Positions 1 to 10,268 of a stretch of DNA of 10,268 bases are shown here, in pieces. The stretch spans positions 1-10,268 of IMG/VR virus record IMGVR_UViG_2563366845_000009; one strand, given 5' to 3'. Below the pieces are notes generated by a model that saw only the letters and a list, made by a program, of their open reading frames with translations, did not search any database and was not told the origin of the DNA. The translations under genes were made by a program, and so were the position numbers. How positions within the stretch are numbered: position 1 is the stretch's first letter; the number at the start of each line of letters is the position of its first letter. This DNA is from a virus (lineage: Duplodnaviria > Heunggongvirae > Uroviricota > Caudoviricetes).

Positions 1-1242
1 ATGGCACGAAAAACCACCCCACTAACTATTACGGAGATCAAAAACGCACGACCAGGGGAAAAGGAATACACCCTGCAGGATGGCGGAGGATTATTTCTTC
101 TGGTGAAACCCTCCGGATCAAAAATCTGGCGTTTTACGTACTACCGCCCGGCAGATAAAAAACGGACTATCATCAGCCTCGGATCGCTGAATGATGTTTC
201 CCTGTCCGATGCCAGAGAACGACGGAATGAATACAGGTCACTCATAGCGAAGGGAGTTGACCCACAGGACCACGAACGCCGGAAACGTGAAGCAGAGAGT
301 CGGAAAAAGGGCAACACGTTCGAAAAAGTTGCCTCGGACTGGTACGAGATGAAAAAAGGCCAGAATCTGGCTTACAACACGATTAAGGATATCTGGCGAT
401 CCCTGGAAAAATACGTATTCCCGTACATCGGAAACACGCCAATAGATACCCTCACAGCTCGCCGCTTTGTTGAGATACTCACACCCATTAAAGCACGCGG
501 CAACCTGGAAACCCTGAAACGCGTTTTACAACGCATCAATGAAGTGATGGATTTTGCTGCCAACAGTGGGCTGATTGACATCAACACCGCCGCGAACGTC
601 CGCAAGGCATTCCCCTCACCCACCAAAAAGCACATGCCAACCATCCGACCGGAACAGCTACCGCAGCTAATGCACGATTTATCGGTCGCCAGCATAGAAC
701 GGCAAACCAGATTGCTGATTGAGTGGCAACTGCTGACCGTAGCACGCCCAGCCGAAGCAGCCGCCGCACGCTGGGAAGAAATAGATCTCGATGCCGAAAC
801 ATGGACGATTCCAGCCGGACGCATGAAGATGCGCCGTGACCACGTGATCCCCCTTTGCGGTCAGGCTATGGCTGTACTGGAAACCATGAAGCCAATCAGC
901 GCACACAGGGAACACGTTTTTCCCAGCCTTAAAAACCCGATGCTGCCAATGAGCAGCCAGACCGCTAACGCCGCATTGCGCCGGATGGGTTACGCTGGTG
1001 TGCTGGTGTCTCACGGATTACGCGCCATATTCAGTACAGCAGCGAACGAGGAAGGATTCGAGCCGGACGTAATCGAGGCCGCACTCGCACACGTGGACAC
1101 AAACGAGGTAAGGCGAGCATATAACCGAAGTAACTACCTGGAAAAGCGCGTGGTGCTTATGCGCTGGTGGGGGGAATTTGTAGAGGCCGCAGCTACCGGA
1201 GTGACCATAGCCAGTGGTAAAAGGGGTATCCGTGCCGTGTAA
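1..1242 (+). CDS. int: Site-specific tyrosine recombinase, P4-type integrase family (N-terminal arm-binding domain plus C-terminal catalytic domain)
   Basis: 413-aa ORF with stop at 1240-1242. N-terminus (KNARPGEKEYTLQDGGGLFLLVKPSGSKIWRFTY) is typical of the P4-integrase N-terminal domain; C-terminus has the HGLRA box and a conserved Tyr region (RRAYNRSNYLEKR). No homology search was run. Confidence 0.93.
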   Translation: MARKTTPLTITEIKNARPGEKEYTLQDGGGLFLLVKPSGSKIWRFTYYRPADKKRTIISLGSLNDVSLSDARERRNEYRSLIAKGVDPQDHERRKREAESRKKGNTFEKVASDWYEMKKGQNLAYNTIKDIWRSLEKYVFPYIGNTPIDTLTARRFVEILTPIKARGNLETLKRVLQRINEVMDFAANSGLIDINTAANVRKAFPSPTKKHMPTIRPEQLPQLMHDLSVASIERQTRLLIEWQLLTVARPAEAAAARWEEIDLDAETWTIPAGRMKMRRDHVIPLCGQAMAVLETMKPISAHREHVFPSLKNPMLPMSSQTANAALRRMGYAGVLVSHGLRAIFSTAANEEGFEPDVIEAALAHVDTNEVRRAYNRSNYLEKRVVLMRWWGEFVEAAATGVTIASGKRGIRAV

Positions 1243-1266
1243 CTGTACAAAAAACCAGTAAAAGCG

Positions 1267-1295
1267 ATGCAAACCATGCTAAACCATCGTATAAT
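1267..1295 (+). promoter_or_regulatory. Candidate sigma70 promoter: perfect -10 TATAAT (1290-1295) with weak -35 (ATGCAA, 1267-1272)
   Basis: Perfect TATAAT hexamer about 60 bp upstream of the AAGGAG ribosome-binding site and GTG of the next ORF; the -35 matches consensus at only 3 of 6 positions. Confidence 0.3.
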
Positions 1296-1358
1296 CGCCA
1301 CAACCCACCCAATACAGAGAGGAGTCACCCAAATCATGAAATTCAAGGAGCTATCCAG

Positions 1359-1601
1359 GTGTTTTTCAATGAAAAGGTATCCCCTGCTTGCGGCGAAGGG
1401 CTGCAACTGGCGTTAATGGCAAATCGTGAATTCTGGTCAACATACGATCCGGAAGACAAATCAACAGCCCCCACAAAACACGAGGTAGTCAGTTTTTTGC
1501 GCTCACGTGGCGCATCGAAAAACCTGGCTGAAAGCATCGACAAGGTGCTGAGACCCACCAGCCTTAAATGCGGTGGGCGGCCTAAGAAGTGGAAACGGTA
1601 A
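1359..1601 (+). CDS. Hypothetical small protein (80 aa, GTG start; alternative ATG at 1416)
   Basis: AAGGAG (1345-1350) lies 8 nt upstream of GTG 1359; stop TAA 1599-1601 is followed immediately by a terminator hairpin. No recognisable motif. Confidence 0.4.
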   Translation: MFFNEKVSPACGEGLQLALMANREFWSTYDPEDKSTAPTKHEVVSFLRSRGASKNLAESIDKVLRPTSLKCGGRPKKWKR

Positions 1602-1607
1602 TCACAA

Positions 1608-1636
1608 TAGCGGCCCCTTGCGGTCGCTATTTTTTT
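1608..1636 (+). terminator. Rho-independent terminator candidate
   Basis: Imperfect 8-bp stem (TAGCGGCC / GGTCGCTA, one G-T wobble) at 1608-1629 followed by a run of seven T (1630-1636), directly after the stop at 1601. Confidence 0.45.
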
Positions 1637-1678
1637 GCAGAAAGAAAAGCGTAATCAATGAGATAAAAAACAGTGAGT

Positions 1679-1694
1679 ACCGTTTTAAAACGGT
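1679..1694. promoter_or_regulatory. Perfect 16-bp palindrome ACCGTTTTAAAACGGT upstream of the AlpA-family gene (candidate operator; alternatively part of a hairpin/terminator with the T-run at 1703-1707)
   Basis: Reverse complement is identical; extended by outer arms AGTACC (1676-1681) / GGTACT (1696-1701); lies about 80 bp upstream of the GTG at 1772. Confidence 0.35.
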
Positions 1695-1771
1695 GGGTAC
1701 TGTTTTTCCCGCCCTGCCCTGTTTTACCGTATTTATCACCGGAATACGCCGGATTAACGAGGTAAAACATA

Positions 1772-1978
1772 GTGGAAACAATCAGAAAAATACTTACCCG
1801 TCAGGAAGTAAAAAATATTCTGCGCATCAAGGCAGACAGTTCGCTACAGGACATGATCAACGCCGGAAAATTCCCGAAAGGCTTCAAAATCGGTCTGCGT
1901 CGTGTTGGCTGGTATGAAGATGAAGTGCTGGCCTGGCTGAAAGAGCGCGAGGAAGAAGCGCGCGGAACGGCTGCGTAA
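1772..1978 (+). CDS. alpA: AlpA-family (MerR-like HTH) phage transcriptional regulator / excisionase-like protein
   Basis: 68-aa ORF, GTG start with GAGGT 7 nt upstream; sequence (ILRIKADSSLQDMINAGKFPKGFKIGLRRVGWYEDEVLAWLKER) matches the conserved AlpA/Vis-family pattern, including the VGW motif. Confidence 0.82.
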   Translation: METIRKILTRQEVKNILRIKADSSLQDMINAGKFPKGFKIGLRRVGWYEDEVLAWLKEREEEARGTAA

Positions 1979-2260
1979 TGGTGTGAGGCGTAACGCGATG
2001 AACATAACAAAAAGCGCCCCGTTGCCGGAGCGCCCTTGCGAACAATTAACCTGCTGCGAAAAAAATGGATCAGTGCAGGGGAATTATATCAACCGTGTGG
2101 CGAAGCGCCACAATTGCCGGATAACAGGCAAAGAAAAGGCCACCAGTCACGGCGGCCCTGCGACACAAATTTCGCGTTATCCCCAACGCATGAGCATCGC
2201 CAACAATGCCACATTTGCGGCTGGTGGGCAATGTGATCAGTGTGCTGGCTTGCTGGTGGG

Positions 2261-2440
2261 CTATTCCTGCTCTTTGGCTTTGCGCCGCTGGCGGCGTTTG
2301 ATCTCGCCTTGCATTGACGCAATGATGAATTGTGATGTGCTTTCGCCTGATTCTTTCACTGATTCCATGGCGTTTACTATTTCGTGTGGTACACGAGCCT
2401 TTAGAGCTTGTGATTTTGCGTTTTTTGTACCCGTTGCCAT
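2261..2440 (-). CDS. Small ribbon-helix-helix (Arc/MetJ/CopG-like) DNA-binding protein, putative repressor
   Basis: Internal ATG of the 120-aa minus ORF at 2438-2440, preceded by GAGGAA (6-nt spacer); 59 aa, MATGTKNAKSQALKARVPHEIVNAMESVKESGESTSQFIIASMQGEIKRRQRRKAKEQE. Pattern is beta-strand (LKARVP), helix A, G-x-S turn (SGEST), helix B, then a basic tail. Transcribed divergently from the promoter at 2502-2541. Confidence 0.55.
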   Translation of the reverse strand: MATGTKNAKSQALKARVPHEIVNAMESVKESGESTSQFIIASMQGEIKRRQRRKAKEQE

Positions 2441-2501
2441 TTCTATTCCTCTGGTGGATTGGTGGGGGACAGTATACACAGAAAAAGCACAAATAAAACT
2501 C

Positions 2502-2541
2502 TTGACGTGGGCCACACCTAAAACATATAGTGGGCCACACC
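2502..2541 (+). promoter_or_regulatory. Candidate sigma70 promoter (TTGACG-N18-TATAGT) overlapped by two direct repeats of GTGGGCCACACC (putative operator)
   Basis: -35 TTGACG 2502-2507; -10 TATAGT 2526-2531; exact 12-bp repeats at 2507-2518 and 2530-2541 (23 bp centre to centre), each containing a GTGG..CCAC half-palindrome. Sits between the divergent RHH gene and the downstream + strand gene block. Confidence 0.45.
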
Positions 2542-2639
2542 TTGAAATTATCAAGGCGCATAAATGCAAAGCCCCGCAAGTGTCGTTACCACTCGCAGGG
2601 CTTCTAACCACCAACGATAGCAACGGTATCGAGGTAGCT

Positions 2640-3179
2640 ATGTTAAATCATACCACACACCCGCAAGGGTGGGACTCGCACAACCTGAATAAAGCGGGTA
2701 TGAAAAACCTGTTGATCGCCACTGCCAGCCAGGGCTATGATTTACCCGCACCAGCAAAATCTGGTGCCGGGATTGGCGTCCTGGTATTTAACGAAGCGCA
2801 CAACACGCGCCCTGCGTGTTTTTTTGTGCCGGATAGTCACACCTTATCAATGGTGGGCTGTATGGGGGCGGAGCAATCCGCGCCGGGTTCTTCGTTAACC
2901 GGTTACGCCAACCCTGTACAGTCCACCGCCAGCGAAATTGGCGTTTCCTGCGGTGGGTTTATTAAACCTAACGAAGAGGCTGCCAACATGGCTACTACCC
3001 CTACCCTTATACATTCCCAAACTGCCTTTATCTGGCGCTTTATCATCTTTGGCGCGTCAGAATCTCAAATCATCCACGTGACCGCCTGGACAGAACGCGA
3101 AGCGCGTAACCATTGCCCGTCCGGTTGTGTCGCTGTATTCGCCGCCCGTATTCGTCAGGAGGTGCGCCATGTGCAATAA
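2640..3179 (+). CDS. Hypothetical protein (179 aa), first gene downstream of the putative operator-controlled promoter
   Basis: ATG 2640 preceded by GAGG (5-nt spacer), in frame with the long 1983-3179 ORF whose 5' portion overlaps the antisense RHH gene and the promoter; typical coding composition; no recognisable motif. Alternative start at ATG 2700. Confidence 0.45.
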   Translation: MLNHTTHPQGWDSHNLNKAGMKNLLIATASQGYDLPAPAKSGAGIGVLVFNEAHNTRPACFFVPDSHTLSMVGCMGAEQSAPGSSLTGYANPVQSTASEIGVSCGGFIKPNEEAANMATTPTLIHSQTAFIWRFIIFGASESQIIHVTAWTEREARNHCPSGCVAVFAARIRQEVRHVQ

Positions 3180-3429
3180 CACCCGTCCGGATGCAACCAC
3201 CGAAGCTATCAAAACGCTGATGGATGCGCTGATTGATATTTCTGTTATCGCAGACAAAGCGCATAAGCACGCCACCACTGAAACAGAATATGCCGGGGCT
3301 TTCGTTCCTCACTCACTGGCTGTAATGCAACTTAGTGCTGATATGGCGCTGAATGAGGCTAAAGCCATCCTGATTGCTGATTGTGAAAATGGGGGGGGGT
3401 TATGCGTGATGATCGTTTTAATTCCCTGA
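3169..3429 (+). CDS. Hypothetical small protein (86 aa)
   Basis: Strong AGGAGG (3157-3162) 6 nt upstream of ATG 3169; overlaps the stop of the upstream gene (coupled). Its 3' end contains a G9 homopolymer (3391-3399). Confidence 0.5.
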   Translation: MCNNTRPDATTEAIKTLMDALIDISVIADKAHKHATTETEYAGAFVPHSLAVMQLSADMALNEAKAILIADCENGGGLCVMIVLIP

Positions 3430-3623
3430 AACAGGAATTTTCCGGCGTTCCTGATGATGCGGCTGATGCGCTTTCGTCAATATCTGAAATTATGCGGGTG
3501 GCTTTTTTCTTTCTTTGCACTGATGAGCACAGAGATACAGGGCTAAATATTCTTGATATTGCCGCTAACTATGCTGATTTCGTGACAGAAGCTGTTTTAA
3601 GAAAAACGACGGACGGGGATTAA
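3402..3623 (+). CDS. Hypothetical small protein (73 aa)
   Basis: ATG 3402 lies immediately after the G9 tract (G-rich ribosome-binding site); overlaps the previous ORF by 28 nt in the -1 frame; stop TAA 3621-3623. Confidence 0.45.
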   Translation: MRDDRFNSLKQEFSGVPDDAADALSSISEIMRVAFFFLCTDEHRDTGLNILDIAANYADFVTEAVLRKTTDGD

Positions 3624-3624
3624 T

Positions 3625-3858
3625 ATGCGTGATATTTACCACGAAACAATAGACCGCGCATTTCTTGCACTTTCTCACAGTGAAAGCATGATGGAAATAT
3701 TGCGCATATGGCTTGAAACACTTGGCGACAATGAACGCGACAAACAAAAATCAAGAATTGCCACGGCATTAATAACGCTTCTTGAGCCTGTAATAATGGA
3801 GCTACAAGAAATAGACCTATTGCACGACAGATATAAAGAACAGCACACCGGAGAATAA
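3625..3858 (+). CDS. Hypothetical small protein (77 aa)
   Basis: ATG 3625 is 1 nt after the previous stop, GGGGA 5 nt upstream; acidic/helical composition. Confidence 0.5.
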   Translation: MRDIYHETIDRAFLALSHSESMMEILRIWLETLGDNERDKQKSRIATALITLLEPVIMELQEIDLLHDRYKEQHTGE

Positions 3859-3863
3859 AAATA

Positions 3864-4163
3864 ATGAAACTTAAATATTCTGGCTTTACTGCCAGCGGCC
3901 CCGCTCGGCCTGAAATCCGCCCCGGCGATATTTTCAAAGATAAATACGGCGGCACTGTAACGATTAAAAGCGTGGCGGGACGGTGTGTTACTTACCGCCG
4001 TGATGGGTACGGCTATGACTGCGTGATGCCTGTTTATCAGTTCCGGCGTGATTTTTCTCTGGTACAGAACGCAACACGCGGTAAGCCCACCAGCAGGGAA
4101 AAAGCACGGGAAAATATTAAGAAAATAAAAAGCATGCTCAGCGCATCCAGAGGTAAAAAATGA
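3864..4163 (+). CDS. Hypothetical small basic protein (99 aa)
   Basis: ATG 3864 with GGAG upstream; stop TGA 4161-4163 overlaps the helicase ATG (ATGA coupling). Basic C-terminal tail. Possibly related to small proteins found upstream of replication genes in enterobacterial islands, but not verifiable here. Confidence 0.5.
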   Translation: MKLKYSGFTASGPARPEIRPGDIFKDKYGGTVTIKSVAGRCVTYRRDGYGYDCVMPVYQFRRDFSLVQNATRGKPTSREKARENIKKIKSMLSASRGKK

Positions 4164-5566
4164 AACTGGCACCGAACGTAAAACTGTTACCGAAAGATAA
4201 ACACACTGAGGCGGTTATTTTTGCGGGTGATAATGCTCACTCCTTTGCAGAACATTACATGATTGCACAGGCCAAAAAAGCAGGCGATCCCATCCCTCCG
4301 GTTTACCTGGGCCGTTATCAGTTAAGCGAACTGGACAATTTACAGATTGTTGATGAAGGACGATACAGAGCAAAGGTCATACGCGCCGGAAACCTGGACG
4401 ATATGCAGATGCTGACCATTGCCACCAAACTGGCGATCGCAGGTGTCCAGGAAGCACGGTTACTTTCAGAGAATTTCGAACTGCTGGAGGACTGGAGCGA
4501 GCAACTACCGCGGCTTAAAGAAACCTGGGAACGCGGGGAAAGTCTGGTCATGAATGGTGGAAAGCGAAAAATCACACTTCCCATCTCATGGGGTTCTGAG
4601 GGATTCGACGCGCAGCAAAGCTACGTAATTAAGGGGCTTATTCCGGCTGAGTCATTATGCAGCACCTACGGGGCCAGCGGTTCTTATAAATCGTTCCTGG
4701 CTATTTCCTGGTCGTGCCATGTTGCCACAGGTATGGCATGGGGAGGCCGCAGGGTAAGTAAGGGCGCTGTTATCTATATCGCTGGCGAAGGCAGTATGGG
4801 CGTAAAACGCCGCGTTAAGGCGTGGGAGATAACCCATGACAAGGTGGTTACAGATTTGTGCATCGTTAACGCGCCTGTCTTCCCCGCATCGCCTGACTAT
4901 GTGGAGCAGGTTATCAGGACTGCCGGACTTGTTAAGAGCAGAACGGGCGAAAATGTGCGGCTGATTGTGATCGACACGCTGGCCCGTTGCTTTGGTGGAA
5001 ATGATGAAAATGATTCCCGCGATATGGGCGCATTTATCCAGGGGTGTGACGCGATAAAGCAGGCCACAGGGGCCACGGTGCTGGTGGTTCACCATTCCGG
5101 CAAGGATGAAACAAAGGGGGCGCGCGGTTCCAGCGCATTCCGTGCCGCGCTTGATGCAGAGTACCGAATCAGCCGGGAAAATTCAGAGGTTACAGCACTG
5201 GTGGCGGCGTGTACGAAGATGAAGGACGCAGAGGAGCCAAAAGAGAGTGCATACGATCTTAAAAGCGTGGAGGTGTTCACCGATACAGATGGCGAAGAGA
5301 TTGTGTCCATGGTGGTGATTGACGTTCCCCGCGCCCCTGCTGAACTGGAGCGCATAGAGGAGGCCGGGAACAAGACGGAAAATCACACGGCTTTATGGGG
5401 TTGTATCCGGTCGCGTATACAGCATGGTGATAAATGTACGATCCCGCTGCTACGTGATGACATGAAAAAGCTGGGATATGACACAAAACACCTTAAACGA
5501 TGGTTAGCCAAACTGGAAAAAGACGGCGTGATTTGCGTCGATGGGGATGATGTTCACCCACTGTAA
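4160..5566 (+). CDS. Replicative helicase, RepA / AAA_25 (RecA-like, DnaB-superfamily) ATPase
   Basis: 468 aa; Walker A-like GASGSYKS, Walker B-like hydrophobic stretch ending in Asp (RLIVIDTLARCF), and the VLVVHHSGKD motif typical of RepA-type helicases; GAGG ribosome-binding site 6 nt upstream; followed immediately by the iteron array. Confidence 0.82.
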   Translation: MKLAPNVKLLPKDKHTEAVIFAGDNAHSFAEHYMIAQAKKAGDPIPPVYLGRYQLSELDNLQIVDEGRYRAKVIRAGNLDDMQMLTIATKLAIAGVQEARLLSENFELLEDWSEQLPRLKETWERGESLVMNGGKRKITLPISWGSEGFDAQQSYVIKGLIPAESLCSTYGASGSYKSFLAISWSCHVATGMAWGGRRVSKGAVIYIAGEGSMGVKRRVKAWEITHDKVVTDLCIVNAPVFPASPDYVEQVIRTAGLVKSRTGENVRLIVIDTLARCFGGNDENDSRDMGAFIQGCDAIKQATGATVLVVHHSGKDETKGARGSSAFRAALDAEYRISRENSEVTALVAACTKMKDAEEPKESAYDLKSVEVFTDTDGEEIVSMVVIDVPRAPAELERIEEAGNKTENHTALWGCIRSRIQHGDKCTIPLLRDDMKKLGYDTKHLKRWLAKLEKDGVICVDGDDVHPL

Positions 5567-5766
5567 AAAGTGGGCGTTAAAAGTGGGAGTAGTGGGTAAT
5601 TTAACTGGAATTTAACAAAATCGCCCACTTTCCCACGTGTATACATCCCAAAAAGTGGGCACTAAAAAAATACTTATGAAACAGTACGATATAAAACCAC
5701 AAAATCCCAGGTGGGACGAAGTGGGAAACCATGAAAAGTGGGCAGAAAAAGTGGGCACAGGTGGGC
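5565..5766 (+). repeat. Iteron-type replication origin: nine direct copies of (A)AAGTGGGC in two clusters, two inverted copies, and an AT-rich spacer
   Basis: GTGGG cores on + at 5570, 5583, 5592, 5656, 5711, 5721, 5738, 5751, 5761; inverted CCCAC at 5624-5628 and 5632-5636; AT-rich 5598-5620 (AATTTAAC twice) and 5661-5705; immediately 3' of the helicase gene. Confidence 0.7.
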
Positions 5767-5768
5767 GC

Positions 5769-6020
5769 ATGACAAGAAAAACCAGAGATAAGACAGCACC
5801 AAAATATAAAGCGTTAGACATGACAGAGCACGCCTTAAAGGTGGCAATCAGAACTATAGACCGCCACGCCGGAGAAGGATACGCGAAAGCACATCCCGAA
5901 CTGATAAGCGCATTCATGACCACGGCGGCGGCAAACTTTGCCACGCTGACAGAACGGGAGATTGCCGAAGCGGAACTGGTGACAACCATCAACGTTAAAA
6001 CCGGAGAGCAGACAGCATGA
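5769..6020 (+). CDS. Hypothetical protein (83 aa), translationally coupled to ssb
   Basis: ATG 5769 with GGTGGG 5 nt upstream; the longer 5637 start would run through the iterons; stop TGA 6018-6020 overlaps the ssb ATG 6017. Confidence 0.45.
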   Translation: MTRKTRDKTAPKYKALDMTEHALKVAIRTIDRHAGEGYAKAHPELISAFMTTAAANFATLTEREIAEAELVTTINVKTGEQTA

Positions 6021-6439
6021 CAGCACAGATAGCGGCTTACGGGCGGCTGGTGGCTGACCCGCAGTTAAAGACCACCAGCAAAGGGACACAAATGGCGATG
6101 GCGAGTATGGCGGTTCCCCTGCCGTGCAGCCAGGCCGATGACGGAACGGCGACGATGTGGTTATCCGTCCTGGCGTTTGGCAGACAGGCCGACGCACTGG
6201 CAAAGCACCACAAAGGCGAACTCGTGAGCGTGGCGGGTAACATGCAGGTAAGCCAGTGGACAGGCCAGAACGGCGAAACGCGGCAGGGCTGGCAGGTTAT
6301 CGCAGACAGCGTAATCAGTGCGCGAACGGCGCGACCGGGCGGCAAAAAAGGCCAACAGGGGCAGGCCACTGATGCACTGAACAGGGCAAAACAACAGGCG
6401 GGAAATGATGATCCGTACGGGGATAACATACCGTTTTAA
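6017..6439 (+). CDS. ssb: Single-stranded DNA-binding protein (short SSB with acidic C-terminal tail)
   Basis: 140 aa; N-terminus (AYGRLVADPQLKTT, then QWTGQNGETRQ) fits the SSB OB-fold pattern; Gly/Gln-rich linker; C-terminal DDPYGDNIPF resembles the conserved SSB tail (E. coli ends ...DDDIPF). Confidence 0.85.
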   Translation: MTAQIAAYGRLVADPQLKTTSKGTQMAMASMAVPLPCSQADDGTATMWLSVLAFGRQADALAKHHKGELVSVAGNMQVSQWTGQNGETRQGWQVIADSVISARTARPGGKKGQQGQATDALNRAKQQAGNDDPYGDNIPF

Positions 6440-6456
6440 GCAACGAGTGACAGAAG

Positions 6457-6478
6457 CCGGGATTTTCCCGGTTTTTTT
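6457..6478 (+). terminator. Rho-independent terminator downstream of ssb
   Basis: Stem CCGGG(A)/(T)CCCGG (6457-6471) followed by seven T (6472-6478). Confidence 0.6.
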
Positions 6479-6527
6479 ACGGGTCCTCCCGGTGGAGTGG
6501 CCTTACCACGGGGCGGGAGCGGCGCGG
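6472..6527 (+). other. cos-like site, copy A (cosQ/cosN-like core with a divergent right half)
   Basis: 6472-6516 (TTTTTTTACGGGTCCTCCCGGTGGAGTGGCCTTACCACGGGGCGG) is identical to 9009-9053; the next 11 nt match copy B at 8 of 11. Contains dyad CCCGGTGG-N10-CCACGGGG and the ACG|GGGCGG junction resembling the lambda cosN nick site. Confidence 0.5.
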
Positions 6528-6740
6528 AAAAAGGCTGGTTTTTGCATTTTCATGGCGGCGGCAGCATGTGTGATAATTTATTGATAATTAAAAAATATTT
6601 CCGTTTTCACCTGTACAATATTTTTTTCGCCCTGTCATTAGACCAGTTTGTAATTAATTGAAATATATAAATAAATCCGTTTTTCACCTGCCAGGTGGAG
6701 TTGCCAGTGTCAAAACGTGTTCAGATGGCGGGATATTTAT

Positions 6741-6763
6741 GCCGGATTTTCTCCGGCTTTTTT
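6741..6763 (+). terminator. Second rho-independent terminator-like hairpin in the ssb-capsid intergenic region
   Basis: GCCGGA-TTTTC-TCCGGC (6741-6757) followed by TTTTTT (6758-6763). Confidence 0.45.
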
Positions 6764-6865
6764 GTGTCTGAATCTGACTAATCTGTTTTCATGATAGAAA
6801 TATATTTATCTACCACTTTTATCGATCAATAATGCGCGCAGTTTAGTCAGTAAGAGGAAGTTACT

Positions 6866-7075
6866 GTGAATTGTATTAATGACCTGAACACAGGCGAGGT
6901 AAGAGGTGGTTCCGTTCATCTGGATGCGCAGACCGTTATGCGCCTTAAGCAGTACAGGATCGACCACATAAATCATCATCCTGGCCAACCATTACCAGGT
7001 GTGGCGCAGATTGTCAGACACGCAGTTAACGCGTGGCTTGATAAGAATGGTTTTGCATCTGGGGGTGAGCAATGA
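6866..7075 (+). CDS. Hypothetical small protein (69 aa), translationally coupled to the protease-capsid gene
   Basis: GTG 6866 with GAGGA 7 nt upstream; stop TGA 7073-7075 overlaps ATG 7072; basic region (VHLDAQTVMRLKQYRIDHINHH) could bind nucleic acid. Confidence 0.5.
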   Translation: MNCINDLNTGEVRGGSVHLDAQTVMRLKQYRIDHINHHPGQPLPGVAQIVRHAVNAWLDKNGFASGGEQ

Positions 7076-8985
7076 ATCACTGGTACACCATTAAGGCGGC
7101 GGGTGTTCGCGGAGCGGCAGAAATATCCATCTATGAAGAAATTGGCGGCTTCGGTATCACCGCGAAGCAGTTTGCGGAAGACCTGAAAGCCCTGGGCGAT
7201 GTCTCACATATCGACCTGCGGATCCATTCGCCAGGTGGTGACGTGTTTGAAGGCATCGCCATCTATAACCTGTTACGGAATCATCCGGCAGAAATTACGG
7301 TTTATATCGATGGTGTTGCGGCTTCAATGGCTTCGGTTGTCGCAATGGCTGGCGATCGTGTTGTGATGCCGGAAAACGCCATGATGATGATACATAAGCC
7401 GTGGGGTATCTCTGGCGGAAATGCTGGTGATATGCGTGATTATGCTGATTTGCTGGATAAGGTGGAAACCGTGTTAATCCCTGCTTATGCCAGAAAAACG
7501 GGCAAATCAGCACAGGAAATTACCGCCATGCTGGAAGATGAAACCTGGATGGACGGGAAAGAATGCCTTAAGCAAGGTTTTGCTGATGAATTGTTGCCAT
7601 CCGTCAGAGCAATGGCGCGAATTGAATCGAAACGCACAGGAGATTTTTCACACATGCCGGAAACCATTAAAGGAATGATTACCCCGCCACAGGGAGCAGC
7701 CAATATTGCTGGTAATGAACAGAAGCGCATCAACGGAATAAGTGAAGTGTTTAGCCTGTTCGGCAGTCGTTACGACGGGATCAAAATGGCGTGCCTGGAA
7801 GATGCATCATGTACACCGGAGATGGCCCGTGAAAAGTTGTTGAACGAGATGGGGCGCGAGTCCACGCCATCAAATAAAAATACCCCGGCTCATATTTATG
7901 CCGGTAACGGGAACATAACAGGTGATGCAATTCGTCAGGGGCTTTATTCTCGTCTCGGGTATGAACGCCCAGAGCGGGGAAATCCTTACGCGATGATGAG
8001 CCTTTTTGAAATGGCCCAGGCATCACTAACGGATCGTGGTATCAGTGTTGGCGGTTTTTTAAATCGCTCGCAGGTCGTTAATGCAGCTTTCACACACAGC
8101 AGCAGCGATTTTTCTCATATTCTGGCTGGTGGTGCTGAAAAATCAGTACTGAAAGGCTGGCAGGACAGCGGCGAAACGTTTCAGAAATGGACGCGTACCG
8201 GATCGCTTTCAAACTTTCATGAAGCAAAGCGCGTTGGTCTGAATGGTTTTTCAAAGCTGGATAAAGTACCGGAAGGTGCGGAATATAAATACATCACCAC
8301 CAGAGATAAAGGTGTACCTATTGCGCTGGCCACGTACGGGAATATTTTTTCCGTTACCCGTCAGGCCATTATCAACGATGACCTGACCCAGTTAACTACA
8401 ATCCCCATGGCGATGGGGCGTGCGGCCGCCAGAACAGTAGGTAATCTGGTTTATCTTCTGTTAACCAGCAACGGCAAATTTACGGATGGTAAAGCGTTAT
8501 TCCATGCCGATCATAAAAATCTTATTGCGAAGGATATGGACATGGAGGGGCTTAACGAAGCCCGTAAGCTGATGCGACTACAGGAGGATGCCAACGGCGA
8601 CTCCCTGAATATTACCCCCGCTTTTGTTCTGGTCCCTGCTGCGCTGGAGTCTGCCGCACATCGCGCCATTCTGTCATCGTCATCACTCTTTCCGGTTGAT
8701 GGTGAGGGCACTATCAATCAGAACCCCGGCATCATTAACGTGGTGAAAGATATGGCTGAGGTTATTGTTGAGCCACGTCTTGATAAGAACAATAACAAGG
8801 AGTGGTATGTAGCCGCAGCGAAAGGGATGGACACGATAGAGGTCGCTTATCTTGATGGTATTGATACGCCATATCTTGAGGAGCAGGAGGGCTTTACTGT
8901 TGATGGTGTCGCCTGGAAGGTGCGCATAGATGCAGGTGTTGCGGCCCTCGATTATCGTGGACTACTGAAATCGAGTGGAGCATGA
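7072..8985 (+). CDS. Fused prohead protease (ClpP/S14-like serine protease) and HK97-fold major capsid protein
   Basis: 637 aa; N-terminal ~200 aa has the ClpP-like catalytic Ser context (GVAASMASVVAMAG) and His context (MMMIHKPWG); the C-terminal ~400 aa is consistent with a Mu gpT / HK97-type major head protein; an ORF of this length with no internal stops is strong coding evidence. Confidence 0.88.
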   Translation: MNHWYTIKAAGVRGAAEISIYEEIGGFGITAKQFAEDLKALGDVSHIDLRIHSPGGDVFEGIAIYNLLRNHPAEITVYIDGVAASMASVVAMAGDRVVMPENAMMMIHKPWGISGGNAGDMRDYADLLDKVETVLIPAYARKTGKSAQEITAMLEDETWMDGKECLKQGFADELLPSVRAMARIESKRTGDFSHMPETIKGMITPPQGAANIAGNEQKRINGISEVFSLFGSRYDGIKMACLEDASCTPEMAREKLLNEMGRESTPSNKNTPAHIYAGNGNITGDAIRQGLYSRLGYERPERGNPYAMMSLFEMAQASLTDRGISVGGFLNRSQVVNAAFTHSSSDFSHILAGGAEKSVLKGWQDSGETFQKWTRTGSLSNFHEAKRVGLNGFSKLDKVPEGAEYKYITTRDKGVPIALATYGNIFSVTRQAIINDDLTQLTTIPMAMGRAAARTVGNLVYLLLTSNGKFTDGKALFHADHKNLIAKDMDMEGLNEARKLMRLQEDANGDSLNITPAFVLVPAALESAAHRAILSSSSLFPVDGEGTINQNPGIINVVKDMAEVIVEPRLDKNNNKEWYVAAAKGMDTIEVAYLDGIDTPYLEEQEGFTVDGVAWKVRIDAGVAALDYRGLLKSSGA

Positions 8986-8992
8986 CAACAAG

Positions 8993-9015
8993 GGCGGCGA
9001 TAGCCGCCTTTTTTT
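8993..9015 (+). terminator. Rho-independent terminator downstream of the capsid gene
   Basis: GGCGGC-GATA-GCCGCC perfect 6-bp stem (8993-9008) followed by seven T (9009-9015); the T-run is also the first 7 nt of the cos repeat. Confidence 0.6.
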
Positions 9016-9090
9016 ACGGGTCCTCCCGGTGGAGTGGCCTTACCACGGGGCGGCAGACGCGCGGGTTTTCGCTATTTATGAGCCTTTTTC
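9009..9090 (+). other. Lambda-like cos site, copy B (cosQ/cosN plus proximal cosB), directly upstream of the small terminase gene
   Basis: Window CCACG|GGGCGGCAGACG|CGCGGGTTTTCGCTATTTATGA (9043-9082) compared with the lambda left end as recalled from memory (GGGCGGCGACCT CGCGGGTTTTCGCTATTTATGA): predicted 12-nt cohesive end GGGCGGCAGACG (9048-9059), followed by a 22-nt match to lambda. Upstream TACGGGTCCT matches the lambda right-end motif. Confidence 0.65.
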
Positions 9091-9192
9091 GGGTGCTGGT
9101 GGTGGTTTTGTTGTTCGCTCTATCTCTATGAATAAAAAGGGAAAGATAAAACAAATACACCAACCTGAAACATTACTTAAGTGGGGATATTG

Positions 9193-9735
9193 ATGAAATC
9201 GCACCTGATGAACAAAAAAAACATGGCGCAAAGCTGCCGTGTAAGTGCGACAGCGTTCGACAAGTGGGGAGTGACTCCCGTTGAACGTAAAGGCCGCGAG
9301 GCGTTTTATGATGTTGCCAGCGTAATAGACAATCGGGTTAGCAATGCAATTAACCAGATTACAGACGACAAAGGCGAGATTGATAATGATGAGCTTTTGC
9401 GAGTCAGGATCAGATTGCTGACAGCGCAGGCGGAGGCGCAGGAGCTTAAAAACGAGCGCGAACGCGGCGACGTGATTAGTACGGAATTTTGTATATATGC
9501 GCTTTCAAAACTGGCGAGTCAGATTTCATCTATCATGGACAGCCTGCCGCTTACCATGCAAAGGCGCTTCCCACAGATGACCCCCGCCATGCTGGATGGC
9601 CTGAAAAAAGAAGTTGTCAGAGCCTGTAACGCATGCACAAAACTTGATGAAAACATCCCGCGAATGCTGTCCGATTATCTGATGGAAACTACCGGAAATG
9701 TGTCTGATAAGTTTCAGCCGGATAAAGACAAGTAA
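9193..9735 (+). CDS. Terminase small subunit, lambda Nu1-like (winged-HTH cosB-binding)
   Basis: By recollection of lambda Nu1: LLTAQAEAQELKNERERGDVISTEFCIYALSKLASQISSIMDSLPLTMQRRFPQ aligns with RLTRAQADAQELKNARDSAEVVETAFCTFVLSRIAGEIASILDGLPLSVQRRFPE, and LDENIPRMLSDYL with LDELIPGLLSEYI. Start is ambiguous (GTG 9181, ATG 9193, ATG 9208); 9193 gives 180 aa. Confidence 0.85.
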   Translation: MKSHLMNKKNMAQSCRVSATAFDKWGVTPVERKGREAFYDVASVIDNRVSNAINQITDDKGEIDNDELLRVRIRLLTAQAEAQELKNERERGDVISTEFCIYALSKLASQISSIMDSLPLTMQRRFPQMTPAMLDGLKKEVVRACNACTKLDENIPRMLSDYLMETTGNVSDKFQPDKDK

Positions 9736-9753
9736 CGTAGTGCACAATGACCG

Positions 9754-9776
9754 AAGCCAGTTTACTGACTGGCTTT
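9754..9776 (+). terminator. Weak hairpin / possible terminator after the terminase gene
   Basis: AAGCCAGT-TTACTG-ACTGGCTT 8-bp stem (9754-9775) followed by only TTT. Confidence 0.3.
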
Positions 9777-9896
9777 CAGCGTTGCGCTGGTGGGAGTTAT
9801 GCGTCAGTGATGAACAAAAAATAATCGAAATCGACACCGAAAAATAAAACATCAAGTCATATCAATATATTGCATTGGTGGTGATGACGAATAAAA

Positions 9897-10268
9897 ATGC
9901 AAAAACTAGCCTTTTTCCGCGATGCTCCCGCCCCGTGGCAGGGCACCCCACCAGGAGGACCCGCCATCACTATGGAGGCCATGACCATGACCGAGACCGA
10001 AGCGCTCGGGATAATCCGCAGTATTACCGGAATCAGCCAGCAGGCTGACGAACAGGCCACGCAGCCGGATACAGTCACCGCTGAAAATTACGCGCGTGTG
10101 ATGGCTGAGGTGATGCGCCGTGACGGTATCGAGCTTAATGGCGTGGATATACGCAACATACGCACCAGAGTTCTGGAGATGTTGTCGTACCGTCGCCGCG
10201 TGCAGATGTACCAGGAGAAAGAAAAAATTACGTACCAGTGGAAGAAGCCGGAGCGGTTACGGCGATAA
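9897..10268 (+). CDS. Hypothetical protein (123 aa from ATG 9897; alternative 98-aa start at ATG 9972)
   Basis: Open frame ending at TAA 10266-10268; ATG 9897 has no Shine-Dalgarno; the in-frame ATG 9972 has AGGAGG (9953-9958) but a long 13-nt spacer. No recognisable motif. Confidence 0.4.
   Translation: MQKLAFFRDAPAPWQGTPPGGPAITMEAMTMTETEALGIIRSITGISQQADEQATQPDTVTAENYARVMAEVMRRDGIELNGVDIRNIRTRVLEMLSYRRRVQMYQEKEKITYQWKKPERLRR

Follow-up and report, generated by a model that had tools for sequence, protein, structure and literature searches.

The stretch of DNA under study (the window, 10,268 nt) is a 100% match to the genome of Escherichia coli strain RM11911, which supplied the flanking sequence. 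The window contains an integrase gene, an alpA-family gene, a divergent regulatory region, a replication module, a capsid gene, a small terminase gene and several cos sites (Table 1). Its left neighbours in the RM11911 chromosome are yejM and tRNA-Pro (proL) and its right neighbour is yejO. Comparison with the empty K-12 site shows that the island edges are a 14-16 bp att repeat with the core TCTCGTG(CC)GACCAAA. The attL site lies ~207 bp to the left of the window, within the 3' end of tRNA-Pro, while attR lies ~535 bp past the window end, for a whole island of ~11.0 kb. Arm-type repeats of the form TTTTTAGCTACACGTT(T/A)AGCTATACG (repeat family D7) are found at both island ends, and the integrase matches NF007246 over its full length (560 bits).

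A preliminary description, made from the window alone, had interpreted this DNA as a satellite-like island rather than a complete prophage. It listed an integrase, AlpA, a switch region, a helicase, iterons, SSB, a protease-capsid fusion, cos and a Nu1-like TerS, all of which are present. The large terminase, tail and lysis genes that it reported missing, as well as a portal gene, are also absent from both flanks in RM11911, and retrieval of these flanks revealed the att direct repeats and the tRNA target that it had left to be found. The satellite assignment is supported by the chromosomal flanks devoid of tail and lysis genes and by a gene order collinear with that of the phage-inducible chromosomal island (PICI) EcCICFT073.

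Table 1. Features of the window, with positions in nt.
Feature	Position	Strand	Evidence or remark
P4-type tyrosine integrase, 413 aa	1..1242	+	Pfam Phage_integrase, Phage_int_M, Arm-DNA-bind_3
Small hypothetical ORF, 61 aa	1416..1601	+	RefSeq CDS
AlpA-family regulator	1772..1978	+	PF05930, E 4.5e-8, 33 bits (cut-off 21)
Divergent regulatory region	about 2261-3179		
YlcI/YnfO-family small protein, leftward	2261..2440	-	NF041551, 67 bits; phrog_949
Best sigma-70-like promoter of the window, TTGACG-18-TATAGT	2502..2551	+	Promoter scan, 10/12 matches
isrK-like RNA / C4-system a1-b1 target, own terminator	2735..2824	+	Rfam isrK
C4-type antisense RNA, P1/P7 immI-like	2846..2933	+	Rfam C4, 75 bits (gathering 45)
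Icd-like small protein, first gene of rightward operon	2988..3179	+	NF033153, 60 bits; phrog_29966, phrog_1743
phrog_2512-family gene	3169..3623	+	PHROG match
phrog_2196 gene (3625-3858) and DUF4222 gene (3864-4163)	3625..4163	+	Small conserved PICI genes
RepA-family (AAA_25) replicative helicase/initiator	4160..5566	+	PF13481, E 4e-43
Predicted replication origin, two iteron sets (A)AAAGTGGG(C) around AT-rich DNA	5566..5767	.	Directly 3' of repA
Conserved hypothetical gene, phrog_1231	5769-6020	+	
Single-stranded DNA-binding protein (SSB)	6017-6439	+	Protein-family match
cos A: terminator hairpin + T7, cosQ, cosN, complete phage-type cosB	6457..6700	+	
Small ORF, 69 aa, phrog_4934	6866..7075	+	Overlaps capsid start (ATGA)
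ClpP-like prohead protease / scaffold-like linker / HK97-fold MCP fusion, 637 aa	7072..8985	+	
cos B: terminator + T7, cdtI-type cosQ, cosN, island-specific cosB leading to terS	8993..9192	+	
Nu1-family small terminase (TerS), 180 aa, in rppA slot	9193..9735	+	phrog_57, full length
cos C: inverted cosQ-cosN, ~30 nt cdtI-type right flank, without cosB	9891..9963	-	
Conserved terminal PICI gene, 93 aa	9987..10268	+	phrog_1561; 74% aa identity to last EcCICFT073 gene

The 61-aa ORF gave no match in family searches and is followed on its 3' side by a terminator-like hairpin (1606-1631, terminator scan), and a 21-nt palindrome (1666-1707, inverted repeat I9) lies upstream of alpA. In EcCICFT073-type PICIs, alpA encodes the helper-triggered activator that is needed for induction (PMC6092414; 10.1101/2022.09.08.507074). 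The best promoter-like sequence of the window is overlapped by two direct repeats, GTGGGCCACACCT (repeat D11), suggesting a putative early rightward promoter with its operators. Downstream, the isrK-like segment scores 80 bits with the Rfam isrK model (gathering 50) and 44.5 bits with c4-a1b1, just below the gathering value of 46.7. The loop of the C4 RNA, GTTCTTCGTTAA (2887-2898), is complementary to 2788-2796 and to 2969-2977, as read from the sequence, and the second of these stretches overlaps the ribosome-binding site of the icd-like gene. The immI region of P1/P7 (c4 antisense RNA - icd - ant) likewise has a C4-family RNA and a1/b1-like targets ahead of an icd-like gene; however, no ant gene follows in the island, where the module heads a satellite replication operon. 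The C4 RNA is missing in four sister islands. The phrog_2512-family gene is split in the window by a G9 run (3391-3399), which is G10 in RM11911.

Several features of this left part recall P4-like satellites, namely the P4-type integrase with its Arm-DNA-bind_3 domain, AlpA, the 11-kb size, and 'Ash' and Icd-like annotations. However, the 'Ash' match falls on the C4/isrK RNA genes, scans with Pfam, PHROG and NCBIfam gave no match to Sid, Psu, Delta or the alpha primase-helicase, and the helper-type sequences of the island are lambdoid, not P2-like. A P4-like satellite is consequently regarded as extremely improbable.

The replication module differs from that of EcCICFT073, as the RepA helicase occupies the slot that holds a primase in EcCICFT073 (synteny). 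When up to one mismatch is allowed, the iteron AAAAGTGGGC has 7 matches (1.16 expected), 6 of which fall within 5566-5756, and the origin layout agrees with that reported for Gram-negative PICI origins (PMC6092414). Judged from these sequence features, the island carries its own replicon, made up of the RepA helicase, the predicted iteron origin directly downstream, and SSB.

The capsid fusion protein is identified by NF045540 (909 bits, cut-off 475) as well as by Phage_capsid_4 and CLP_protease, and the Ser and His motifs of its protease are intact. For the small ORF that overlaps the capsid start, RefSeq has a minus-strand ORF instead. The fusion gene is 57-58% identical to its counterparts in cdtI, mEp460, VT1-Sakai, Stx2 phage and the resident RM11911 prophage, and the protein is without ~28 residues of the scaffold-like linker present in the helper versions. 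The patch at 7809-7910 is 92-93% identical to phage genes, indicative of gene conversion from a phage-type gene. Comparison with a sister island gives a dN/dS of 0.13 overall and 0.03 in the MCP domain, and the gene is under strong purifying selection. The fusion thus appears to be a diverged, selectively maintained satellite copy of the helper capsid gene, and the role that we infer for it is structural: it most probably forms a shell on the helper portal, either alone or together with helper subunits. The structural role is unproven because deletion of the EcCICFT073 capsid gene c1499 had no phenotype (PMC6092414).

It is also possible, although somewhat doubtful, that the fusion acts mainly in anti-helper interference and contributes nothing to the particle in which the island is carried. 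It would join the helper capsid protein in assembly as a poison subunit, or as one that redirects capsid size or shape in the manner of Ccm of SaPIbov5, and the island would travel as multimers in helper-built capsids. This role would fit the low identity to the helper versions and the missing linker residues, the size of the island (roughly one fourth of a 45-47 kb helper genome), and the findings that EcCICFT073 goes into full-size helper capsids and that its capsid gene is dispensable for transfer (PMC6092414). With Ccm there is a precedent for the redirection of assembly by a capsid homologue encoded by a satellite (PMC8569155). In contrast, deletion of c1499 or c1500 in EcCICFT073 left interference unrelieved, and it is Rpp that is the interference factor (PMC6092414, PMC6739421). 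Furthermore, a fully functional shell protein, the structural role preferred here, would account for the low dN/dS across the whole MCP domain and for an intact protease.

The island contains three lambda-like cos sites in the orientations +, + and -. The cosN of cos A is GGGCGGGAGCGG (6511-6522, +), and its cosB (6523-6700) includes two 40-nt repeats (repeat D4). Positions 6511-6700 share 90-92% identity with the first 190 bases of phages cdtI, Tritos and HannyBb, a match that runs to where the phage terS gene starts, and cos A shares ~90% identity with the cos site of the prophage resident in RM11911. In cos B, which separates the capsid and terS genes, cosN is GGGCGGCAGACG (9048-9059), and exact matches to this sequence were found in two satellite-sized IMG/VR contigs only. 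The cosN of cos C is GGGCGGGAGCAT (9933-9922, minus strand; inverted repeats I1-I4), and this site has the same position and orientation as cos2 of EcCICFT073. The occurrence of ACGGGGCGG exceeds chance expectation (0.1-0.2 per locus in shuffles). No two of the three cosN sequences are identical, so a packaging event that starts at one cos site and ends at another would leave non-matching cohesive ends. Neither cos A nor cos C figured in the preliminary description.

The small terminase is a full-length homologue of lambda Nu1 (36% identity, E 1e-35). A winged-helix region is predicted at its N-terminus, and its C-terminal region is conserved. In lambda, the C-terminal region of Nu1 binds gpA. 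No sequence similarity was found between TerS and RppA, and a fold search with a weak structure model as the query returned nothing significant. Members of this TerS clade lie in PICIs, in the same slot, in 6 of the 6 contigs inspected.

The origin of the three cos sites is suggested by comparison with other islands at proL, which carry swapped modules. The window is 92-99% identical to the RM8082 island over positions 1-9064, with the exception of the early region 2252-3850, and 99.8% identical to the EC43 island from the cosN at 9048 to its end. In islands of the RM8082/Z1323CEC0004 type, the two cos sites are of the cdtI type and in direct orientation, and the TerS belongs to DUF1441 (RM8082 itself has a frameshifted integrase). 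Islands of the EC43 type encode a primase, E/D-like capsid proteins and an additional AlpA-like protein, and their two cos sites are inverted. No description of either type, both present in RefSeq genomes, was found in the literature. These identities indicate a chimeric origin from two sister islands that crossed over within the cosN of cos B, and recombination exactly at cosN would have produced the three cos sites. The island seems to combine mismatched modules, a capsid gene and cos A of the cdtI type with a TerS of the lambda Nu1 type, and the large terminases of cdtI and lambda cannot be aligned in their N-terminal parts; the mismatch could leave the chimera partly non-functional. The exact configuration is rare, occurring in three related genomes (of 5,426) and in two IMG/VR contigs.

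The gene order of EcCICFT073 is the same on the left (int, alpA, leftward ylcI, icd-like gene, small genes, DUF4222 gene, replicase, hypothetical gene, ssb) and on the right (small ORF, capsid gene, cos(+), DNA-recognition gene, cos(-), 93-aa gene). Five blocks of EcCICFT073 DNA are 77-96% identical to the window, including 2252-2693 (96%), 3347-4236 (82%) and 5817-6345 (81%), and EcCICFT073 also has lambda-like cosQ-cosN, an iteron origin 3' of its replicase and a size of ~11 kb. In contrast to the island, EcCICFT073 has lambda E-like capsid and D-like decoration genes rather than a ClpP-MCP fusion of the cdtI/mEp460 type, RppA rather than a full-length Nu1-family TerS, and an att site at roxA/phoQ rather than proL. 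The island adds a third cos, with a complete phage cosB, and the C4/isrK RNA module, and its cosN sequences differ from that of lambda. Taken together, the window very probably covers nearly the whole of an ~11-kb PICI that belongs to the Gram-negative EcCICFT073 lineage and is inserted at proL of E. coli.

Other satellites share part of this gene content. HE-PICIs (PMC10111431) have a DUF4222 and AAA_25 helicase backbone, a capsid gene and, in the same slot, a TerS of the same clade (58% identity), but sit inside a late gene of the helper prophage, whereas the island is at a tRNA gene far from its candidate helper. SaPIbov5 and other cos-type SaPIs likewise combine a helper-cos copy with a helper-capsid homologue, but have unrelated sequences, a Gram-positive host, a Ccm without protease fusion and no TerS of their own. 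The capsid-forming satellites proposed in the preliminary description, cf-PICIs such as EcCIEDL933 (10.1101/2022.09.08.507074), share the int/alpA/rep backbone, capsid protein, maturation protease and TerS. However, cf-PICIs (~15 kb) also encode portal, connectors, HNH and TerL, and these defining genes are absent from attL to attR. There is thus virtually no likelihood that the island makes its own DNA-filled capsids and takes only tails, a possibility refuted by gene content, with the small ORFs (59-152 aa) too small for a portal or terminase.

The phage-derived capsid, TerS and cos sequences, along with the frameshifts in one early gene of the window and in the RM8082 integrase, could also be taken as signs of a decayed lambdoid prophage, stripped of portal, terminase, tail and lysis genes, that has ceased to be a dedicated satellite. 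This is highly improbable, as islands with the same compact 10-11 kb layout and their own non-phage replicon occupy several att sites across several genera, no tail or lysis pseudogene fragments were seen, and the capsid gene is under purifying selection. Furthermore, a family member occurs as a circular episome (a 10,790-bp 'plasmid' record that represents the excised element, from a strain that also has a cdtI-type prophage), and the prototype EcCICFT073 is experimentally a satellite (PMC6092414).

The resident prophage of RM11911 is the likely helper of this PICI. It is of the cdtI/mEp460 type and apparently complete, with a full set of head, tail and lysis genes; its cos-terS-terL region is 99.2% identical to that of cdtI, and it lies at 0.04 Mb while the island lies at 1.49 Mb. 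Experiments on EcCICFT073 demonstrated induction, cos-dependent transfer and Rpp function (PMC6092414, PMC6739421), and for the island we infer induction, helper identity, cos usage and TerS-TerL pairing as follows. The P4-type integrase would direct insertion at the tRNA-Pro 3' end. If the island behaves like EcCICFT073, a lambdoid helper would turn on alpA, and AlpA would in turn promote excision and expression of the rightward operon, which may be further gated by pairing of the C4 antisense RNA with the ribosome-binding site of the icd-like gene. Replication from the RepA/iteron/SSB replicon would yield concatemers that a cos-type terminase may package by two routes. In the first, the DUF1441-type TerS and TerL of the helper would act directly on cos A, a near-copy of the cdtI/mEp460-type cosQ-cosN-cosB. 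In the second, the Nu1-family TerS would bind the island-specific cosB to the right of cos B, and its conserved C-terminus would recruit a lambda gpA-type helper large terminase, diverting packaging to the island. The portal, TerL, connectors and tail would all have to be supplied by the helper.

The preliminary description had suggested that cos packaging combined with an own capsid gene might be uncharacterised, but EcCICFT073 itself combines two cos sites with a capsid gene, and a capsid gene is present in 21 of the 29 reference Gram-negative PICIs (PMC6092414, PMC10111431). EcCICFT073-type PICIs are an already known kind of element, and the island is not a new kind, because a cos site and a capsid gene are normal in this family. 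Particular to the island are the protease-MCP fusion type of capsid gene, the full TerS in place of Rpp, and the third cos. What is new is a recombinant PICI that is joined exactly at the packaging site and carries three such sites.

The island lies in the E. coli chromosome at the tRNA-Pro gene proL. The chromosomes of E. coli RM11911 and RM13752 match the whole window at 100% identity, the sole difference being one homopolymer G, and in RM11911 the island is flanked by yejM and proL on the left and by yejO on the right, with ordinary chromosomal genes for 12 kb on each side. Comparison with the empty site of K-12 MG1655 was used to set the boundaries. The att core TCTCGTGCCGACCAAA lies at the 3′ end of proL (11778–11793 in L001, the RM11911 island locus), and the right boundary is an imperfect att copy, TCTCGTGGACCAAA (L001 22790–22803). 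The island measures ~11,010 bp between att cores; the window, which begins at the start codon of the integrase and ends with the last gene's stop codon, is ~207 bp short at the left and ~535 bp short at the right. Arm-type repeats TTTTTAGCTACACGTT(T/A)AGCTATACG are found inside both island ends. A tRNA search within the window returned none, the target tRNA-Pro being 209 bp outside; Rfam and ORF scans of the 535 bp from the window end to attR gave nothing credible, and a tandem repeat finder run on the window gave trivial short repeats only. No portal, large terminase, tail, or lysis genes are present inside the island or adjoining it in the RM11911 flanks. The chromosomal flanks and the att repeats bear out the preliminary description, in which the DNA was read as a satellite resembling phage-inducible chromosomal islands (PICIs). 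The proL site is occupied by four islands of this family.

Genes were called by Pfam, PHROG, and NCBIfam profile searches (see table), and all assigned genes except ylcI are on the + strand. The AT-rich DNA directly 3′ of repA is surrounded by two sets of iterons with a GTGGG core, at least ten in number, and the iteron AAAAGTGGGC has 7 matches at up to one mismatch versus 1.16 expected. This layout is the one published for Gram-negative PICI origins. No defence-system match was obtained when RepA and the small proteins of unknown function were scanned with PADLOC. The homopolymer that differs between records is a G9 run at 3391–3399 in the window and G10 in RM11911 and RM13752; the G9 run breaks a phrog_2512-family gene, 152 aa in its intact form, into ORFs at 3127–3429 and 3402–3623. 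Either an error in sequencing or a tract prone to slippage could account for it. RefSeq places a hypothetical ORF on the minus strand at 6807–6980, a strand assignment that is probably wrong given the phrog_4934 match of the + strand ORF and its overlap with the start of the capsid gene. This small ORF has no similarity to its positional counterpart in EcCICFT073, the experimentally characterised prototype of the Gram-negative PICIs.

Features of the island (window coordinates)
Feature	Position	Strand	Evidence
P4-type integrase	1–1242	+	profile search
AlpA	1772–1978	+	PF05930
YlcI/YnfO gene	2261–2440	leftward	profile search
isrK-like RNA with a1/b1 targets	2735–2824		Rfam, 80 bits
C4 antisense RNA	2846–2933		Rfam, 75 bits
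Icd-like gene	2988–3179	+	profile search
DUF4222, among small conserved genes	3864–4163	+	profile search
RepA/AAA_25 helicase	4160–5566	+	profile search
Iteron origin	5566–5767		iterons with GTGGG core
Hypothetical gene and SSB	5769–6439	+	profile search
cos A, cosN GGGCGGGAGCGG	6511–6522	+	alignment
Small ORF	6866–7075	+	phrog_4934, E 2.7e-30
ClpP-protease/major-capsid fusion	7072–8985	+	NF045540, 909 bits
cos B, cosN GGGCGGCAGACG	9048–9059	+	alignment
Nu1-family small terminase	9193–9735	+	profile search
cos C, cosN GGGCGGGAGCAT	9933–9922	minus	alignment
Conserved 93-aa gene	9987–10268	+	profile search

The criteria used to assign the island to a satellite family were those of Fillol-Salom 2018 for Gram-negative PICIs (PMC6092414), which also ask for an att site unused by prophages. 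The island possesses an integrase at its left end with a specific att site at a tRNA gene, an alpA gene, and a unidirectional rightward series of int, alpA, replication, and packaging genes. It also has its own initiator (RepA AAA_25) with the iteron origin immediately 3′, and a size within the ~10–15 kb range without tail or lysis genes or a complete head gene set. The criteria further include induction, packaging, and high-frequency transfer that depend on a helper phage, and interference with that helper; here the indirect evidence is a resident cdtI-type prophage with a matching cos and a relative recorded as a 10.8-kb circle. The gene order of EcCICFT073 is identical slot for slot; the two islands share five blocks at 77–96% DNA identity, and their terminal 93-aa proteins are 74% identical. 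EcCICFT073 is induced via alpA, replicates from its own origin, and has two cos sites through which lambda and phi80 transfer it; its capsid gene c1499 and decoration gene c1500 are phenotype-less so far (PMC6092414). A capsid gene is likewise present in 21 of 29 reference Gram-negative PICIs (PMC10111431). Since EcCICFT073 has both cos packaging and its own capsid gene, and most of the reference PICIs carry a capsid gene, the earlier suggestion that this combination may be uncharacterised was incorrect as stated. Three slots differ from the prototype: the RepA helicase takes the place of a primase, a single ClpP-protease/linker/HK97-fold fusion is found in place of lambda E-like and D-like genes, and a full-length small terminase (TerS) holds the slot of rppA.

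Other types of element were considered and rejected on gene content. The capsid-forming satellite also proposed in the preliminary description, a capsid-forming PICI (cf-PICI), does not hold, as the island has a major capsid protein and protease (fused) and TerS only, and lacks the portal, head-tail connectors, HNH, and large terminase (TerL) by which cf-PICIs are defined. A P4-like satellite would share the P4-type integrase; Pfam, PHROG, and NCBIfam scans found no Sid, Psu, Delta, or alpha primase-helicase, and the cos sites are lambdoid, not P2-type. An intact or defective lambdoid prophage was rejected because the island has no immunity repressor, Q/late region, lysis cassette, TerL, portal, or tail genes, or remnants of these; in contrast, the resident prophage of RM11911 (L020) has all of them. 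Judged by these comparisons, the window is an EcCICFT073-type PICI and not a cf-PICI, which makes it one more member of a satellite family already known. The new details it offers are useful but modest: a junction at cos, a triple cos with two specificities, a fusion under selection, and a C4 RNA module.

The regulatory region contains two RNA genes scoring above the Rfam gathering score, an isrK-like RNA and a C4 antisense RNA. The C4 loop GTTCTTCGTTAA (2887–2898) is complementary over 9 nt to both 2788–2796 and 2969–2977, and the latter target overlaps the Shine-Dalgarno sequence of the icd-like gene. This arrangement follows the same logic as immI of phage P1. The complementarity was read directly; an RNA duplex scan against the operon gave long, non-specific duplexes and was not discriminating. 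The C4/isrK module was not found in EcCICFT073 or in three sister islands, as the related islands at the proL site are called here. A 398-aa ORF at 1983–3179 with a Pfam 'Ash' match was rejected as a gene because it runs across both RNA genes and the promoter region of ylcI. The Phage_ASH match and a RefSeq 'ash family pseudogene' coincide with the two RNA genes (2700–2954), and the Ash protein call is probably a translated RNA gene. The best promoter-like site (2502–2531) overlaps two GTGGGCCACACCT repeats.

Alignment with lambda, EcCICFT073 cos1 and cos2, and phages HannyBb and cdtI identifies three lambda-like cosQ-cosN units in the window, cos A, cos B, and cos C. A terminator hairpin and T7 run precede each of cos A and cos B. 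From cos A the sequence continues into 190 bp that are 90–92% identical to bases 1–190 of phages cdtI and Tritos; this stretch is the entire phage cosB, up to the start of the DUF1441-type terS of the phage, and contains two 40-nt repeats. In cos B, a short lambda-like right flank is followed by island-specific sequence up to terS. The positions and orientations of cos B and cos C are those of EcCICFT073 cos1 and cos2, such that cos B(+)–terS–cos C(−) parallels cos1(+)–rppA–cos2(−). The exact cosN of cos B occurs in only two contigs in IMG/VR, both satellite-sized; the one inspected has int, a 637-aa fusion, a 184-aa TerS ORF, and cos sites in the order +,+,− as in the window, but a primase replicon.

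The protein between cos B and cos C is a 180-aa TerS that is 36% identical to lambda Nu1 across 93% of its length (E 1e-35), including the Nu1 C-terminal region that binds gpA in lambda, and 47% identical to N15 gp1. The Rpp proteins of EcCICFT073-type PICIs are 144–153 aa and heterodimerise with the helper TerS. The slot is held here by a Nu1-family TerS that gave no BLASTP alignment with RppA, which suggests that the island probably acts like TerS-carrying PICIs, without the use of Rpp. This TerS has abundant relatives in E. coli, Enterobacter, and Citrobacter. Six contigs carrying them were inspected, and each places the gene in the corresponding slot of a PICI; among these PICIs are helper-embedded ones inserted in lambda-type capsid genes and islands integrated at the EcCICFT073 site. 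No phage in a 50,697-genome set has a TerS closer than 47% identity. Together, the PICI context and the distance from phage proteins place the window TerS in a satellite lineage. In the helper-embedded PICIs L012–L014 (metagenome and Logan contigs), which split a lambda E-type capsid gene, FRG-domain and DUF3892 genes follow terS on the opposite strand and are possible accessory or defence cargo.

A PDB sequence search with TerS gave no meaningful match and recovered neither lambda Nu1 (1J9I) nor RppC. The AlphaFold model (15-sequence alignment) has a pLDDT of 67 and a pTM of 0.30, and a Foldseek search of this model against the PDB gave nothing significant, the best match being a MerR-family regulator (E 0.76). 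As these structural results are weak, the winged helix predicted for TerS is based on the full-length Nu1 alignment and predicted secondary structure only. Several TerS homologues match both PF07471 (Nu1) and PF07278 (DUF1441). The double matches suggest that DUF1441, encoded by the gene that directly follows cos in cdtI-type phages, represents a divergent family of small terminases.

The origin of the three cos sites is illuminated by two types of sister island. The RM8082/Z1323 type combines RepA and the fusion capsid gene with two direct cos sites of the cdtI type and a DUF1441 TerS; the EC43 type combines a primase and E/D-like capsid genes with two inverted cos sites and a Nu1-type TerS. 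Positions 1–9064 of the window correspond to the RM8082 type at 92–99% identity, the early region excepted. The window and EC43 are 99.8% identical (2 mismatches in ~1,220 nt) from ACGGGGCGG of cos B as far as the window's right end, and immediately left of ACGGGGCGG they are unrelated, which locates the crossover within 9 bases around the cosN nick. On these alignments the island is a chimera of the two sister types with its crossover in cosN, which explains the third cos and shows, at the level of sequence, cos sites acting as joints for module exchange. The join may reflect homologous recombination across the short stretch that both sequences share, or else cutting by terminase followed by end joining. 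In RM8082 itself the integrase (L004 3001–4241) is annotated as frameshifted, and that copy may be immobilised.

The capsid fusion retains intact ClpP serine (GVAASMAS) and histidine (MMIHKP) motifs. Comparison with the RM8082 copy (dS ~0.3) gives a dN/dS of 0.13 for the whole gene and 0.03 for the capsid domain; comparison with cdtI gives 0.19. The low dN/dS and intact motifs argue that the fusion is maintained by selection in the satellite lineage. Approximately 28 residues of the phage linker are missing from the satellite copies. The fusion most likely co-assembles with helper protein or assembles on a helper portal; that it serves pure interference is a serious rival.

Several observations connect the island to cdtI-type phages. 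The fusion protein is 57–58% identical to its counterparts in mEp460, cdtI, VT1-Sakai, and Stx2 phages. A 102-nt patch of the gene (7809–7910) is 92–93% identical to cdtI/mEp460-type phage genes, the rest being too diverged for megablast; it encodes 29 residues identical to the resident prophage protein, and the sister-island gene differs there. This patch is evidence for a gene-conversion-like recombination with a helper-type phage. The resident prophage L020 (RM11911 chromosome 21401–64232) is lambdoid and apparently complete, with Q, lysis genes, cos, DUF1441 TerS, TerL, portal, protease-MCP fusion, tail genes, and J. Its cos-terS-terL region is 99.2% identical to cdtI and its cos is ~90% identical to cos A over cosB, making it a candidate helper of the island. 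L020 adjoins tRNA-Ser/hyaA; its racR/ydaS/ydaT early region is Rac-like, its head module is of the cdtI type, and the annotation marks its tail fibre gene as partial. Strain Z1323HEC0475 contains a cdtI-type prophage together with a 10,790-bp circular record, labelled a plasmid (L011; NZ_CP148328.1, 1–10790), that is a complete island of the same family with int, alpA, primase, ClpP-MCP fusion, DUF1441, and the 93-aa gene. The circular form is consistent with excision. This record also has a gene annotated 'tail assembly protein'.

By analogy with the prototype, a helper would trigger induction through alpA, followed by packaging of concatemers and transfer of the island. The terminase of a cdtI-type helper would itself use cos A. 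At cos B, the island TerS would act with a lambda-type TerL, because the C-terminus of TerS resembles that of Nu1 and the large terminases of cdtI and lambda cannot be aligned at their N-termini. The modules would thus fit two helper lineages: either the island can use both helpers, or it is a recent recombinant whose modules are in part mismatched. This rare configuration occurs in 3 related genomes of 5,426 and in the two IMG/VR contigs. We consider it rather unlikely that the island functions as a 'half-way' satellite, intermediate between the classical and the capsid-forming PICIs, building its own fusion shell on a stolen portal and pairing its own TerS with a stolen TerL, with three cos sites of two specificities for two helper lineages and cos sites serving as PICI module-swap joints. 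If so, it would exploit both cdtI/mEp460/Stx-like helpers (DUF1441 TerS) and lambda-like helpers (Nu1/gpA), and cos sites would be the joints at which PICIs swap helper-specific modules.

Two questions raised in the literature can be put to the test on this island and its sisters: what purpose PICI capsid genes serve, through a complete protease-capsid fusion under strong purifying selection, and why some PICIs have several cos sites, through sites that differ in specificity and mark a recombination junction. Some part of the window is matched in 3,020 of 5,426 complete genomes, and PICIs of this family are present in a large share of E. coli genomes. PICIs mediate high-frequency gene transfer and interfere with lambdoid phages. 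Stx-converting and cdt-converting phages are among those most closely related to the island in capsid gene and cos, and therefore PICIs like this one may affect the production and spread of toxin phages.

Follow-up and report, generated by a model that had tools for sequence, protein, structure and literature searches.

The SaPI repressor Stl and the Rpr repressors of Gram-positive PICIs are large helix-turn-helix proteins, diverse among related islands, which are encoded between the int side of the island and its replication operon, are transcribed away from that operon, keep the island quiescent without a helper phage and are derepressed by binding of a helper protein. For Gram-negative PICIs, by contrast, the published regulator is an activator, AlpA (PMC6092414), a view that later descriptions share (PMC11773190; PMC10111431). 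In EcCICFT073, the model satellite of this group, overexpressed AlpA alone induces replication, which sets the island apart from those governed by Stl or Rpr, and deletion of alpA blocks transfer (PMC6092414); EcCICFT073 had no described repressor.

Here we analysed a 10,268-nt stretch of a Caudoviricetes record (IMGVR_UViG_2563366845_000009), hereafter the window, which belongs to an E. coli phage satellite and in which a gene for an RHH protein of only 59 aa shares with Stl and Rpr its position, its direction of transcription and its diversity among related islands, in an island that would likewise be quiescent without a helper phage. The best explanation of our observations, to which we assign a probability of roughly 77%, is that an RHH cassette would repress the early/replication operon and its own gene, with AlpA overriding it. 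This reading builds on sequence anatomy, fold prediction, conservation, covariation and cassette exchange, from which we infer DNA binding, repression, autoregulation and the mode of AlpA override.

An RHH gene and three operator-like sites

The first-pass annotation had described an RHH protein on the minus strand facing a plus-strand promoter overlapped by two exact repeats. The gene is present, with its ATG at 2440 and a GAGG Shine-Dalgarno sequence upstream, and fold prediction of the monomer agreed with the proposed fold, confidently giving its product (MATGTKNAKSQALKARVPHEIVNAMESVKESGESTSQFIIASMQGEIKRRQRRKAKEQE; translation of 2261-2440, minus strand) a strand-helix-helix RHH architecture of about 45 residues. 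The turn that characterizes the RHH superfamily (G-x-S/T/N between the helices, with helix B N-capped by S/T/N) is found at G32-E33-S34, where E33 is invariant, S34 is kept in at least 90% of sequences and G32 in at least 70%. The protein matches the YlcI/YnfO family model NF041551 of NCBIfam with a score of 67.4 bits (E = 8.4e-19), the curated cut-off being 30, and RefSeq labels the identical protein as YlcI/YnfO family too. It matched nothing in Pfam at E <= 0.1, PF13132 (DUF3950) included, and neither Foldseek nor a profile search of PDB sequences returned a match. Comparison of the family with Arc by hhalign revealed weak profile-level similarity (probability 18%); this same weak alignment pairs A12, K14 and R16 of the window protein with Q9, N11 and R13 of Arc, the residues through which Arc contacts bases in the Arc-operator crystal structure. 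R16 is invariant. Most likely, the protein forms an RHH homodimer whose paired beta-strands would enter the major groove, with the alternate residues 12 and 14 reading bases. Our search of the literature on YlcI, YnfO and DUF3950 found no functional study of any family member.

Table 1. Coordinates of the features discussed, numbered from the first nucleotide of the window.
Feature	Position	Strand	Remarks
alpA	1772-1978	plus	Pfam PF05930, E = 4.5e-8; upstream of the cassette, convergent with the RHH gene
Second predicted terminator after the RHH gene	2010-2037	minus	Terminator scan
Predicted intrinsic terminator of the RHH transcript	2136-2159	minus	Terminator scan
Exchangeable regulatory cassette	2145-2561		RHH gene, terminator, both predicted promoters, three putative operators, inverted repeat
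RHH gene (YlcI/YnfO family)	2261-2440	minus	59 aa; ATG 2440-2438, stop codon 2261-2263
Putative operator O3, GTG-GGGGA-CAG	2462-2472		Degenerate third copy, GTGGGGGACAG; overlaps the predicted -10 of the RHH gene
Predicted -10 of the RHH promoter, TATACT	2476-2471	minus	Weak A/T-rich -35 region, no recognisable hexamer
Sigma-70-like promoter, TTGACG-N18-TATAGT	2502-2531	plus	-35 at 2502-2507, -10 at 2526-2531
Putative operator O1, GTG-GGCCA-CAC(CT)	2507-2519	plus	Starts on the last base of the -35 hexamer
Putative operator O2, GTG-GGCCA-CAC(CT)	2530-2542	plus	Starts inside the -10 hexamer
Conserved structured 5' leader of the operon	2566-2639	plus	Hairpins 2569-2603 and 2616-2630, single strand UCUAACCACCAAC between them
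First operon ORF	2640-3179	plus	179 aa; Ash domain, then Icd-like C-terminus
P4/P1-type RNA immunity module	2712-2933	plus	Inside the first operon ORF; Rfam
Strong predicted intrinsic terminator after ssb	6741-6757	plus	Terminator scan

The facing promoter was found as annotated: it agrees with the consensus at 10 of 12 positions and is the top sigma-70-like match on both strands of the whole window, in which the total of promoter-like matches is not above shuffled expectation. With a transcription start predicted near 2538, O1 covers -31 to -21 and O2 about -8 to +3. Both annotated repeats (GTGGGCCACACC at 2507-2518 and 2530-2541) are present, and the full exact repeat extends to 13 nt (GTGGGCCACACCT), 23 bp from start to start, its only exact copies in the 10.3 kb. 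An exact 12-mer pair spaced by 12-40 nt arose somewhere in the window in 10 of 300 first-order Markov simulations (about 3%), and the repeat pair by itself is thus modest evidence against chance. A further copy with two mismatches at 6998-7009, upstream of the capsid gene, was left uncounted as being at chance level: by our estimate, 0.8 copies with at most two mismatches are expected in 10.3 kb on both strands, and there is no excess at up to three mismatches.

The sites number three, however, and the annotation had missed the degenerate O3, which spans about -8 to +3 of the promoter predicted for the RHH gene itself and differs from O1 and O2 by two core mismatches, in the window and in EcCICFT073 alike; these mismatches suggest that autoregulation is possibly weak. 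The -10 element of that promoter is inferred from sequence; the promoter scan passed it over on account of the poor -35. The GTG/CAC flanks of all sites are palindromic. The annotation had also overlooked these flanks, the isrK/C4 RNAs further downstream and the identity of the cassette with that of EcCICFT073.

Conservation, covariation and exchange of the cassette

The three-site layout is kept in 53 of 58 related loci, with all three sites within three mismatches of each other, and we regard this as decisive evidence that the observation is real. Among 46 distinct loci, O3 lies at a fixed position, 21 nt from the ATG, in 44 and ends in CAG instead of CAC in 37; AGTATA stands at the offset of the RHH -10 in 35, and the TTGA of the -35 at a fixed offset of 61 in 42. 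The register of O1 relative to the -35 is held across loci; elsewhere, 22-25 or 35 bp separate O2 from O1, and its orientation is direct or inverted.

While the GTG and CAC flanks are near-invariant across related loci, we counted 19 different N5 cores, which match at 4.65 of 5 bases within a locus compared with 1.75 of 5 between loci. Mutual information between protein residues and operator class peaks at positions 12 and 14 (0.73 and 0.74), against 0.27-0.43 for equally variable positions in the C-terminal tail. The correspondence is not one-to-one, since TCCGA is shared by loci encoding K12 and S14 (L010) and R12 and D14 (L021); the TGTAT core is likewise common to two loci (L026 and L038). 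Part of the covariation is due to co-inheritance, as gene and operators are 20-100 bp apart. Co-resident islands of one genome carry different cores. Together with the placement of the sites on the -35 and on the -10/+1 region, the covariation of the core with the predicted DNA-reading strand across about 50 loci favours the annotated assignment of the repeats as RHH operators.

Homology to island L074 (94-95% identity) ends at 2144 and restarts at 2562, and between these breakpoints L074 carries a different, Arc-like 59-aa RHH protein and different repeats. More generally, islands sharing the tRNA-Pro site are 94-95% identical outside 2145-2561, and inside it their RHH proteins and repeats differ. 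The cassette is therefore swapped as a unit between islands that are otherwise about 95% identical, and the specificity factor must be encoded within it because near-identical islands differ there in both RHH and repeats; apart from the RHH gene, no ORF of the cassette is conserved. An inverted repeat, CCTTGA...TCAAGG, lies within the cassette at 2540-2556. A matching cassette is carried by EcCICFT073, with 58 of 59 RHH residues identical and the same operators; its RHH gene has no annotation other than locus tags that were added late (C_RS30120), and the literature on Gram-negative PICIs that we searched does not mention it. PICI-like islands of O157:H7 and Nissle 1917 contain relatives of the cassette, and matches to it, some of them partial, are present in 1,298 of 5,426 complete E. 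coli genomes.

This reassortment also bears on who reads the sites. The first-pass annotation had offered as an alternative that the repeats are AlpA sites. On such a reading they would serve activation or the loading of an antiterminator, and the small minus-strand ORF would be incidental. AlpA is the published activator of these islands, alpA lies only 300 bp from the repeats, and Pseudomonas AlpA binds an element inside a promoter according to the literature. However, AlpA types and repeats reassort: the AlpA proteins of the window, L074 and L075 are 97-98.5% identical, yet their repeats are of the GGCCA, Arc and TAAGA types, respectively; conversely, EcCICFT073 and L002 have identical GGCCA repeats and unrelated AlpA types, and, in all, three unrelated AlpA types are found alongside the GGCCA core. 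The repeats are, moreover, downstream of alpA, away from its own promoter. Because six AlpA clusters (at least 90% identity) are each paired with two or more cores, we reject this reading, which we consider extremely improbable.

A helper-phage or host protein might instead read the sites, with the RHH protein serving as a type II antitoxin or as an accessory factor in excision or packaging. We judge this very unlikely. A host factor is made less likely by the differences in core among islands that share a host species or even a genome. Among 50,697 phage records we found no close homologue of the RHH protein. The sites sit on promoter elements, away from att or cos. No conserved partner follows the RHH gene: in 24 of 49 loci, ORFs of at least 45 aa are absent after it, and those in the rest are unrelated. 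The antitoxin role was rejected because there is no partner gene; a cognate toxin gene is missing, and two minus-strand terminators follow the RHH gene.

Proposed silencing of the early operon and its relief

The operon opens with a leader that is conserved as a structure, with 93% of cells pairing compared with 24-45% in slid controls, and compensatory changes in 7 of 12 pairs; it had no Rfam match at E <= 1. The first ORF (Pfam PF10554, E = 1.9e-15; NCBIfam Icd-like, E = 1.7e-15) resembles P4 eta/kil and is overlapped by immunity RNAs. An ORF of 398 plus-strand codons (1983-3179) also runs antisense through the RHH gene, but family support (Ash/Icd) begins only at 2640, and the part upstream of that position was treated as a non-coding remnant. 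Within the first ORF, a promoter-like site at 2712-2741 (9 of 12 positions) ends 7 nt before isrK, a seqA-like RNA with a terminator (2748-2824; Rfam 80 bits, gathering score 50), which is followed by a CI-like C4 RNA (2846-2933; 75.3 bits, gathering score 45). The window thus contains the CI/C4 and seqA/isrK RNAs after an internal promoter by which P4-type RNA immunity is recognised. We had expected isrK and C4 to be constant companions of the cassette, and relatives without them refuted this: blastn detected neither among the relatives, nor did Rfam at gathering scores in 18 representative loci. Given this absence from 18 relatives, RNA immunity is an add-on of the window, outside the cassette proper. 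The terminator after ssb is the likely end of the early operon driven by the promoter at 2502-2531, and it suggests that this promoter serves the early/replication operon and not the whole island.

In our proposed mechanism, the self-contained, exchangeable cassette would supply a dimeric RHH repressor whose N-terminal beta-strand reads GTG-N5-CAC, with residues 12 and 14 directed to the variable core and R16 to the conserved flanks. Bound to O1, which abuts the -35, and to O2, it would occlude the promoter, and the early operon, comprising the eta/Icd-like gene, DUF4222, the RepA helicase and SSB and probably ending at the terminator, would thereby be silent in the resting island; bound to the weaker O3, it would limit its own synthesis. 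The 5-bp core would act as the immunity specificity, so that co-resident islands with different cores would not regulate each other. Two marks of a phage or satellite immunity repressor are found here: operators on core elements of both the repressed promoter and the repressor's own promoter, as judged from predicted starts, and a joint change of specificity with modular exchange.

Induction would probably not proceed through the RHH protein alone, and a helper phage would switch on AlpA, by which the lock would be overridden. Since overexpressed AlpA is by itself enough to induce EcCICFT073, where the same cassette is present, AlpA would act above or around the RHH lock, and RHH repression would not be dominant over it. 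Most likely, transcripts that start at the alpA promoter would cross the RHH gene in antisense and continue into the operon; the terminator scan found no strong plus-strand terminator between alpA and the cassette, and only two weak hairpins (2255-2271 and 2392-2412).

The RHH protein could also bind its sites and be secondary, serving autoregulation only or immunity only, while AlpA and isrK/C4 control the island. Induction by AlpA overexpression alone and the abolished transfer of the alpA deletion in EcCICFT073 (PMC6092414) fit such a role, as do the complete P4-type RNA module downstream and O3, which would make autoregulation part of the cassette design. Nevertheless, we consider it unlikely, because in about 50 loci the -35 and the -10/+1 on which O1 and O2 lie are those of a near-consensus promoter, because in the 18 representative loci without isrK/C4 at Rfam gathering scores the RHH protein is the only recognisable negative element, and because a near-consensus promoter before an Icd-like division inhibitor and replication genes needs silencing. 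The first-pass annotation had gone further and called the RHH protein a candidate master switch. That view finds only partial support: AlpA alone induces EcCICFT073 (PMC6092414), an isrK/C4 layer lies downstream, and the terminator at 6741-6757 suggests control of the early operon only.

If the RHH protein is the resting-state lock, PICI induction would be a two-key process, and a function would have been found for at least some members of the YlcI/YnfO "y-ome" family. The pairs formed by residues 12/14 and their cores would then constitute a natural orthogonal set of mini-repressors and operators for synthetic biology, and PICI-based "drones" could be made controllable or mutually compatible through the choice of cassette. 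A more far-reaching reading, possible but doubtful in our estimate, is that Gram-negative PICIs do have a global repressor, so far missed, in the YlcI/YnfO-type RHH cassette, which would be the functional counterpart of Stl and be induced by an AlpA toggle or a helper protein. If so, an island that lost the RHH protein would be induced even with no helper phage, and a hypervariable two-residue code would define at least 19 heteroimmune classes and allow several satellites per cell. AlpA-driven, antiterminated transcription antisense through the repressor gene would then form a convergent-transcription toggle; alternatively, the inducer would be a helper protein binding the conserved basic C-terminal helix.

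Comparison with known systems

The K-12 proteins YlcI (DLP12) and YnfO (Qin) belong to the same NCBIfam family, NF041551, as the window protein, and YlcI, the one K-12 member examined, is similarly small, with an RHH-like R-x-P followed by two helices. Unlike the window protein, YlcI matches Pfam DUF3950 (E = 2e-20, 72.8 bits). The ylcI gene adjoins cos/nohD of a lambdoid prophage, and a search of its locus for the GTG-N5-CAC triad found it absent.

Satellite P4 resembles the window in having seqA- and CI-like RNAs in an Ash/Icd ORF, like eta, that starts upstream of an internal promoter, and in having an AlpA/Vis homologue upstream (PMC10111431). The promoter that the RHH protein would control corresponds in position to immunity-insensitive upstream promoters of the kind of P4 PLL. 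PLL, however, has delta/Ogr as its activator and is located upstream of vis, and P4 is not known to carry a cassette for a protein repressor between vis and eta; most relatives of the cassette, unlike P4, lack isrK and C4.

With lambda OR, the window shares three operators between back-to-back promoters, two on the lytic promoter and a weaker one on the repressor's own, as well as the joint divergence of operator and repressor specificity into immunity types. The window would thus have a lambda-OR-like arrangement, but one built for an RHH protein: the lambda repressor is of the HTH fold, and the window protein has no SOS-cleavable domain.

The immI region of P22 (Mnt and Arc; Pant and Pmnt) combines, as is proposed for the window, a small divergent RHH repressor with operators on the core promoter, autoregulation and a controlled operon that opens with an antirepressor/Icd-type module. 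Homology at the family level is undetectable, with an hhalign probability of 18%. Whereas P22 uses one operator of 17-21 bp, the window has three separate 11-bp sites with GTG/CAC flanks, and its protein family carries a conserved basic extension of helix B, EIKRRQRRK, without counterpart in Arc. Unlike in P22, the cassette of the window resides in a phage satellite, where it is combined with C4 RNA immunity of the P4/P1 type.

The island and its sole minus-strand gene

The window corresponds to an ~11-kb E. coli island inserted at tRNA-Pro, with yejM and yejO on either side, and shows 99.9% identity to strain RM11911. Its gene order is that of a Gram-negative phage-inducible chromosomal island (PICI), published as integration, variable "Bro/immunity", replication and late zones (PMC10111431). 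Every gene but one lies on the plus strand, the exception being a ribbon-helix-helix (RHH) gene. The late zone (7072-9735) holds only the protease/capsid fusion and the small terminase subunit; with yejO in RM11911 taken as the boundary, the island has no gene for a portal or a large terminase. A 69-aa ORF that lacks annotation overlaps the first 4 nt of the protease/capsid gene. Judged by eye, it shows a strand-helix-helix pattern (…VHLDAQTVMRLKQYRI…GVAQIVRHAVNAWL…), and it gave no family match and a low-confidence, two-helix single-sequence AlphaFold2 model (pLDDT 58); RefSeq annotates a minus-strand ORF there instead. The Rfam int-alpA RNA (RF02996), present between int and alpA in 7 of 18 related islands scanned (L002, L009, L010, L024, L041, L048, L055), was not detected by Rfam in the window, where this interval holds a 61-aa ORF (1416-1601) and a terminator (1606-1631).

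Features of the island and of its divergent promoter region (positions in the window)
Feature	Position	Strand	Remark
int	1-1242	+	
Small ORF	between int and alpA	+	
alpA	1772-1978	+	Pfam Phage_AlpA
RHH gene	2261-2440	-	59 aa
O3	2462-2472		GTGGGGGACAG, two core mismatches; -8 to +3 of predicted RHH promoter
Promoter	2502-2531	+	TTGACG-N18-TATAGT, 10/12 consensus positions
O1	2507-2517		-31 to -21 of + promoter
O2	2530-2540		-8 to +3 of + promoter
Structured leader	2566-2639		
Ash/Icd-like ORF	2640-3179	+	
Internal promoter-like site	2712-2741		
isrK	2748-2824		Rfam, 80 bits; own terminator
C4 RNA	2846-2933		Rfam, 75 bits
Two small ORFs, then DUF4222	after Ash/Icd-like ORF	+	
RepA-like helicase	4160-5566	+	
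SSB	6017-6439	+	
Strong terminator	6741-6757	+	after ssb
69-aa ORF	6866-7075	+	
ClpP-protease/major-capsid fusion	7072-8985	+	
Small terminase subunit	9181-9735	+	

A first-pass annotation had described a 59-aa RHH protein facing a well-formed promoter and an exact repeat, and all of these features were recovered. The protein belongs to the RHH superfamily and to NCBIfam YlcI/YnfO (67 bits, cut-off 30), not to Pfam DUF3950; a Pfam search gave no match, and a literature search turned up no functional study of YlcI/YnfO. The predicted fold agrees with this assignment, since the AlphaFold2 model built on an alignment of 42 homologues (pLDDT 90) comprises an extended N-terminus and two helices, with G32-E33-S34 between them forming the classical RHH G-x-S/T/N turn. 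In a weak profile alignment with Arc (probability 18%), A12, K14 and R16 align with Arc Q9, N11 and R13, which we take to be the three base-contacting residues in the Arc-operator crystal structure. The name-giving K-12 YlcI differs from the window gene in adjoining cos/nohD without an operator triad. Family members of ~101 aa also exist (P0074, P0077; E. coli C311, L075, and Nissle 1917, L078), and in these a helical insertion of ~40 residues is predicted ahead of the basic, conserved C-terminal tail, where it might serve in oligomerisation or in binding a partner.

The divergent plus-strand promoter is the top sigma-70-like match in the window, and GTGGGCCACACC has exact copies only at 2507 and 2530 (exact repeat, 13 nt). 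Because an exact 12-mer pair this close arises in ~3% of random 10-kb sequences, the repeat alone is suggestive, not decisive. The comparison took in 72 loci with homologues, from one-genome-per-species contigs, in which 220 nt upstream of each gene were inspected. In nearly every locus an 11-bp element, GTG-N5-CAC, is present three times, each copy in a set position (putative operators O1-O3). O1 begins at the last base of the TTGAC(G/A) -35 hexamer; O2 lies 22-25 or 35 bp beyond O1, at -10/+1, in either orientation; and O3, 21 nt from the start codon, continues into a conserved AGTATA that reads TATACT, a good -10, on the gene strand. The three sites are mutually within three mismatches in 53 of the 58 loci with a canonical promoter, 46 of these being distinct, and among the distinct loci 44 share one O3 offset and 42 one -35 offset. 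The flanks, GTG and CAC, hardly vary, and the N5 core has 19 different values, agreeing at 4.65 of 5 positions among the sites of one locus versus 1.75 of 5 between loci. O3 ends in CAG, not CAC, in 37 of the 46, which makes it a systematically imperfect copy. Another GTG-N5-CAC element, at 2384-2394 inside the RHH gene, spans the codons of the conserved R-V-P-H motif (GTGTACCACAC, gene strand) and is probably a chance product of these codons. In distant members (L024, L054, L057, L060, L061, L067), O2 is directly followed by CCTTATCCACAGGT; within it, a DnaA box that fits the consensus perfectly (TTATCCACA) lies where transcription is predicted to start.

The candidate reader of the sites

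Sites that are alike within a locus and divergent between loci imply a trans-acting reader whose specificity varies from island to island, and on four lines of evidence the probable reader is the RHH protein. Over 1-2144 and 2562-3359 the same-site island of E. coli STEC308 (L074) shares 94-95% identity with the window, and between these segments it carries a different Arc-like 59-aa RHH protein (…PFQFRLDPDLREKMEKA…) and different repeats (TGTAATTACAC); strain C311 has a 101-aa member with S12/T14 and TAAGA-type sites. Since protein and repeats are swapped together there between same-site islands, the reader must be encoded within 2145-2561, where the sole conserved ORF is the RHH gene. The repeats had also been proposed as AlpA binding sites, which we reject: AlpA is 97-98.5% identical among the window, L074 and L075, whereas the repeats differ in all three, and six AlpA clusters (at least 90% identity) each occur with two or more cores. 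O157:H7 TX 376-2 and 07_3337 have K/E at residues 12/14 and core GCTGA in common and unrelated AlpA proteins, and Nissle 1917 and 07_3337 have AlpA in common and a different RHH protein and core. Such reassortment of AlpA and core among loci rules out AlpA as reader.

A host or helper-phage protein could in principle read the sites, but this is unlikely because cores vary within one species and one genome, and no close RHH homologue was found among 50,697 phage records. Single genomes of Yersinia pekkanenii (TCCGA, TATTT, GAACA) and Xenorhabdus mauleonii (GCTGA, TATTT, TAAGA) carry three cores each, and X. innexi, X. santafensis and X. sp. IM139775 two core classes per genome; the only same-class repeat within one genome (L039/L040) involves a 1.5-kb contig. 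Different cores in multi-island genomes are expected of heteroimmune repressors. The RHH protein might alternatively be a type II antitoxin, likewise an improbable reading given that its ORF is followed by two terminators and by no conserved downstream gene.

Across 48 distinct protein/operator combinations, normalised mutual information with operator class was highest at residues 12 and 14 (0.73 and 0.74), versus only 0.27-0.43 at equally variable C-terminal tail positions, and R16 was invariant; alternate strand positions beside a fixed arginine are how an RHH reading strand should look. Residues 12/14 pair consistently with cores: A or S/K with GGCCA or GACCA, K/E with GCTGA, K/Q with GAGTC, Q/N with CGATT, M/T with TATTT and S/T with TAAGA, the two exceptions being TCCGA and TGTAT, each found with different residue pairs. 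Because gene and sites are tightly linked, covariation alone cannot prove recognition, and the case for the RHH protein would lean chiefly on the concerted three-site pattern and on elimination. Collectively, the comparative evidence strongly supports the RHH protein and the repeats as a putative repressor/operator pair, a reading to which we assign a probability of slightly more than three in four.

A 398-codon plus-strand frame (1983-3179) begins just past the alpA stop, crosses the whole RHH gene antisense and then the promoter region, and ends in the Ash/Icd ORF, with family support only from 2640 onward. For Nissle 1917, KE21 and 07_3337, RefSeq has a plus-strand pseudogene fragment, Icd-like in the first two, in the interval from alpA to the RHH gene. 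This frame and these fragments hint that the cassette (2145-2561) was inserted into an ancestral alpA-eta/icd unit.

The probable target operon and a possible override by AlpA

Downstream of O2 lies a conserved structured leader with hairpins at 2569-2603 and 2616-2630 and a conserved single strand, UCUAACCACCAAC, between them. Across 29 sequences drawn from many genera, pairing holds for 93% of cells versus 24-45% in slid controls, with compensatory changes in 7 of 12 pairs; Rfam gave no match. The first ORF is one continuous 179-aa frame with an Ash domain and an Icd-like C-terminus, represented in RefSeq as an 'ash' pseudogene and a separate Icd-like gene. It starts upstream of the internal promoter-like site and overlaps isrK and C4, as in the eta/kil/CI arrangement of P4. 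Forti et al. 1999 reportedly found that the P4 internal promoter makes CI RNA and seqA, and that eta-translated upstream transcripts escape termination. This promoter is described as constitutive and as the source of both CI, the immunity RNA, and its target seqA; only upstream-promoter transcripts translated through eta escape termination (PMC10111431). By analogy, we infer that the RHH-controlled promoter may occupy the place of P4's immunity-insensitive upstream promoter; being near-consensus, it would need repression rather than activation. Rfam detected neither isrK nor C4 in 18 representative relatives, where the Icd-like gene comes straight after the leader, which leaves RHH as their only recognisable negative element. 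The strong terminator after ssb suggests that control extends over the early/replication operon and stops short of capsid and terS.

The prototype Gram-negative PICI, EcCICFT073, likewise has this cassette, lying between its alpA and Icd-like genes. Its RHH protein (C_RS30120) matches that of the window at 58 of 59 residues, O1 and O2 are identical, O3 is degenerate in the same way, and its AlpA is of an unrelated type; by their locus tags, its small genes were added in later re-annotation. Downstream of its RHH gene, and likewise on the minus strand, is a highly basic 57-aa ORF (MTDKELTKTLSPARKRRRRK...; NC_004431.1, 9243-9416); it has no Pfam match, and its segment appears to be missing from the window when the two sequences are compared by eye.

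In EcCICFT073, AlpA is reported to stimulate the promoter of its own gene; transfer is lost when alpA is deleted, and overexpressing AlpA is by itself enough for the island to excise and replicate without control (PMC6092414), so AlpA would override any RHH effect. The proposal of a master switch thus finds only partial support. The serious rival is quantitative: the RHH protein may bind and repress in a secondary or immunity-only role, with AlpA deciding induction, here together with the RNA module. For repression by RHH to be overridden, read-through from the alpA promoter is plausible. AlpA of Pseudomonas loads at its promoter and acts as a processive antiterminator (PMC7969949, PMC9371919). 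In the window alpA and the RHH gene are convergent, the two strong terminators between them function on the minus strand only, and no strong plus-strand terminator was called after alpA, where two weak terminator-like hairpins lie (2255-2271 and 2392-2412). Speculatively, read-through transcripts would cross the RHH gene in antisense, pass the operators and enter the operon.

Spread and relation to known switches

This uncharacterised RHH family, judged by sequence comparison, would represent an exchangeable repressor/operator cassette of Gram-negative satellites, comprising 83 protein clusters and 72 species-level loci. The cassette is widespread: of 5,426 complete E. coli genomes, 1,298 have a match to it, in some cases a partial one, and 68 of these have the exact operator class of the window. 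The original EcCICFT073 study called the global repressor of Gram-negative elements unclear (PMC6092414), and our analysis bears on this question, which that study explicitly left open. The arrangement resembles P22 Mnt/Arc at immI in its divergent RHH repressor, lambda OR in its three-site layout with a weak autoregulatory site, and Stl/Rpr of Gram-positive PICIs in position, whereas by homology the window protein lies outside all of these families.

Follow-up and report, generated by a model that had tools for sequence, protein, structure and literature searches.

A C4/CI-type RNA switch and a conserved, most likely immunity-gated early operon in a phage-inducible chromosomal island of Escherichia coli

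The island and its early block

What is encoded by the short ORFs that lie between the regulatory region and the helicase gene of a phage satellite? The question is raised by a 10,268-nucleotide stretch of viral DNA (IMG/VR record IMGVR_UViG_2563366845_000009, here called the window), in which five such ORFs, all on the plus strand, fill positions 2640-4163. The window is a phage-inducible chromosomal island (PICI) of E. coli at tRNA-Pro. The island is about 10 kb in length, with tRNA-Pro/yejM on one flank and yejO on the other, and has the gene content of a Gram-negative PICI: int, alpA, RepA, SSB, a ClpP-MCP fusion, and TerS, with no lysis or tail genes.

All five ORFs were found where the first-pass annotation had placed them, each with an ATG start: ORF1 (2640..3179), ORF2 (3169..3429), ORF3 (3402..3623), ORF4 (3625..3858), and ORF5 (3864..4163). 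The credible ribosome-binding sites attributed to them exist for four: GAGG lies 5 nt ahead of ATG 2640 (ORF1), AGGAGG 7 nt ahead of ATG 3169 (ORF2), GGGG about 7 nt ahead of 3625 (ORF4), and GGAG ahead of 3864 (ORF5). ORF3 has only a G-run 2 nt upstream. Direct inspection of the sequence confirmed the claimed coupling of stops and starts at every junction. ORF1 and ORF2 overlap by 11 nt and ORF2 and ORF3 by 28 nt, while the gaps are 1 nt between ORF3 and ORF4 (TAATATG) and 5 nt between ORF4 and ORF5. The stop codon of ORF5 shares ATGA with the start codon of the next gene, which encodes a RepA-family helicase (4160..5566, +; PF13481 AAA_25, 147.7 bits; also a PGAP annotation).

Is this arrangement conserved? 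In related loci, the annotated frames of the four protein genes have no stop codon and pN/pS values of 0.33-0.47; in the remaining frames of these loci pN/pS is 0.94-2.0 and stops number from tens to hundreds. The coupling of four protein genes is far beyond chance, and all the protein genes are under purifying selection. About 80 related islands retain the order of the Icd-like gene (described below), ORF2, ORF3, ORF4, ORF5, and the replicase gene, and the DNA of ORF2-3 occurs in 1104 of 5426 complete E. coli genomes. The proposal that the genes separating the regulatory region from the helicase form a conserved early block with tight coupling was thus borne out, and, judged by sequence comparison, the block is a constant core and not a variable cargo hotspot.

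The RNA switch inside ORF1

It was revealed that nucleotides 2735-2933 of ORF1 are RNA genes, matched by the Rfam isrK and C4 models, both far above gathering. The first is an isrK-like leader RNA (2748..2824, +; RF01394, 80 bits against a gathering threshold of 50), the equivalent of the P4 seqA region, which also scores 44.5 bits with the c4-a1b1 model (RF03163). An internal promoter-like site (TTGATC-18-TATGAT; 2712..2741, +) predicts a transcript start at about 2748, the first base of the isrK match; its -10 hexamer is invariant and its -35 hexamer is kept in seven of eight related islands, with a variable spacer. The leader carries two sites complementary to a C4-type RNA, b1 (2773-2779) and a1 (2788-2796), and ends in an isrK-type 3′ intrinsic terminator (stem at 2802-2820 and a T-run). 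The second RNA is a C4/CI-type antisense RNA (2846..2933, +; RF01695, 75.3 bits against a gathering threshold of 45; full-length match, 1-87); P4 CI scores 74.9 bits with the Rfam C4 model. In the MFE fold, its element a′ (2889-2898) forms a single-stranded loop and b′ (2905-2911) a bulge. Two further target sites, b2 (2938-2944) and a2 (2969-2977), lie downstream, and a2 overlaps the SD sequence GAAGAGG (2973-2979) of the Icd-like ORF, 8 nt before its ATG at 2988. Both a′ and b′ are exactly complementary to a1/b1 and a2/b2 (complements of 7-9 nt).

The stems of the C4-type RNA covary across related islands, and so do the intermolecular helices. Among eight related islands, compensatory changes affect 7 of 9 pairs in a1-a′, 4 of 7 in b1-b′, 6 of 9 in a′-a2 (97% paired), and 4 of 7 in b′-b2 (100% paired). 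All four pairings are 94-100% paired, compared with 32-50% for slid controls, and none of 500 shuffles reached the observed score. There are at least five loop specificities, each covarying with its targets. By these sequence features, the cassette is a C4/CI-type RNA switch of the known P1 c4 and P4 CI kind with a complete layout. Matches of Rfam C4 and isrK in Gram-negative PICIs have already been noted by Mageeney et al. 2023 (PMC10111431).

Does ORF1 also encode a protein? It matches the Pfam family Phage_ASH (PF10554; 57.7 bits against a gathering threshold of 26) at aa 36-125, corresponding to nt 2745-3014, and the NCBIfam Icd-like family at 56.8 bits. One could regard it as a genuine 179-aa Ash/Icd-like protein whose sequence matters, the RNA-family matches being incidental. 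These two protein matches speak for such a reading, as do the good SD sequence and ATG at 2640, which are conserved in relatives, the absence of stops from the frame in eight islands, and a 159-aa CDS called by PGAP in RM13752; over the same stretch, however, PGAP annotated an 'ash family' pseudogene in RM11911. The pattern of variation makes the protein reading very improbable. The cassette part of ORF1 has a pN/pS of 0.82 with 43, 40, and 45 variable columns at codon positions 1, 2, and 3, that is, equal variation across codon positions, while the compensatory changes lie in the RNA stems and the four intermolecular helices. Moreover, the P4 ORF matching Phage_ASH (aa 22-85) covers the P4 CI RNA. 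Thus, Phage_ASH largely models a translated RNA gene. The Phage_ASH-matching stretch of ORF1 does not evolve as a protein and coincides with the isrK and C4 RNAs. Ribosomes may well traverse the ORF1 frame, yet selection does not act on the peptide sequence of the cassette.

The RNA cassette is an in-frame insertion of about 109 codons (about 2694-3020) in ORF1. The ATG and the SD sequence of ORF1 are the same as those of the Icd-like gene in related islands lacking the cassette. Its flank is conserved (...IEVAM(R/L)NHTTHPQG...SHNLNK), and the C4-less loci go straight to IWRF.... The real gene nested inside ORF1 encodes a 63-aa Icd/Kil-like peptide (2988..3179, +; NCBIfam NF033153, 59.7 bits against a cut-off of 25), whose family membership would suggest that it inhibits host cell division when expressed. 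The peptide starts with MATTPTLIH (P4 Kil, MATTLTPSH) and is 32% identical to the P4 cI/Kil ORF. The gene has a pN/pS of 0.40, is found in PHROGs as phrog_29966 and phrog_1743, and corresponds to the PGAP CDS WP_243559753.1.

Both ORF1 and the Icd-like ORF are nested in a long stop-free frame of 398 codons (1983..3179, +), an analogue of P4 eta, which opens 5 nt past the stop of alpA (1978) and ends at the stop of the Icd-like ORF. Upstream of icd, this frame has zero stops over 300 codons in 40 of 76 related loci, and each other frame has 12-25. It runs antisense to ylcI, where it has no stop in 33 unique sequences. I also considered whether either ylcI or the long frame is an antisense artefact of the other; this was rejected. 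Both frames are open, with pN/pS values of 0.50 (sense) and 0.57 (antisense), and by my own reading of the geometry pN/pS is unable to separate the two because they share wobble positions. A promoter-like site, TTGACG-18-TATAGT (2502-2531, +), lies in the divergent region between ylcI (minus strand) and ORF1 (plus strand). Two operator-like repeats of 22 nt, arranged in tandem (2507-2528 and 2530-2551, +), overlap it, and their core, GTGGGCCACACC, is confined to loci with a YlcI of 96% identity or more to that of the window.

The RNA cassette is not a universal part of the early operon. Only about 13 of 85 related islands carry it. Therefore, the early operon is usually regulated without the cassette. 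Two further controls probably act here as well: the RHH protein of the YlcI type, together with the operator-like repeats, and AlpA, which is a helper-induced activator in EcCICFT073 (PMC6092414).

The proteins encoded between the switch and the helicase

ORF2 and ORF3 are not separate novelties. Each is one half of a two-domain helical protein of a single family, split here by a tract of nine G residues (3391..3399, +) at the domain junction, whose frame state decides between a fused and a split product. ORF2 is the N-terminal helical-hairpin module of phrog_2512 (stand-alone form, phrog_5146; pN/pS 0.33), extended in the window by nine out-of-frame codons past the G-run, and ORF3 is the C-terminal helical module (stand-alone form, phrog_24341; pN/pS 0.37). 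Stand-alone C-terminal representatives start at profile position 79, which is the Met of ORF3. An AF2 model of ORF2-3 has helices at residues 9-37 and 39-73 at low confidence (pLDDT 59, pTM 0.44), and would support no more than a pair of helical hairpins with a disordered linker between them at the G-run. Sequence searches for relatives of ORF2-3 with solved structures returned none. ORF2 and ORF3 each occur in several allelic classes that reassort. An origin of ORF2, ORF3, and ORF4 as paralogous repeats was rejected at an hhalign probability below 1%.

Is the split real, or is it a mere homopolymer sequencing error in this window, the true sequence being G10 with one 151-aa gene? Miscounted homopolymers are frequent in long-read assemblies. 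The RefSeq genomes RM11911 and RM13752, both of which are second assembly versions, match the window letter for letter through 10 kb apart from a single additional G, and their G10 gives the 151-aa fusion. The error reading is therefore plausible for the window, though I put it at somewhat short of even. Across 81 IMG/VR loci, the G-run is G7 in 23, G8 in 35, G9 in 17, G10 in 4, and G11 in 2, so that 54 of the 81 independent loci have an out-of-frame length (G8, G9, or G11). The complete genome W12-1 is annotated with two genes, most of the family representatives at 50% identity are stand-alone halves starting exactly at the ORF3 Met, and PHROGs has a separate family for each half. Thus, the split state is real in the family, even if the window itself is erroneous.

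The length of the G-run differs within 7 of 11 groups of identical flanks. This resembles contingency (phase-variable) loci with homopolymer tracts, in that a coding sequence contains a run, here of 7-11 G, that varies in length among otherwise identical sequences. In contrast to those loci, a frame change here would make one two-domain protein into two coupled polypeptides and has no off state; both halves are encoded in all frame states, since an ATG follows the tract in each of them. A bolder and rather unlikely possibility is that the G-run is a genuine, rapidly slipping tract toggling between the fused form and two coupled polypeptides that behave differently (for example in helper recognition, induction timing, or stoichiometry), and that the 398-codon frame is translated solely to carry ribosomes across the switch. 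If this were true, island populations would hold a heritable yet reversible mix of fused and split states, and a second independent 'translate to anti-terminate' device of the P4 eta type would be at work in a PICI.

ORF4 encodes a very conserved protein of 77 aa (phrog_2196; pN/pS 0.36). The best 120 of its 526 related clusters are at 92-99% identity, come from E. coli only, and have no Pfam family. A sequence search for relatives with solved structures gave a sole match at E 0.9, which is chance. The literature searched yielded no experimental study of ORF2/3 or ORF4.

ORF5 (99 aa) belongs to the DUF4222/RgdR family (PF13973; 86.7 bits against a gathering threshold of 27), and sits at the same position as in CP-933C-type islands. 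The family is the published RgdR family, with c1493 of CFT073 and ECs1581/RgdR of O157 as orthologues (PMC3378721). RgdR and the CFT073 orthologue, expressed alone, alter the expression of LEE and motility genes; activation of LEE1 and repression of motility are phenotypes known only for ECs1581 and c1493 (PMC3378721). The RGD tripeptide at residues 20-22 of RgdR is important for T3S activation (PMC3378721), and these residues are P20-G21-D22 in the window, with RGD, CGD, SGD, or NGD in relatives. The protein has a small five-stranded, Tudor/KOW-like beta-barrel (residues about 23-68) and a basic C-terminal helix. Foldseek against the PDB gave no match at E ≤ 0.001, the fold matches being generic small barrels, and no relative with a solved structure was found by sequence search. 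My best guess, by analogy with the RgdR phenotypes and from the resemblance of folds, is that ORF5 may modulate transcription through contact with a protein or RNA polymerase.

Might ORF2 to ORF5 instead encode proteins that assist the replicase, for instance an initiator that binds the origin, a loader of the helicase, or a partner of the primase? In favour of this, they immediately precede the replicase gene, their translation is coupled to it (ATGA is common to ORF5 and repA), and every related island has this gene order ahead of its replicase. However, the same allele classes of ORF4 and ORF5 occur with RepA-type helicases and with primase-type replicases (W12-1). Therefore, they do not covary with the enzyme to be loaded. 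With fold matches that are generic and phenotypes of RgdR and its CFT073 orthologue that point to transcription rather than replication, I regard the replication-accessory reading as possible but doubtful.

The remaining question is whether, as the first-pass annotation had suggested, the block hides a novel system for helper interference, derepression sensing, or anti-defence, made up of five distinct protein genes. The position agrees with that in P4, where the helper-derepression gene epsilon directly follows kil; the reassorting allelic classes of ORF2 and ORF3 would be expected of proteins with variable partners; and profile or sequence searches assigned no function to ORF2/3 or ORF4. The comparison with P4 itself gave little. 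ORF2, ORF3, and ORF4 had no Pfam match to epsilon (PF25738), with hhalign probabilities of 15% and 8.7% over 24 columns, an insignificant range of 9-15%; BLASTP of ORF2/3/4/5 against epsilon, orf151, and orf106 gave only short weak matches. The hhalign maxima, 15% for ORF2 with epsilon and 7.5% for ORF5 with the N-terminus of orf151, are leads only. PADLOC-DB defence models matched none of the six proteins at E ≤ 0.01. Nor are there five unassigned genes lacking motifs: ORF1 is mostly RNA genes and has recognizable Phage_ASH and Icd-like matches, ORF2 and ORF3 form one gene family occurring both fused and split, ORF5 is an RgdR/DUF4222 protein, and some 80 islands carry the block as a constant core. 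A novel system is accordingly quite unlikely, the RNA switch and the RgdR family both being of known kinds. Part of the block, the C4-type switch, would indeed serve immunity or induction sensing. No signature of defence or anti-defence was found, and ORF2/3 and ORF4 may still have a role directed at the helper.

A model of the operon and its relatives

The block 2640-4163 is most likely an immunity-gated early operon that feeds the replication genes. As a whole explanation, a gated operon of the P4/P1 type is likely, with the promoter, the transcript ends, the RNA processing, and the Rho or polarity step modelled on P1 immI and on homology to P4. While the island is quiescent, the C4-like RNA would be processed out of the operon transcript and block translation of the Icd-like ORF. 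All downstream genes (ORF2, ORF3, ORF4, ORF5, and the RepA helicase) would be translationally coupled to that ORF. Thus, it is proposed that RNA started at the internal promoter either terminates or goes untranslated and that the island does not replicate. Once a helper phage switches on alpA, upstream transcripts may be translated through the eta-like frame 1983-3179, including ORF1, and the ribosomes crossing the RNA cassette may override the block and bring translation into the coupled genes. ORF2/3, ORF4, and ORF5 would then serve as early accessory factors, ORF2/3 being fused or two coupled polypeptides according to the G-run. The P4 mechanism is summarised in PMC10111431. Counting against the proposed mechanism, the long frame runs antisense through ylcI, a real-looking gene, and its translation is only proposed. 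In Salmonella Gifsy-1, the short IsrK RNA activates downstream translation (PMC4825925). Therefore, the sign of the leader's effect is uncertain here.

How similar is the island to P4? The P4 immunity region consists of PLE, seqA, CI RNA, seqC, and nested kil/eta, followed by epsilon, orf151, orf106, and alpha. The island has the same order of an AlpA/Vis homologue, a long frame from its stop, an isrK-like leader, a C4/CI RNA, a Kil-like start with MATT, small ORFs, and a replicase. The eta frame opens at the stop of orf88 and ends with Kil, as the frame of the island opens at the stop of alpA. The two are matched by the same Rfam models with similar scores, and the target site lies on the Kil/Icd ribosome-binding site. 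On the other hand, the island is of the PICI type (RepA helicase, SSB, ClpP-capsid fusion, and TerS) without sid, delta, psu, or the alpha primase. Its long frame has 398 codons rather than about 199, and runs antisense across a YlcI/YnfO gene that is absent from P4. Beyond Kil, the proteins of the island show no detectable relationship to epsilon, orf151, or orf106.

The immI region of P1/P7 (c4, icd, ant) is another relative. It is established that the P1 C4 RNA acts by pairing at the icd ribosome-binding site. Like the island, immI has a C4-family RNA with a′ and b′, duplicated a/b targets upstream and downstream, a downstream site on the icd ribosome-binding site, and an Icd-like first ORF coupled to later genes. 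Unlike immI, the island has a replication operon as cargo instead of an antirepressor, and an isrK-type terminator between the promoter and the C4 RNA. The isrK-orf45-anrP region of Gifsy-1 shares the isrK-family leader, the leaky terminator, the read-through into a small ORF, and the AUGA coupling (PMC4825925), but there the short IsrK activates in trans and the cargo is an antirepressor, whereas the leader of the island has C4-complementary sites and its cargo is for replication. EcCICFT073 and CP-933C (OI-51 of O157:H7) share with the island the gene order int, alpA, small ORFs, DUF4222, replicase, and SSB. The O157 island differs in lacking the C4 cassette, in having ORF2-3 in the fused G7 form, and in having RGD where the window has PGD.

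Gram-negative PICIs were earlier described as fundamentally different from P4 and without a known repressor (PMC6092414). The present island indicates that a PICI can carry a complete RNA immunity device of the P4/P1 type. With at least five covarying loop specificities, such a device could set the mutual exclusion of islands and hold replication until a helper arrives. What the 'Ash family protein' annotations and their underlying Pfam family describe is for the most part an RNA gene read as protein, and PGAP annotates the identical sequence differently in two genomes. The variable G-run between the two domains offers a simple, testable example of a gene that splits and fuses through slippage. 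Finally, the block ties the virulence regulator family RgdR to a conserved PICI early operon. Thus, induction of the island would co-express a modulator of LEE and motility.

The RNA switch inside ORF1

The five ORFs proposed in the first-pass annotation (ORF1, 2640-3179; ORF2, 3169-3429; ORF3, 3402-3623; ORF4, 3625-3858; ORF5, 3864-4163) lie where they were placed, and each starts with ATG. The ribosome-binding sites and coupled stops and starts also hold, as Shine-Dalgarno-like sequences and stop/start overlaps are read directly from the sequence, and the coupling continues into the helicase gene. The statement that the ORFs lack recognisable motifs is incorrect for ORF1, which matches Pfam Phage_ASH and NCBIfam Icd-like, and for ORF5, which matches DUF4222.

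Most of ORF1 turned out to be an RNA switch. Three Rfam models match here: isrK-family RNA (2748-2824; 80 bits, gathering threshold 50), C4 antisense RNA (2846-2933; 75.3 bits, gathering threshold 45) and the c4-a1b1 target (2735-2787). Transcription from a promoter-like site at 2712-2741 (TTGATC-18-TATGAT) is predicted to start at about 2748, where the isrK match begins, and an intrinsic terminator is predicted at 2802-2826. Among eight related islands, the -10 hexamer is invariant (8/8) and the -35 hexamer is kept in seven, with a variable spacer. The predicted C4 fold leaves two stretches single-stranded, a loop (2889-2898) and a bulge (2905-2911). The loop is the exact complement of 2788-2796 in the leader and of 2969-2977, and the bulge is complementary to 2773-2779 and 2938-2944. 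Of these targets, 2969-2977 overlaps the Shine-Dalgarno sequence GAAGAGG of ATG 2988, the start of the 63-aa Icd-like ORF nested in ORF1 (2988-3179).

Does this pairing hold in other islands? Eight islands between them carry five different loops and three different bulges, and compensatory changes keep each of the four intermolecular helices paired in them. Compensatory pairs number 6 of 9 between the loop and its downstream target and 7 of 9 between the leader and the loop; for the bulge they number 4 of 7 with the downstream target and 4 of 7 with the leader. The paired cells amount to 94-100% in the four helices versus 32-50% with slid partners, and none of 500 shuffles reached the observed covariation score. 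The part of ORF1 overlapping the RNAs shows no protein-like evolution (pN/pS 0.82; 43, 40 and 45 variable columns at the three codon positions in the eight islands), and it has no stop codon in 8/8 islands.

The C4-type RNA and its targets are built like the immunity RNAs c4 of P1/P7 and CI of P4. In P4, the three Rfam matches are identical in kind and order and lie 5′ of the kil start; translated ORF1 shares 32% identity with the old P4 'cI' ORF, and both Kil-like products start with MATT. The Phage_ASH match (PF10554) is the translation of the isrK/C4 RNA region (2745-3014), and in P4 the same family covers the CI-RNA stretch (8329-8521). Thus, Phage_ASH seems to rest in large part on the translation of an RNA gene, and 'Ash family protein' annotations are regarded accordingly. 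For the identical sequence, PGAP annotated an 'ash' pseudogene and a 63-aa Icd-like CDS in E. coli RM11911, and a 159-aa Icd-like CDS in RM13752.

The long frame and the RNA cassette

ORF1 forms the last part of a stop-free frame of 398 codons (1983-3179) that opens 5 nt past the stop codon of alpA (1772-1978). In P4, the eta frame likewise begins at the orf88 stop, and Kil is its final part. The 300 codons 5′ of icd are stop-free in the long frame in 40 of 76 related loci versus 12-25 in each other frame, and most of the remaining loci have a different single frame nearly open there. Antisense to the YlcI/YnfO gene (2261-2440, minus strand), the long frame has no stop in 33 unique sequences, against 85-119 stops in each other frame. 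Two overlapping antisense frames are apparently both kept open, an arrangement for which limited literature searches found no description. In this overlap, pN/pS is lowered alike in the sense frame (0.50) and the antisense frame (0.57). In some relatives, loci L024 and L032 among them, the long frame starts with a Bro-N domain.

In cassette-free islands, the Icd-like gene starts at an ATG equivalent to 2640, and ...SHNLNK runs straight into IWRF... Therefore, the RNA cassette (leader plus C4-type RNA) appears to have been inserted in frame, at a length of about 109 codons and with its own promoter. Among the loci examined for cassette and long-frame variants (L004, L005 and L008-L088), the cassette was found in only about 13 of 85, and in L006 it lies 3′ of an additional, truncated copy of that Icd-like segment. 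Thus, within the Icd-like gene the cassette behaves like a mobile insert that keeps the frame. In my reading, the frame would be open because ribosomes must cross it, not because a cassette-encoded peptide matters; ribosome crossing has been reported for eta (PMC10111431, summary).

Between ylcI (minus strand) and ORF1 (plus strand), two tandem 22-nt repeats (GTGGGCCACACCTAAAACATAT, GTGGGCCACACCTTGAAATTAT) overlap a promoter-like site matching at 10 of 12 positions, all within 2502-2551. Going by sequence pattern, the minus-strand YlcI looks like a ribbon-helix-helix protein, a putative assignment. Among related loci, the repeat core is confined to those with a YlcI of 96% identity or more; this co-occurrence suggests a cognate operator/repressor pair. 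A further control layer via YlcI and these repeats is likely.

The protein genes of the block

Conservation in related islands, raised by the first-pass annotation, was confirmed: the order Icd-like, ORF2, ORF3, ORF4, ORF5, replicase, small hypothetical gene and SSB is shared by those annotated E. coli islands that were examined and by about 80 IMG/VR loci. Allele identities are mosaic across these islands. The replicase is a RepA-type helicase or a primase-family protein, and the allele classes of ORF4 and ORF5 are seen with both. In about 80 related islands, the Icd-like ORF and ORF2-ORF5 have no in-frame stops, and pN/pS is 0.33-0.47 in the annotated frames versus 0.94-2.0, with many stops, in the two other frames. 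These five are real protein genes. All ORFs of the block belong to PHROG families of unknown function, and a PADLOC model search of its proteins gave no evidence for a new defence or anti-defence system.

Compared with two RefSeq genomes, the window differs only in a G-run at 3391-3399, which has nine Gs (G9) here but ten (G10) in RefSeq, where ORF2 and ORF3 are fused into one 151-aa CDS. Among the best 120 of 487 database relatives (E <= 0.001), nearly all are fused (148-161 aa), the exceptions being two partial sequences and three longer ones of 224 aa; the junctions are GG, GGG or GGGG. In the 81 IMG/VR loci containing the junction, the run is G7 in 23, G8 in 35, G9 in 17, G10 in 4 and G11 in 2. 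G7 and G10 let the ORF2 frame continue across the run into ORF3, which gives the fusion; G8 and G11 result in two genes with a ATGCGTGA overlap, and G9 gives the window's own arrangement. An ATG formed by AAT+G just 5′ of the run (3389-3404) is in the ORF3 frame at G8/G11 (start MGGVMRDD...); at G9 it opens only a short dead-end peptide. The length varies within 7 of 11 groups of loci sharing identical 455-nt flanks. The tract is either hypermutable or prone to sequencing error, and the G9 of the window itself is possibly such an error. Limited literature searches found no description of a variable G-run at a domain junction.

When 50%-identity representatives were searched exhaustively, only 62 clusters emerged, most of them stand-alone N-halves, or stand-alone C-halves starting at the ORF3 methionine; both halves fall into several allele classes that reassort. 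A low-confidence AlphaFold model of ORF2-3 (pLDDT 59) has two helical hairpins and, joining them, a disordered linker at residues 74-98, where the G-run lies. Thus, ORF2 and ORF3 are two modules of one family.

Within the block, conservation is highest for ORF4 (77 aa, phrog_2196): the top 120 of its 526 clusters show 92-99% identity, and their named sources are all Escherichia. A search for a domain or structural relative of ORF4 found none. ORF5 is a 99-aa DUF4222 protein; the relatives of it that have been characterised are c1493 of CFT073 and RgdR (ECs1581), from the O157 island CP-933C/OI-51. On expression, both raise LEE1 and type III secretion and repress motility, and their DNA binding is weak and non-specific (PMC3378721; PMC10877973). 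The RGD motif of RgdR is PGD in ORF5 of the window.

The island and the proposed working of the switch

The window is identical to the RM11911 and RM13752 chromosomes over 10,268 bases save one base, and the island is bounded by tRNA-Pro/yejM on one side and yejO on the other. An integrase (1-1242), AlpA, the minus-strand YlcI/YnfO gene and the ORF block are followed by the RepA-family helicase (4160-5566) and, 3′ of it, SSB, a ClpP-protease/major-capsid fusion and a small terminase. Gram-negative phage-inducible chromosomal islands (PICIs) have this layout. The ClpP-like prohead protease fused to the major capsid protein and the small terminase occupy 7072-8985 and 9181-9735, respectively. 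No portal, large terminase or head-tail connector was found inside the island limits seen in RM11911; the capsid module is far more reduced than in described capsid-forming PICIs.

A conserved element of about 55 nt occurs in three copies that are 89-95% alike, 3′ of the SSB gene (6472-6527), of the capsid-fusion gene (9009-9064) and of the small-terminase gene (9891-9944, inverted); its translation recurs in the ORF list as the pseudo-peptide 'LRVLPVEWPYHGAG'. These elements could be terminators, late-promoter/activator sites or packaging signals. About 65 nt 5′ of alpA lies a near-perfect palindrome of about 42 nt (1666-1707; AAAAACAGTGAGTACCGTTTTAAA / TTTAAAACGGTGGGTACTGTTTTT), a candidate site for AlpA autoactivation or a helper-encoded inducer.

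Among known systems, the P4 immunity region comes closest, ahead of P1 immI and Gifsy-1 isrK. C4 and isrK models are already known to match some Gram-negative PICIs and may provide immunity (Mageeney et al. 2023, PMC10111431); therefore, the switch is a well-documented case of a known kind. AlpA is established as the helper-induced activator in EcCICFT073 (PMC6092414). By analogy with P1 and P4, transcripts from the internal promoter would mostly stop at the leader terminator in the resting island, and read-through would supply the C4-like RNA. This RNA would mask the Icd-like start and keep the coupled genes, including the helicase, silent. AlpA-driven transcripts translated through the long frame may override the RNA block, and the early genes and replication would then be turned on.

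Follow-up and report, generated by a model that had tools for sequence, protein, structure and literature searches.

The run of nine G residues at the junction of two small overlapping ORFs in the window (the whole 10,268-nucleotide stretch of DNA analyzed here) is probably a slippage-prone hotspot, located at the boundary of two small genes that were originally separate and translationally coupled. The length of the run is polymorphic among related islands, and single-base changes in it alternately split and fuse the two coding regions. The locus is a hypermutable glycine-codon G-run, and putative Shine–Dalgarno sequence, that gives recurrent fusion and fission. A tolerated mutational hotspot seems to describe it better than a single gene in disguise, programmed frameshifting, or an established switch.

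The first-pass annotation had reported nine consecutive G's at the overlap of two ORFs in different frames, and both ORFs and the run are confirmed (Table 1). ORF1 reads the tract as GGG GGG GGG and in this G9 state carries the tail ...ENGGG-LCVMIVLIP, whereas its G8 form has 79 aa and ends ...ENGGGYA. ORF2 lies in the −1 frame relative to ORF1, with its ATG two bases past the run, which thus occupies the stretch 3–11 nt upstream of that ATG. The TGA inside ATGCGTGA is out of the ORF1 frame in this G9 window. A tenth G or a −1 slip produces ...ADCENGGGVMRDDRF..., exactly the junction that had been predicted; the fusion, however, has 151 aa and not the 160 aa or so given at the time. The run is the sole G/C run longer than six in the window. 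Dinucleotide-preserving shuffles give an expectation of 0.10 such runs per window, with at least one run in 11 of 200 shuffles, and the run is only mildly unusual for one window. It is not a matter of chance, because more than 140 related loci have it at the corresponding position.

Table 1. Positions of the features of the window discussed in the text (empty cells, no value given)
Feature	Position	Strand	Remarks
Integrase	1–1242		First island gene
AlpA-type regulator			After the integrase
YlcI/YnfO gene		−	After the AlpA-type regulator
Ash-family remnant			Beside the YlcI/YnfO gene; pseudogene in the RM11911 record
Tandem pair of 22-mers containing GTGGGCCACACCT	2507–2551		23 nt apart; repeat family D6
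isrK Hfq-binding sRNA	2748–2824	+	Rfam match, 80 bits, above gathering score
C4 antisense RNA	2846–2933	+	Rfam match, 75 bits, above gathering score
Icd-like gene	2988–3179	+	First gene of the operon, from the annotation of the near-identical RM11911 island
ORF1	3169–3429	+	ATG to TGA, 86 aa, phrog_5146
G9 homopolymer	3391–3399	+	Gly-Gly-Gly near the ORF1 C terminus; putative ORF2 Shine–Dalgarno sequence
ORF2	3402–3623	+	Own ATG to TAA, 73 aa, phrog_24341
ATGCGTGA	3402–3409	+	ORF2 start; also the ORF1 stop when the tract is G8
TGA	3427–3429	+	Stop codon at which the G9 form of ORF1 ends; 25 nt past the ORF2 ATG
ORF3	3625–3858	+	77 aa, small helical protein, phrog_2196
DUF4222 gene	3864–4163	+
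RepA-family helicase	4160–5566	+
SSB			Downstream of the RepA-family helicase
AAAAGTGGGC repeats	5565–5755		Repeat families D3 and D5
GC-rich element, three copies	6472–6553, 9009–9064, 9891–9963		Third copy inverted
ClpP-protease/major-capsid fusion and small terminase (TerS)			Last in the listed gene order

The window is an Escherichia coli phage-satellite island. This assignment used as criteria an integrase, an AlpA-type regulator, a primase or helicase replication gene, capsid and small-terminase genes, a size of about 10–15 kb, and a position beside a tRNA gene. The integrase, AlpA, RepA helicase, and capsid/TerS genes correspond to the P4-like or capsid-forming PICI type, as does the tRNA neighbor, the RM11911 copy of the island adjoining tRNA-Pro. 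The G-run sits within the early operon of the island, which comprises icd, the small ORFs, the DUF4222 gene, and the RepA helicase gene. From icd to repA the genes are separated by gaps of 1–5 nt or overlap by 11, 8 (in the G8 relatives), or 4 nt; the Icd-like stop and the ORF1 start overlap by 11 nt, and the gap between the ORF2 stop and the ORF3 start is 1 nt. Such tight packing appears to be the layout of a translationally coupled operon. The isrK-like and C4-like matches lie directly upstream of the Icd-like gene, and the order suggests that a P1/P7-type C4–icd immunity arrangement may head the operon that holds the G-run. In the immI region of P1 and P7, icd translation shields downstream transcription from premature termination. 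A 398-aa GTG-started ORF (1983–3179) is almost certainly not a gene, because the same stretch in RM11911 holds the minus-strand YlcI/YnfO gene, the Ash pseudogene, and the Icd-like gene; in the window itself, the two sRNA matches overlap its span.

The polymorphism of the tract is directly observed. A scan of metagenome, IMG/VR, and genome contigs for the pattern GATTGTGAAAAT-N(4–18)-TTATGCGTGATGATCG yielded 143 loci, of which 53 are on metagenome contigs, 89 are on IMG/VR contigs, and one is in a Shigella flexneri genome. The genome contigs, one genome per species, contained the exact junction in S. flexneri only, and spread beyond Escherichia/Shigella was judged through protein homologs only. 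It had been proposed that tract length be compared across related islands; it ranges from 7 to 12 and so is not invariant at 9. Seven G's are found in 33 loci, eight in 68 (the commonest state), nine in 29, 10 in five, and 11 and 12 in four each, a distribution that is unimodal around 8 and without 3-nt periodicity. Tracts of 7, 10, or 13 fuse ORF1 and ORF2, and tracts of 8, 9, 11, or 12 leave them split. The fused frame makes up 27% of the loci, versus 33% expected without frame selection (p = 0.09), and 23% of unique haplotype-by-tract combinations (p = 0.03). The run is pure in 131 of the 143 loci, with the third positions of its glycine codons synonymous, and is interrupted in the other 12 (e.g. 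GGGGGTGG and GGGGAGGGGGGG).

Hotspot behavior is equally evident. Nine of the 19 identical ±250-nt flank haplotypes with more than one member show multiple tract lengths, and 22 of 61 identical-flank pairs differ in tract, mostly by one base. The tract therefore changes faster than the 500 nt of flank gain one substitution. In E. coli, indels are concentrated in mononucleotide runs (PMC8510543). Four complete genomes that we aligned to the window carry G7, G8, G9, and G10 on otherwise conserved flanks. Roughly 13–18% of complete E. coli genomes, about 1000 in number, carry the locus. In a spread sample of complete genomes, with the tract read from the match span, all 14 rows of O157:H7-type identity have a G7 span (the one row checked, FRIK2533, is G7 and is annotated with a 154-aa fused protein). 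Elsewhere, 11 consecutive rows, the nine O55:H7 genomes among them, have a single span and a single annotation in common. Thus, the tract is not wildly unstable, and the uniformity of clonal lineages argues against very fast switching.

The ancestry of the two halves can be read from distant relatives. When the fusion protein was searched exhaustively against 1.84 billion representative proteins, 48 relatives were found. Distant homologs of ORF1 alone are 72–84 aa long and have C termini without poly-Gly (...ADIQEVGHA, ...ADIKKIQGAHHA, and ...DTGETEINKGVDHA), and distant homologs of ORF2 alone are 75–77 aa long, with a first Met equivalent to window position 3402. At three distant loci, the ORF1 homolog and the next gene, which is not always an ORF2 homolog, overlap by 8 nt (ATGCCTAA, ATGCATAA, and ATGCGTAG), each overlap being preceded by GGGGG or GGAGG. 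At two further loci, ORF2 homologs lie behind unrelated genes, with an overlap of 8 nt (ATGTATGA) or 4 nt (ATGA) and with GGAGGG or AGGAGG upstream. The G8 state (ATGCGTGA, with ...GGGYA before the stop) reproduces this layout exactly. An overlap of upstream stop and downstream start is therefore present in the G8 relatives and at all five distant loci, and in the G9 window the stop falls 25 nt past the ATG. Likewise, the upstream gene has a Shine–Dalgarno-like sequence within its 3′ end, the G-run here and GGGGG, GGAGG, or AGGAGG at the distant loci. Stand-alone distant homologs with short stop/start overlaps argue that two coupled genes are ancestral, and two independent genes are thus the original state.

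The modules are also independent of each other. Before the tract, ORF1 has either 68 or 74 aa, and ORF2 has either 73 or 77 aa; all four pairings of these variants exist, and in some relatives either module is fused to unrelated partners (P0134 and P0165). Nucleotide diversity is about 0–0.06 within roughly 20–40 nt of the junction versus 0.2–0.5 further out, a valley that is partly ascertainment, as 12 + 16 nt are fixed by the search pattern. The conserved junction covers about 80 nt (window 3360–3440 and the same region of loci L005–L147), with the ORF bodies far less conserved. Judged by this pattern, the junction looks like a mosaic-module boundary that may be used for recombination.

These features suggest the following mechanism. 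The native arrangement would be G8, in which ORF1 ends ...AAT GGG GGG GGT TAT GCG TGA, with its stop overlapping the ORF2 start. The G-run would do double duty, supplying both the C-terminal glycine codons of ORF1 and, as we infer, the Shine–Dalgarno sequence of a translationally coupled ORF2. G's would be gained or lost by replication slippage. With G9, as in this window, the ORF1 stop shifts 25 nt downstream and YA is replaced by LCVMIVLIP, leaving ORF2 untouched; with G7, G10, or G13, the two proteins are joined through a GG, GGG, or GGGG linker. All three frames probably persist because the ORF2 start site, with the G-run upstream of it, is always retained, and because no untranslated gap arises, with its possible polarity on the replication genes; the lack of a gap would count in an operon that begins with a C4-type antisense RNA and icd. 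The fused forms, at 27% of loci, appear to be tolerated, and the extended forms of ORF1 would be as well.

The coding sequences are compatible with such tolerance. ORF2 is full length (73–79 aa) in about 93% of readable loci, whatever the tract length. The pN/pS of both ORFs is 0.29–0.47, alike in the split and fused sets, and indicates purifying selection; these ratios say nothing state-specific on ORF2 expression because the tract flips faster than substitutions accumulate. An AF2 model of the fusion consists of two helical modules (helices at 7–37 and 39–73, then at 81–91, 99–116, and 119–148) joined by residues 76–97 with a pLDDT below 50. ORF1 is predicted to be a helical hairpin. The mean pLDDT of the model is 60, too low for a meaningful fold search. 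The proteins gave only a sub-threshold DUF2922 match in Pfam and no match in sequence searches of NCBIfam, PADLOC, and the PDB. PHROGs has three unannotated families here, one for each ORF (Table 1) and one for the fusion (phrog_2512). A 154-aa fused protein present on 84 contigs (P0090; L166 490–570) has the junction ...ENGGGMRDD... and owes its fused frame to the deletion of a single T that follows a G8 run (GGGGGGGG-T-ATG), so routes to fusion other than the tract exist.

Several other explanations of the junction have to be considered. The one that survives best, although we regard it as unlikely, is that the G-run is a genuine contingency locus, which selection keeps for heritable stochastic switching that alters satellite behavior, e.g. 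the interplay with helper phage. Switching would then be among the two-protein, extended-ORF1, and single-chain fused states. Poly-G/C contingency loci in coding regions are known from Neisseria, Haemophilus, Campylobacter, Bordetella, and Mycobacterium (PMC5084427, PMC1891110, PMC11898584). As in those loci, a simple-sequence tract in a coding region, here a G-run of 7–12, sets the frame, its length varies between near-identical sequences, and the presumed mechanism is replication slippage. Moreover, the tract is polymorphic on identical flanks, all three frames occur at appreciable frequency, and the run is kept pure in 131 of 143 loci, in haplotypes whose flanking ORFs have a synonymous divergence of 0.17–0.40. 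This persistence could reflect selection for mutability instead of a Shine–Dalgarno constraint. However, a Shine–Dalgarno role together with glycine coding suffices to account for conservation of the run, and the out-of-frame OFF state that marks contingency loci is absent: no state turns either protein off, as ORF2 retains its own ATG and putative Shine–Dalgarno sequence and is ancestrally separate. The host differs as well, being a mismatch-repair-proficient E. coli whose clonal lineages are uniform (the O157:H7-type and O55:H7 rows above, and the G9 and G10 alleles described below). We also looked for heterogeneity within samples, and contigs from one metagenome or genome that differed in tract proved to be different islands. 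Thus, of the slipped-strand phase-variable switch suggested in the first-pass annotation, variation in length from 7 to 12, also between loci with identical flanks, stands at the population level, but a functional phase-variable switch looks unlikely, as ORF2 keeps its own start, the commonest state is the one “out of frame,” and lineages keep one length.

A related proposal, that the run is a selected, heritable, and reversible fusion/fission toggle that diversifies satellite behavior within an E. coli population, we consider quite unlikely. If true, it would alternate a single chain with a protein pair, or with an ORF1 bearing a hydrophobic tail, and it would work through fusion and fission rather than ON and OFF. 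For an enterobacterium proficient in mismatch repair, simple-sequence phase variation of this sort would be unusual.

It is also conceivable, but improbable, that the native gene encodes the fused chain of about 150 aa and that the G8 and G9 copies, including that of the window, are frameshift-inactivated pseudogenes in decaying islands. Fused proteins of 150–155 aa are abundant and diverse (73–99% identical to the query and falling into more than 100 clusters at 90% identity), the fused form has its own model in phrog_2512, and PGAP labels one O111 G9 copy “frameshifted.” That fused forms are common and stably inherited counts against our preferred reading, and a fused “native” gene is therefore possible for some lineages. 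Nevertheless, split states make up 73% of the 143 loci, with a mode at G8, and all 12 interrupted tracts lie in split frames. In the readable split-state loci, too, ORF2 is full length in about 93%, and among distant homologs each half is a gene of its own, with its own start and without the G-run. In the fused forms, the internal Met is invariant (Met79 in 21 of 21 aligned proteins of 72–100% identity); P0134, which has a different N-terminal domain, has Leu at the equivalent position.

Recoding from the G9 template, by programmed −1 frameshifting on G GGG GGG or by RNA polymerase slippage, could yield some fusion, and we think it highly improbable here. Programmed −1 frameshifting is exemplified by dnaX (A AAA AAG) and by the phage tail chaperones G/GT. 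The junction resembles these in that two ORFs overlap at a formally slippery heptamer and could yield a fused product; read in the ORF1 frame, G GGG GGG fits X XXY YYZ in the zero frame and permits perfect tandem re-pairing in the −1 frame. It is unlike them in lacking a stimulatory element and, among relatives, a fixed heptamer and a conserved frame relation. All three frame relations occur among relatives; the modal G8 would need a +1 shift, and G7 and G10 need none. When the regions 3400–3470 and 3403–3440 were folded and compared with shuffles, no downstream stimulatory structure was found (z = 0.19 and −0.18). The earlier suggestion of programmed frameshifting is thus not supported. As for slippage in transcription, the documented cases for the E. 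coli polymerase involve T runs of at least 7 or longer A runs (PMC6260861). Low-level frameshifting on G-runs is known from the thymidine kinase of herpes simplex virus, where it compensates for indels in a G7 run (PMC5009743). The likeness is that an indel in a G-run alters the frame and that residual slippage may give traces of the other product; the difference is that in the herpesvirus, a virus of eukaryotes, drug selection favored a loss of function, whereas here natural alleles lie at a gene junction and the downstream start is independent. Incidental low-level or trace slippage on G9 is possible, but would not count as programmed.

Least credible of all is that G9 is a homopolymer sequencing or assembly error for a true G10 as in RM11911, for although the window differs from RM11911, RM13745, and RM13752 essentially by one G, the identical 86-aa G9 product is encoded on 51 contigs. 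Those contigs (88 index blocks) come from many independent assemblies, complete genomes as well as Illumina drafts, and one G9 locus among them (L158, GCA_000352525.1) shows no difference from the window in 5566 nt. Over its full length, the window is a 100.0% match to RM11911, RM13752, and RM13745, with a span one base longer; all three are G10 and are annotated with a 151-aa protein, the exact form of which occurs on 37 contigs. The window and the RM11911 island differ by the extra G and one further substitution, which falls in the int-to-RepA stretch. Across the int-to-repA backbone (5566 nt), six G9 and four G10 loci differ by 0–1 SNP besides the tract. The number of contigs and the near-identity of these backbones make G9 a real allele and no one-off read error. 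G7 and G8 versions of the window's own haplotype are absent among the recorded contigs. G9 and G10 are thus two clonally inherited alleles, one slippage event apart. The idea that a sequencing error hides a single gene is consequently not supported, the more so as the distant homologs are separate genes.

The slippage-prone boundary of two putatively coupled genes can be compared with two further kinds of system. In coupled overlapping genes of phages and satellites (ATGnnTGA- or ATGA-type), as in the G8 state and the distant homologs, overlaps are 4 or 8 nt and the first gene contains, within its 3′ end, the Shine–Dalgarno sequence of the second. Our locus is unlike them in that the putative Shine–Dalgarno sequence consists of a long run of G's only, so that the junction is prone to mutation, and in that the ORF1 stop of the window is displaced 25 nt past the ORF2 start. 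It also recalls the fusion/fission pairs known as “Rosetta stone” proteins, which exist separately or as one chain, here through a flexible glycine linker (GG, GGG, or GGGG, encoded by the run). The difference is that interconversion here takes a single-base homopolymer change and has recurred many times within one species. The locus thus illustrates cleanly, in nature, how slippage by a single base can fuse and split genes again and again. We found no description of it in the published literature. Biologically, the locus is of modest interest as long as no effect of tract length on satellite behavior is demonstrated.

The practical value lies in annotation. Annotation by RefSeq/PGAP is inconsistent across loci L164 (O111:NM FWSEC0005), L003, L004, L001, and L165. 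RefSeq gives one protein (150–151 aa) for G7 and G10, proteins of 79 and 73 aa overlapping by 8 nt for G8, and proteins of 86 and 73 aa for G9. G9 itself appears as two hypothetical proteins in one genome and as a “frameshifted” pseudogene in another. Treating tract length as a natural polymorphism of a two-gene junction resolves this inconsistency and the existence of three PHROGs families.

Some additional observations concern the island as a whole. One genome (GCA_900449455.1, UGCS01000002.1) holds two island copies at different chromosomal sites; both are G9 and are identical across the 5566 nt compared. Right after the RepA-helicase gene, AAAAGTGGGC occurs in three to four copies at a spacing of about 84 nt; these repeats are iteron-like, and a satellite replication origin may lie there. 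The GTGGGCCACACCT pair, in the 5′ part of the longest minus-strand ORF with YlcI/YnfO and upstream of the annotated YlcI/YnfO start, may be an operator or binding site. Finally, a GC-rich element of about 55–85 nt that begins with T7 is present in three copies, two direct and one inverted and 95% and about 88% alike, that flank the capsid and small-terminase genes. Spurious ORFs with the common peptide “RVLPVEWPYHGAG” derive from this element, which could be a terminator, a regulatory RNA, or a packaging-related site.

Follow-up and report, generated by a model that had tools for sequence, protein, structure and literature searches.

A probable phage-satellite replication origin in Escherichia coli whose iteron core changes in concert with one residue of the adjacent helicase

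Replication origins of SaPIs consist of 6–12 penta- or hexanucleotide iterons that lie in opposite orientations around an AT-rich centre, immediately 3′ of rep (Qiao et al. 2022, PMC9371898). In SaPIbov1, SaPI1 and SaPI5 the iterons are read by a C-terminal winged helix of Rep, for which no separate loader is known (PMC9371898). A related rule was described for PICIs, in which the DNA directly following rep is AT-rich and bordered by two sets of iterons (Fillol-Salom et al. 2018, PMC6092414). The origin of one such element, EcCICFT073, was validated on a temperature-sensitive plasmid, replication of which depended on rep and was significantly reduced by deletion of ori (PMC6092414). An origin whose short iterons follow the gene of the initiator-helicase that binds them is already known from SaPIs and PICIs, and the locus described here is very probably a further case of this type.

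We analysed a stretch of viral DNA of 10,268 nt (IMG/VR record IMGVR_UViG_2563366845_000009; hereafter, the window). Judged from its sequence, the window represents a PICI, a phage satellite of E. coli, sited at tRNA-Pro (yejM/yejO). We assign it to the PICIs because of its gene set and because its location, between tRNA-Pro/yejM and yejO, is the site of PICIs catalogued at yejM. The genes identified with Pfam and RefSeq are an integrase, an AlpA-type HTH, an Ash/Icd region, DUF4222, a helicase, an SSB, a capsid/protease fusion and a Nu1-family TerS (9181–9735; Pfam), and the element as a whole conforms to the description of PICIs as islands of ~10–15 kb with a dedicated att site, int, an AlpA-type regulator, a rep-ori, a packaging/interference module and rightward transcription. 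EcCI11128, which Table S1 of Fillol-Salom 2018 (PMC6092414) places among the PICIs at yejM, has the same att site (tRNA-Pro, yejM/yejO), helicase family and origin layout as the window, including 11 GTGGG-core copies (consensus GTGGGGA). The att sequence TTTGTAGTTATACG, taken from the 2018 supplement of Fillol-Salom, had no match in any relative locus that we retrieved.

The putative initiator-helicase is a 468-aa protein encoded at 4160–5566 on the + strand (Pfam AAA_25, E = 4e-43; full-length match to PHROG 2850), named 'helicase RepA family protein' in RefSeq. Its start codon is overlapped by the stop of a DUF4222 gene (3864–4163, + strand; Pfam), which lies upstream of the helicase in every E. 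coli and Salmonella relative. Directly 3′ of the intergenic region that follows the helicase is a gene for an 83-aa protein (5769–6020, + strand; PHROG 1231), and then the gene for the island-encoded SSB (6017–6439, + strand; Pfam SSB, E = 4e-16, and RefSeq annotation), which belongs to the replication module. The helicase comprises an N-terminal alpha/beta domain (residues 1 to ~130), a RecA-like AAA_25 ATPase core (~146–320 and beyond) and a C-terminal winged-helix domain (~396–468). Among solved structures, RSF1010 RepA (1g8y; profile match, E = 2e-4) is closest to the ATPase core, and a full-length AF2 model gave weak RecA-family fold matches to T7 gp4, KaiC and RadA (TM about 0.2); the weakness stems from the model, which was built from a 16-sequence alignment and represents the core poorly, with pLDDT < 50 over much of 127–396. 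Ring formation and helicase activity would be expected from membership of this family. The C-terminal domain, our candidate iteron reader (residues 396–468; 5345–5563, + strand), was modelled with a mean pLDDT of 89 as three helices followed by a beta-hairpin. Its best Foldseek matches were the LexA DNA-binding domain and winged helices of the DtxR/IdeR, Fur and MarR types (TM 0.6–0.74, probability 0.95–0.99, weak E-values of 0.05–0.2). Its fold is confidently predicted to be a winged helix.

Repeats had been proposed directly 3′ of the helicase gene, as nine direct and two inverted copies, and both the position and the count were reproduced exactly: the helicase TAA is at 5564–5566, the next ATG is at 5769, and the 202-nt gap between them contains 11 GTGGG/CCCAC cores, all within 5565–5766. 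At the density of the rest of the window, 0.54 cores would be expected per 202 nt (Poisson P = 2e-11), and among 1000 dinucleotide-preserving shuffles the densest 202-nt stretch had six. The iteron unit has a 5-nt core and extends to about 9 nt with its A-rich flank; perfect matches to AARGTGGGM number six in the whole window, all of them inside 5567–5756. The earlier note grouped the copies into two clusters, but they form three: three direct copies; two inverted copies, TGTATACA and one direct copy; and five direct copies. The left group (5565–5597, + strand; cores 5570–5574, 5583–5587 and 5592–5596) occupies slots that are kept in relatives, and its first iteron overlaps the helicase stop codon. 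The inverted pair (5623–5637, − strand) has CCCAC cores at 5624–5628 and 5632–5636, both of which read CTCAC in relatives of the GTGAG class. The central direct iteron (5650–5660, + strand) has its core at 5655–5659, and the right group (5710–5766, + strand) has cores starting at 5711, 5721, 5738, 5751 and 5761, the last copy ending 3 nt short of the ATG at 5769. A twelfth copy, inside the helicase CDS (5557–5561, − strand), was dropped because it is not conserved, does not flip with class and looks like chance. A rule of 12 iterons as two hexamers is unsupported, since relatives in other genera have 4–8 copies.

AT-rich DNA between the repeats, also claimed previously, is real, and consists of two spacers that each rank among the lowest ~1% in GC of equal-sized windows, against 50% GC for the window overall. 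Across spacer 1 (5598–5622; 20% GC), three + copies to its left and two − copies to its right point towards each other, which places this AT-rich region between iteron sets in opposite orientation. Spacer 2 (5661–5709; 26.5% GC), a candidate unwinding region, is A-rich on the + strand and has + copies on both sides. The least stable duplex of the window lies at 6570–6650, not in the AT-rich spacers. The TGTATACA element (5638–5645), at the centre of an imperfect palindrome (5623–5660), separates the inverted iterons from the direct iteron that follows. Its TGTATA, together with an A two bases after it, is invariant in 12 aligned origins. No Rfam family of structured RNA was found in the origin region.

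Much of this organization is SaPI-like: the array runs from the stop of the initiator gene (5564–5566) to the ATG at 5769; it has 11 pentamer cores and two AT-rich spacers, three iterons converge on two across spacer 1, and the initiator is predicted to end in a winged helix. The motor differs: that of SaPI Reps is an AAA+ enzyme of SF3 or MCM type, whereas the window helicase has a RecA-like AAA_25 core with RSF1010 RepA and T7 gp4 as relatives. The helicase has no detectable sequence homology to SaPI Reps, belongs to a host of a different phylum, and carries an extra N-terminal module of ~130 aa that is common to other enterobacterial Reps. An SF3 or MCM motor is a trait of the characterised SaPI Reps and of EcCICFT073, and is not part of the published origin definition. 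EcCICFT073 shares with the window the slot order of DUF4222, rep, a 200–290-nt intergenic iteron region, a small gene and SSB; its iterons also flank AT-rich DNA, and the N-terminal 130 aa of the two Reps are 46% identical. However, its Rep is a 584-aa protein with a D5_N/DUF5906/Pox_D5 (SF3) core, and its iterons are TCTACC/GGTAGA. We rejected homology to this origin, the only tested E. coli PICI origin, since the ATPase core, the C-terminus and the origin sequence, iterons included, are unrelated and only the N-terminal ~130 aa are shared.

Winged-helix initiators that act on direct repeats beside AT-rich DNA are also found in iteron plasmids, as F RepE, R6K pi and pPS10 RepA. Classic iteron plasmids have 17–22-bp iterons, DnaA boxes and often IHF sites, and their initiator recruits host DnaB, whereas the iterons of the window have a 5-nt core and the putative initiator is itself a helicase. 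No DnaA boxes or IHF sites were found in 5565–5766 at up to one mismatch, window-wide counts of both equal chance, and no Rep_3 initiator was detected among the window ORFs with Pfam, placing the locus outside the classic iteron plasmids. Of the classic layout of a Rep-dependent origin proposed in the earlier note, Rep dependence is supported by the match to the PICI/SaPI layout, by conservation in 91 relatives and by covariation with the cognate helicase, which a Rep-dependent origin predicts; the comparison with the classic plasmid type, with its 17–22 bp iterons, DnaA boxes and Rep_3, does not hold. In RSF1010, which has a RepB primase beside its RepA helicase, direct iterons of about 20 bp each adjoin an AT-rich segment of oriV and are bound by a separate initiator, RepC, and the helicase lacks a DNA-recognition domain; in the window, the proposed recognition domain is fused to the helicase. 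Only the helicase core is related to this IncQ replicon. No RepB/RepC family hit was obtained among the ten window ORFs scanned with Pfam, which argues against IncQ membership. P4 alpha is the single replication protein of another E. coli satellite and combines a helicase with a C-terminal DNA-binding domain that binds short origin repeats. It is a primase and SF3 helicase, and its repeats differ in sequence and are divided between ori and crr, which lie apart; P4 alpha is not known to share homology with the helicase core of the window.

The layout is kept in 90–91 relatives from many Enterobacterales genera. Across 91 loci the order of elements is constant (direct repeats and a first AT-rich spacer, then the inverted repeat(s), TGTATACA and one direct repeat, then a second AT-rich spacer and further direct repeats), while the core sequence differs by class; a TGTATA/TATACA/TATATA element occupies the TGTATACA slot in most of these loci regardless of iteron class. 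The cf-PICI-like locus L002 and the O157 island L003 have the layout of the window but GTGAG cores. A circular Klebsiella record, pKp_Goe_795-4 (16,971 bp), is a satellite of the PICI kind that carries this replicon with iterons of the type GTGCGGCA, and its circularity is consistent with an episomal form of the satellite. Related RepA-helicase PICIs and cf-PICIs differ from the window in iteron subtype, in packaging modules and in the sequence of the predicted recognition helix, which is TKHLKRWL in the window and MKHFRRWL, VKNMRRWL or MKNFRRWL in these elements.

Across relatives the iteron core varies in concert as GTG-N-G, and its fourth base follows a single residue of the helicase. Among the 63 loci with at least five iteron copies, H or K at residue 444 goes with G, N with A, and S or G with C, without exception (63/63), and residue 444 is the only column of the helicase alignment with zero conditional entropy. 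In the window this residue is His444 (codon CAC, 5489–5491, + strand), immediately before the third, recognition-position helix (445–454) of the predicted winged helix. Two near-isogenic natural switches were found: P0044 and P0085 differ at 3/73 C-terminal residues, including H to N, and have GTGGGGA and GTGAGGA iterons, respectively; P0057 and P0054 differ at 6/73. Comparison of aligned origins localizes the change. Between classes, core position 4 differs at 7–10 of the 11 slots, other core positions at 9–20% and the rest of the origin at 23–36%; within a class, the corresponding figures are 0/11, 1/44 and 23%. In mosaic helicases, the iteron type goes with the C-terminus rather than with the N-terminal domain or ATPase core. 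The iterons thus appear specific to the cognate initiator, by both covariation and mosaics.

The N-terminal domain had been suggested as a footprinting target; mosaics, residue 444 and the fold prediction favour the C-terminal winged helix instead. Since His444 directly precedes the third helix of the predicted fold, the evidence points to the C-terminal winged-helix domain as the reader of the iterons. The association between residue 444 and the core is partly due to linkage and shared ancestry, because the winged-helix coding sequence adjoins the origin in the DNA, and independent H/N switches at this residue number only about 2–3. On balance, we lean slightly towards a one-residue/one-base code in a self-loading RecA-type (SF4-like) initiator-helicase, in which residue 444 would set the fourth base of GTG-N-G, single substitutions with a concerted change of about ten iterons would generate orthogonal satellite replicons, no separate initiator or loader would be needed, and the divergent pair around TGTATACA would be the site of nucleation and melting.

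The same repeats might instead form an operator array that controls transcription or translation of the genes from 5769 onwards, bound by the helicase winged helix or by another island protein, and not a replication start. The array does lie between two genes of one long unidirectional operon, with its last copy 3 nt before an ATG, and winged helices of this shape are typical of the repressors LexA, DtxR, Fur and MarR. However, we found neither a sigma-70-like promoter nor a + strand terminator in 5300–6100, where the single weak terminator-like site is on the − strand and at chance level, and the island has no further perfect AARGTGGGM copy, such as one close to its early promoters. Moreover, 11 sites with two AT-rich spacers, a conserved inverted pair and an attached helicase fit an origin better. 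We consider a purely regulatory array very unlikely, although the repeats may have an additional regulatory role beside that of an origin.

Another co-inherited island protein, DUF4222 or the downstream 83-aa protein, could read the repeats and recruit the helicase. DUF4222 does overlap the helicase start codon, and it is a constant presence in E. coli and Salmonella relatives. Yet the 83-aa gene is missing in L084, L089 and L091–L093, all of which keep the iterons; DUF4222 also lies upstream of the unrelated EcCICFT073 Rep, which has different iterons; and, in a weak comparison with only 11 usable loci, the DUF4222 alignment had no column predictive of iteron class (conditional entropy at best 0.36 bits). 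A separate reader of this kind seems to us very unlikely indeed. Finally, a cosB/pac-like packaging site is scarcely credible: the island does encode a Nu1-family TerS as its potential ligand, but the Nu1-like TerS proteins of the window and L003 are 80% identical despite GTGGG and GTGAG repeats, L002 (P27-family TerS), EcCI11128 and the Klebsiella element have other terminases with the same origin layout, and iteron class is perfectly predicted by the helicase residue instead. Lambda Nu1 binds repeated R sites via a winged helix; TerS was nonetheless rejected as the iteron reader because TerS type and iteron class are uncoupled.

We conclude that 5565–5768 is very probably the replication origin of this PICI, with the upstream 468-aa protein as both initiator and helicase; by analogy with EcCICFT073 and SaPIs, for which initiator-dependent replication has been demonstrated, this replicon type would have origin activity. 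Our computations establish the repeats, show that they are conserved in place and change in concert with residue 444, and predict the winged helix; iteron binding, melting, self-loading and the site of DNA opening are what we infer from these results. The C-terminal winged-helix domain would bind the 11 short iterons (A-rich flank plus GTGGG), with His444, at the start of the recognition helix, reading the fourth core base. Through the arrays, protomers would accumulate to either side of the two AT-rich spacers and of the central inverted pair that flanks TGTATACA. DNA would then open at the central pair or spacers, and the RecA-like motor domains would assemble into rings on the strands thus exposed, needing no separate loader, after which the island SSB and the host replisome would copy the excised island.

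The island carries a standard replicon of its class and, by analogy, should self-amplify after induction; such self-amplification underlies the high-frequency transfer of PICIs and the genes they carry. What the comparison adds is a candidate specificity determinant, a residue in the tail domain of the helicase that tracks a base of the repeats, and it is directly testable. A specificity code of this kind could explain how one E. coli genome can hold several related satellites that do not activate each other's origins, and, if the code is true, orthogonal replicons would behave like incompatibility or specificity groups when PICIs and cf-PICIs share one cell. It would also mean that a RepA/DnaB-like motor starts replication on duplex DNA without a separate initiator or loader. 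Orthogonal helicase/origin pairs could serve engineering, and the replicon could provide a simple bacterial system for studying loader-independent assembly of a RecA-fold hexameric helicase on duplex DNA.

Between the stop codon of the AAA_25 'RepA family' helicase gene (4160–5566, + strand; TAA at 5564–5566) and the ATG of the next gene, which lies at 5769 in RefSeq records 99.8% identical to the window, there are 202 nt, and the array region is therefore this entire intergenic gap. The earlier note had placed nine direct and two inverted repeats directly 3′ of the helicase gene, and the count is exact: the array fills the gap with 11 GTGGG cores, nine on the + strand (starts 5570, 5583, 5592, 5655, 5711, 5721, 5738, 5751 and 5761) and two on the − strand (starts 5624 and 5632). 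An A-rich flank precedes most cores, giving AAAAGTGGGC/A. At the core density found outside the region, 202 nt would contain 0.54 cores, as against the 11 present (P = 2e-11), and the largest 202-nt core cluster in 1000 dinucleotide-preserving shuffles held at most 6. The window contains 25 RGTGGGH matches, compared with 6.7 expected, and 11 of these 25 fall in 5556–5766.

The same note had described two clusters split by AT-rich DNA. Two AT-rich spacers are indeed present (5598–5622, 20% GC, and 5661–5709, 26.5% GC; both within the window's lowest ~1%), but the copies fall more naturally into three groups: three direct copies, followed by the first spacer; two inverted copies, TGTATACA and one direct copy, followed by the second spacer; and five direct copies. 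Positions 5623–5660 form an imperfect palindrome, with a divergent iteron pair around TGTATACA. Within the window, duplex stability is lowest at 6570–6650, outside the array. We found no DnaA boxes or IHF sites in the array region at up to one mismatch, consistent with independence from the host initiator.

As a side role, the iterons may also serve as an operator, although no promoter is predicted for the region and, in a scan of the whole window, every perfect AARGTGGGM match fell within 5567–5756, with no such iteron copies elsewhere in the island. The last iteron, CAGGTGGGC (core 5761–5765, in the segment 5758–5771), stops 3 nt short of the ATG of the downstream 83-aa gene and is Shine-Dalgarno-like, so helicase binding could also influence translation of that gene.

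The element carries genes for a tyrosine integrase (1–1242), a DUF4222 protein (3864–4163), the helicase, the 83-aa protein (5769–6020), SSB (6017–6439), a ClpP-protease/major-capsid fusion (7072–8985) and a Nu1-family small terminase (9181–9735), as well as an Ash/Icd-type region. E. coli RM11911 has the same DNA as a ~10.5-kb island between tRNA-Pro/yejM and yejO, and E. coli phage-inducible chromosomal islands (PICIs) at the yejM site have been listed (Fillol-Salom et al. 2018, PMC6092414). In one of these, EcCI11128, a helicase gene of the same family precedes a 201-nt gap with the arrangement seen in the window. Given this gene set, the insertion site and the match to a catalogued island, we conclude that the element is a PICI.

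Matches to the isrK Hfq-binding RNA (2748–2824, 80 bits) and to C4 antisense RNA (2846–2933, 75 bits), both on the + strand and at Rfam gathering level, lie just upstream of the Icd-like ORF, inside a long mechanical ORF (1983–3179); the 2748–2933 region resembles a C4/Icd immunity cassette of the P1/P4 type, here within a PICI. Between the SSB and capsid genes, the AT-rich intergenic DNA at 6440–7071, which contains the least stable duplex, has a perfect IHF consensus at 6574–6586 (− strand) and a one-mismatch IHF site at 6651–6663; this stretch, especially 6570–6663, may hold a cos/packaging site or a late promoter. The island's packaging module is limited to the capsid fusion and the small terminase, with portal and large terminase absent. 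Relatives with the same replicon differ in this module, an O157 island (L003) having a lambda-like capsid and decoration protein and a cf-PICI-like locus (L002) a complete HK97-type head set.

The origin of E. coli PICIs, like that of Gram-positive PICIs, lies directly 3′ of the gene for the replication initiator; the rep-ori segment of EcCICFT073 maintains a temperature-sensitive plasmid, for which rep is required and which is maintained significantly less well after deletion of ori (PMC6092414). The Rep of SaPIs is a self-loading initiator-helicase whose C-terminal winged-helix domain recognises 6–12 iterons of five or six nucleotides that follow rep closely on its 3′ side, in an origin with an AT-rich centre and oppositely oriented iterons on its two sides (as summarised in Qiao et al. 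2022, PMC9371898). All of these sequence features are found in the window. The data thus support the array being a replication origin, as the earlier note proposed, albeit of the satellite (SaPI/PICI) type rather than the plasmid iteron type.

EcCICFT073 shares with the window the order DUF4222, rep, a 288-nt gap, an 85-aa gene and SSB. However, its Rep is a 584-aa D5_N/DUF5906/Pox_D5 (SF3) protein that has only the first ~130 residues in common with the window helicase (46% identity), and its iterons are TCTACC/GGTAGA; judged by sequence, its origin is an analogue of the window origin, not a homologue. Since syntenic islands carry unrelated Reps and iterons, the replication gene and origin behave as an exchangeable cassette. 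We found no experiments on the RepA-type cassette in the literature. A circular 16,971-bp record, Klebsiella pneumoniae pKp_Goe_795-4 (CP018459.1), deposited as a non-mobilizable plasmid, encodes a helicase of this type together with integrase, capsid, head-tail adaptor, terminase and tape-measure proteins, with GTGCGGCA iterons arranged as in the window. Rather than a plasmid, it is probably a capsid-forming satellite in excised or episomal form, and its circularity fits an episomal replicating form, short of proof.

We compared three sets of loci: 80 from Enterobacterales, one genome per species; ten from E. coli, Salmonella and metagenomes, picked for mosaic helicases; and E. coli islands from complete genomes. 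In nearly all, the helicase stop is followed by direct copies, a spacer, one or more inverted copies, a TGTATA/TATACA/TATATA element, a direct copy, a long spacer and more direct copies. The core varies among elements but is always GTG-N-G. The window has GTGGG; L002, L003 and every Xenorhabdus locus have GTGAG; and GTGCG(GCA) is found in Citrobacter, Kosakonia, Enterobacter, Kluyvera and a subset of Salmonella and Klebsiella elements. When 12 origins of the E. coli type are aligned, the slots are fixed, and base 4 shifts in concert at almost every one, inverted slots included. Between classes, base 4 differs at 7–10 of 11 slots, as compared with 9–20% of other core bases and 23–36% of non-iteron origin DNA; within a class (window versus relative L087), the differences are 0/11, 1/44 and 23%, respectively. 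Thus, conservation is higher in the cores than around them, and the base-4 positions switch together. Because TGTATACA is conserved across iteron classes, it may act independently of the recognition helix, for example as the first melting point. Five GTDB loci (L025, L074, L082, L083 and L073) have few or no GTG-N-G copies downstream of the helicase, and in L074 a stop codon interrupts the recognition helix (FSR*LDKL). Such elements have probably decayed, or in some cases the helicase stop-codon extension was misassigned.

The helicases are mosaics. P0035 has the ATPase core of the window helicase (residues ~127–396 identical) with another C-terminus and GTGAGG iterons; P0044 has its N-terminal domain, yet GTGGGGA iterons; and P0057 has a different core with the C-terminal helix of the window helicase (TKHLKRWL) and window-type GTGGGC/GTGGGA iterons. 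In an unbiased scan of all helicase alignment columns against iteron class (63 loci with ≥5 copies), a single column, window position 444, had zero conditional entropy (runner-up, 0.26 bits): H (13 loci) or K (18) accompanies G at base 4, N (25) accompanies A, and S (6) or G (1) accompanies C. Near-isogenic pairs show the same switch. P0044 and P0085 differ at 3 of 73 C-terminal residues (P to A, H444N and D to Y) and have GTGGGGA and GTGAGGA iterons, respectively; P0057 and P0054 differ at 6 of the last 73, including H444N, and have GTGGG and GTGAG. Because these pairs fall in different sub-lineages of the domain, the switch occurred at least twice. In protein–DNA contacts, His and Lys favour guanine and Asn favours adenine, and the pairing fits direct readout. 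The raw 63/63 agreement is inflated by linkage, since the winged-helix coding sequence adjoins the origin; the main weight is on column 444 being the sole fully predictive one, on both near-isogenic pairs and on ~10 separate sites changing in concert. These comparisons support the C-terminal domain as the iteron reader, in place of the N-terminal domain, whose footprinting the earlier note had proposed as an alternative to that of the whole helicase. Class differences extend past the pentamer (L092, L093, L050 and further loci of the GTGCG class), and these positions may follow other residues of the helix: GTGGGC/A occurs with TKHLK, GTGGGGA with MKHFR, GTGGGGGA with xKKFx, GTGGGGGC with RKHFS and GTGCGGCA with RKSFx, which hints at a longer recognition code.

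AlphaFold2 modelling of the full-length helicase (16-sequence alignment) gave pLDDT near 90 for the N-terminal (1–125) and C-terminal (400–468) domains, with the core poorly modelled. Residues 396–468 alone (pLDDT 89) form three helices and a beta-hairpin, a predicted winged helix: Foldseek against the PDB matched winged-helix DNA-binding domains (LexA-DNA complex 3jsp, DtxR/IdeR, Fur and MarR/OhrR) with TM-scores of 0.6–0.74, probabilities of 0.95–0.99 and E-values of just 0.05–0.2, as expected for a 73-residue query. Residue 444 is directly ahead of the third helix (445–454), the usual recognition helix. The closest solved relative of the core by sequence profile is RSF1010 RepA (1g8y, E = 2e-4), with weak fold matches to T7 gp4, KaiC and RadA/Rad51; the motor is therefore RecA-like, whereas characterised SaPI Reps and EcCICFT073 have SF3/MCM motors. 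The N-terminal ~130 aa (window 4160–4550, residues 1–130; locus L095, 9242–9640), an alpha/beta domain with pLDDT about 90, are a shuffled module; DUF927 proteins encoded by Klebsiella plasmids have an N-terminus 59% identical to it, and helicases of other genera mostly fail to align over it. This domain does not set iteron type.

Reading of the iterons by another island protein is unlikely: the gene downstream (ATG at 5769) is dispensable in relatives, and DUF4222, which is also found with the unrelated EcCICFT073 replicon, does not predict iteron class (in a small sample). A terminase recognition site is contradicted by the uncoupling of iteron classes from packaging modules across relatives.

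For the helicase-read origin, we infer a mechanism in which winged-helix domains of helicase protomers would bind the iterons; the divergent pair around TGTATACA (5623–5660) and the flanking arrays would gather protomers on either side of the AT-rich spacers; the DNA would open and the RecA-like domains close as rings around single strands; and the island SSB and host replisome would complete replication. Origins of this kind are already known and catalogued; the parts of this one that would merit experiments are its RecA-type motor with a fused winged helix and the one-residue/one-base link in specificity.

Follow-up and report, generated by a model that had tools for sequence, protein, structure and literature searches.

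Three predicted cos sites and a capsid-gene cassette bounded by cos cores in an Escherichia coli PICI of the EcCICFT073 family

The window, a stretch of 10,268 nucleotides, belongs to a Gram-negative PICI of the EcCICFT073 family. It is an E. coli phage satellite, and its gene content suggests that it depends on a helper phage. A search for att repeats delimited an island unit of 10,792 bp between 16-bp repeats adjoining tRNA-Pro. The window has the hallmarks of this family, namely a terminal int (1-1242), alpA (1772-1978), its own replication module with an origin, genes that all run in one direction, a size within about 10-15 kb, and an att site. The genes include int, alpA, DUF4222, a RepA helicase (4160-5566) with iterons at 5565-5750, SSB, a capsid gene and terS, in an order syntenic with EcCICFT073. 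The last gene (9987..10268, + strand; phrog_1561) encodes a 93-aa protein of unassigned function that is conserved across the PICI family and is 74% identical to the product of the last EcCICFT073 gene. As expected of a PICI, no lysis, tail, portal, or large-terminase genes were found in the window, and its virion and packaging genes are limited to a protease/capsid fusion and a small terminase (TerS). Neither the window nor the related island L001 has an ORF for a portal, TerL, or a connector, so the full head-building and packaging set of cf-PICIs is not present. Lacking portal, large terminase, and head-tail connector genes, the island cannot build capsids alone. A sigma-70 promoter scan of 6350-10268 gave no more sites than shuffled sequence.

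The + strand has exactly two copies of a 45-bp sequence, TTTTTTTACGGGTCCTCCCGGTGGAGTGGCCTTACCACGGGGCGG, at 6472-6516 and 9009-9053, as an earlier sequence-only reading of this DNA had claimed. The chance expectation for such a 45-mer is 0, and none of 200 dinucleotide-preserving shuffles matched. Similarity between the two direct copies (A and B) reaches 56 nt at 95%. A third, inverted copy (C), which that reading missed, lies at about 9804-9963 between terS and the last gene. Aligned to the cos annotated in lambda and to the sticky end of N15, all three copies have a lambda-type cosQ and cosN. The cosQ heptamer GGGTCCT is found at 6481-6487 in A, at 9018-9024 in B, and at 9956-9962 on the - strand in C, with a spacing to the nick of 30, 30, and 29 nt, respectively (30 in lambda and 29 in cdtI). 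Each copy has a 12-nt cohesive-end segment that starts with GGGCGG and is flanked by ACG on the left and CGCGG on the right. The proposal that A and B are cos-like thus held on alignment to lambdoid cos regions: in both, GGGTCCT stands 30 nt before ACG/GGGCGG, where the slash marks the nick. Copy A diverges after GGGCGG and continues as GGGCGGGAGCGGCGCGGAAAAAGG, as that reading stated, and its prediction that the cohesive ends and the cosB regions would differ between A and B is borne out by the sequences, the cohesive ends differing at 3 of 12 positions.

The first seven T of both direct copies are supplied by the T-tract of a rho-independent terminator, as read from the sequence. Before copy A, it is the terminator of the ssb operon (6457..6478, + strand; hairpin CCGGG-ATTTT-CCCGG at 6457-6471, followed by T7), and before copy B, that of the capsid gene (8993..9015, + strand; hairpin GGCGGC-GATA-GCCGCC at 8993-9008, followed by T7). 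Among relatives, the hairpin varies and the T-run and the cos core are kept. The T-tract at the head of each direct copy, and partial matches to the repeat query in 2,727 of 5,426 E. coli genomes, would fit a common intergenic or regulatory element, such as a terminator or promoter region, with no part in packaging. However, the matches spread over so many genomes are cos sites of prophages, the core can be aligned to the lambda cos and to the sticky end of N15 base by base, genome records of phages open within it, and no Rfam family matched. These findings contradict a generic intergenic or RNA element, which the sequence-only reading had named as one of the outcomes that would overturn its proposal; we rejected it and regard it as hardly credible.

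cos A (6472..6714, + strand) has a predicted top-strand nick at 6510/6511, the cohesive-end equivalent GGGCGGGAGCGG at 6511-6522, and a phage-type cosB at 6523-6694 with two repeats containing TTTTCACCTG. It ends in the first seven codons of a deleted DUF1441 terS (6695-6714), and a terminator-like hairpin with a T-run (6741..6764, + strand) follows directly. The genome records of phages cdtI and Tritos begin exactly at window position 6511. With the left end of phages of the cdtI/Tritos type, cos A shares 90-91% identity (90% over phage bp 1-204), and the match spans the complete cosB and the seven terS codons. Compared with the prophage cos in TK3896, an island-carrying strain, 186 of 204 positions are identical. 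The right flank of cos A is 96.4-96.9% identical between islands, whereas 4-fold sites of the capsid gene in the same islands are 83% identical; this conservation could reflect recent recombination rather than selection.

One alternative holds that cos B alone works, the other two sites being inert leftovers that ride on exchanged cassettes and are kept by linkage and short elapsed time. cos A would then be a captured phage left-arm stump that remained after a terS-to-portal deletion, and cos C the stump of an older cos-terS unit. The homology of cos A to phages indeed stops 20 nt into terS, and in a 76%-diverged relative the end point, phage bp 204, is the same, which argues for a single old capture. 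About 19% of the islands with this capsid gene (L011 is an example) have no cos A junction, so cos A is dispensable for persistence. Against inert leftovers, the cosQ, spacing, cosN, and entire cosB of cos A are intact, cos A is far closer to living phages than the neighbouring capsid protein, which is just 57-58% identical, and between islands the non-coding flank has diverged about one fifth as much as the capsid 4-fold sites. Replicons carrying a phage cos were packaged in published plasmid tests (PMC6092414), so an intact phage-type cos A is unlikely to stay silent when a matching helper is present. On balance, we consider inert leftovers unlikely.

The capsid cassette, to which cos A belongs, extends to copy B. 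A small gene, orf69 (6866..7075, + strand; phrog_4934, E = 2.7e-30), overlaps the capsid gene by ATGA, indicating translational coupling, and it belongs to the cassette and accompanies the capsid fusion gene in relatives. The capsid gene (7072..8985, + strand) encodes a 637-aa fusion of a ClpP-like prohead protease and a major capsid protein (Pfam Phage_capsid_4 and CLP_protease; NCBIfam NF045540, E = 1.6e-273). Over its full length, the fusion is 58% identical to that of phage cdtI and 57% identical to that of the TK3896 prophage. The sibling island L031 places the swap points of the cassette at about 6460 and at 9044/9045, the cos B nick. The suggestion that the repeats are a recombination scar from acquisition of the capsid cassette was therefore right on origin. 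The edges of this swappable cassette are the two direct cos sites. Boundaries that fall at cos cores, and an order of cos and capsid in the island that mirrors the phage map, would also suit inert leftovers.

The direct pair might instead have a role of its own. cos A could be mainly a terminating or decoy site, whose cosQ and cosN end packaging runs started at cos B, in line with the cosQ-type termination signal that the sequence-only reading offered, or which interferes by titrating helper terminase. Alternatively, the capsid cassette could be gained and lost as a unit that terminase excises through cos-to-cos cutting and joining of the cohesive ends. Both sites have cosQ at the lambda spacing and the same orientation, and the left arms are homogenised within islands, being identical at 45 of 45 positions here and differing at 2-5 positions in L002, L010, and L032. 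Relatives that encode a DUF1441 TerS have two cohesive-end sequences that match fully or are 1 nt apart, so a cos2-to-A product could circularise, and island L053 is exactly this product, a natural cos-to-cos deletion. However, homologous recombination between direct repeats of about 80 bp yields the same deletion, and L053 therefore does not discriminate between the mechanisms. The three mismatches between the A and B cohesive ends of this window also speak against a separate role of the pair, and we judge it quite improbable.

cos B (9009..9192, + strand) is chimeric. Its left arm is of the island/cdtI type, the predicted nick is at 9047/9048, and the cohesive-end equivalent GGGCGGCAGACG (9048-9059) is followed by CGCGGGTTTTCGCTATTTATGA (9060-9081), 22 nt identical to lambda bp 13-34. 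The earlier description of copy B as a lambda-like cosN/cosB was correct in its succession of GGGCGGCAGACG and CGCGGGTTTTCGCTATTTATGA, but the 22 nt are the right flank of cosN, and the true cosB (bp ~48-65) does not resemble that of lambda. The remainder (9082-9192) is a satellite-only cosB with GGTGGTGGT at bp 51-59. To the right of about bp 46, cos B had no match in 50,697 phage records, and from bp 13 on its right arm matches the PICIs L013, L031, and L033. None of the lambda R3, R2, and R1 sites was found in the cosB regions of the copies; the cosB of cos B is a conserved satellite-specific sequence. L031 combines this right arm with a left arm that is lambda-like. It carries the same 12-mer behind that left arm, and we rejected an origin of GGGCGGCAGACG by heteroduplex repair at a join of cdtI-type and lambda-type sequences.

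Copy B lies 145 bp upstream of terS (9193..9735, + strand), which encodes a 180-aa small terminase of the Nu1/N15 gp1 family (Pfam Phage_Nu1; phrog_57, E = 9e-52, full length). The protein is 47% identical to N15 gp1 and 36% identical to lambda Nu1 over the full length including the C-terminal part. It had no BLASTP alignment with RppA of CFT073 and no sequence match in the PDB. Rpp proteins have 139-154 aa with a wHTH and a dimerisation domain and lack the TerL-binding C-terminus, a description that the 180-aa TerS does not fit. Identification of the Nu1-like gene as Rpp was rejected, since the product is a full-length TerS without similarity to RppA, and the AlpA-like HTH gene of L012 was rejected as Rpp too.

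The inverted cos C (9804..9963, - strand) has the cohesive-end equivalent GGGCGGGAGCAT at 9922-9933. A nick flank of the cdtI type is followed by about 90 bp of cosB resembling that of 'S-type' prophages (82-83% over bp 44-130). This resemblance ends about 130 bp from the nick, a truncation that an inert stump would explain; the distal part of the phage cosB is missing, and no cognate DUF1441 TerS is encoded in the window. cos C is kept in L012, L019, L021, and L031-L033, and in position it corresponds to the inverted cos of EcCICFT073. We also considered an invertible terS segment between B and C. It looks improbable: among the matches listed, those with a coverage of at least 80%, a level that 93 genomes reach, were all in a single piece and co-linear.

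Among 5,426 complete E. coli genomes, 195 have this capsid gene; the A-capsid-cos2 architecture is present in 184 of these and the A junction in 158. The islands with this architecture occupy three or more att sites. The sequence-only reading had called two cos sites in one small element unusual, which is wrong for the EcCICFT073 family: PICIs with several cos sites have been published, and the arrangement occurs in 158-184 of the 5,426 genomes. The exact hybrid of this window was found in only 7 genomes, a rarity that would be expected of inert leftovers. The DUF1441 TerS of the relatives is 67-75% identical to that of IMG/VR prophages in groups Q, R, and S, whose cosB is 72-83% similar, and some islands carry the R-type cosB nearly verbatim. 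After these matches, we revised the idea that only islands have the DUF1441 TerS of the relatives and the cosB of cos2 and of cos C. In relatives embedded in a helper (L135, L142, L104, and L120), the prophage around the island is of the S type, with no match to the cosB of cos A or of cos2. The island and a P-type prophage occur together in TK3896 and W12-1 among the matches listed, a co-occurrence that is not significant against the background of 13.6% (737/5,426).

Taking these features together, we hypothesize that the window is a helper-dependent PICI whose three cos sites would serve several helpers and whose cos cores would act as recombination junctions, a reading to which we give a somewhat better than even chance. 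Nicking is predicted at 6511, 9048, and 9933. cosQ and cosN, which the large terminase subunit would read, are common to all three sites, and cosB, which the small subunit would read, differs. cos A is a nearly verbatim cdtI/Tritos-type cos including cosB, so a helper of this kind should, with its terminase unmodified, start packaging of island concatemers at 6511 and proceed rightward. At cos B, the island TerS should bind and recruit the large subunit of a lambda-type helper, in the manner of redirection by SaPI TerS or Rpp but through a complete TerS. In cos C, a third specificity group of phages may be represented by a shortened cos. Of the three readings first offered for the repeat, the one that agrees best with the sequence data is dual packaging specificity, with A as a cdtI-type cos with its cosB and B as a lambda-type nick flank with the island TerS, except that the sites are three and not two. 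What the sequences show are the identities, the architecture with its distribution, the swap points, and the natural deletion, whereas cutting at each site, the assignment of helpers, and any benefit to the island are what we infer. A molecule initiated at B and terminated at A would be 8.26 kb, without the capsid gene and with non-matching ends, which counts against several helpers being served. So do the absence of cos A from about 19% of the islands, the incomplete cosB of cos C, the S-type prophages around helper-embedded relatives, and the higher transfer of EcCICFT073 without cos2. The shared cosQ-cosN core would let the cos sites serve as exchange points for cassettes, and two direct copies would bracket the capsid cassette because its boundaries are the left arm of cos A and the cos B nick. 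More tentatively, the family may keep a set of cos sites with interchangeable cosQ-cosN cores, each cosB being matched to a different helper terminase group (cdtI 'P', 'S', or the island's own TerS); we regard this as possible.

PICIs carry virulence and defence genes between enterobacteria, and packaging signals set which phages mobilise them. The island suggests that each cos combines a constant part for the large terminase with a part for the small terminase that is copied from, or private relative to, different helper groups. A complete island-encoded cos-type TerS stands in the place of Rpp, and the cos cores would be junctions for exchange of both capsid and packaging cassettes. If this is true, genome data may reveal the helper range through the types of cos and cosB. 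Direct experiments could be done in TK3896 and W12-1, in which the island and a matching prophage reside together.

The cos of lambda is composed of cosQ, cosN, and cosB (Murialdo and Feiss 2022, PMC9026076). It shares with the island GGGTCCT 30 nt before the nick, the left half-site ACG/GGGCGG, the 22-nt flank of cos B, and a Nu1-family gene downstream. The cohesive end of lambda is GGGCGGCGACCT, whereas those of the island are GGGCGGCAGACG in B and GGGCGGGAGCGG in A, and the right flank of cos A and cos C, starting with CGCGGAAAAAGG, differs from that of lambda. The lambdoid phages cdtI, Tritos, and HannyBb encode a DUF1441 TerS and a protease-capsid fusion, and their match to cos A includes both TTTTCACCTG repeats. 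Phages of the cdtI type have terS, terL, and portal genes after cos, whereas these are missing from the island, where homology ends 7 codons into terS.

A PICI with two cos sites is already known. EcCICFT073 has two published sites, an inverted pair flanking rppA (PMC6092414; PMC6739421; Fillol-Salom et al. 2018 ISME J, 2019 Mol Cell), and the third site, cos A, is an addition in this island. Both EcCICFT073 sites have been cloned, and each supports transfer by lambda and phi80 (PMC6092414; PMC6739421). Deletion of cos2 of EcCICFT073 raised transfer (PMC6092414), so carrying a further cos can be costly. Like the island, EcCICFT073 has a lambda-like cosQ/cosN and a non-phage cosB before the packaging-redirection gene, with an inverted cos just downstream of that gene, and its pair corresponds to B and C here. 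It differs in encoding RppA (144 aa), which needs the helper TerS, whereas the island encodes a complete, unrelated TerS of 180 aa. Its cosN sites are both lambda-type, whereas cos A and cos C of the island are cdtI-type. Its capsid genes are of the gpE/gpD type with no cos upstream, whereas the island has the phage-type cos A before a protease/capsid-fusion cassette. The cf-PICIs resemble the island as satellites that encode their own HK97-type capsid protein, protease, and small terminase, but the island is without their portal, large terminase, and head-tail connector genes.

Among SaPIs, two putative cos sites are known from SaPIbov4 (PMC6092414). The cos-type SaPIs (SaPIbov5 and SaPIbov4) resemble cos A, in that the helper's own cos is carried and the helper terminase packages the island. 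The SaPI TerS resembles cos B with its TerS, as an island small terminase with a private recognition site, although it acts in headful (pac) packaging and not at a cos site. SaPIbov5 has a capsid-protein homologue (Ccm). SaPIs live in Gram-positive hosts, and their sequences are unrelated to the island. The SaPI sources consulted give each element a single strategy, the helper cos or its own TerS, whereas the island carries both.

The 45-bp sequence TTTTTTTACGGGTCCTCCCGGTGGAGTGGCCTTACCACGGGGCGG occurs in exactly two direct copies, at 6472-6516 and 9009-9053, and a 45-bp match appeared in 0 of 200 dinucleotide-preserving shuffles. The sequence-only reading placed both copies correctly but was incomplete, missing an inverted copy at 9804-9963 on the minus strand between terS and the last gene. 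The repeat finder extended the direct similarity to 56 nt at 95% and located the inverted copy near 9891-9963, where it resembles copy A including the right flank of A (54 nt at 89%). Both direct copies open with seven T that form the T-tract of a terminator, whose hairpin lies at 6457-6471 behind ssb for the first copy and at 8993-9008 behind the capsid gene for the second. An Rfam search of the region gave no family match. We aligned each copy to the annotated lambda cos (DE3 record) and the annotated N15 sticky end. All three carry cosQ (GGGTCCT) 29-30 nt ahead of the ACG/GGGCGG junction, as in lambda. Judged by sequence, these are cos sites (cos A, cos B, and inverted cos C), with predicted first cohesive-end bases at 6511 (+), 9048 (+), and 9933 (-). 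Cos A and cos B share one orientation, and their cohesive ends do not match (3 of 12 positions differ); these are real costs.

E. coli RM11911 contains the window at 100% identity, in a locus adjoining tRNA-Pro between yejM and yejO. The window extends from the integrase start codon to the last island gene's stop codon, within an element bounded by a 16-bp direct repeat (TTTTTAGCTACACGTT) with a unit length of 10,792 bp. The genes include int (1-1242), alpA (1772-1978), icd-like and ash genes, a DUF4222 gene, a RepA-family helicase (4160-5566), an SSB gene (6017-6439), the small plus-strand gene orf69 (6866-7075; phrog_4934, E = 3e-30), a 637-aa ClpP-like protease/major-capsid fusion (7072-8985), a 180-aa Nu1-family small terminase (TerS, 9193-9735), and a last gene of 93 aa (9987-10268). 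The window lacks portal, large terminase, tail, and lysis genes, so it is not a cf-PICI. EcCICFT073, found in the CFT073 chromosome, has the same gene order, and the last genes of the two are 74% identical; this places the window among the Gram-negative PICIs of the EcCICFT073 family. Several further features were observed. Three iteron-like direct repeats (AAAAAGTGGGCRYTAAAA) at 5565-5750, spaced by 85 and 83 bp and directly 3' of the helicase gene, are a candidate replication origin. A 21+21 nt near-palindrome (1666-1707, about 65 bp upstream of alpA) and a tandem pair of GTGGGCCACACCT (2507-2551, in the divergent YlcI/icd region) are operator-site candidates. A single 398-aa ORF spans 1983-3179, across the truncated ash pseudogene and icd-like gene of RefSeq, and this region may be decayed or mis-annotated. 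At the orf69 locus, RefSeq instead has a 57-aa ORF on the opposite strand (12507-12680 of relative locus L001); orf69 has a Shine-Dalgarno sequence and overlaps the capsid start codon at ATGA.

Cos A is of a phage type. Bases 1-204 of phages cdtI and Tritos align at 90% identity with the window from 6511 onward, the exact base at which both genome records start, and HannyBb gives the same match. The match covers all the sequence up to the DUF1441-type terS plus the first seven codons of that gene and then ends; a terminator-like hairpin (6741-6764) lies downstream. A relative whose cos A is 76%-diverged loses homology at the same phage base 204, indicating a single old capture. Between islands, divergence is 3.1-3.6% in the 192-bp non-coding flank to the right of cos A, against 17% at the 4-fold degenerate sites of their capsid genes. 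Likewise, cos A is 90-91% identical to the phages, compared with 57-58% for the adjacent capsid protein. P-type prophages, defined by at least 80% coverage of a cdtI-like cos and terS, are present in 737 of 5,426 complete E. coli genomes. The exact island is in seven genomes, two of which (TK3896 and W12-1) also carry a P-type prophage whose cos-terS region is 99% identical to cdtI; the cos of the TK3896 prophage (locus L152, 2896426-2909149) agrees with cos A at 186 of 204 positions. These two strains are candidate natural helper-satellite pairs. Recent recombination could mimic the constraint on the right flank. Nevertheless, the low flank divergence, the high phage identity, and the co-resident P-type prophages favour, short of proof, a maintained and usable helper-type cos at A.

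The left arm of cos B is identical to that of cos A, its cohesive-end equivalent is GGGCGGCAGACG, and the following 22 nt (CGCGGGTTTTCGCTATTTATGA) reproduce lambda bp 13-34 exactly. The sequence-only reading assigned these 22 nt to cosB; they are indeed lambda-identical, but in lambda terms they form the right flank of cosN. From bp 35, cos B is not lambda-like, and none of 50,697 phage records resembles it there, since every phage match stops by about bp 46; this sequence is common to the PICIs L012, L013, L031, and L033. In lambda, the critical TerS site R3 is at bp 50-65 (PMC9026076). N15 gp1 (47%) and lambda Nu1 (36%) both align with the island TerS along its entire length, and the alignment takes in the C-terminal segment of Nu1 that binds the large subunit (PMC9026076). 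Cos C has a cdtI-type nick flank (CGCGGAAAAAGGCTAGTTTTTGCATTT) and next to it a stretch of about 90 bp with 82-83% identity to the S-type prophage cosB, where S-type is our label for a distinct group of DUF1441-TerS prophages; the homology stops about 130 bp from the nick. A triplet-repeat motif, GGTGGTGGT / CACCACC(ACC), was also seen, at an R3-equivalent distance from the nick in all three cases, at cos B bp 51-59 (9098-9106), at cos C bp 51-57 (9877-9883), and at bp 55-63 of EcCICFT073 cos1 (L015 cos(+)), with the strand in cos B opposite to that in the other two. It could be a common TerS/Rpp recognition element or else a coincidence.

The cdtI-type nick region is common to at least four phage cosB/TerS groups (P, Q, R, and S). 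The DUF1441 TerS proteins of island relatives are 67-75% identical to the Q, R, and S phage TerS and have only the C-terminal half in common with P-type TerS, and some islands carry an R-type cosB almost verbatim. At four IMG/VR loci (L135, L142, L104, and L120), an island of the protease/capsid type sits within an S-type prophage, directly after the large terminase gene. These islands carry a P-type cos A and their own downstream direct cos (cos2), and the cosB of the embedding prophage matches neither, which speaks against each helper being matched simply to a single cos.

In islands that carry the protease/capsid fusion, cos A lies upstream of it and another cos in direct orientation lies downstream, an arrangement found at three or more att sites and with differing integrases and primases (for example L002, L010, and the IMG/VR loci L057, L064, and L106, among others). 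Among the 5,426 complete E. coli genomes, 195 have the fusion gene, 184 the whole segment from cos A through the capsid to the cos core, and 158 the junction of phage-type cosB with island-specific DNA. Phages of the cdtI and Tritos type also use a protease/capsid fusion as capsid protein, to which the island fusion is 58% identical. The L011 lineage has a HEPN gene in place of cos A. The sibling island L031 (IMGVR_UViG_2562617113_000011) has the same integrase as the window and a B-terS-C cassette 99.75% identical, including the unusual GGGCGGCAGACG. It has lambda-type gpE/gpD capsid genes and a lambda-like left arm of cos B, and cos A is absent. Compared with the window, L031 loses identity at about 6460 and regains it at 9045, the cos B nick. 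This gene mix around a shared cassette means that modules have been shuffled at cos. In island L053 (IMGVR_UViG_2654587792_000035, 5700-6450), the cos A left arm is joined at cosN straight to the cos2 right arm, a natural exact cos-to-cos deletion precisely missing the orf69-capsid cassette. The L031 breakpoints and the L053 deletion therefore show that the direct repeat marks both ends of an exchangeable cassette, to which cos A belongs. The sequence-only interpretation holds in part. The 45/45 left-arm identity is particular to the window lineage; within each of L002, L010, and the near-identical L032, the two left arms differ from each other at 2-5 positions. The IMG/VR locus L043 apparently has two capsid-fusion cassettes or tandem islands, with an atypical cos (GGGCGGGTCGGCGCGGAAAAAAGCG).

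We propose that helper induction would lead to island excision, replication, and concatemer formation. The terminase of a cdtI-type helper may then start at cos A by itself. With a lambda/N15-type helper, the island TerS would bind the private cosB of cos B and recruit the helper large subunit. Cos C may provide a third, inverted entry point; since packaging is polar, it should not terminate runs begun at cos A or cos B. Four units (4 x 10,792; 43.2 kb) would fill about 90% of a 47-48.5-kb head. Multi-cos PICIs are already known and the parts of the window are individually ordinary. The feature is of interest because it offers a concrete and testable answer to a question stated as open, and because it exposes cos cores as cassette junctions.

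In EcCICFT073, cos1 and cos2 are each functional when cloned, transfer requires cos1, which is recognized via RppA, and deletion of cos2 raises transfer (PMC6092414). The CFT073 sequence has cos1 and cos2 as an inverted pair around rppA, the same geometry as cos B and cos C around terS, so that cos C is the positional counterpart of the second cos; inverted pairs around terS are also in L012, L021, L031-L033, and 93 E. coli genomes. The island TerS has no similarity to RppA (144 aa, CFT073 c1503) and, given its full-length alignment to phage proteins, a complete TerS therefore sits where EcCICFT073 has Rpp. EcCICFT073 also differs in having no counterpart of cos A.

Follow-up and report, generated by a model that had tools for sequence, protein, structure and literature searches.

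The question raised by this locus is what lies between ssb and the capsid genes of the island, in a gap of 338 bp (6528-6865; 340 bp as rounded in the initial annotation). It had been called a regulatory gap, and two readings of it were offered, i.e., that the cos site immediately upstream (cos A) has its own cosB here, or that the region encodes a short terminated RNA or an attenuator for late-gene control. When the sequence was read directly, all five motifs on which these readings drew (an extended -10 element, two direct repeats, a palindrome and a terminator) were found exactly at the coordinates given for them. The gap is a composite of two unrelated parts, the cosB half of cos A and a module of the island's own, and the term regulatory gap suits its right-hand third only, the left two-thirds being cosB. 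To this reading as a whole, the cosB of a cdtI-type cos followed by a terminator-promoter module, we assign a probability of about 0.75.

The window, i.e., the whole stretch of DNA analysed (10,268 nucleotides, ~10.3 kb), is an EcCICFT073-type satellite island (PICI) of Escherichia coli RM11911, whose chromosome contains an identical segment adjoining tRNA-Pro, between yejM and yejO. The genes are, in order, those for a tyrosine integrase, an AlpA-family regulator, Ash and Icd-like proteins, a DUF4222 protein, a RepA-type helicase, ssb, a 69-aa protein, a ClpP-protease/major-capsid fusion, a Nu1-like small terminase and a final conserved protein. Gram-negative phage-inducible chromosomal islands (PICIs) have this architecture: the island carries int, alpA and, with iterons next to it, a replication module, its genes are co-oriented, the size falls within 10-20 kb, tail and lysis genes are absent, and the attachment site is specific. 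EcCICFT073 itself (locus L088, 12930-23700) is syntenic with the island gene for gene, sharing int, alpA, the Icd-like and DUF4222 genes, a replication gene, ssb, a small gene, a capsid homologue, cos and the final gene. Three lambda-like cos cores are present, A at 6472-6527 (+ strand), B at 9009-9064 (+) and C at 9891-9963 (-). Searched against Rfam at E up to 1, the whole window gave only matches to isrK/C4 at 2735-2933 and a weak sub-threshold match to snoR126 at 9802-9890. The former (+ strand; isrK 80 bits, C4 antisense RNA 75 bits, c4 a1b1 target 44.5 bits), which are above or near the gathering score, fall within the Ash/Icd-like region and are reminiscent of an antisense immunity module of the P1/P7/P4 kind.

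The left part of the gap belongs to a longer block with clear phage homologs. Bases 1-204 of phages cdtI and Tritos align colinearly with positions 6511-6714, and an internal stretch of phage HannyBb matches them as well, with 89-91% identity throughout (E 1e-71 to 4e-81); in all three the match stops at the gene for the small terminase (terS), of the DUF1441 family, and the cdtI-type stretch spans from the cohesive-end nick to the start of this DUF1441-type terS. The deposited linear genomes of cdtI and Tritos begin at the base aligned with 6511 and, since these genomes start at the cohesive end, base 6511 is bp 1. The heptamer GGGTCCT that constitutes cosQ of cos A (6481-6487, + strand; positions -30 to -24) stands 30 nt ahead of bp 1, an offset that is exactly the same in lambda and in cos B. 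The cosN of cos A (6503-6526, + strand), whose left cohesive end begins at bp 1 with GGGCGGGAGCGG, reads CACG, GGGCGGGAGCGG and CGCG in succession, compared with TACG, GGGCGGCGACCT and CGCG in lambda, and cleavage would, by analogy with lambda, leave an overhang of 12 nt.

Conservation was followed in 60 distinct prophage copies from IMG/VR (80 loci were listed, all 99-100% identical in protein), which served for per-column conservation only, divergent relatives of the terminase being taken from a phage collection, and in six islands with cos A that come from different lineages and integration contexts. In the 60 prophage copies conservation starts at the cosQ heptamer, and the sequence upstream of it is unrelated between prophages. 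Together, the homology to a phage left end, the offset of cosQ and the onset of conservation at the heptamer identify the block as a complete cosQ-cosN-cosB unit. Its right limit is set by the homologous terS of the prophage in NRG 857C, which according to PGAP starts at an ATG corresponding to position 6707 of the window, i.e., bp 197, close to where Nu1 starts in lambda (bp 191). Judged from its sequence, then, the stretch from 6528 to about 6700-6716 is the cosB of cos A, reaching about bp 196. The suggestion that copy A has its own cosB is borne out by homology and colinearity with the cdtI-type phages and by an invariant IHF consensus, and this cosB contains both repeats.

One element of this cosB is an IHF-binding consensus, TATCAATAAATTA, at 6574-6586 (bp 64-76, - strand), the equivalent of lambda I1, which is unchanged in all 60 prophage copies and all six islands. 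Exact matches to WATCAANNNNTTR number only two in the 10.3-kb window (0.49 expected), and the second, at 9860-9872, sits in cos C with the same offset from the core and the same relative orientation as in cos A. The consensus also occurs at this offset in phages phi458 and PSTCR8lys, and three other cos lineages in all have it there. To its left lies a near-invariant block, TCATGGCGGCGGCAGCATG (6550-6568, bp 40-58, + strand), conserved at 90-100% per column among the prophage copies and identical in the six islands; as lambda R3 occupies bp 50-65 (PMC9026076), this block stands at the R3 position and is a candidate for the primary contact of the terminase small subunit.

The two direct repeats, TCCGTTTTCACCTG at 6600-6613 (bp 90-103) and TCCGTTTTTCACCTG at 6676-6690 (bp 166-180), both on the + strand, share the core TTTTCACCTG (6604-6613, bp 94-103, and 6681-6690, bp 171-180, respectively). 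The distance of 85-165 bp from the cos core originally given for them holds when they are counted from 6511. Both cores are invariant in the six islands; among the prophage copies the core of repeat 2, just 5' of the former terS start, is the same in 57 of 60, and that of repeat 1 in 40 of 60, the other 20 having single-base variants. The four or five bases 5' of the cores differ between phages and islands. Outside this group, the same 10-mer occurs just upstream of the terS ribosome-binding site (RBS) in the Providencia phage PSTCR8lys, whose terminase small subunit is 56% identical and whose flanking DNA does not align; among the divergent relatives taken from the phage collection it alone keeps the motif, the mEp460, mEp043 and Stx2 types having an unrelated cosB. 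By statistics alone the repeats are marginal, and their reality rests on conservation: when the 338-bp region is shuffled with its dinucleotide composition kept, 11% of the shuffles contain an exact direct repeat of 10 nt and 6% a pair of 14-mers that differ by at most one edit, while TTTTCACCTG with at most one mismatch occurs three times in the window, against 0.78 expected. Both are candidate R-type sites for the terminase small subunit, as their sequence and position suggest. This statistical weakness and the variation of the repeat 1 core weigh against the preferred reading, as does the arrangement of the repeats, two direct copies 77 bp apart, unlike the lambda order R3-I1-R2(inverted)-R1; no inverted copy of TTTTCACCTG was found, and none at the R3 position or between cosN and the IHF site.

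Direct repeats in AT-rich DNA (34-38% GC) downstream of replication genes could also be taken as the replication origin of the island, a reading that we regard as barely conceivable, given that the region is homologous to a phage cos and not to an origin, and that three iterons at 5565-5755 directly follow the RepA helicase gene, where PICI origins occur (PMC6092414). These three direct repeats (AAAAGTGGGC...) have a spacing of 83-85 bp.

Two further motifs of the initial annotation are present as described but are not conserved as such. The palindrome CACCTG-C-CAGGTG (6685-6697) is perfect in none of the 60 phage copies, which read CACCTGCCAGATG there (CAGATG in 59 of 60), and in four of the six islands, where an A-to-G change makes it so. 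It is no conserved operator but consists of the core of repeat 2 abutting the region of a vestigial terS RBS, which supplies the right arm (6692-6697). The extended -10 element TGTGATAAT (6569-6577) occurs in this form in none of the 60 phages, whose copies read TTTGGTAAT and similar in its place, and in three of the six islands, and its TAAT forms one end of the invariant IHF site.

What has decayed in cos A is the gene that the phages carry next to it. Of terS there remains a translation-start vestige (6697-6716, + strand) with the Shine-Dalgarno sequence GGAG (6697-6700) and a GTG (6707-6709) that is ATG in the phages and GTG in the islands; similarity to the phages ends near 6714-6716, and the reading frame beyond is broken by a frameshift in island P27_L1. 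The cognate terS is missing after cos A and no DUF1441 gene is found within the window. With only the RBS and a mutated start left, cos A is an orphan site that would need the small terminase of a helper.

The same decay admits another explanation, namely that cos A is a non-functional scar, left when recombination with a cdtI-type prophage introduced the capsid gene, and that packaging proceeds only from cos B via the island's own Nu1-like small terminase. The start of terS is indeed lost (ATG to GTG, with the frameshift in P27_L1), the island owns a cognate pair of cos B and terS next to which cos A could be redundant, and one of the two cos sites of EcCICFT073 is dispensable (PMC6092414). 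We nevertheless consider this explanation unlikely, as the selective conservation of precisely the cos elements is hard to reconcile with it: the captured segment starts at cosQ, a functional limit of the cos, and has lost the coding part past the terS start, and all six islands have retained cosQ, cosN, the IHF site and the two repeat cores intact while neighbouring bases drift. Moreover, the slot after ssb holds in a sister island, FWSEC0008, a different and likewise complete cos with another cosB allele. That the cos elements were kept while the terS start decayed indicates that selection preserved the cos and let the terS gene die.

The right-hand third of the gap has a different origin. 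The window has three intrinsic terminators on the + strand, T1 (6452-6479), T2 (6741-6763) and T3 (8990-9015), of which T1 and T3 lead directly into the AC-GGGTCCT of cos A and cos B, respectively. T1, after ssb (RNAfold -14.8 kcal/mol), has a T-run that borders directly on the cosQ region of cos A, and in sister islands its hairpin is kept with a compensatory stem change (GCCGGG/CCCGG vs GCCGGA/TCCGGC). T2, a GCCGGA/TCCGGC hairpin followed by a T-run (RNAfold -10.6 kcal/mol), was the sole terminator-like site returned by a scan of 6300-7200; its stems are invariant and its loop variable in five islands with cos A. The second terminator of the initial annotation is therefore real, but it is not part of the cos: in two islands without cos A, 82.0311 and 24AR0180, perC stands ahead of a hairpin whose stems (GCCGGA/TCCGGC) agree with those of T2 and whose loop differs, and then come the leader and the small gene seen in the window. 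T2, on this sequence comparison, is the left edge of an island module that comprises the terminator, a promoter core (6779-6834) and the gene at 6866-7075. The T1 of sister islands is the same hairpin (GCCGGAGCAATCCGGC) that follows perC where cos A is absent, and T2 shares its stems, so that cos A lies between two copies of a single terminator, a hint at the way in which the cassette came to be inserted.

The promoter/operator core of the capsid operon (6779-6834, + strand) consists of 56 conserved nucleotides that are 86% identical in the FWSEC0008 island, whose flanks differ on both sides, and are also found in 82.0311, 24AR0180 and AH21H025. Conservation ends directly after AATAAT (6828-6833), the -10 element of a candidate promoter on the + strand whose -35 element is TTTATC (6805-6810), with a 17-nt spacer. 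This candidate was found by eye and agrees with the consensus at 8 of 12 positions, which is below the scan threshold, at which no strong sigma-70 promoter was found in 6300-7200; a promoter of the capsid operon here would be weak and probably activator-dependent. A Shine-Dalgarno sequence, AAGAGGA (6852-6858), precedes the first gene of the operon (6866-7075, + strand; GTG start, 69 aa), which matches phrog_4934 (E 2.7e-30), and whose stop codon overlaps the start of the protease/capsid fusion (ATGA at 7072). Neither the small gene that precedes the capsid gene in EcCICFT073 nor any solved structure proved homologous to it. RefSeq places a hypothetical protein on the - strand (6806-6988) across the operon leader. 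Changes counted in the + frame 6866-7075 are mainly synonymous (15, against 7 non-synonymous), those in the RefSeq - frame mainly non-synonymous (12, against 1 synonymous), and the latter call is probably a misannotation repeated in many genomes, the true gene being the + ORF.

A terminator 170-190 nt 3' of a -10-like element is also what would be expected of the other reading offered initially, either as an RNA of ~180 nt running from the extended -10 element (6569-6577) to 6763, or as an attenuator gating read-through from ssb into the capsid genes, which would be opened by translation of a 24-codon vestigial ORF (6707-6781) through the hairpin or by AlpA-type antitermination. All genes are co-oriented, three terminators stand in series and the island encodes an AlpA homologue; AlpA of Pseudomonas is a processive antiterminator (PMC7969949), and the serial terminators of the island may be read through by an antiterminator of this type. 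As a whole, the RNA or attenuator appears very unlikely to us. The putative promoter is variable, TGTGATAAT being missing from all 60 phage copies and altered in three of six islands; the mini-ORF is frameshifted in one island; in the islands that lack cos A, a terminator with the same stems just comes after the stop codon of perC; between its cosB and the promoter core, FWSEC0008 lacks a terminator on the + strand; and no Rfam match was found in 6400-6900 at E up to 1. A structured RNA or riboswitch in particular was rejected, the fold of 6584-6765 having a z-score of -0.95, with no Rfam match there.

Set beside lambda, cos A as a cdtI-type cos shows a common layout built from different sequence. 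Apart from the shared cosQ spacing, the cohesive end opens with GGGCGG, which is rich in G, the start codon of the small terminase lies about 180-190 bp from the nick, and an IHF site in the first half of cosB is followed by repeated short motifs (PMC9026076, PMC4669245); cos A shares with lambda-type cos sites cosQ at a fixed distance, a lambda-like cosN and an IHF site in cosB. Its arrangement resembles I1-R2-R1 of lambda in position, but not in orientation or number, with two direct repeats as opposed to three of which one is inverted. In contrast with these similarities, the cosB sequence of cos A is unrelated to that of lambda, and its cognate small terminase belongs to the DUF1441 family and not to Nu1, and is missing in the island.

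The comparison with EcCICFT073 is likewise divided. Multiple cos sites per island have already been described, as EcCICFT073 has two (PMC6092414), and these correspond in place and orientation to cos B (+) and cos C (-), while the slot held by cos A in the window is filled by perC. The cosB regions of EcCICFT073 resemble no phage cosB, have neither R repeats nor I1, and are recognised by a heterodimer of Rpp and TerS (PMC6739421, PMC9026076). Cos A, in contrast, nearly reproduces a phage cosB and includes an IHF site, and the island is without Rpp: RppA of CFT073 matches PDB 6hlk (RppC) at E 5e-31, and the window proteins tested (9193-9735 and 9987-10268) match neither that entry nor RppA.

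Further parallels are satellites that carry the cos of their helper, such as 11capE with 50icd, P4 with P2 and SaPIbov5 with phi12. In 11capE, a 258-bp stretch at the cos position is 90% identical to that of its helper prophage 50icd (PMC10111431), in the same class of length and identity as cos A compared with the cdtI-type prophages. Unlike the present case, 50icd has a capsid of the lambda-E type, as opposed to the protease/capsid-fusion type with a DUF1441 terminase, the reports on 11capE, P4 and SaPIbov5 describe no dissection of cosB elements, and in the present island the helper-type cos is accompanied by two more cos sites of other specificity. In the literature on the DUF1441 terminase we found incidental mentions only and no study of its cosB.

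Potential helpers are common and match the island in more than cos. When 5,426 complete E. coli genomes were considered, 737 of them (about 14%) had a cdtI-type cosB together with terS in full; strain TK3896 carries both the island and a cdtI-type prophage, and the RM11911 record has 2-3 places that match a cdtI-type search. The head of the cdtI-type prophage in NRG 857C is made of a ClpP-protease/capsid fusion with which the island's own fusion shares 57% identity and, with both cos A and the capsid homologue matching, the island is matched twice to the cdtI-type prophage family. This double match parallels the lambda-E-type capsid gene of EcCICFT073. When the island fusion (7072-8985) is compared with the NRG 857C protein (locus L103, 24495-26522), a stretch of ~29 residues within the linker between the protease and capsid domains is missing in the island. 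The island protein might conceivably redirect capsid size, as Ccm of SaPIbov5 does.

By analogy with lambda, we infer the following use of cos A. After induction of the island and rolling-circle replication, the DUF1441-type small terminase of the helper would bind cosB, contacting the TTTTCACCTG repeats and probably also the invariant block at bp 40-58, while IHF would bend the DNA at 6574-6586. The large terminase would thereby be placed to nick cosN and to package rightwards. T2 would close any transcription arriving from upstream, and the putative promoter and the operon leader would follow, from which the capsid operon could be expressed.

The other two cos sites differ from cos A in kind. 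Cos B (9009-9200, + strand) is identical to cos A in its first 45 nt, from cosQ to the nick, and 100% identical to lambda over bp 13-34 after the nick; the gene that follows (9193-9735) encodes a Nu1-like small terminase 36% identical to lambda Nu1 over its full length, and the two look like a cognate cos/terS pair owned by the island. Cos C (9803-9966, - strand) is inverted relative to A and B, carries its own IHF consensus, and is 86-88% identical over 164 nt to the cos and cosB that phi458 and mEp460 carry; the small terminase of these phages is a DUF1441 relative with 42% identity. The second cos of EcCICFT073, in the corresponding place, is inverted as well. What follows the capsid gene is swapped between islands (L096, 6464-6949; L095; L088, 22659-23093): it is a Nu1-like terS in the window, a DUF1441 terS in AH21H025 and rppA in CFT073, while FWSEC0008 has nothing there, and each of these variants adjoins a cos with a different cosB. 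We tentatively propose, at somewhat less than even odds, that cos A (cdtI/DUF1441), cos B (lambda-like, with its own Nu1-type terS) and cos C (mEp460/phi458) are three packaging-specificity cassettes that would make the island packageable by three lambdoid helper lineages, and that the slot after ssb would be a point of cosB exchange between sister islands.

That a satellite carries the cos of its helper is already known, and in this respect the finding is ordinary. The island is, however, a counter-example to the Rpp model, as it keeps a near copy of a phage cosB and is without Rpp although it is a close relative of EcCICFT073. It also provides a first sketch, at the level of sequence, of the cosB type of the lambdoid prophages with a DUF1441 terminase, in which the invariant IHF site, the TTTTCACCTG repeats and the block at the R3 position offer concrete targets for mutagenesis. 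Of wider interest is the presence of three cos sites with three types of cosB: taken together, cos A, B and C suggest that the helper range of a PICI can be read from its cos alleles, which bears on predicting which prophages mobilise which islands.

Follow-up and report, generated by a model that had tools for sequence, protein, structure and literature searches.

The window, by which we mean the whole stretch of 10,268 nucleotides analysed here, carries near its right-hand end a gene for a small terminase (TerS) that is not followed by a gene for a large terminase (TerL), and the question raised by this locus is what purpose a small terminase can serve on its own. The first-pass annotation, made from the letters of the sequence alone, took the arrangement to be that of a satellite which uses its own TerS to redirect the TerL of a helper phage. 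The satellite reading holds, and an inspection of raw sequence had correctly picked out such an element: the window is a phage-inducible chromosomal island (PICI) of E. coli of the EcCICFT073/EcCIIHE3034 family, located between tRNA-Pro/yejM and yejO, and it runs from an integrase to a packaging module between 16-bp repeats by tRNA-Pro, with no TerL, portal, tail or lysis genes.

An orphan small terminase on an E. coli island

The features of the island, in window positions, are the following.

1-1242, plus strand: tyrosine integrase at the left end of the island (Pfam Phage_integrase, Arm-DNA-bind_3 and Phage_int_M)
1772-1978, plus strand: AlpA-family regulator (Pfam Phage_AlpA)
3864-6439, plus strand: replication module, comprising a DUF4222 protein, a RepA-like AAA_25 helicase (4160-5566), iteron-like repeats (5565-5755), a small ORF and an SSB (6017-6439) (Pfam and PHROG matches, PGAP, repeats D5 and D9)
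6472-6714, plus strand: cos1, a copy of a helper-phage cos (homology to Tritos, cdtI and HannyBb; repeats D1, D2 and D4)
7072-8985, plus strand: fusion of a ClpP-like prohead protease and a major capsid protein (Pfam CLP_protease and Phage_capsid_4, phrog_133)
8993-9016, plus strand: terminator-like hairpin with T-run, GGCGGC GATA GCCGCC TTTTTTT (by reading of the sequence; the stem was also found in the terminator scan)
9018-9115, plus strand: cos2 (register-exact alignment with the cos of lambda, N15 and related islands)
9193-9735, plus strand: terS, an orphan small terminase gene of the Nu1 family, 180 aa (Pfam PF07471, phrog_57)
9753-9776, plus strand: hairpin with a 10-bp stem and a 4-nt loop, no T-run (MFE -23.9 kcal/mol, z -2.64)
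9800-9966 (approximate), minus strand: cos3, an inverted cos (inverted repeats I1-I4 with cos1 and cos2)
9987-10268, plus strand: conserved 93-aa gene, the last gene of the island (phrog_1561, E 2e-51)

The island measures 10.8 kb between 16-bp direct repeats at L001 positions 5010 and 15802, the att repeat (TTTTTAGCTACACGTT) being found about 90 bp upstream of the window and again about 433 bp past its end. From 8900 to 10268 the window is 100% identical to E. coli RM11911, in which 433 bp of non-coding DNA lead to the att repeat, beyond which lie yejO, narP and the ccm operon of the host. The first half of the gene order consists of the integrase, AlpA and a short regulatory region (isrK and C4 RNAs, ash- and icd-like ORFs), and the second half of the DUF4222 protein, the helicase, the iteron-like repeats, the SSB, the ClpP-capsid fusion, TerS and the 93-aa gene. 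An integrase, an AlpA regulator, a replication module, a capsid-related gene and terS in a single orientation form the PICI core, and the size within about 10-15 kb, the flanking att repeats and the missing TerL, portal, tail and lysis genes are likewise those of a PICI; the layout follows the pattern of Gram-negative PICIs (PMC6092414, PMC10085698). The missing genes were looked for by comparing the 10 main ORFs of the island with Pfam and PHROGs and in the PGAP annotation, and none was found. The sole virion gene on the island is the ClpP-capsid fusion, which shares 57% identity with its counterparts in mEp460, cdtI, Tritos and Stx phages and is closed by the hairpin and T-run at 8993-9016, directly before cos2.

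The gene that had been called Nu1-like belongs to that family. It is an intact ORF starting with ATG at 9193, with GGGGA in front, and its product scores 81.8 bits against Pfam Phage_Nu1 (PF07471; cut-off 30) and matches phrog_57, "terminase small subunit", over aa 5-177 (E 6e-52). BLASTP aligned it over its full length with both lambda Nu1 (36% identity, E 1e-35) and N15 gp1 (47% identity, E 2e-55). The two halves of the protein differ in their closest resemblance. Residues 5-48 align well with the DNA-binding domain of N15 gp1, and by this alignment the N-terminal DNA-binding domain is classed as N15 gp1-type. Similarity to lambda Nu1 peaks at aa 80-166, in the TerL-binding half (domain assignment: PMC9026076, PMC6739421), and the sequence of the C-terminal half is conserved with N15 gp1 and with residues about 100-180 of lambda Nu1, where TerL is bound. 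The AlphaFold model is of moderate quality (pLDDT 68), with an N-terminal beta-alpha-alpha-beta-beta-alpha arrangement at pLDDT 69-79; its best Foldseek matches were winged helix-turn-helix proteins of the MerR type (BldC, TM 0.56-0.61), at non-significant E values of at least 0.1, and a PDB search with the TerS sequence gave no match to the solved Nu1 domain.

The terS gene is present in 770 of 5426 complete E. coli genomes, dN/dS values of 0.09-0.27 against its island homologues point to purifying selection, and it is 98.5% identical in nucleotide sequence to terS of the non-recombinant island L008 (dN/dS 0.27). No phage TerS more than 47% identical to the island TerS was found in 50,697 phage records. 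Relatives at 83, 82, 60 and 58% identity all reside in the same type of island, in the order cap, (decoration), TerS and 93-aa ORF, and none of them is located beside TerL; those at 58% are from Enterobacter and Citrobacter. The gene contexts of these relatives were taken from protein clusters, and a single-sequence scan of genome contigs for relatives gave 92 pattern matches, of which 0 were confirmed.

That terS has no partner was also borne out past the end of the window, where the island ends about 430 bp further on and is followed by yejO. Searches by tblastn with lambda gpA, Tritos TerL and N15 gp2 detected no TerL in the 29 kb around the island (best E 0.27), an interval that takes in the 1-2 kb beyond position 10268 in which a TerL gene would have spoken against the satellite reading. 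There is consequently no terS-terL operon, since no TerL gene adjoins terS and host genes come next. The hairpin that had been noticed after terS is also real: it starts 18 nt past the stop codon, and 0 of 200 shuffled sequences folded equally well. Since it has no T-run, it was missed by the terminator scan and is not a canonical intrinsic terminator.

Three cos sites and a recombinant packaging module

The first-pass annotation makes no mention of cos sites, of which the island contains three. The one next to terS, cos2, has cosQ (GGGTCCT) at 9018-9024, cosN (GGGCGGCAGACG) at 9048-9059 followed by a sequence like lambda I2 (CGCGGGTTTTCGCTATTTATGA), and an R3-like motif (GGTGGTGGTTTTGTTGTT) at 9098-9115, which is bp 51-68 from cosN. 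The 30-nt spacing from cosQ to cosN equals that of lambda, and GGTGGTGGTTTTGTTGTT resembles the single R3 element of N15 (GAGGTTGTTGTTT, bp 48-60; R3 position from PMC9026076). With cosQ-cosN located 146 bp upstream of terS, the gene is preceded by a cognate cos, and the same holds in all islands examined, each of which has a register-exact cos before terS in alignments anchored on cosN.

The DNA-binding domain of TerS and the cosB beside it vary together. Wherever the TerS of an island has the N15-type domain, an R3-like motif is found upstream of terS, namely in the window, L008, L009, L011, L019 and IHE3034; the motif is of the TTTGTTGTT type, with GGTTTTGTTGTT as the form present at cos2. 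A sister group of TerS proteins (P0101-P0105) combines a lambda-type N-terminal half with the same island C-terminal half, and L015, the sole island of the sister type that was examined, has a lambda-like cosB with look-alikes of R3, R2 and R1. This co-variation, seen in alignments, is the best evidence here that these TerS proteins may read their own cos, and the cos sites are the strongest support for the interpretation given by the first-pass annotation. Moreover, since domain and cosB co-vary as modules that appear to be swappable, they lead to directly testable predictions of specificity. Helper phages were sought through the exact cosN of cos2 (GGGCGGCAGACGCGCGGG), which occurred in three IMG/VR contigs of about 10 kb; two of these were the same island family and the third (L027) had no BLAST match to the window, and no helper phage emerged from this search.

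The second site, cos1, is situated between the SSB gene and the capsid gene. Its cosN (GGGCGGGAGCGG) occupies 6511-6522, between a cosQ and a cosB in which TTTTCACCTG elements are repeated. Phages Tritos and cdtI share about 90% identity with cos1 over their bases 1-204, and both of their genomes begin exactly at window position 6511; cos1 also matches HannyBb. The homology stops 8 nt inside the phage terS (the Tritos terS starts at base 197). A Tritos/cdtI-like helper could conceivably package the island from cos1 without the island TerS. The third site, cos3, is inverted and placed between terS and the 93-aa gene, with cosQ at 9956-9962 (plus-strand coordinates), cosN (GGGCGGGAGCAT) at 9933-9922 and a cosB-like flank extending leftwards. 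Its match to the left end of Tritos covers cosN and the first 30 nt, and about 130 nt past its cosN are homologous to the cos of islands with a DUF1441-type TerS. It is identical in L009 and nearly identical in L008, and inverted cos equivalents are found in L011, L015, EcCICFT073 and EcCIIHE3034. The DUF1441-type islands themselves hold cos1 together with a second cos that has a different cosB and lies beside their own terS.

The combination of modules in the window is uncommon. The module of cos1 and the ClpP-capsid fusion occurs in 184 of 5426 genomes, in 177 of which the next genes are those for a DUF1441-type TerS and the 93-aa protein, whereas the other 7 have a Nu1-type TerS. Homology to the DUF1441-type islands breaks at window position 9064, just past cosN, and elsewhere the module of terS, cos3 and the 93-aa ORF usually comes after a capsid gene resembling that for lambda gpE, together with a decoration gene. 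By these comparisons the island is classed as a rare recombinant (7 of 5426 genomes), in which a capsid module usually paired with a DUF1441-type TerS has been joined to a Nu1-type TerS module, and the modules appear to have been exchanged at cos. Since the capsid and TerS modules are a recombinant pairing, the helper matched to the capsid and the helper matched to the terminase may differ.

A proposed role for the island TerS in packaging

We consider it likely that terS encodes the packaging-specificity subunit of the PICI, its product binding the island's own cosB and recruiting a gpA-type TerL from a helper. This proposal builds on the family membership and orphan status of TerS, the anatomy of the cos sites, the co-variation of DNA-binding domain with cosB, the purifying selection on terS and the homology to a PICI published as TerS-encoding; from these we infer that TerS binds TerL, what kind of helper is used, and that packaging and interference take place. 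In the scheme proposed, a lambdoid helper phage would induce the island, and AlpA would turn on excision and replication. The island TerS would then bind the R3-like GGTGGTGGTTTTGTTGTT, 51-68 bp to the right of the cos2 cosN, through its N15-type winged-helix domain, while its C-terminal half would recruit the helper's large terminase of the gpA family. The helper TerL would nick cosN and package island concatemers rightwards, stopping at the next cosQ-cosN in the same orientation, and competition for TerL by the island TerS would also be expected to lower packaging of the helper. Since the island TerS is complete, with its own C-terminal half, the helper's TerS should not be needed. Helper-dependent induction, packaging and transfer are known for the relatives EcCICFT073 and, weakly, EcCIIHE3034 (PMC6092414). 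In the 2018 tests of islands with a TerS gene, transfer was poor, with no more than about 100 transductants/ml, and the helpers were not identified (PMC6092414).

A broader version of this proposal, which is possible but on balance unlikely, would make the island a three-way packaging generalist, with three cos sites of three cosB specificities: cos1 of the Tritos/cdtI type, cos2 of its own N15-like type served by its own TerS, and cos3 of the type found in islands with a DUF1441 TerS, the TerS in the Rpp slot (see below) being ancestral to Rpp. If this were true, one lambdoid lineage might mobilise the island directly, a second might do so through its hijacked TerL, and the TerS of another satellite in the same host might act on it in trans; this would answer why these PICIs keep more than one cos site. 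Whether or not it is, three cos types on one island offer a handle on why such islands carry several.

It is rather unlikely that the island is instead packaged mainly from cos1 by the DUF1441-type TerS and the TerL of a helper, much as P4 uses the cos of P2, with the Nu1-type TerS acquired by recombination at cosN and now redundant or only occasionally useful. Such a route would fit the approximately 90% identity of cos1 to phage left ends over 204 bp, repeated cosB elements included, and the origin of the island capsid gene in the same phage group as cos1 (Tritos/cdtI/mEp460-like). The pairing of the cos1-capsid module with a DUF1441-type TerS in 177 of 184 genomes and the break in homology at 9064, just after cosN, point the same way. 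Against it, terS and cos2 are intact, and the near-identity of terS to that of L008 is accompanied by a dN/dS of 0.27. Furthermore, the DUF1441-type islands possess cos1 and nevertheless have a second cos with a different cosB by their own terS, so that cos1 alone evidently does not render an island TerS dispensable.

A still less probable explanation is that TerS serves chiefly as an anti-phage decoy, titrating the helper TerL or forming mixed oligomers with the helper TerS, and that transfer is of minor importance. Conservation of the TerL-binding C-terminal half would be expected of a decoy, Rpp in the same slot blocks lambda (PMC6739421), and the very low transfer of the TerS-encoding islands tested (PMC6092414) would be accounted for. 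However, a cognate cos with a co-varying cosB lies beside terS in every island examined, and its retention makes sense only if DNA recognition matters; PADLOC, moreover, gave no match. A decoy effect and the packaging role are not mutually exclusive, as the interference proposed above would be a by-product of the same interaction. That terS is a decaying leftover of a lambdoid prophage, itself defective and deprived of its large terminase, is highly improbable, and this reading was rejected: phage homologues do exist for TerS, the capsid gene and the cos sites, but in hundreds of genomes the ORFs are intact and show purifying selection, the same compact order recurs at the unrelated sites yejM/yejO, cspD/clpS, roxA/phoQ and abgR/smrA, the integrase, alpA and replication module belong to the island itself, and TerS and the capsid protein are at most 47% and 57% identical to the nearest phage proteins.

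The 93-aa gene and comparison with known satellites

The first-pass annotation had recorded an ORF of about 100-120 aa downstream of the hairpin; the ORF is real and conserved, and its length is 93 aa (9987-10268). A GGAGG at 9974-9978, 8 nt upstream, precedes the start, which agrees with the PGAP/RefSeq call, and a 123-aa reading from 9897 was rejected as an over-extension across the inverted cos3. There are about 930 database homologues, nearly all of 93 aa among the 120 matches listed. The protein is 74-84% identical to the products of the genes that follow rppA in CFT073, terS in IHE3034 and the DUF1441-type terS in L023, so that the gene is conserved behind Rpp, Nu1-type TerS and DUF1441-type TerS alike. 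Its dN/dS of 0.17-0.42 points to purifying selection, and phages almost lack it, with one weak match in 50,697 records. It is a satellite-specific core gene of this island family. The protein gave no Pfam, NCBIfam, PADLOC or PDB match, whether searched as a single sequence or as a profile, and its AlphaFold model is a weak one of three helices (pLDDT 61). It was rejected as an Rpp homologue, there being no sequence similarity. Of the post-ori genes of EcCICFT073 that were cloned individually, which may or may not have included the 93-aa homologue, rppA was the only one to block lambda (PMC6739421). The first-pass annotation had suggested that the downstream ORF could be an accessory packaging or interference factor; our guess is that the 93-aa product may be a packaging or late-regulatory accessory.

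Amongst known satellites, cf-PICIs resemble the window in having their own capsid protein and TerS (10.1101/2022.09.08.507074, PMC10085698), but they also encode TerL, a portal, head-tail connectors and usually HNH, none of which is present in the window. A cf-PICI reading was rejected since no TerL, portal or head-tail connector genes of its own were found. The pac-type SaPIs (SaPI1/SaPIbov1) likewise encode a TerS and no TerL, and their TerS works together with the large terminase of the helper in the packaging of satellite DNA (cited in PMC6739421). Their system differs in being headful (pac) and Ppi-helped and in using an unrelated TerS family, whereas the window combines cos with a TerS of the Nu1/N15 type. 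Amongst phages, lambda resembles the window in cosQ, cosN and I2, and its Nu1 is of the same protein family; N15 gp1, also of this family, has a DNA-binding domain resembling that of the window TerS, and the single R3-like cosB element of N15 resembles that of the window. In both phages terS overlaps at its 3' end with the large terminase gene, unlike in the window, which is without TerL.

The closest published island is EcCIIHE3034, described in 2018 by Fillol-Salom et al. as a TerS-encoding PICI with low-frequency transfer (PMC6092414). Like the window, it has a forward cos with GGTGGTGGTTTTGTTGTT ahead of a Nu1-type TerS of 180 aa, and an inverted cos ahead of a 93-aa gene, after which host DNA begins; the TerS proteins are 83% identical and the 93-aa proteins 78%. 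Where the window has cos1 and the ClpP-capsid fusion, EcCIIHE3034 has a lambda gpE-like capsid gene together with a decoration gene and an ORF of 137 aa. Its cosN is that of lambda (GGGCGGCGACCT), the inverted cos resembles lambda as well, and the island is inserted at cspD/clpS. The orphan-terS arrangement, which was reported for E. coli islands in 2018 (PMC6092414), is part of the definition of a PICI (PMC10085698). The window is therefore of a kind already known, an orphan terS being a defining PICI component and an island with an 83%-identical TerS having been published. The novelties are incremental, and consist of the exact anatomy of the cos sites, the co-variation of DNA-binding domain and cosB, the finding that TerS and Rpp occupy equivalent slots, and the rare recombinant with three cos sites.

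EcCICFT073, the best-studied E. coli PICI, has the same architecture: its forward cos bears a cosB specific to the island, a specificity gene comes next, and an inverted cos is followed by a 93-aa gene (74% identical). The logic also appears to be alike, a helper gpA-type TerL being retargeted to the island cosB while a lambda-like cosQ and cosN are kept. Its specificity gene is rppA, a proven packaging redirector (PMC6739421), and the window TerS fills exactly the slot of this gene, between the forward cos and the inverted cos with the 93-aa gene. The two proteins are nevertheless of different make. Rpp (144 aa) is without the TerL-binding C-terminus and heterodimerises with the helper TerS (PMC6739421, PMC9026076), whereas the window TerS is complete at 180 aa and has a Nu1-type C-terminal half of its own. 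Membership of TerS in the Rpp family (RppA/B/C, about 144-153 aa) was rejected, as BLASTP gave no alignment to RppA at E values up to 100; a PDB search with TerS likewise gave no match to RppC. The HTH gene that precedes terS in related islands was also considered as an Rpp and rejected, being AlpA-like. The presence of a Nu1-type TerS in the exact slot of Rpp is relevant to the origin of Rpp, a question already raised in the literature.

Recombination junction at cosN of cos2

9048-9064: cosN region of cos2, the island's own cos 5' of terS; recombination junction placed by homology limits

In the commoner islands with a DUF1441-type TerS, homology with the window stops at 9064, and in those that pair a gpE-like capsid gene with a Nu1-type TerS it begins at 9045. 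These limits indicate that the island is a recombinant joined at the cosN of cos2. The capsid module of the DUF1441-type side was found together with a Nu1-type TerS in only 7 of the 5426 complete E. coli genomes surveyed. Within IMG/VR the cosN variant GGGCGGCAGACG was restricted to three contigs. Two of them, the "viral" contigs L025 and L026 (10.4-10.7 kb), belong to the same island family as the window and are bounded by the integrase at one end and the 93-aa gene at the other; the third, L027 (9.2 kb), gave no match to the window by BLAST.

Phage-like cos1 and the capsid module

6472-6714: cos1, a phage-type cos with cosB, between the SSB and capsid genes
6866-7075: 69-aa ORF, phrog_4934, unknown function
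7072-8985: protease-capsid fusion

Cos1 reproduces the cos-cosB region of phages Tritos, cdtI and HannyBb almost exactly, at about 90% identity, and the first base of the Tritos and cdtI genomes corresponds exactly to window position 6511. The phage terS that follows is cut off after 8 nt. As a component of the ClpP-capsid module, cos1 was present in 184 of the 5426 genomes. In place of the 69-aa ORF, which shows translational coupling with the gene for the capsid fusion, PGAP calls a 57-aa ORF on the other strand. The fusion shares only 57% identity with its counterparts in mEp460, cdtI, Tritos and Stx phages, so its gene looks like an old satellite lineage and not a recent capture. Since the island has no portal gene, any island-specific capsid would need the portal of a helper.

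Regulatory region and replication repeats

About 2747-2932 (7848-8033 of L001, the locus with host flanks): isrK Hfq-binding RNA and C4 antisense RNA
5565-5755: AAAAGTGGGC-type repeats, directly 3' of the helicase gene

The Rfam matches to isrK (80 bits) and C4 (75 bits) lie within the regulatory region beside ash- and icd-like ORFs, and the 398-aa ORF mechanically listed there (1983-3179) is probably spurious. The three repeats, spaced by about 84 bp, are probably iterons of the island's replication origin.

Related loci and chimeric TerS proteins

Four Enterobacter/Citrobacter loci (L019-L022) encode a TerS with 58% identity to that of the window, within a PICI-like module of cap_E, decoration, AlpA-like and TerS genes. 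FRG and DUF3892 genes follow on the opposite strand, then a 5'-truncated gpE-like gene in three of the four (L019-L021) and lambda-like FI-FII-Z genes in all, with U-V-G-T-H also in L020-L022. Nu1, A, W, B, C and D are absent from these loci, in which the island either adjoins a prophage remnant or is fused with one.

The island TerS proteins P0101-P0105 (L015-L018) are chimeras: their N-terminal half is of the lambda Nu1 type, and their C-terminal half is almost identical to that of the window TerS. In L015, the one such island examined, cosB is lambda-like, with look-alikes of R3, R2 and R1. In these proteins packaging specificity has been exchanged by natural domain swap.
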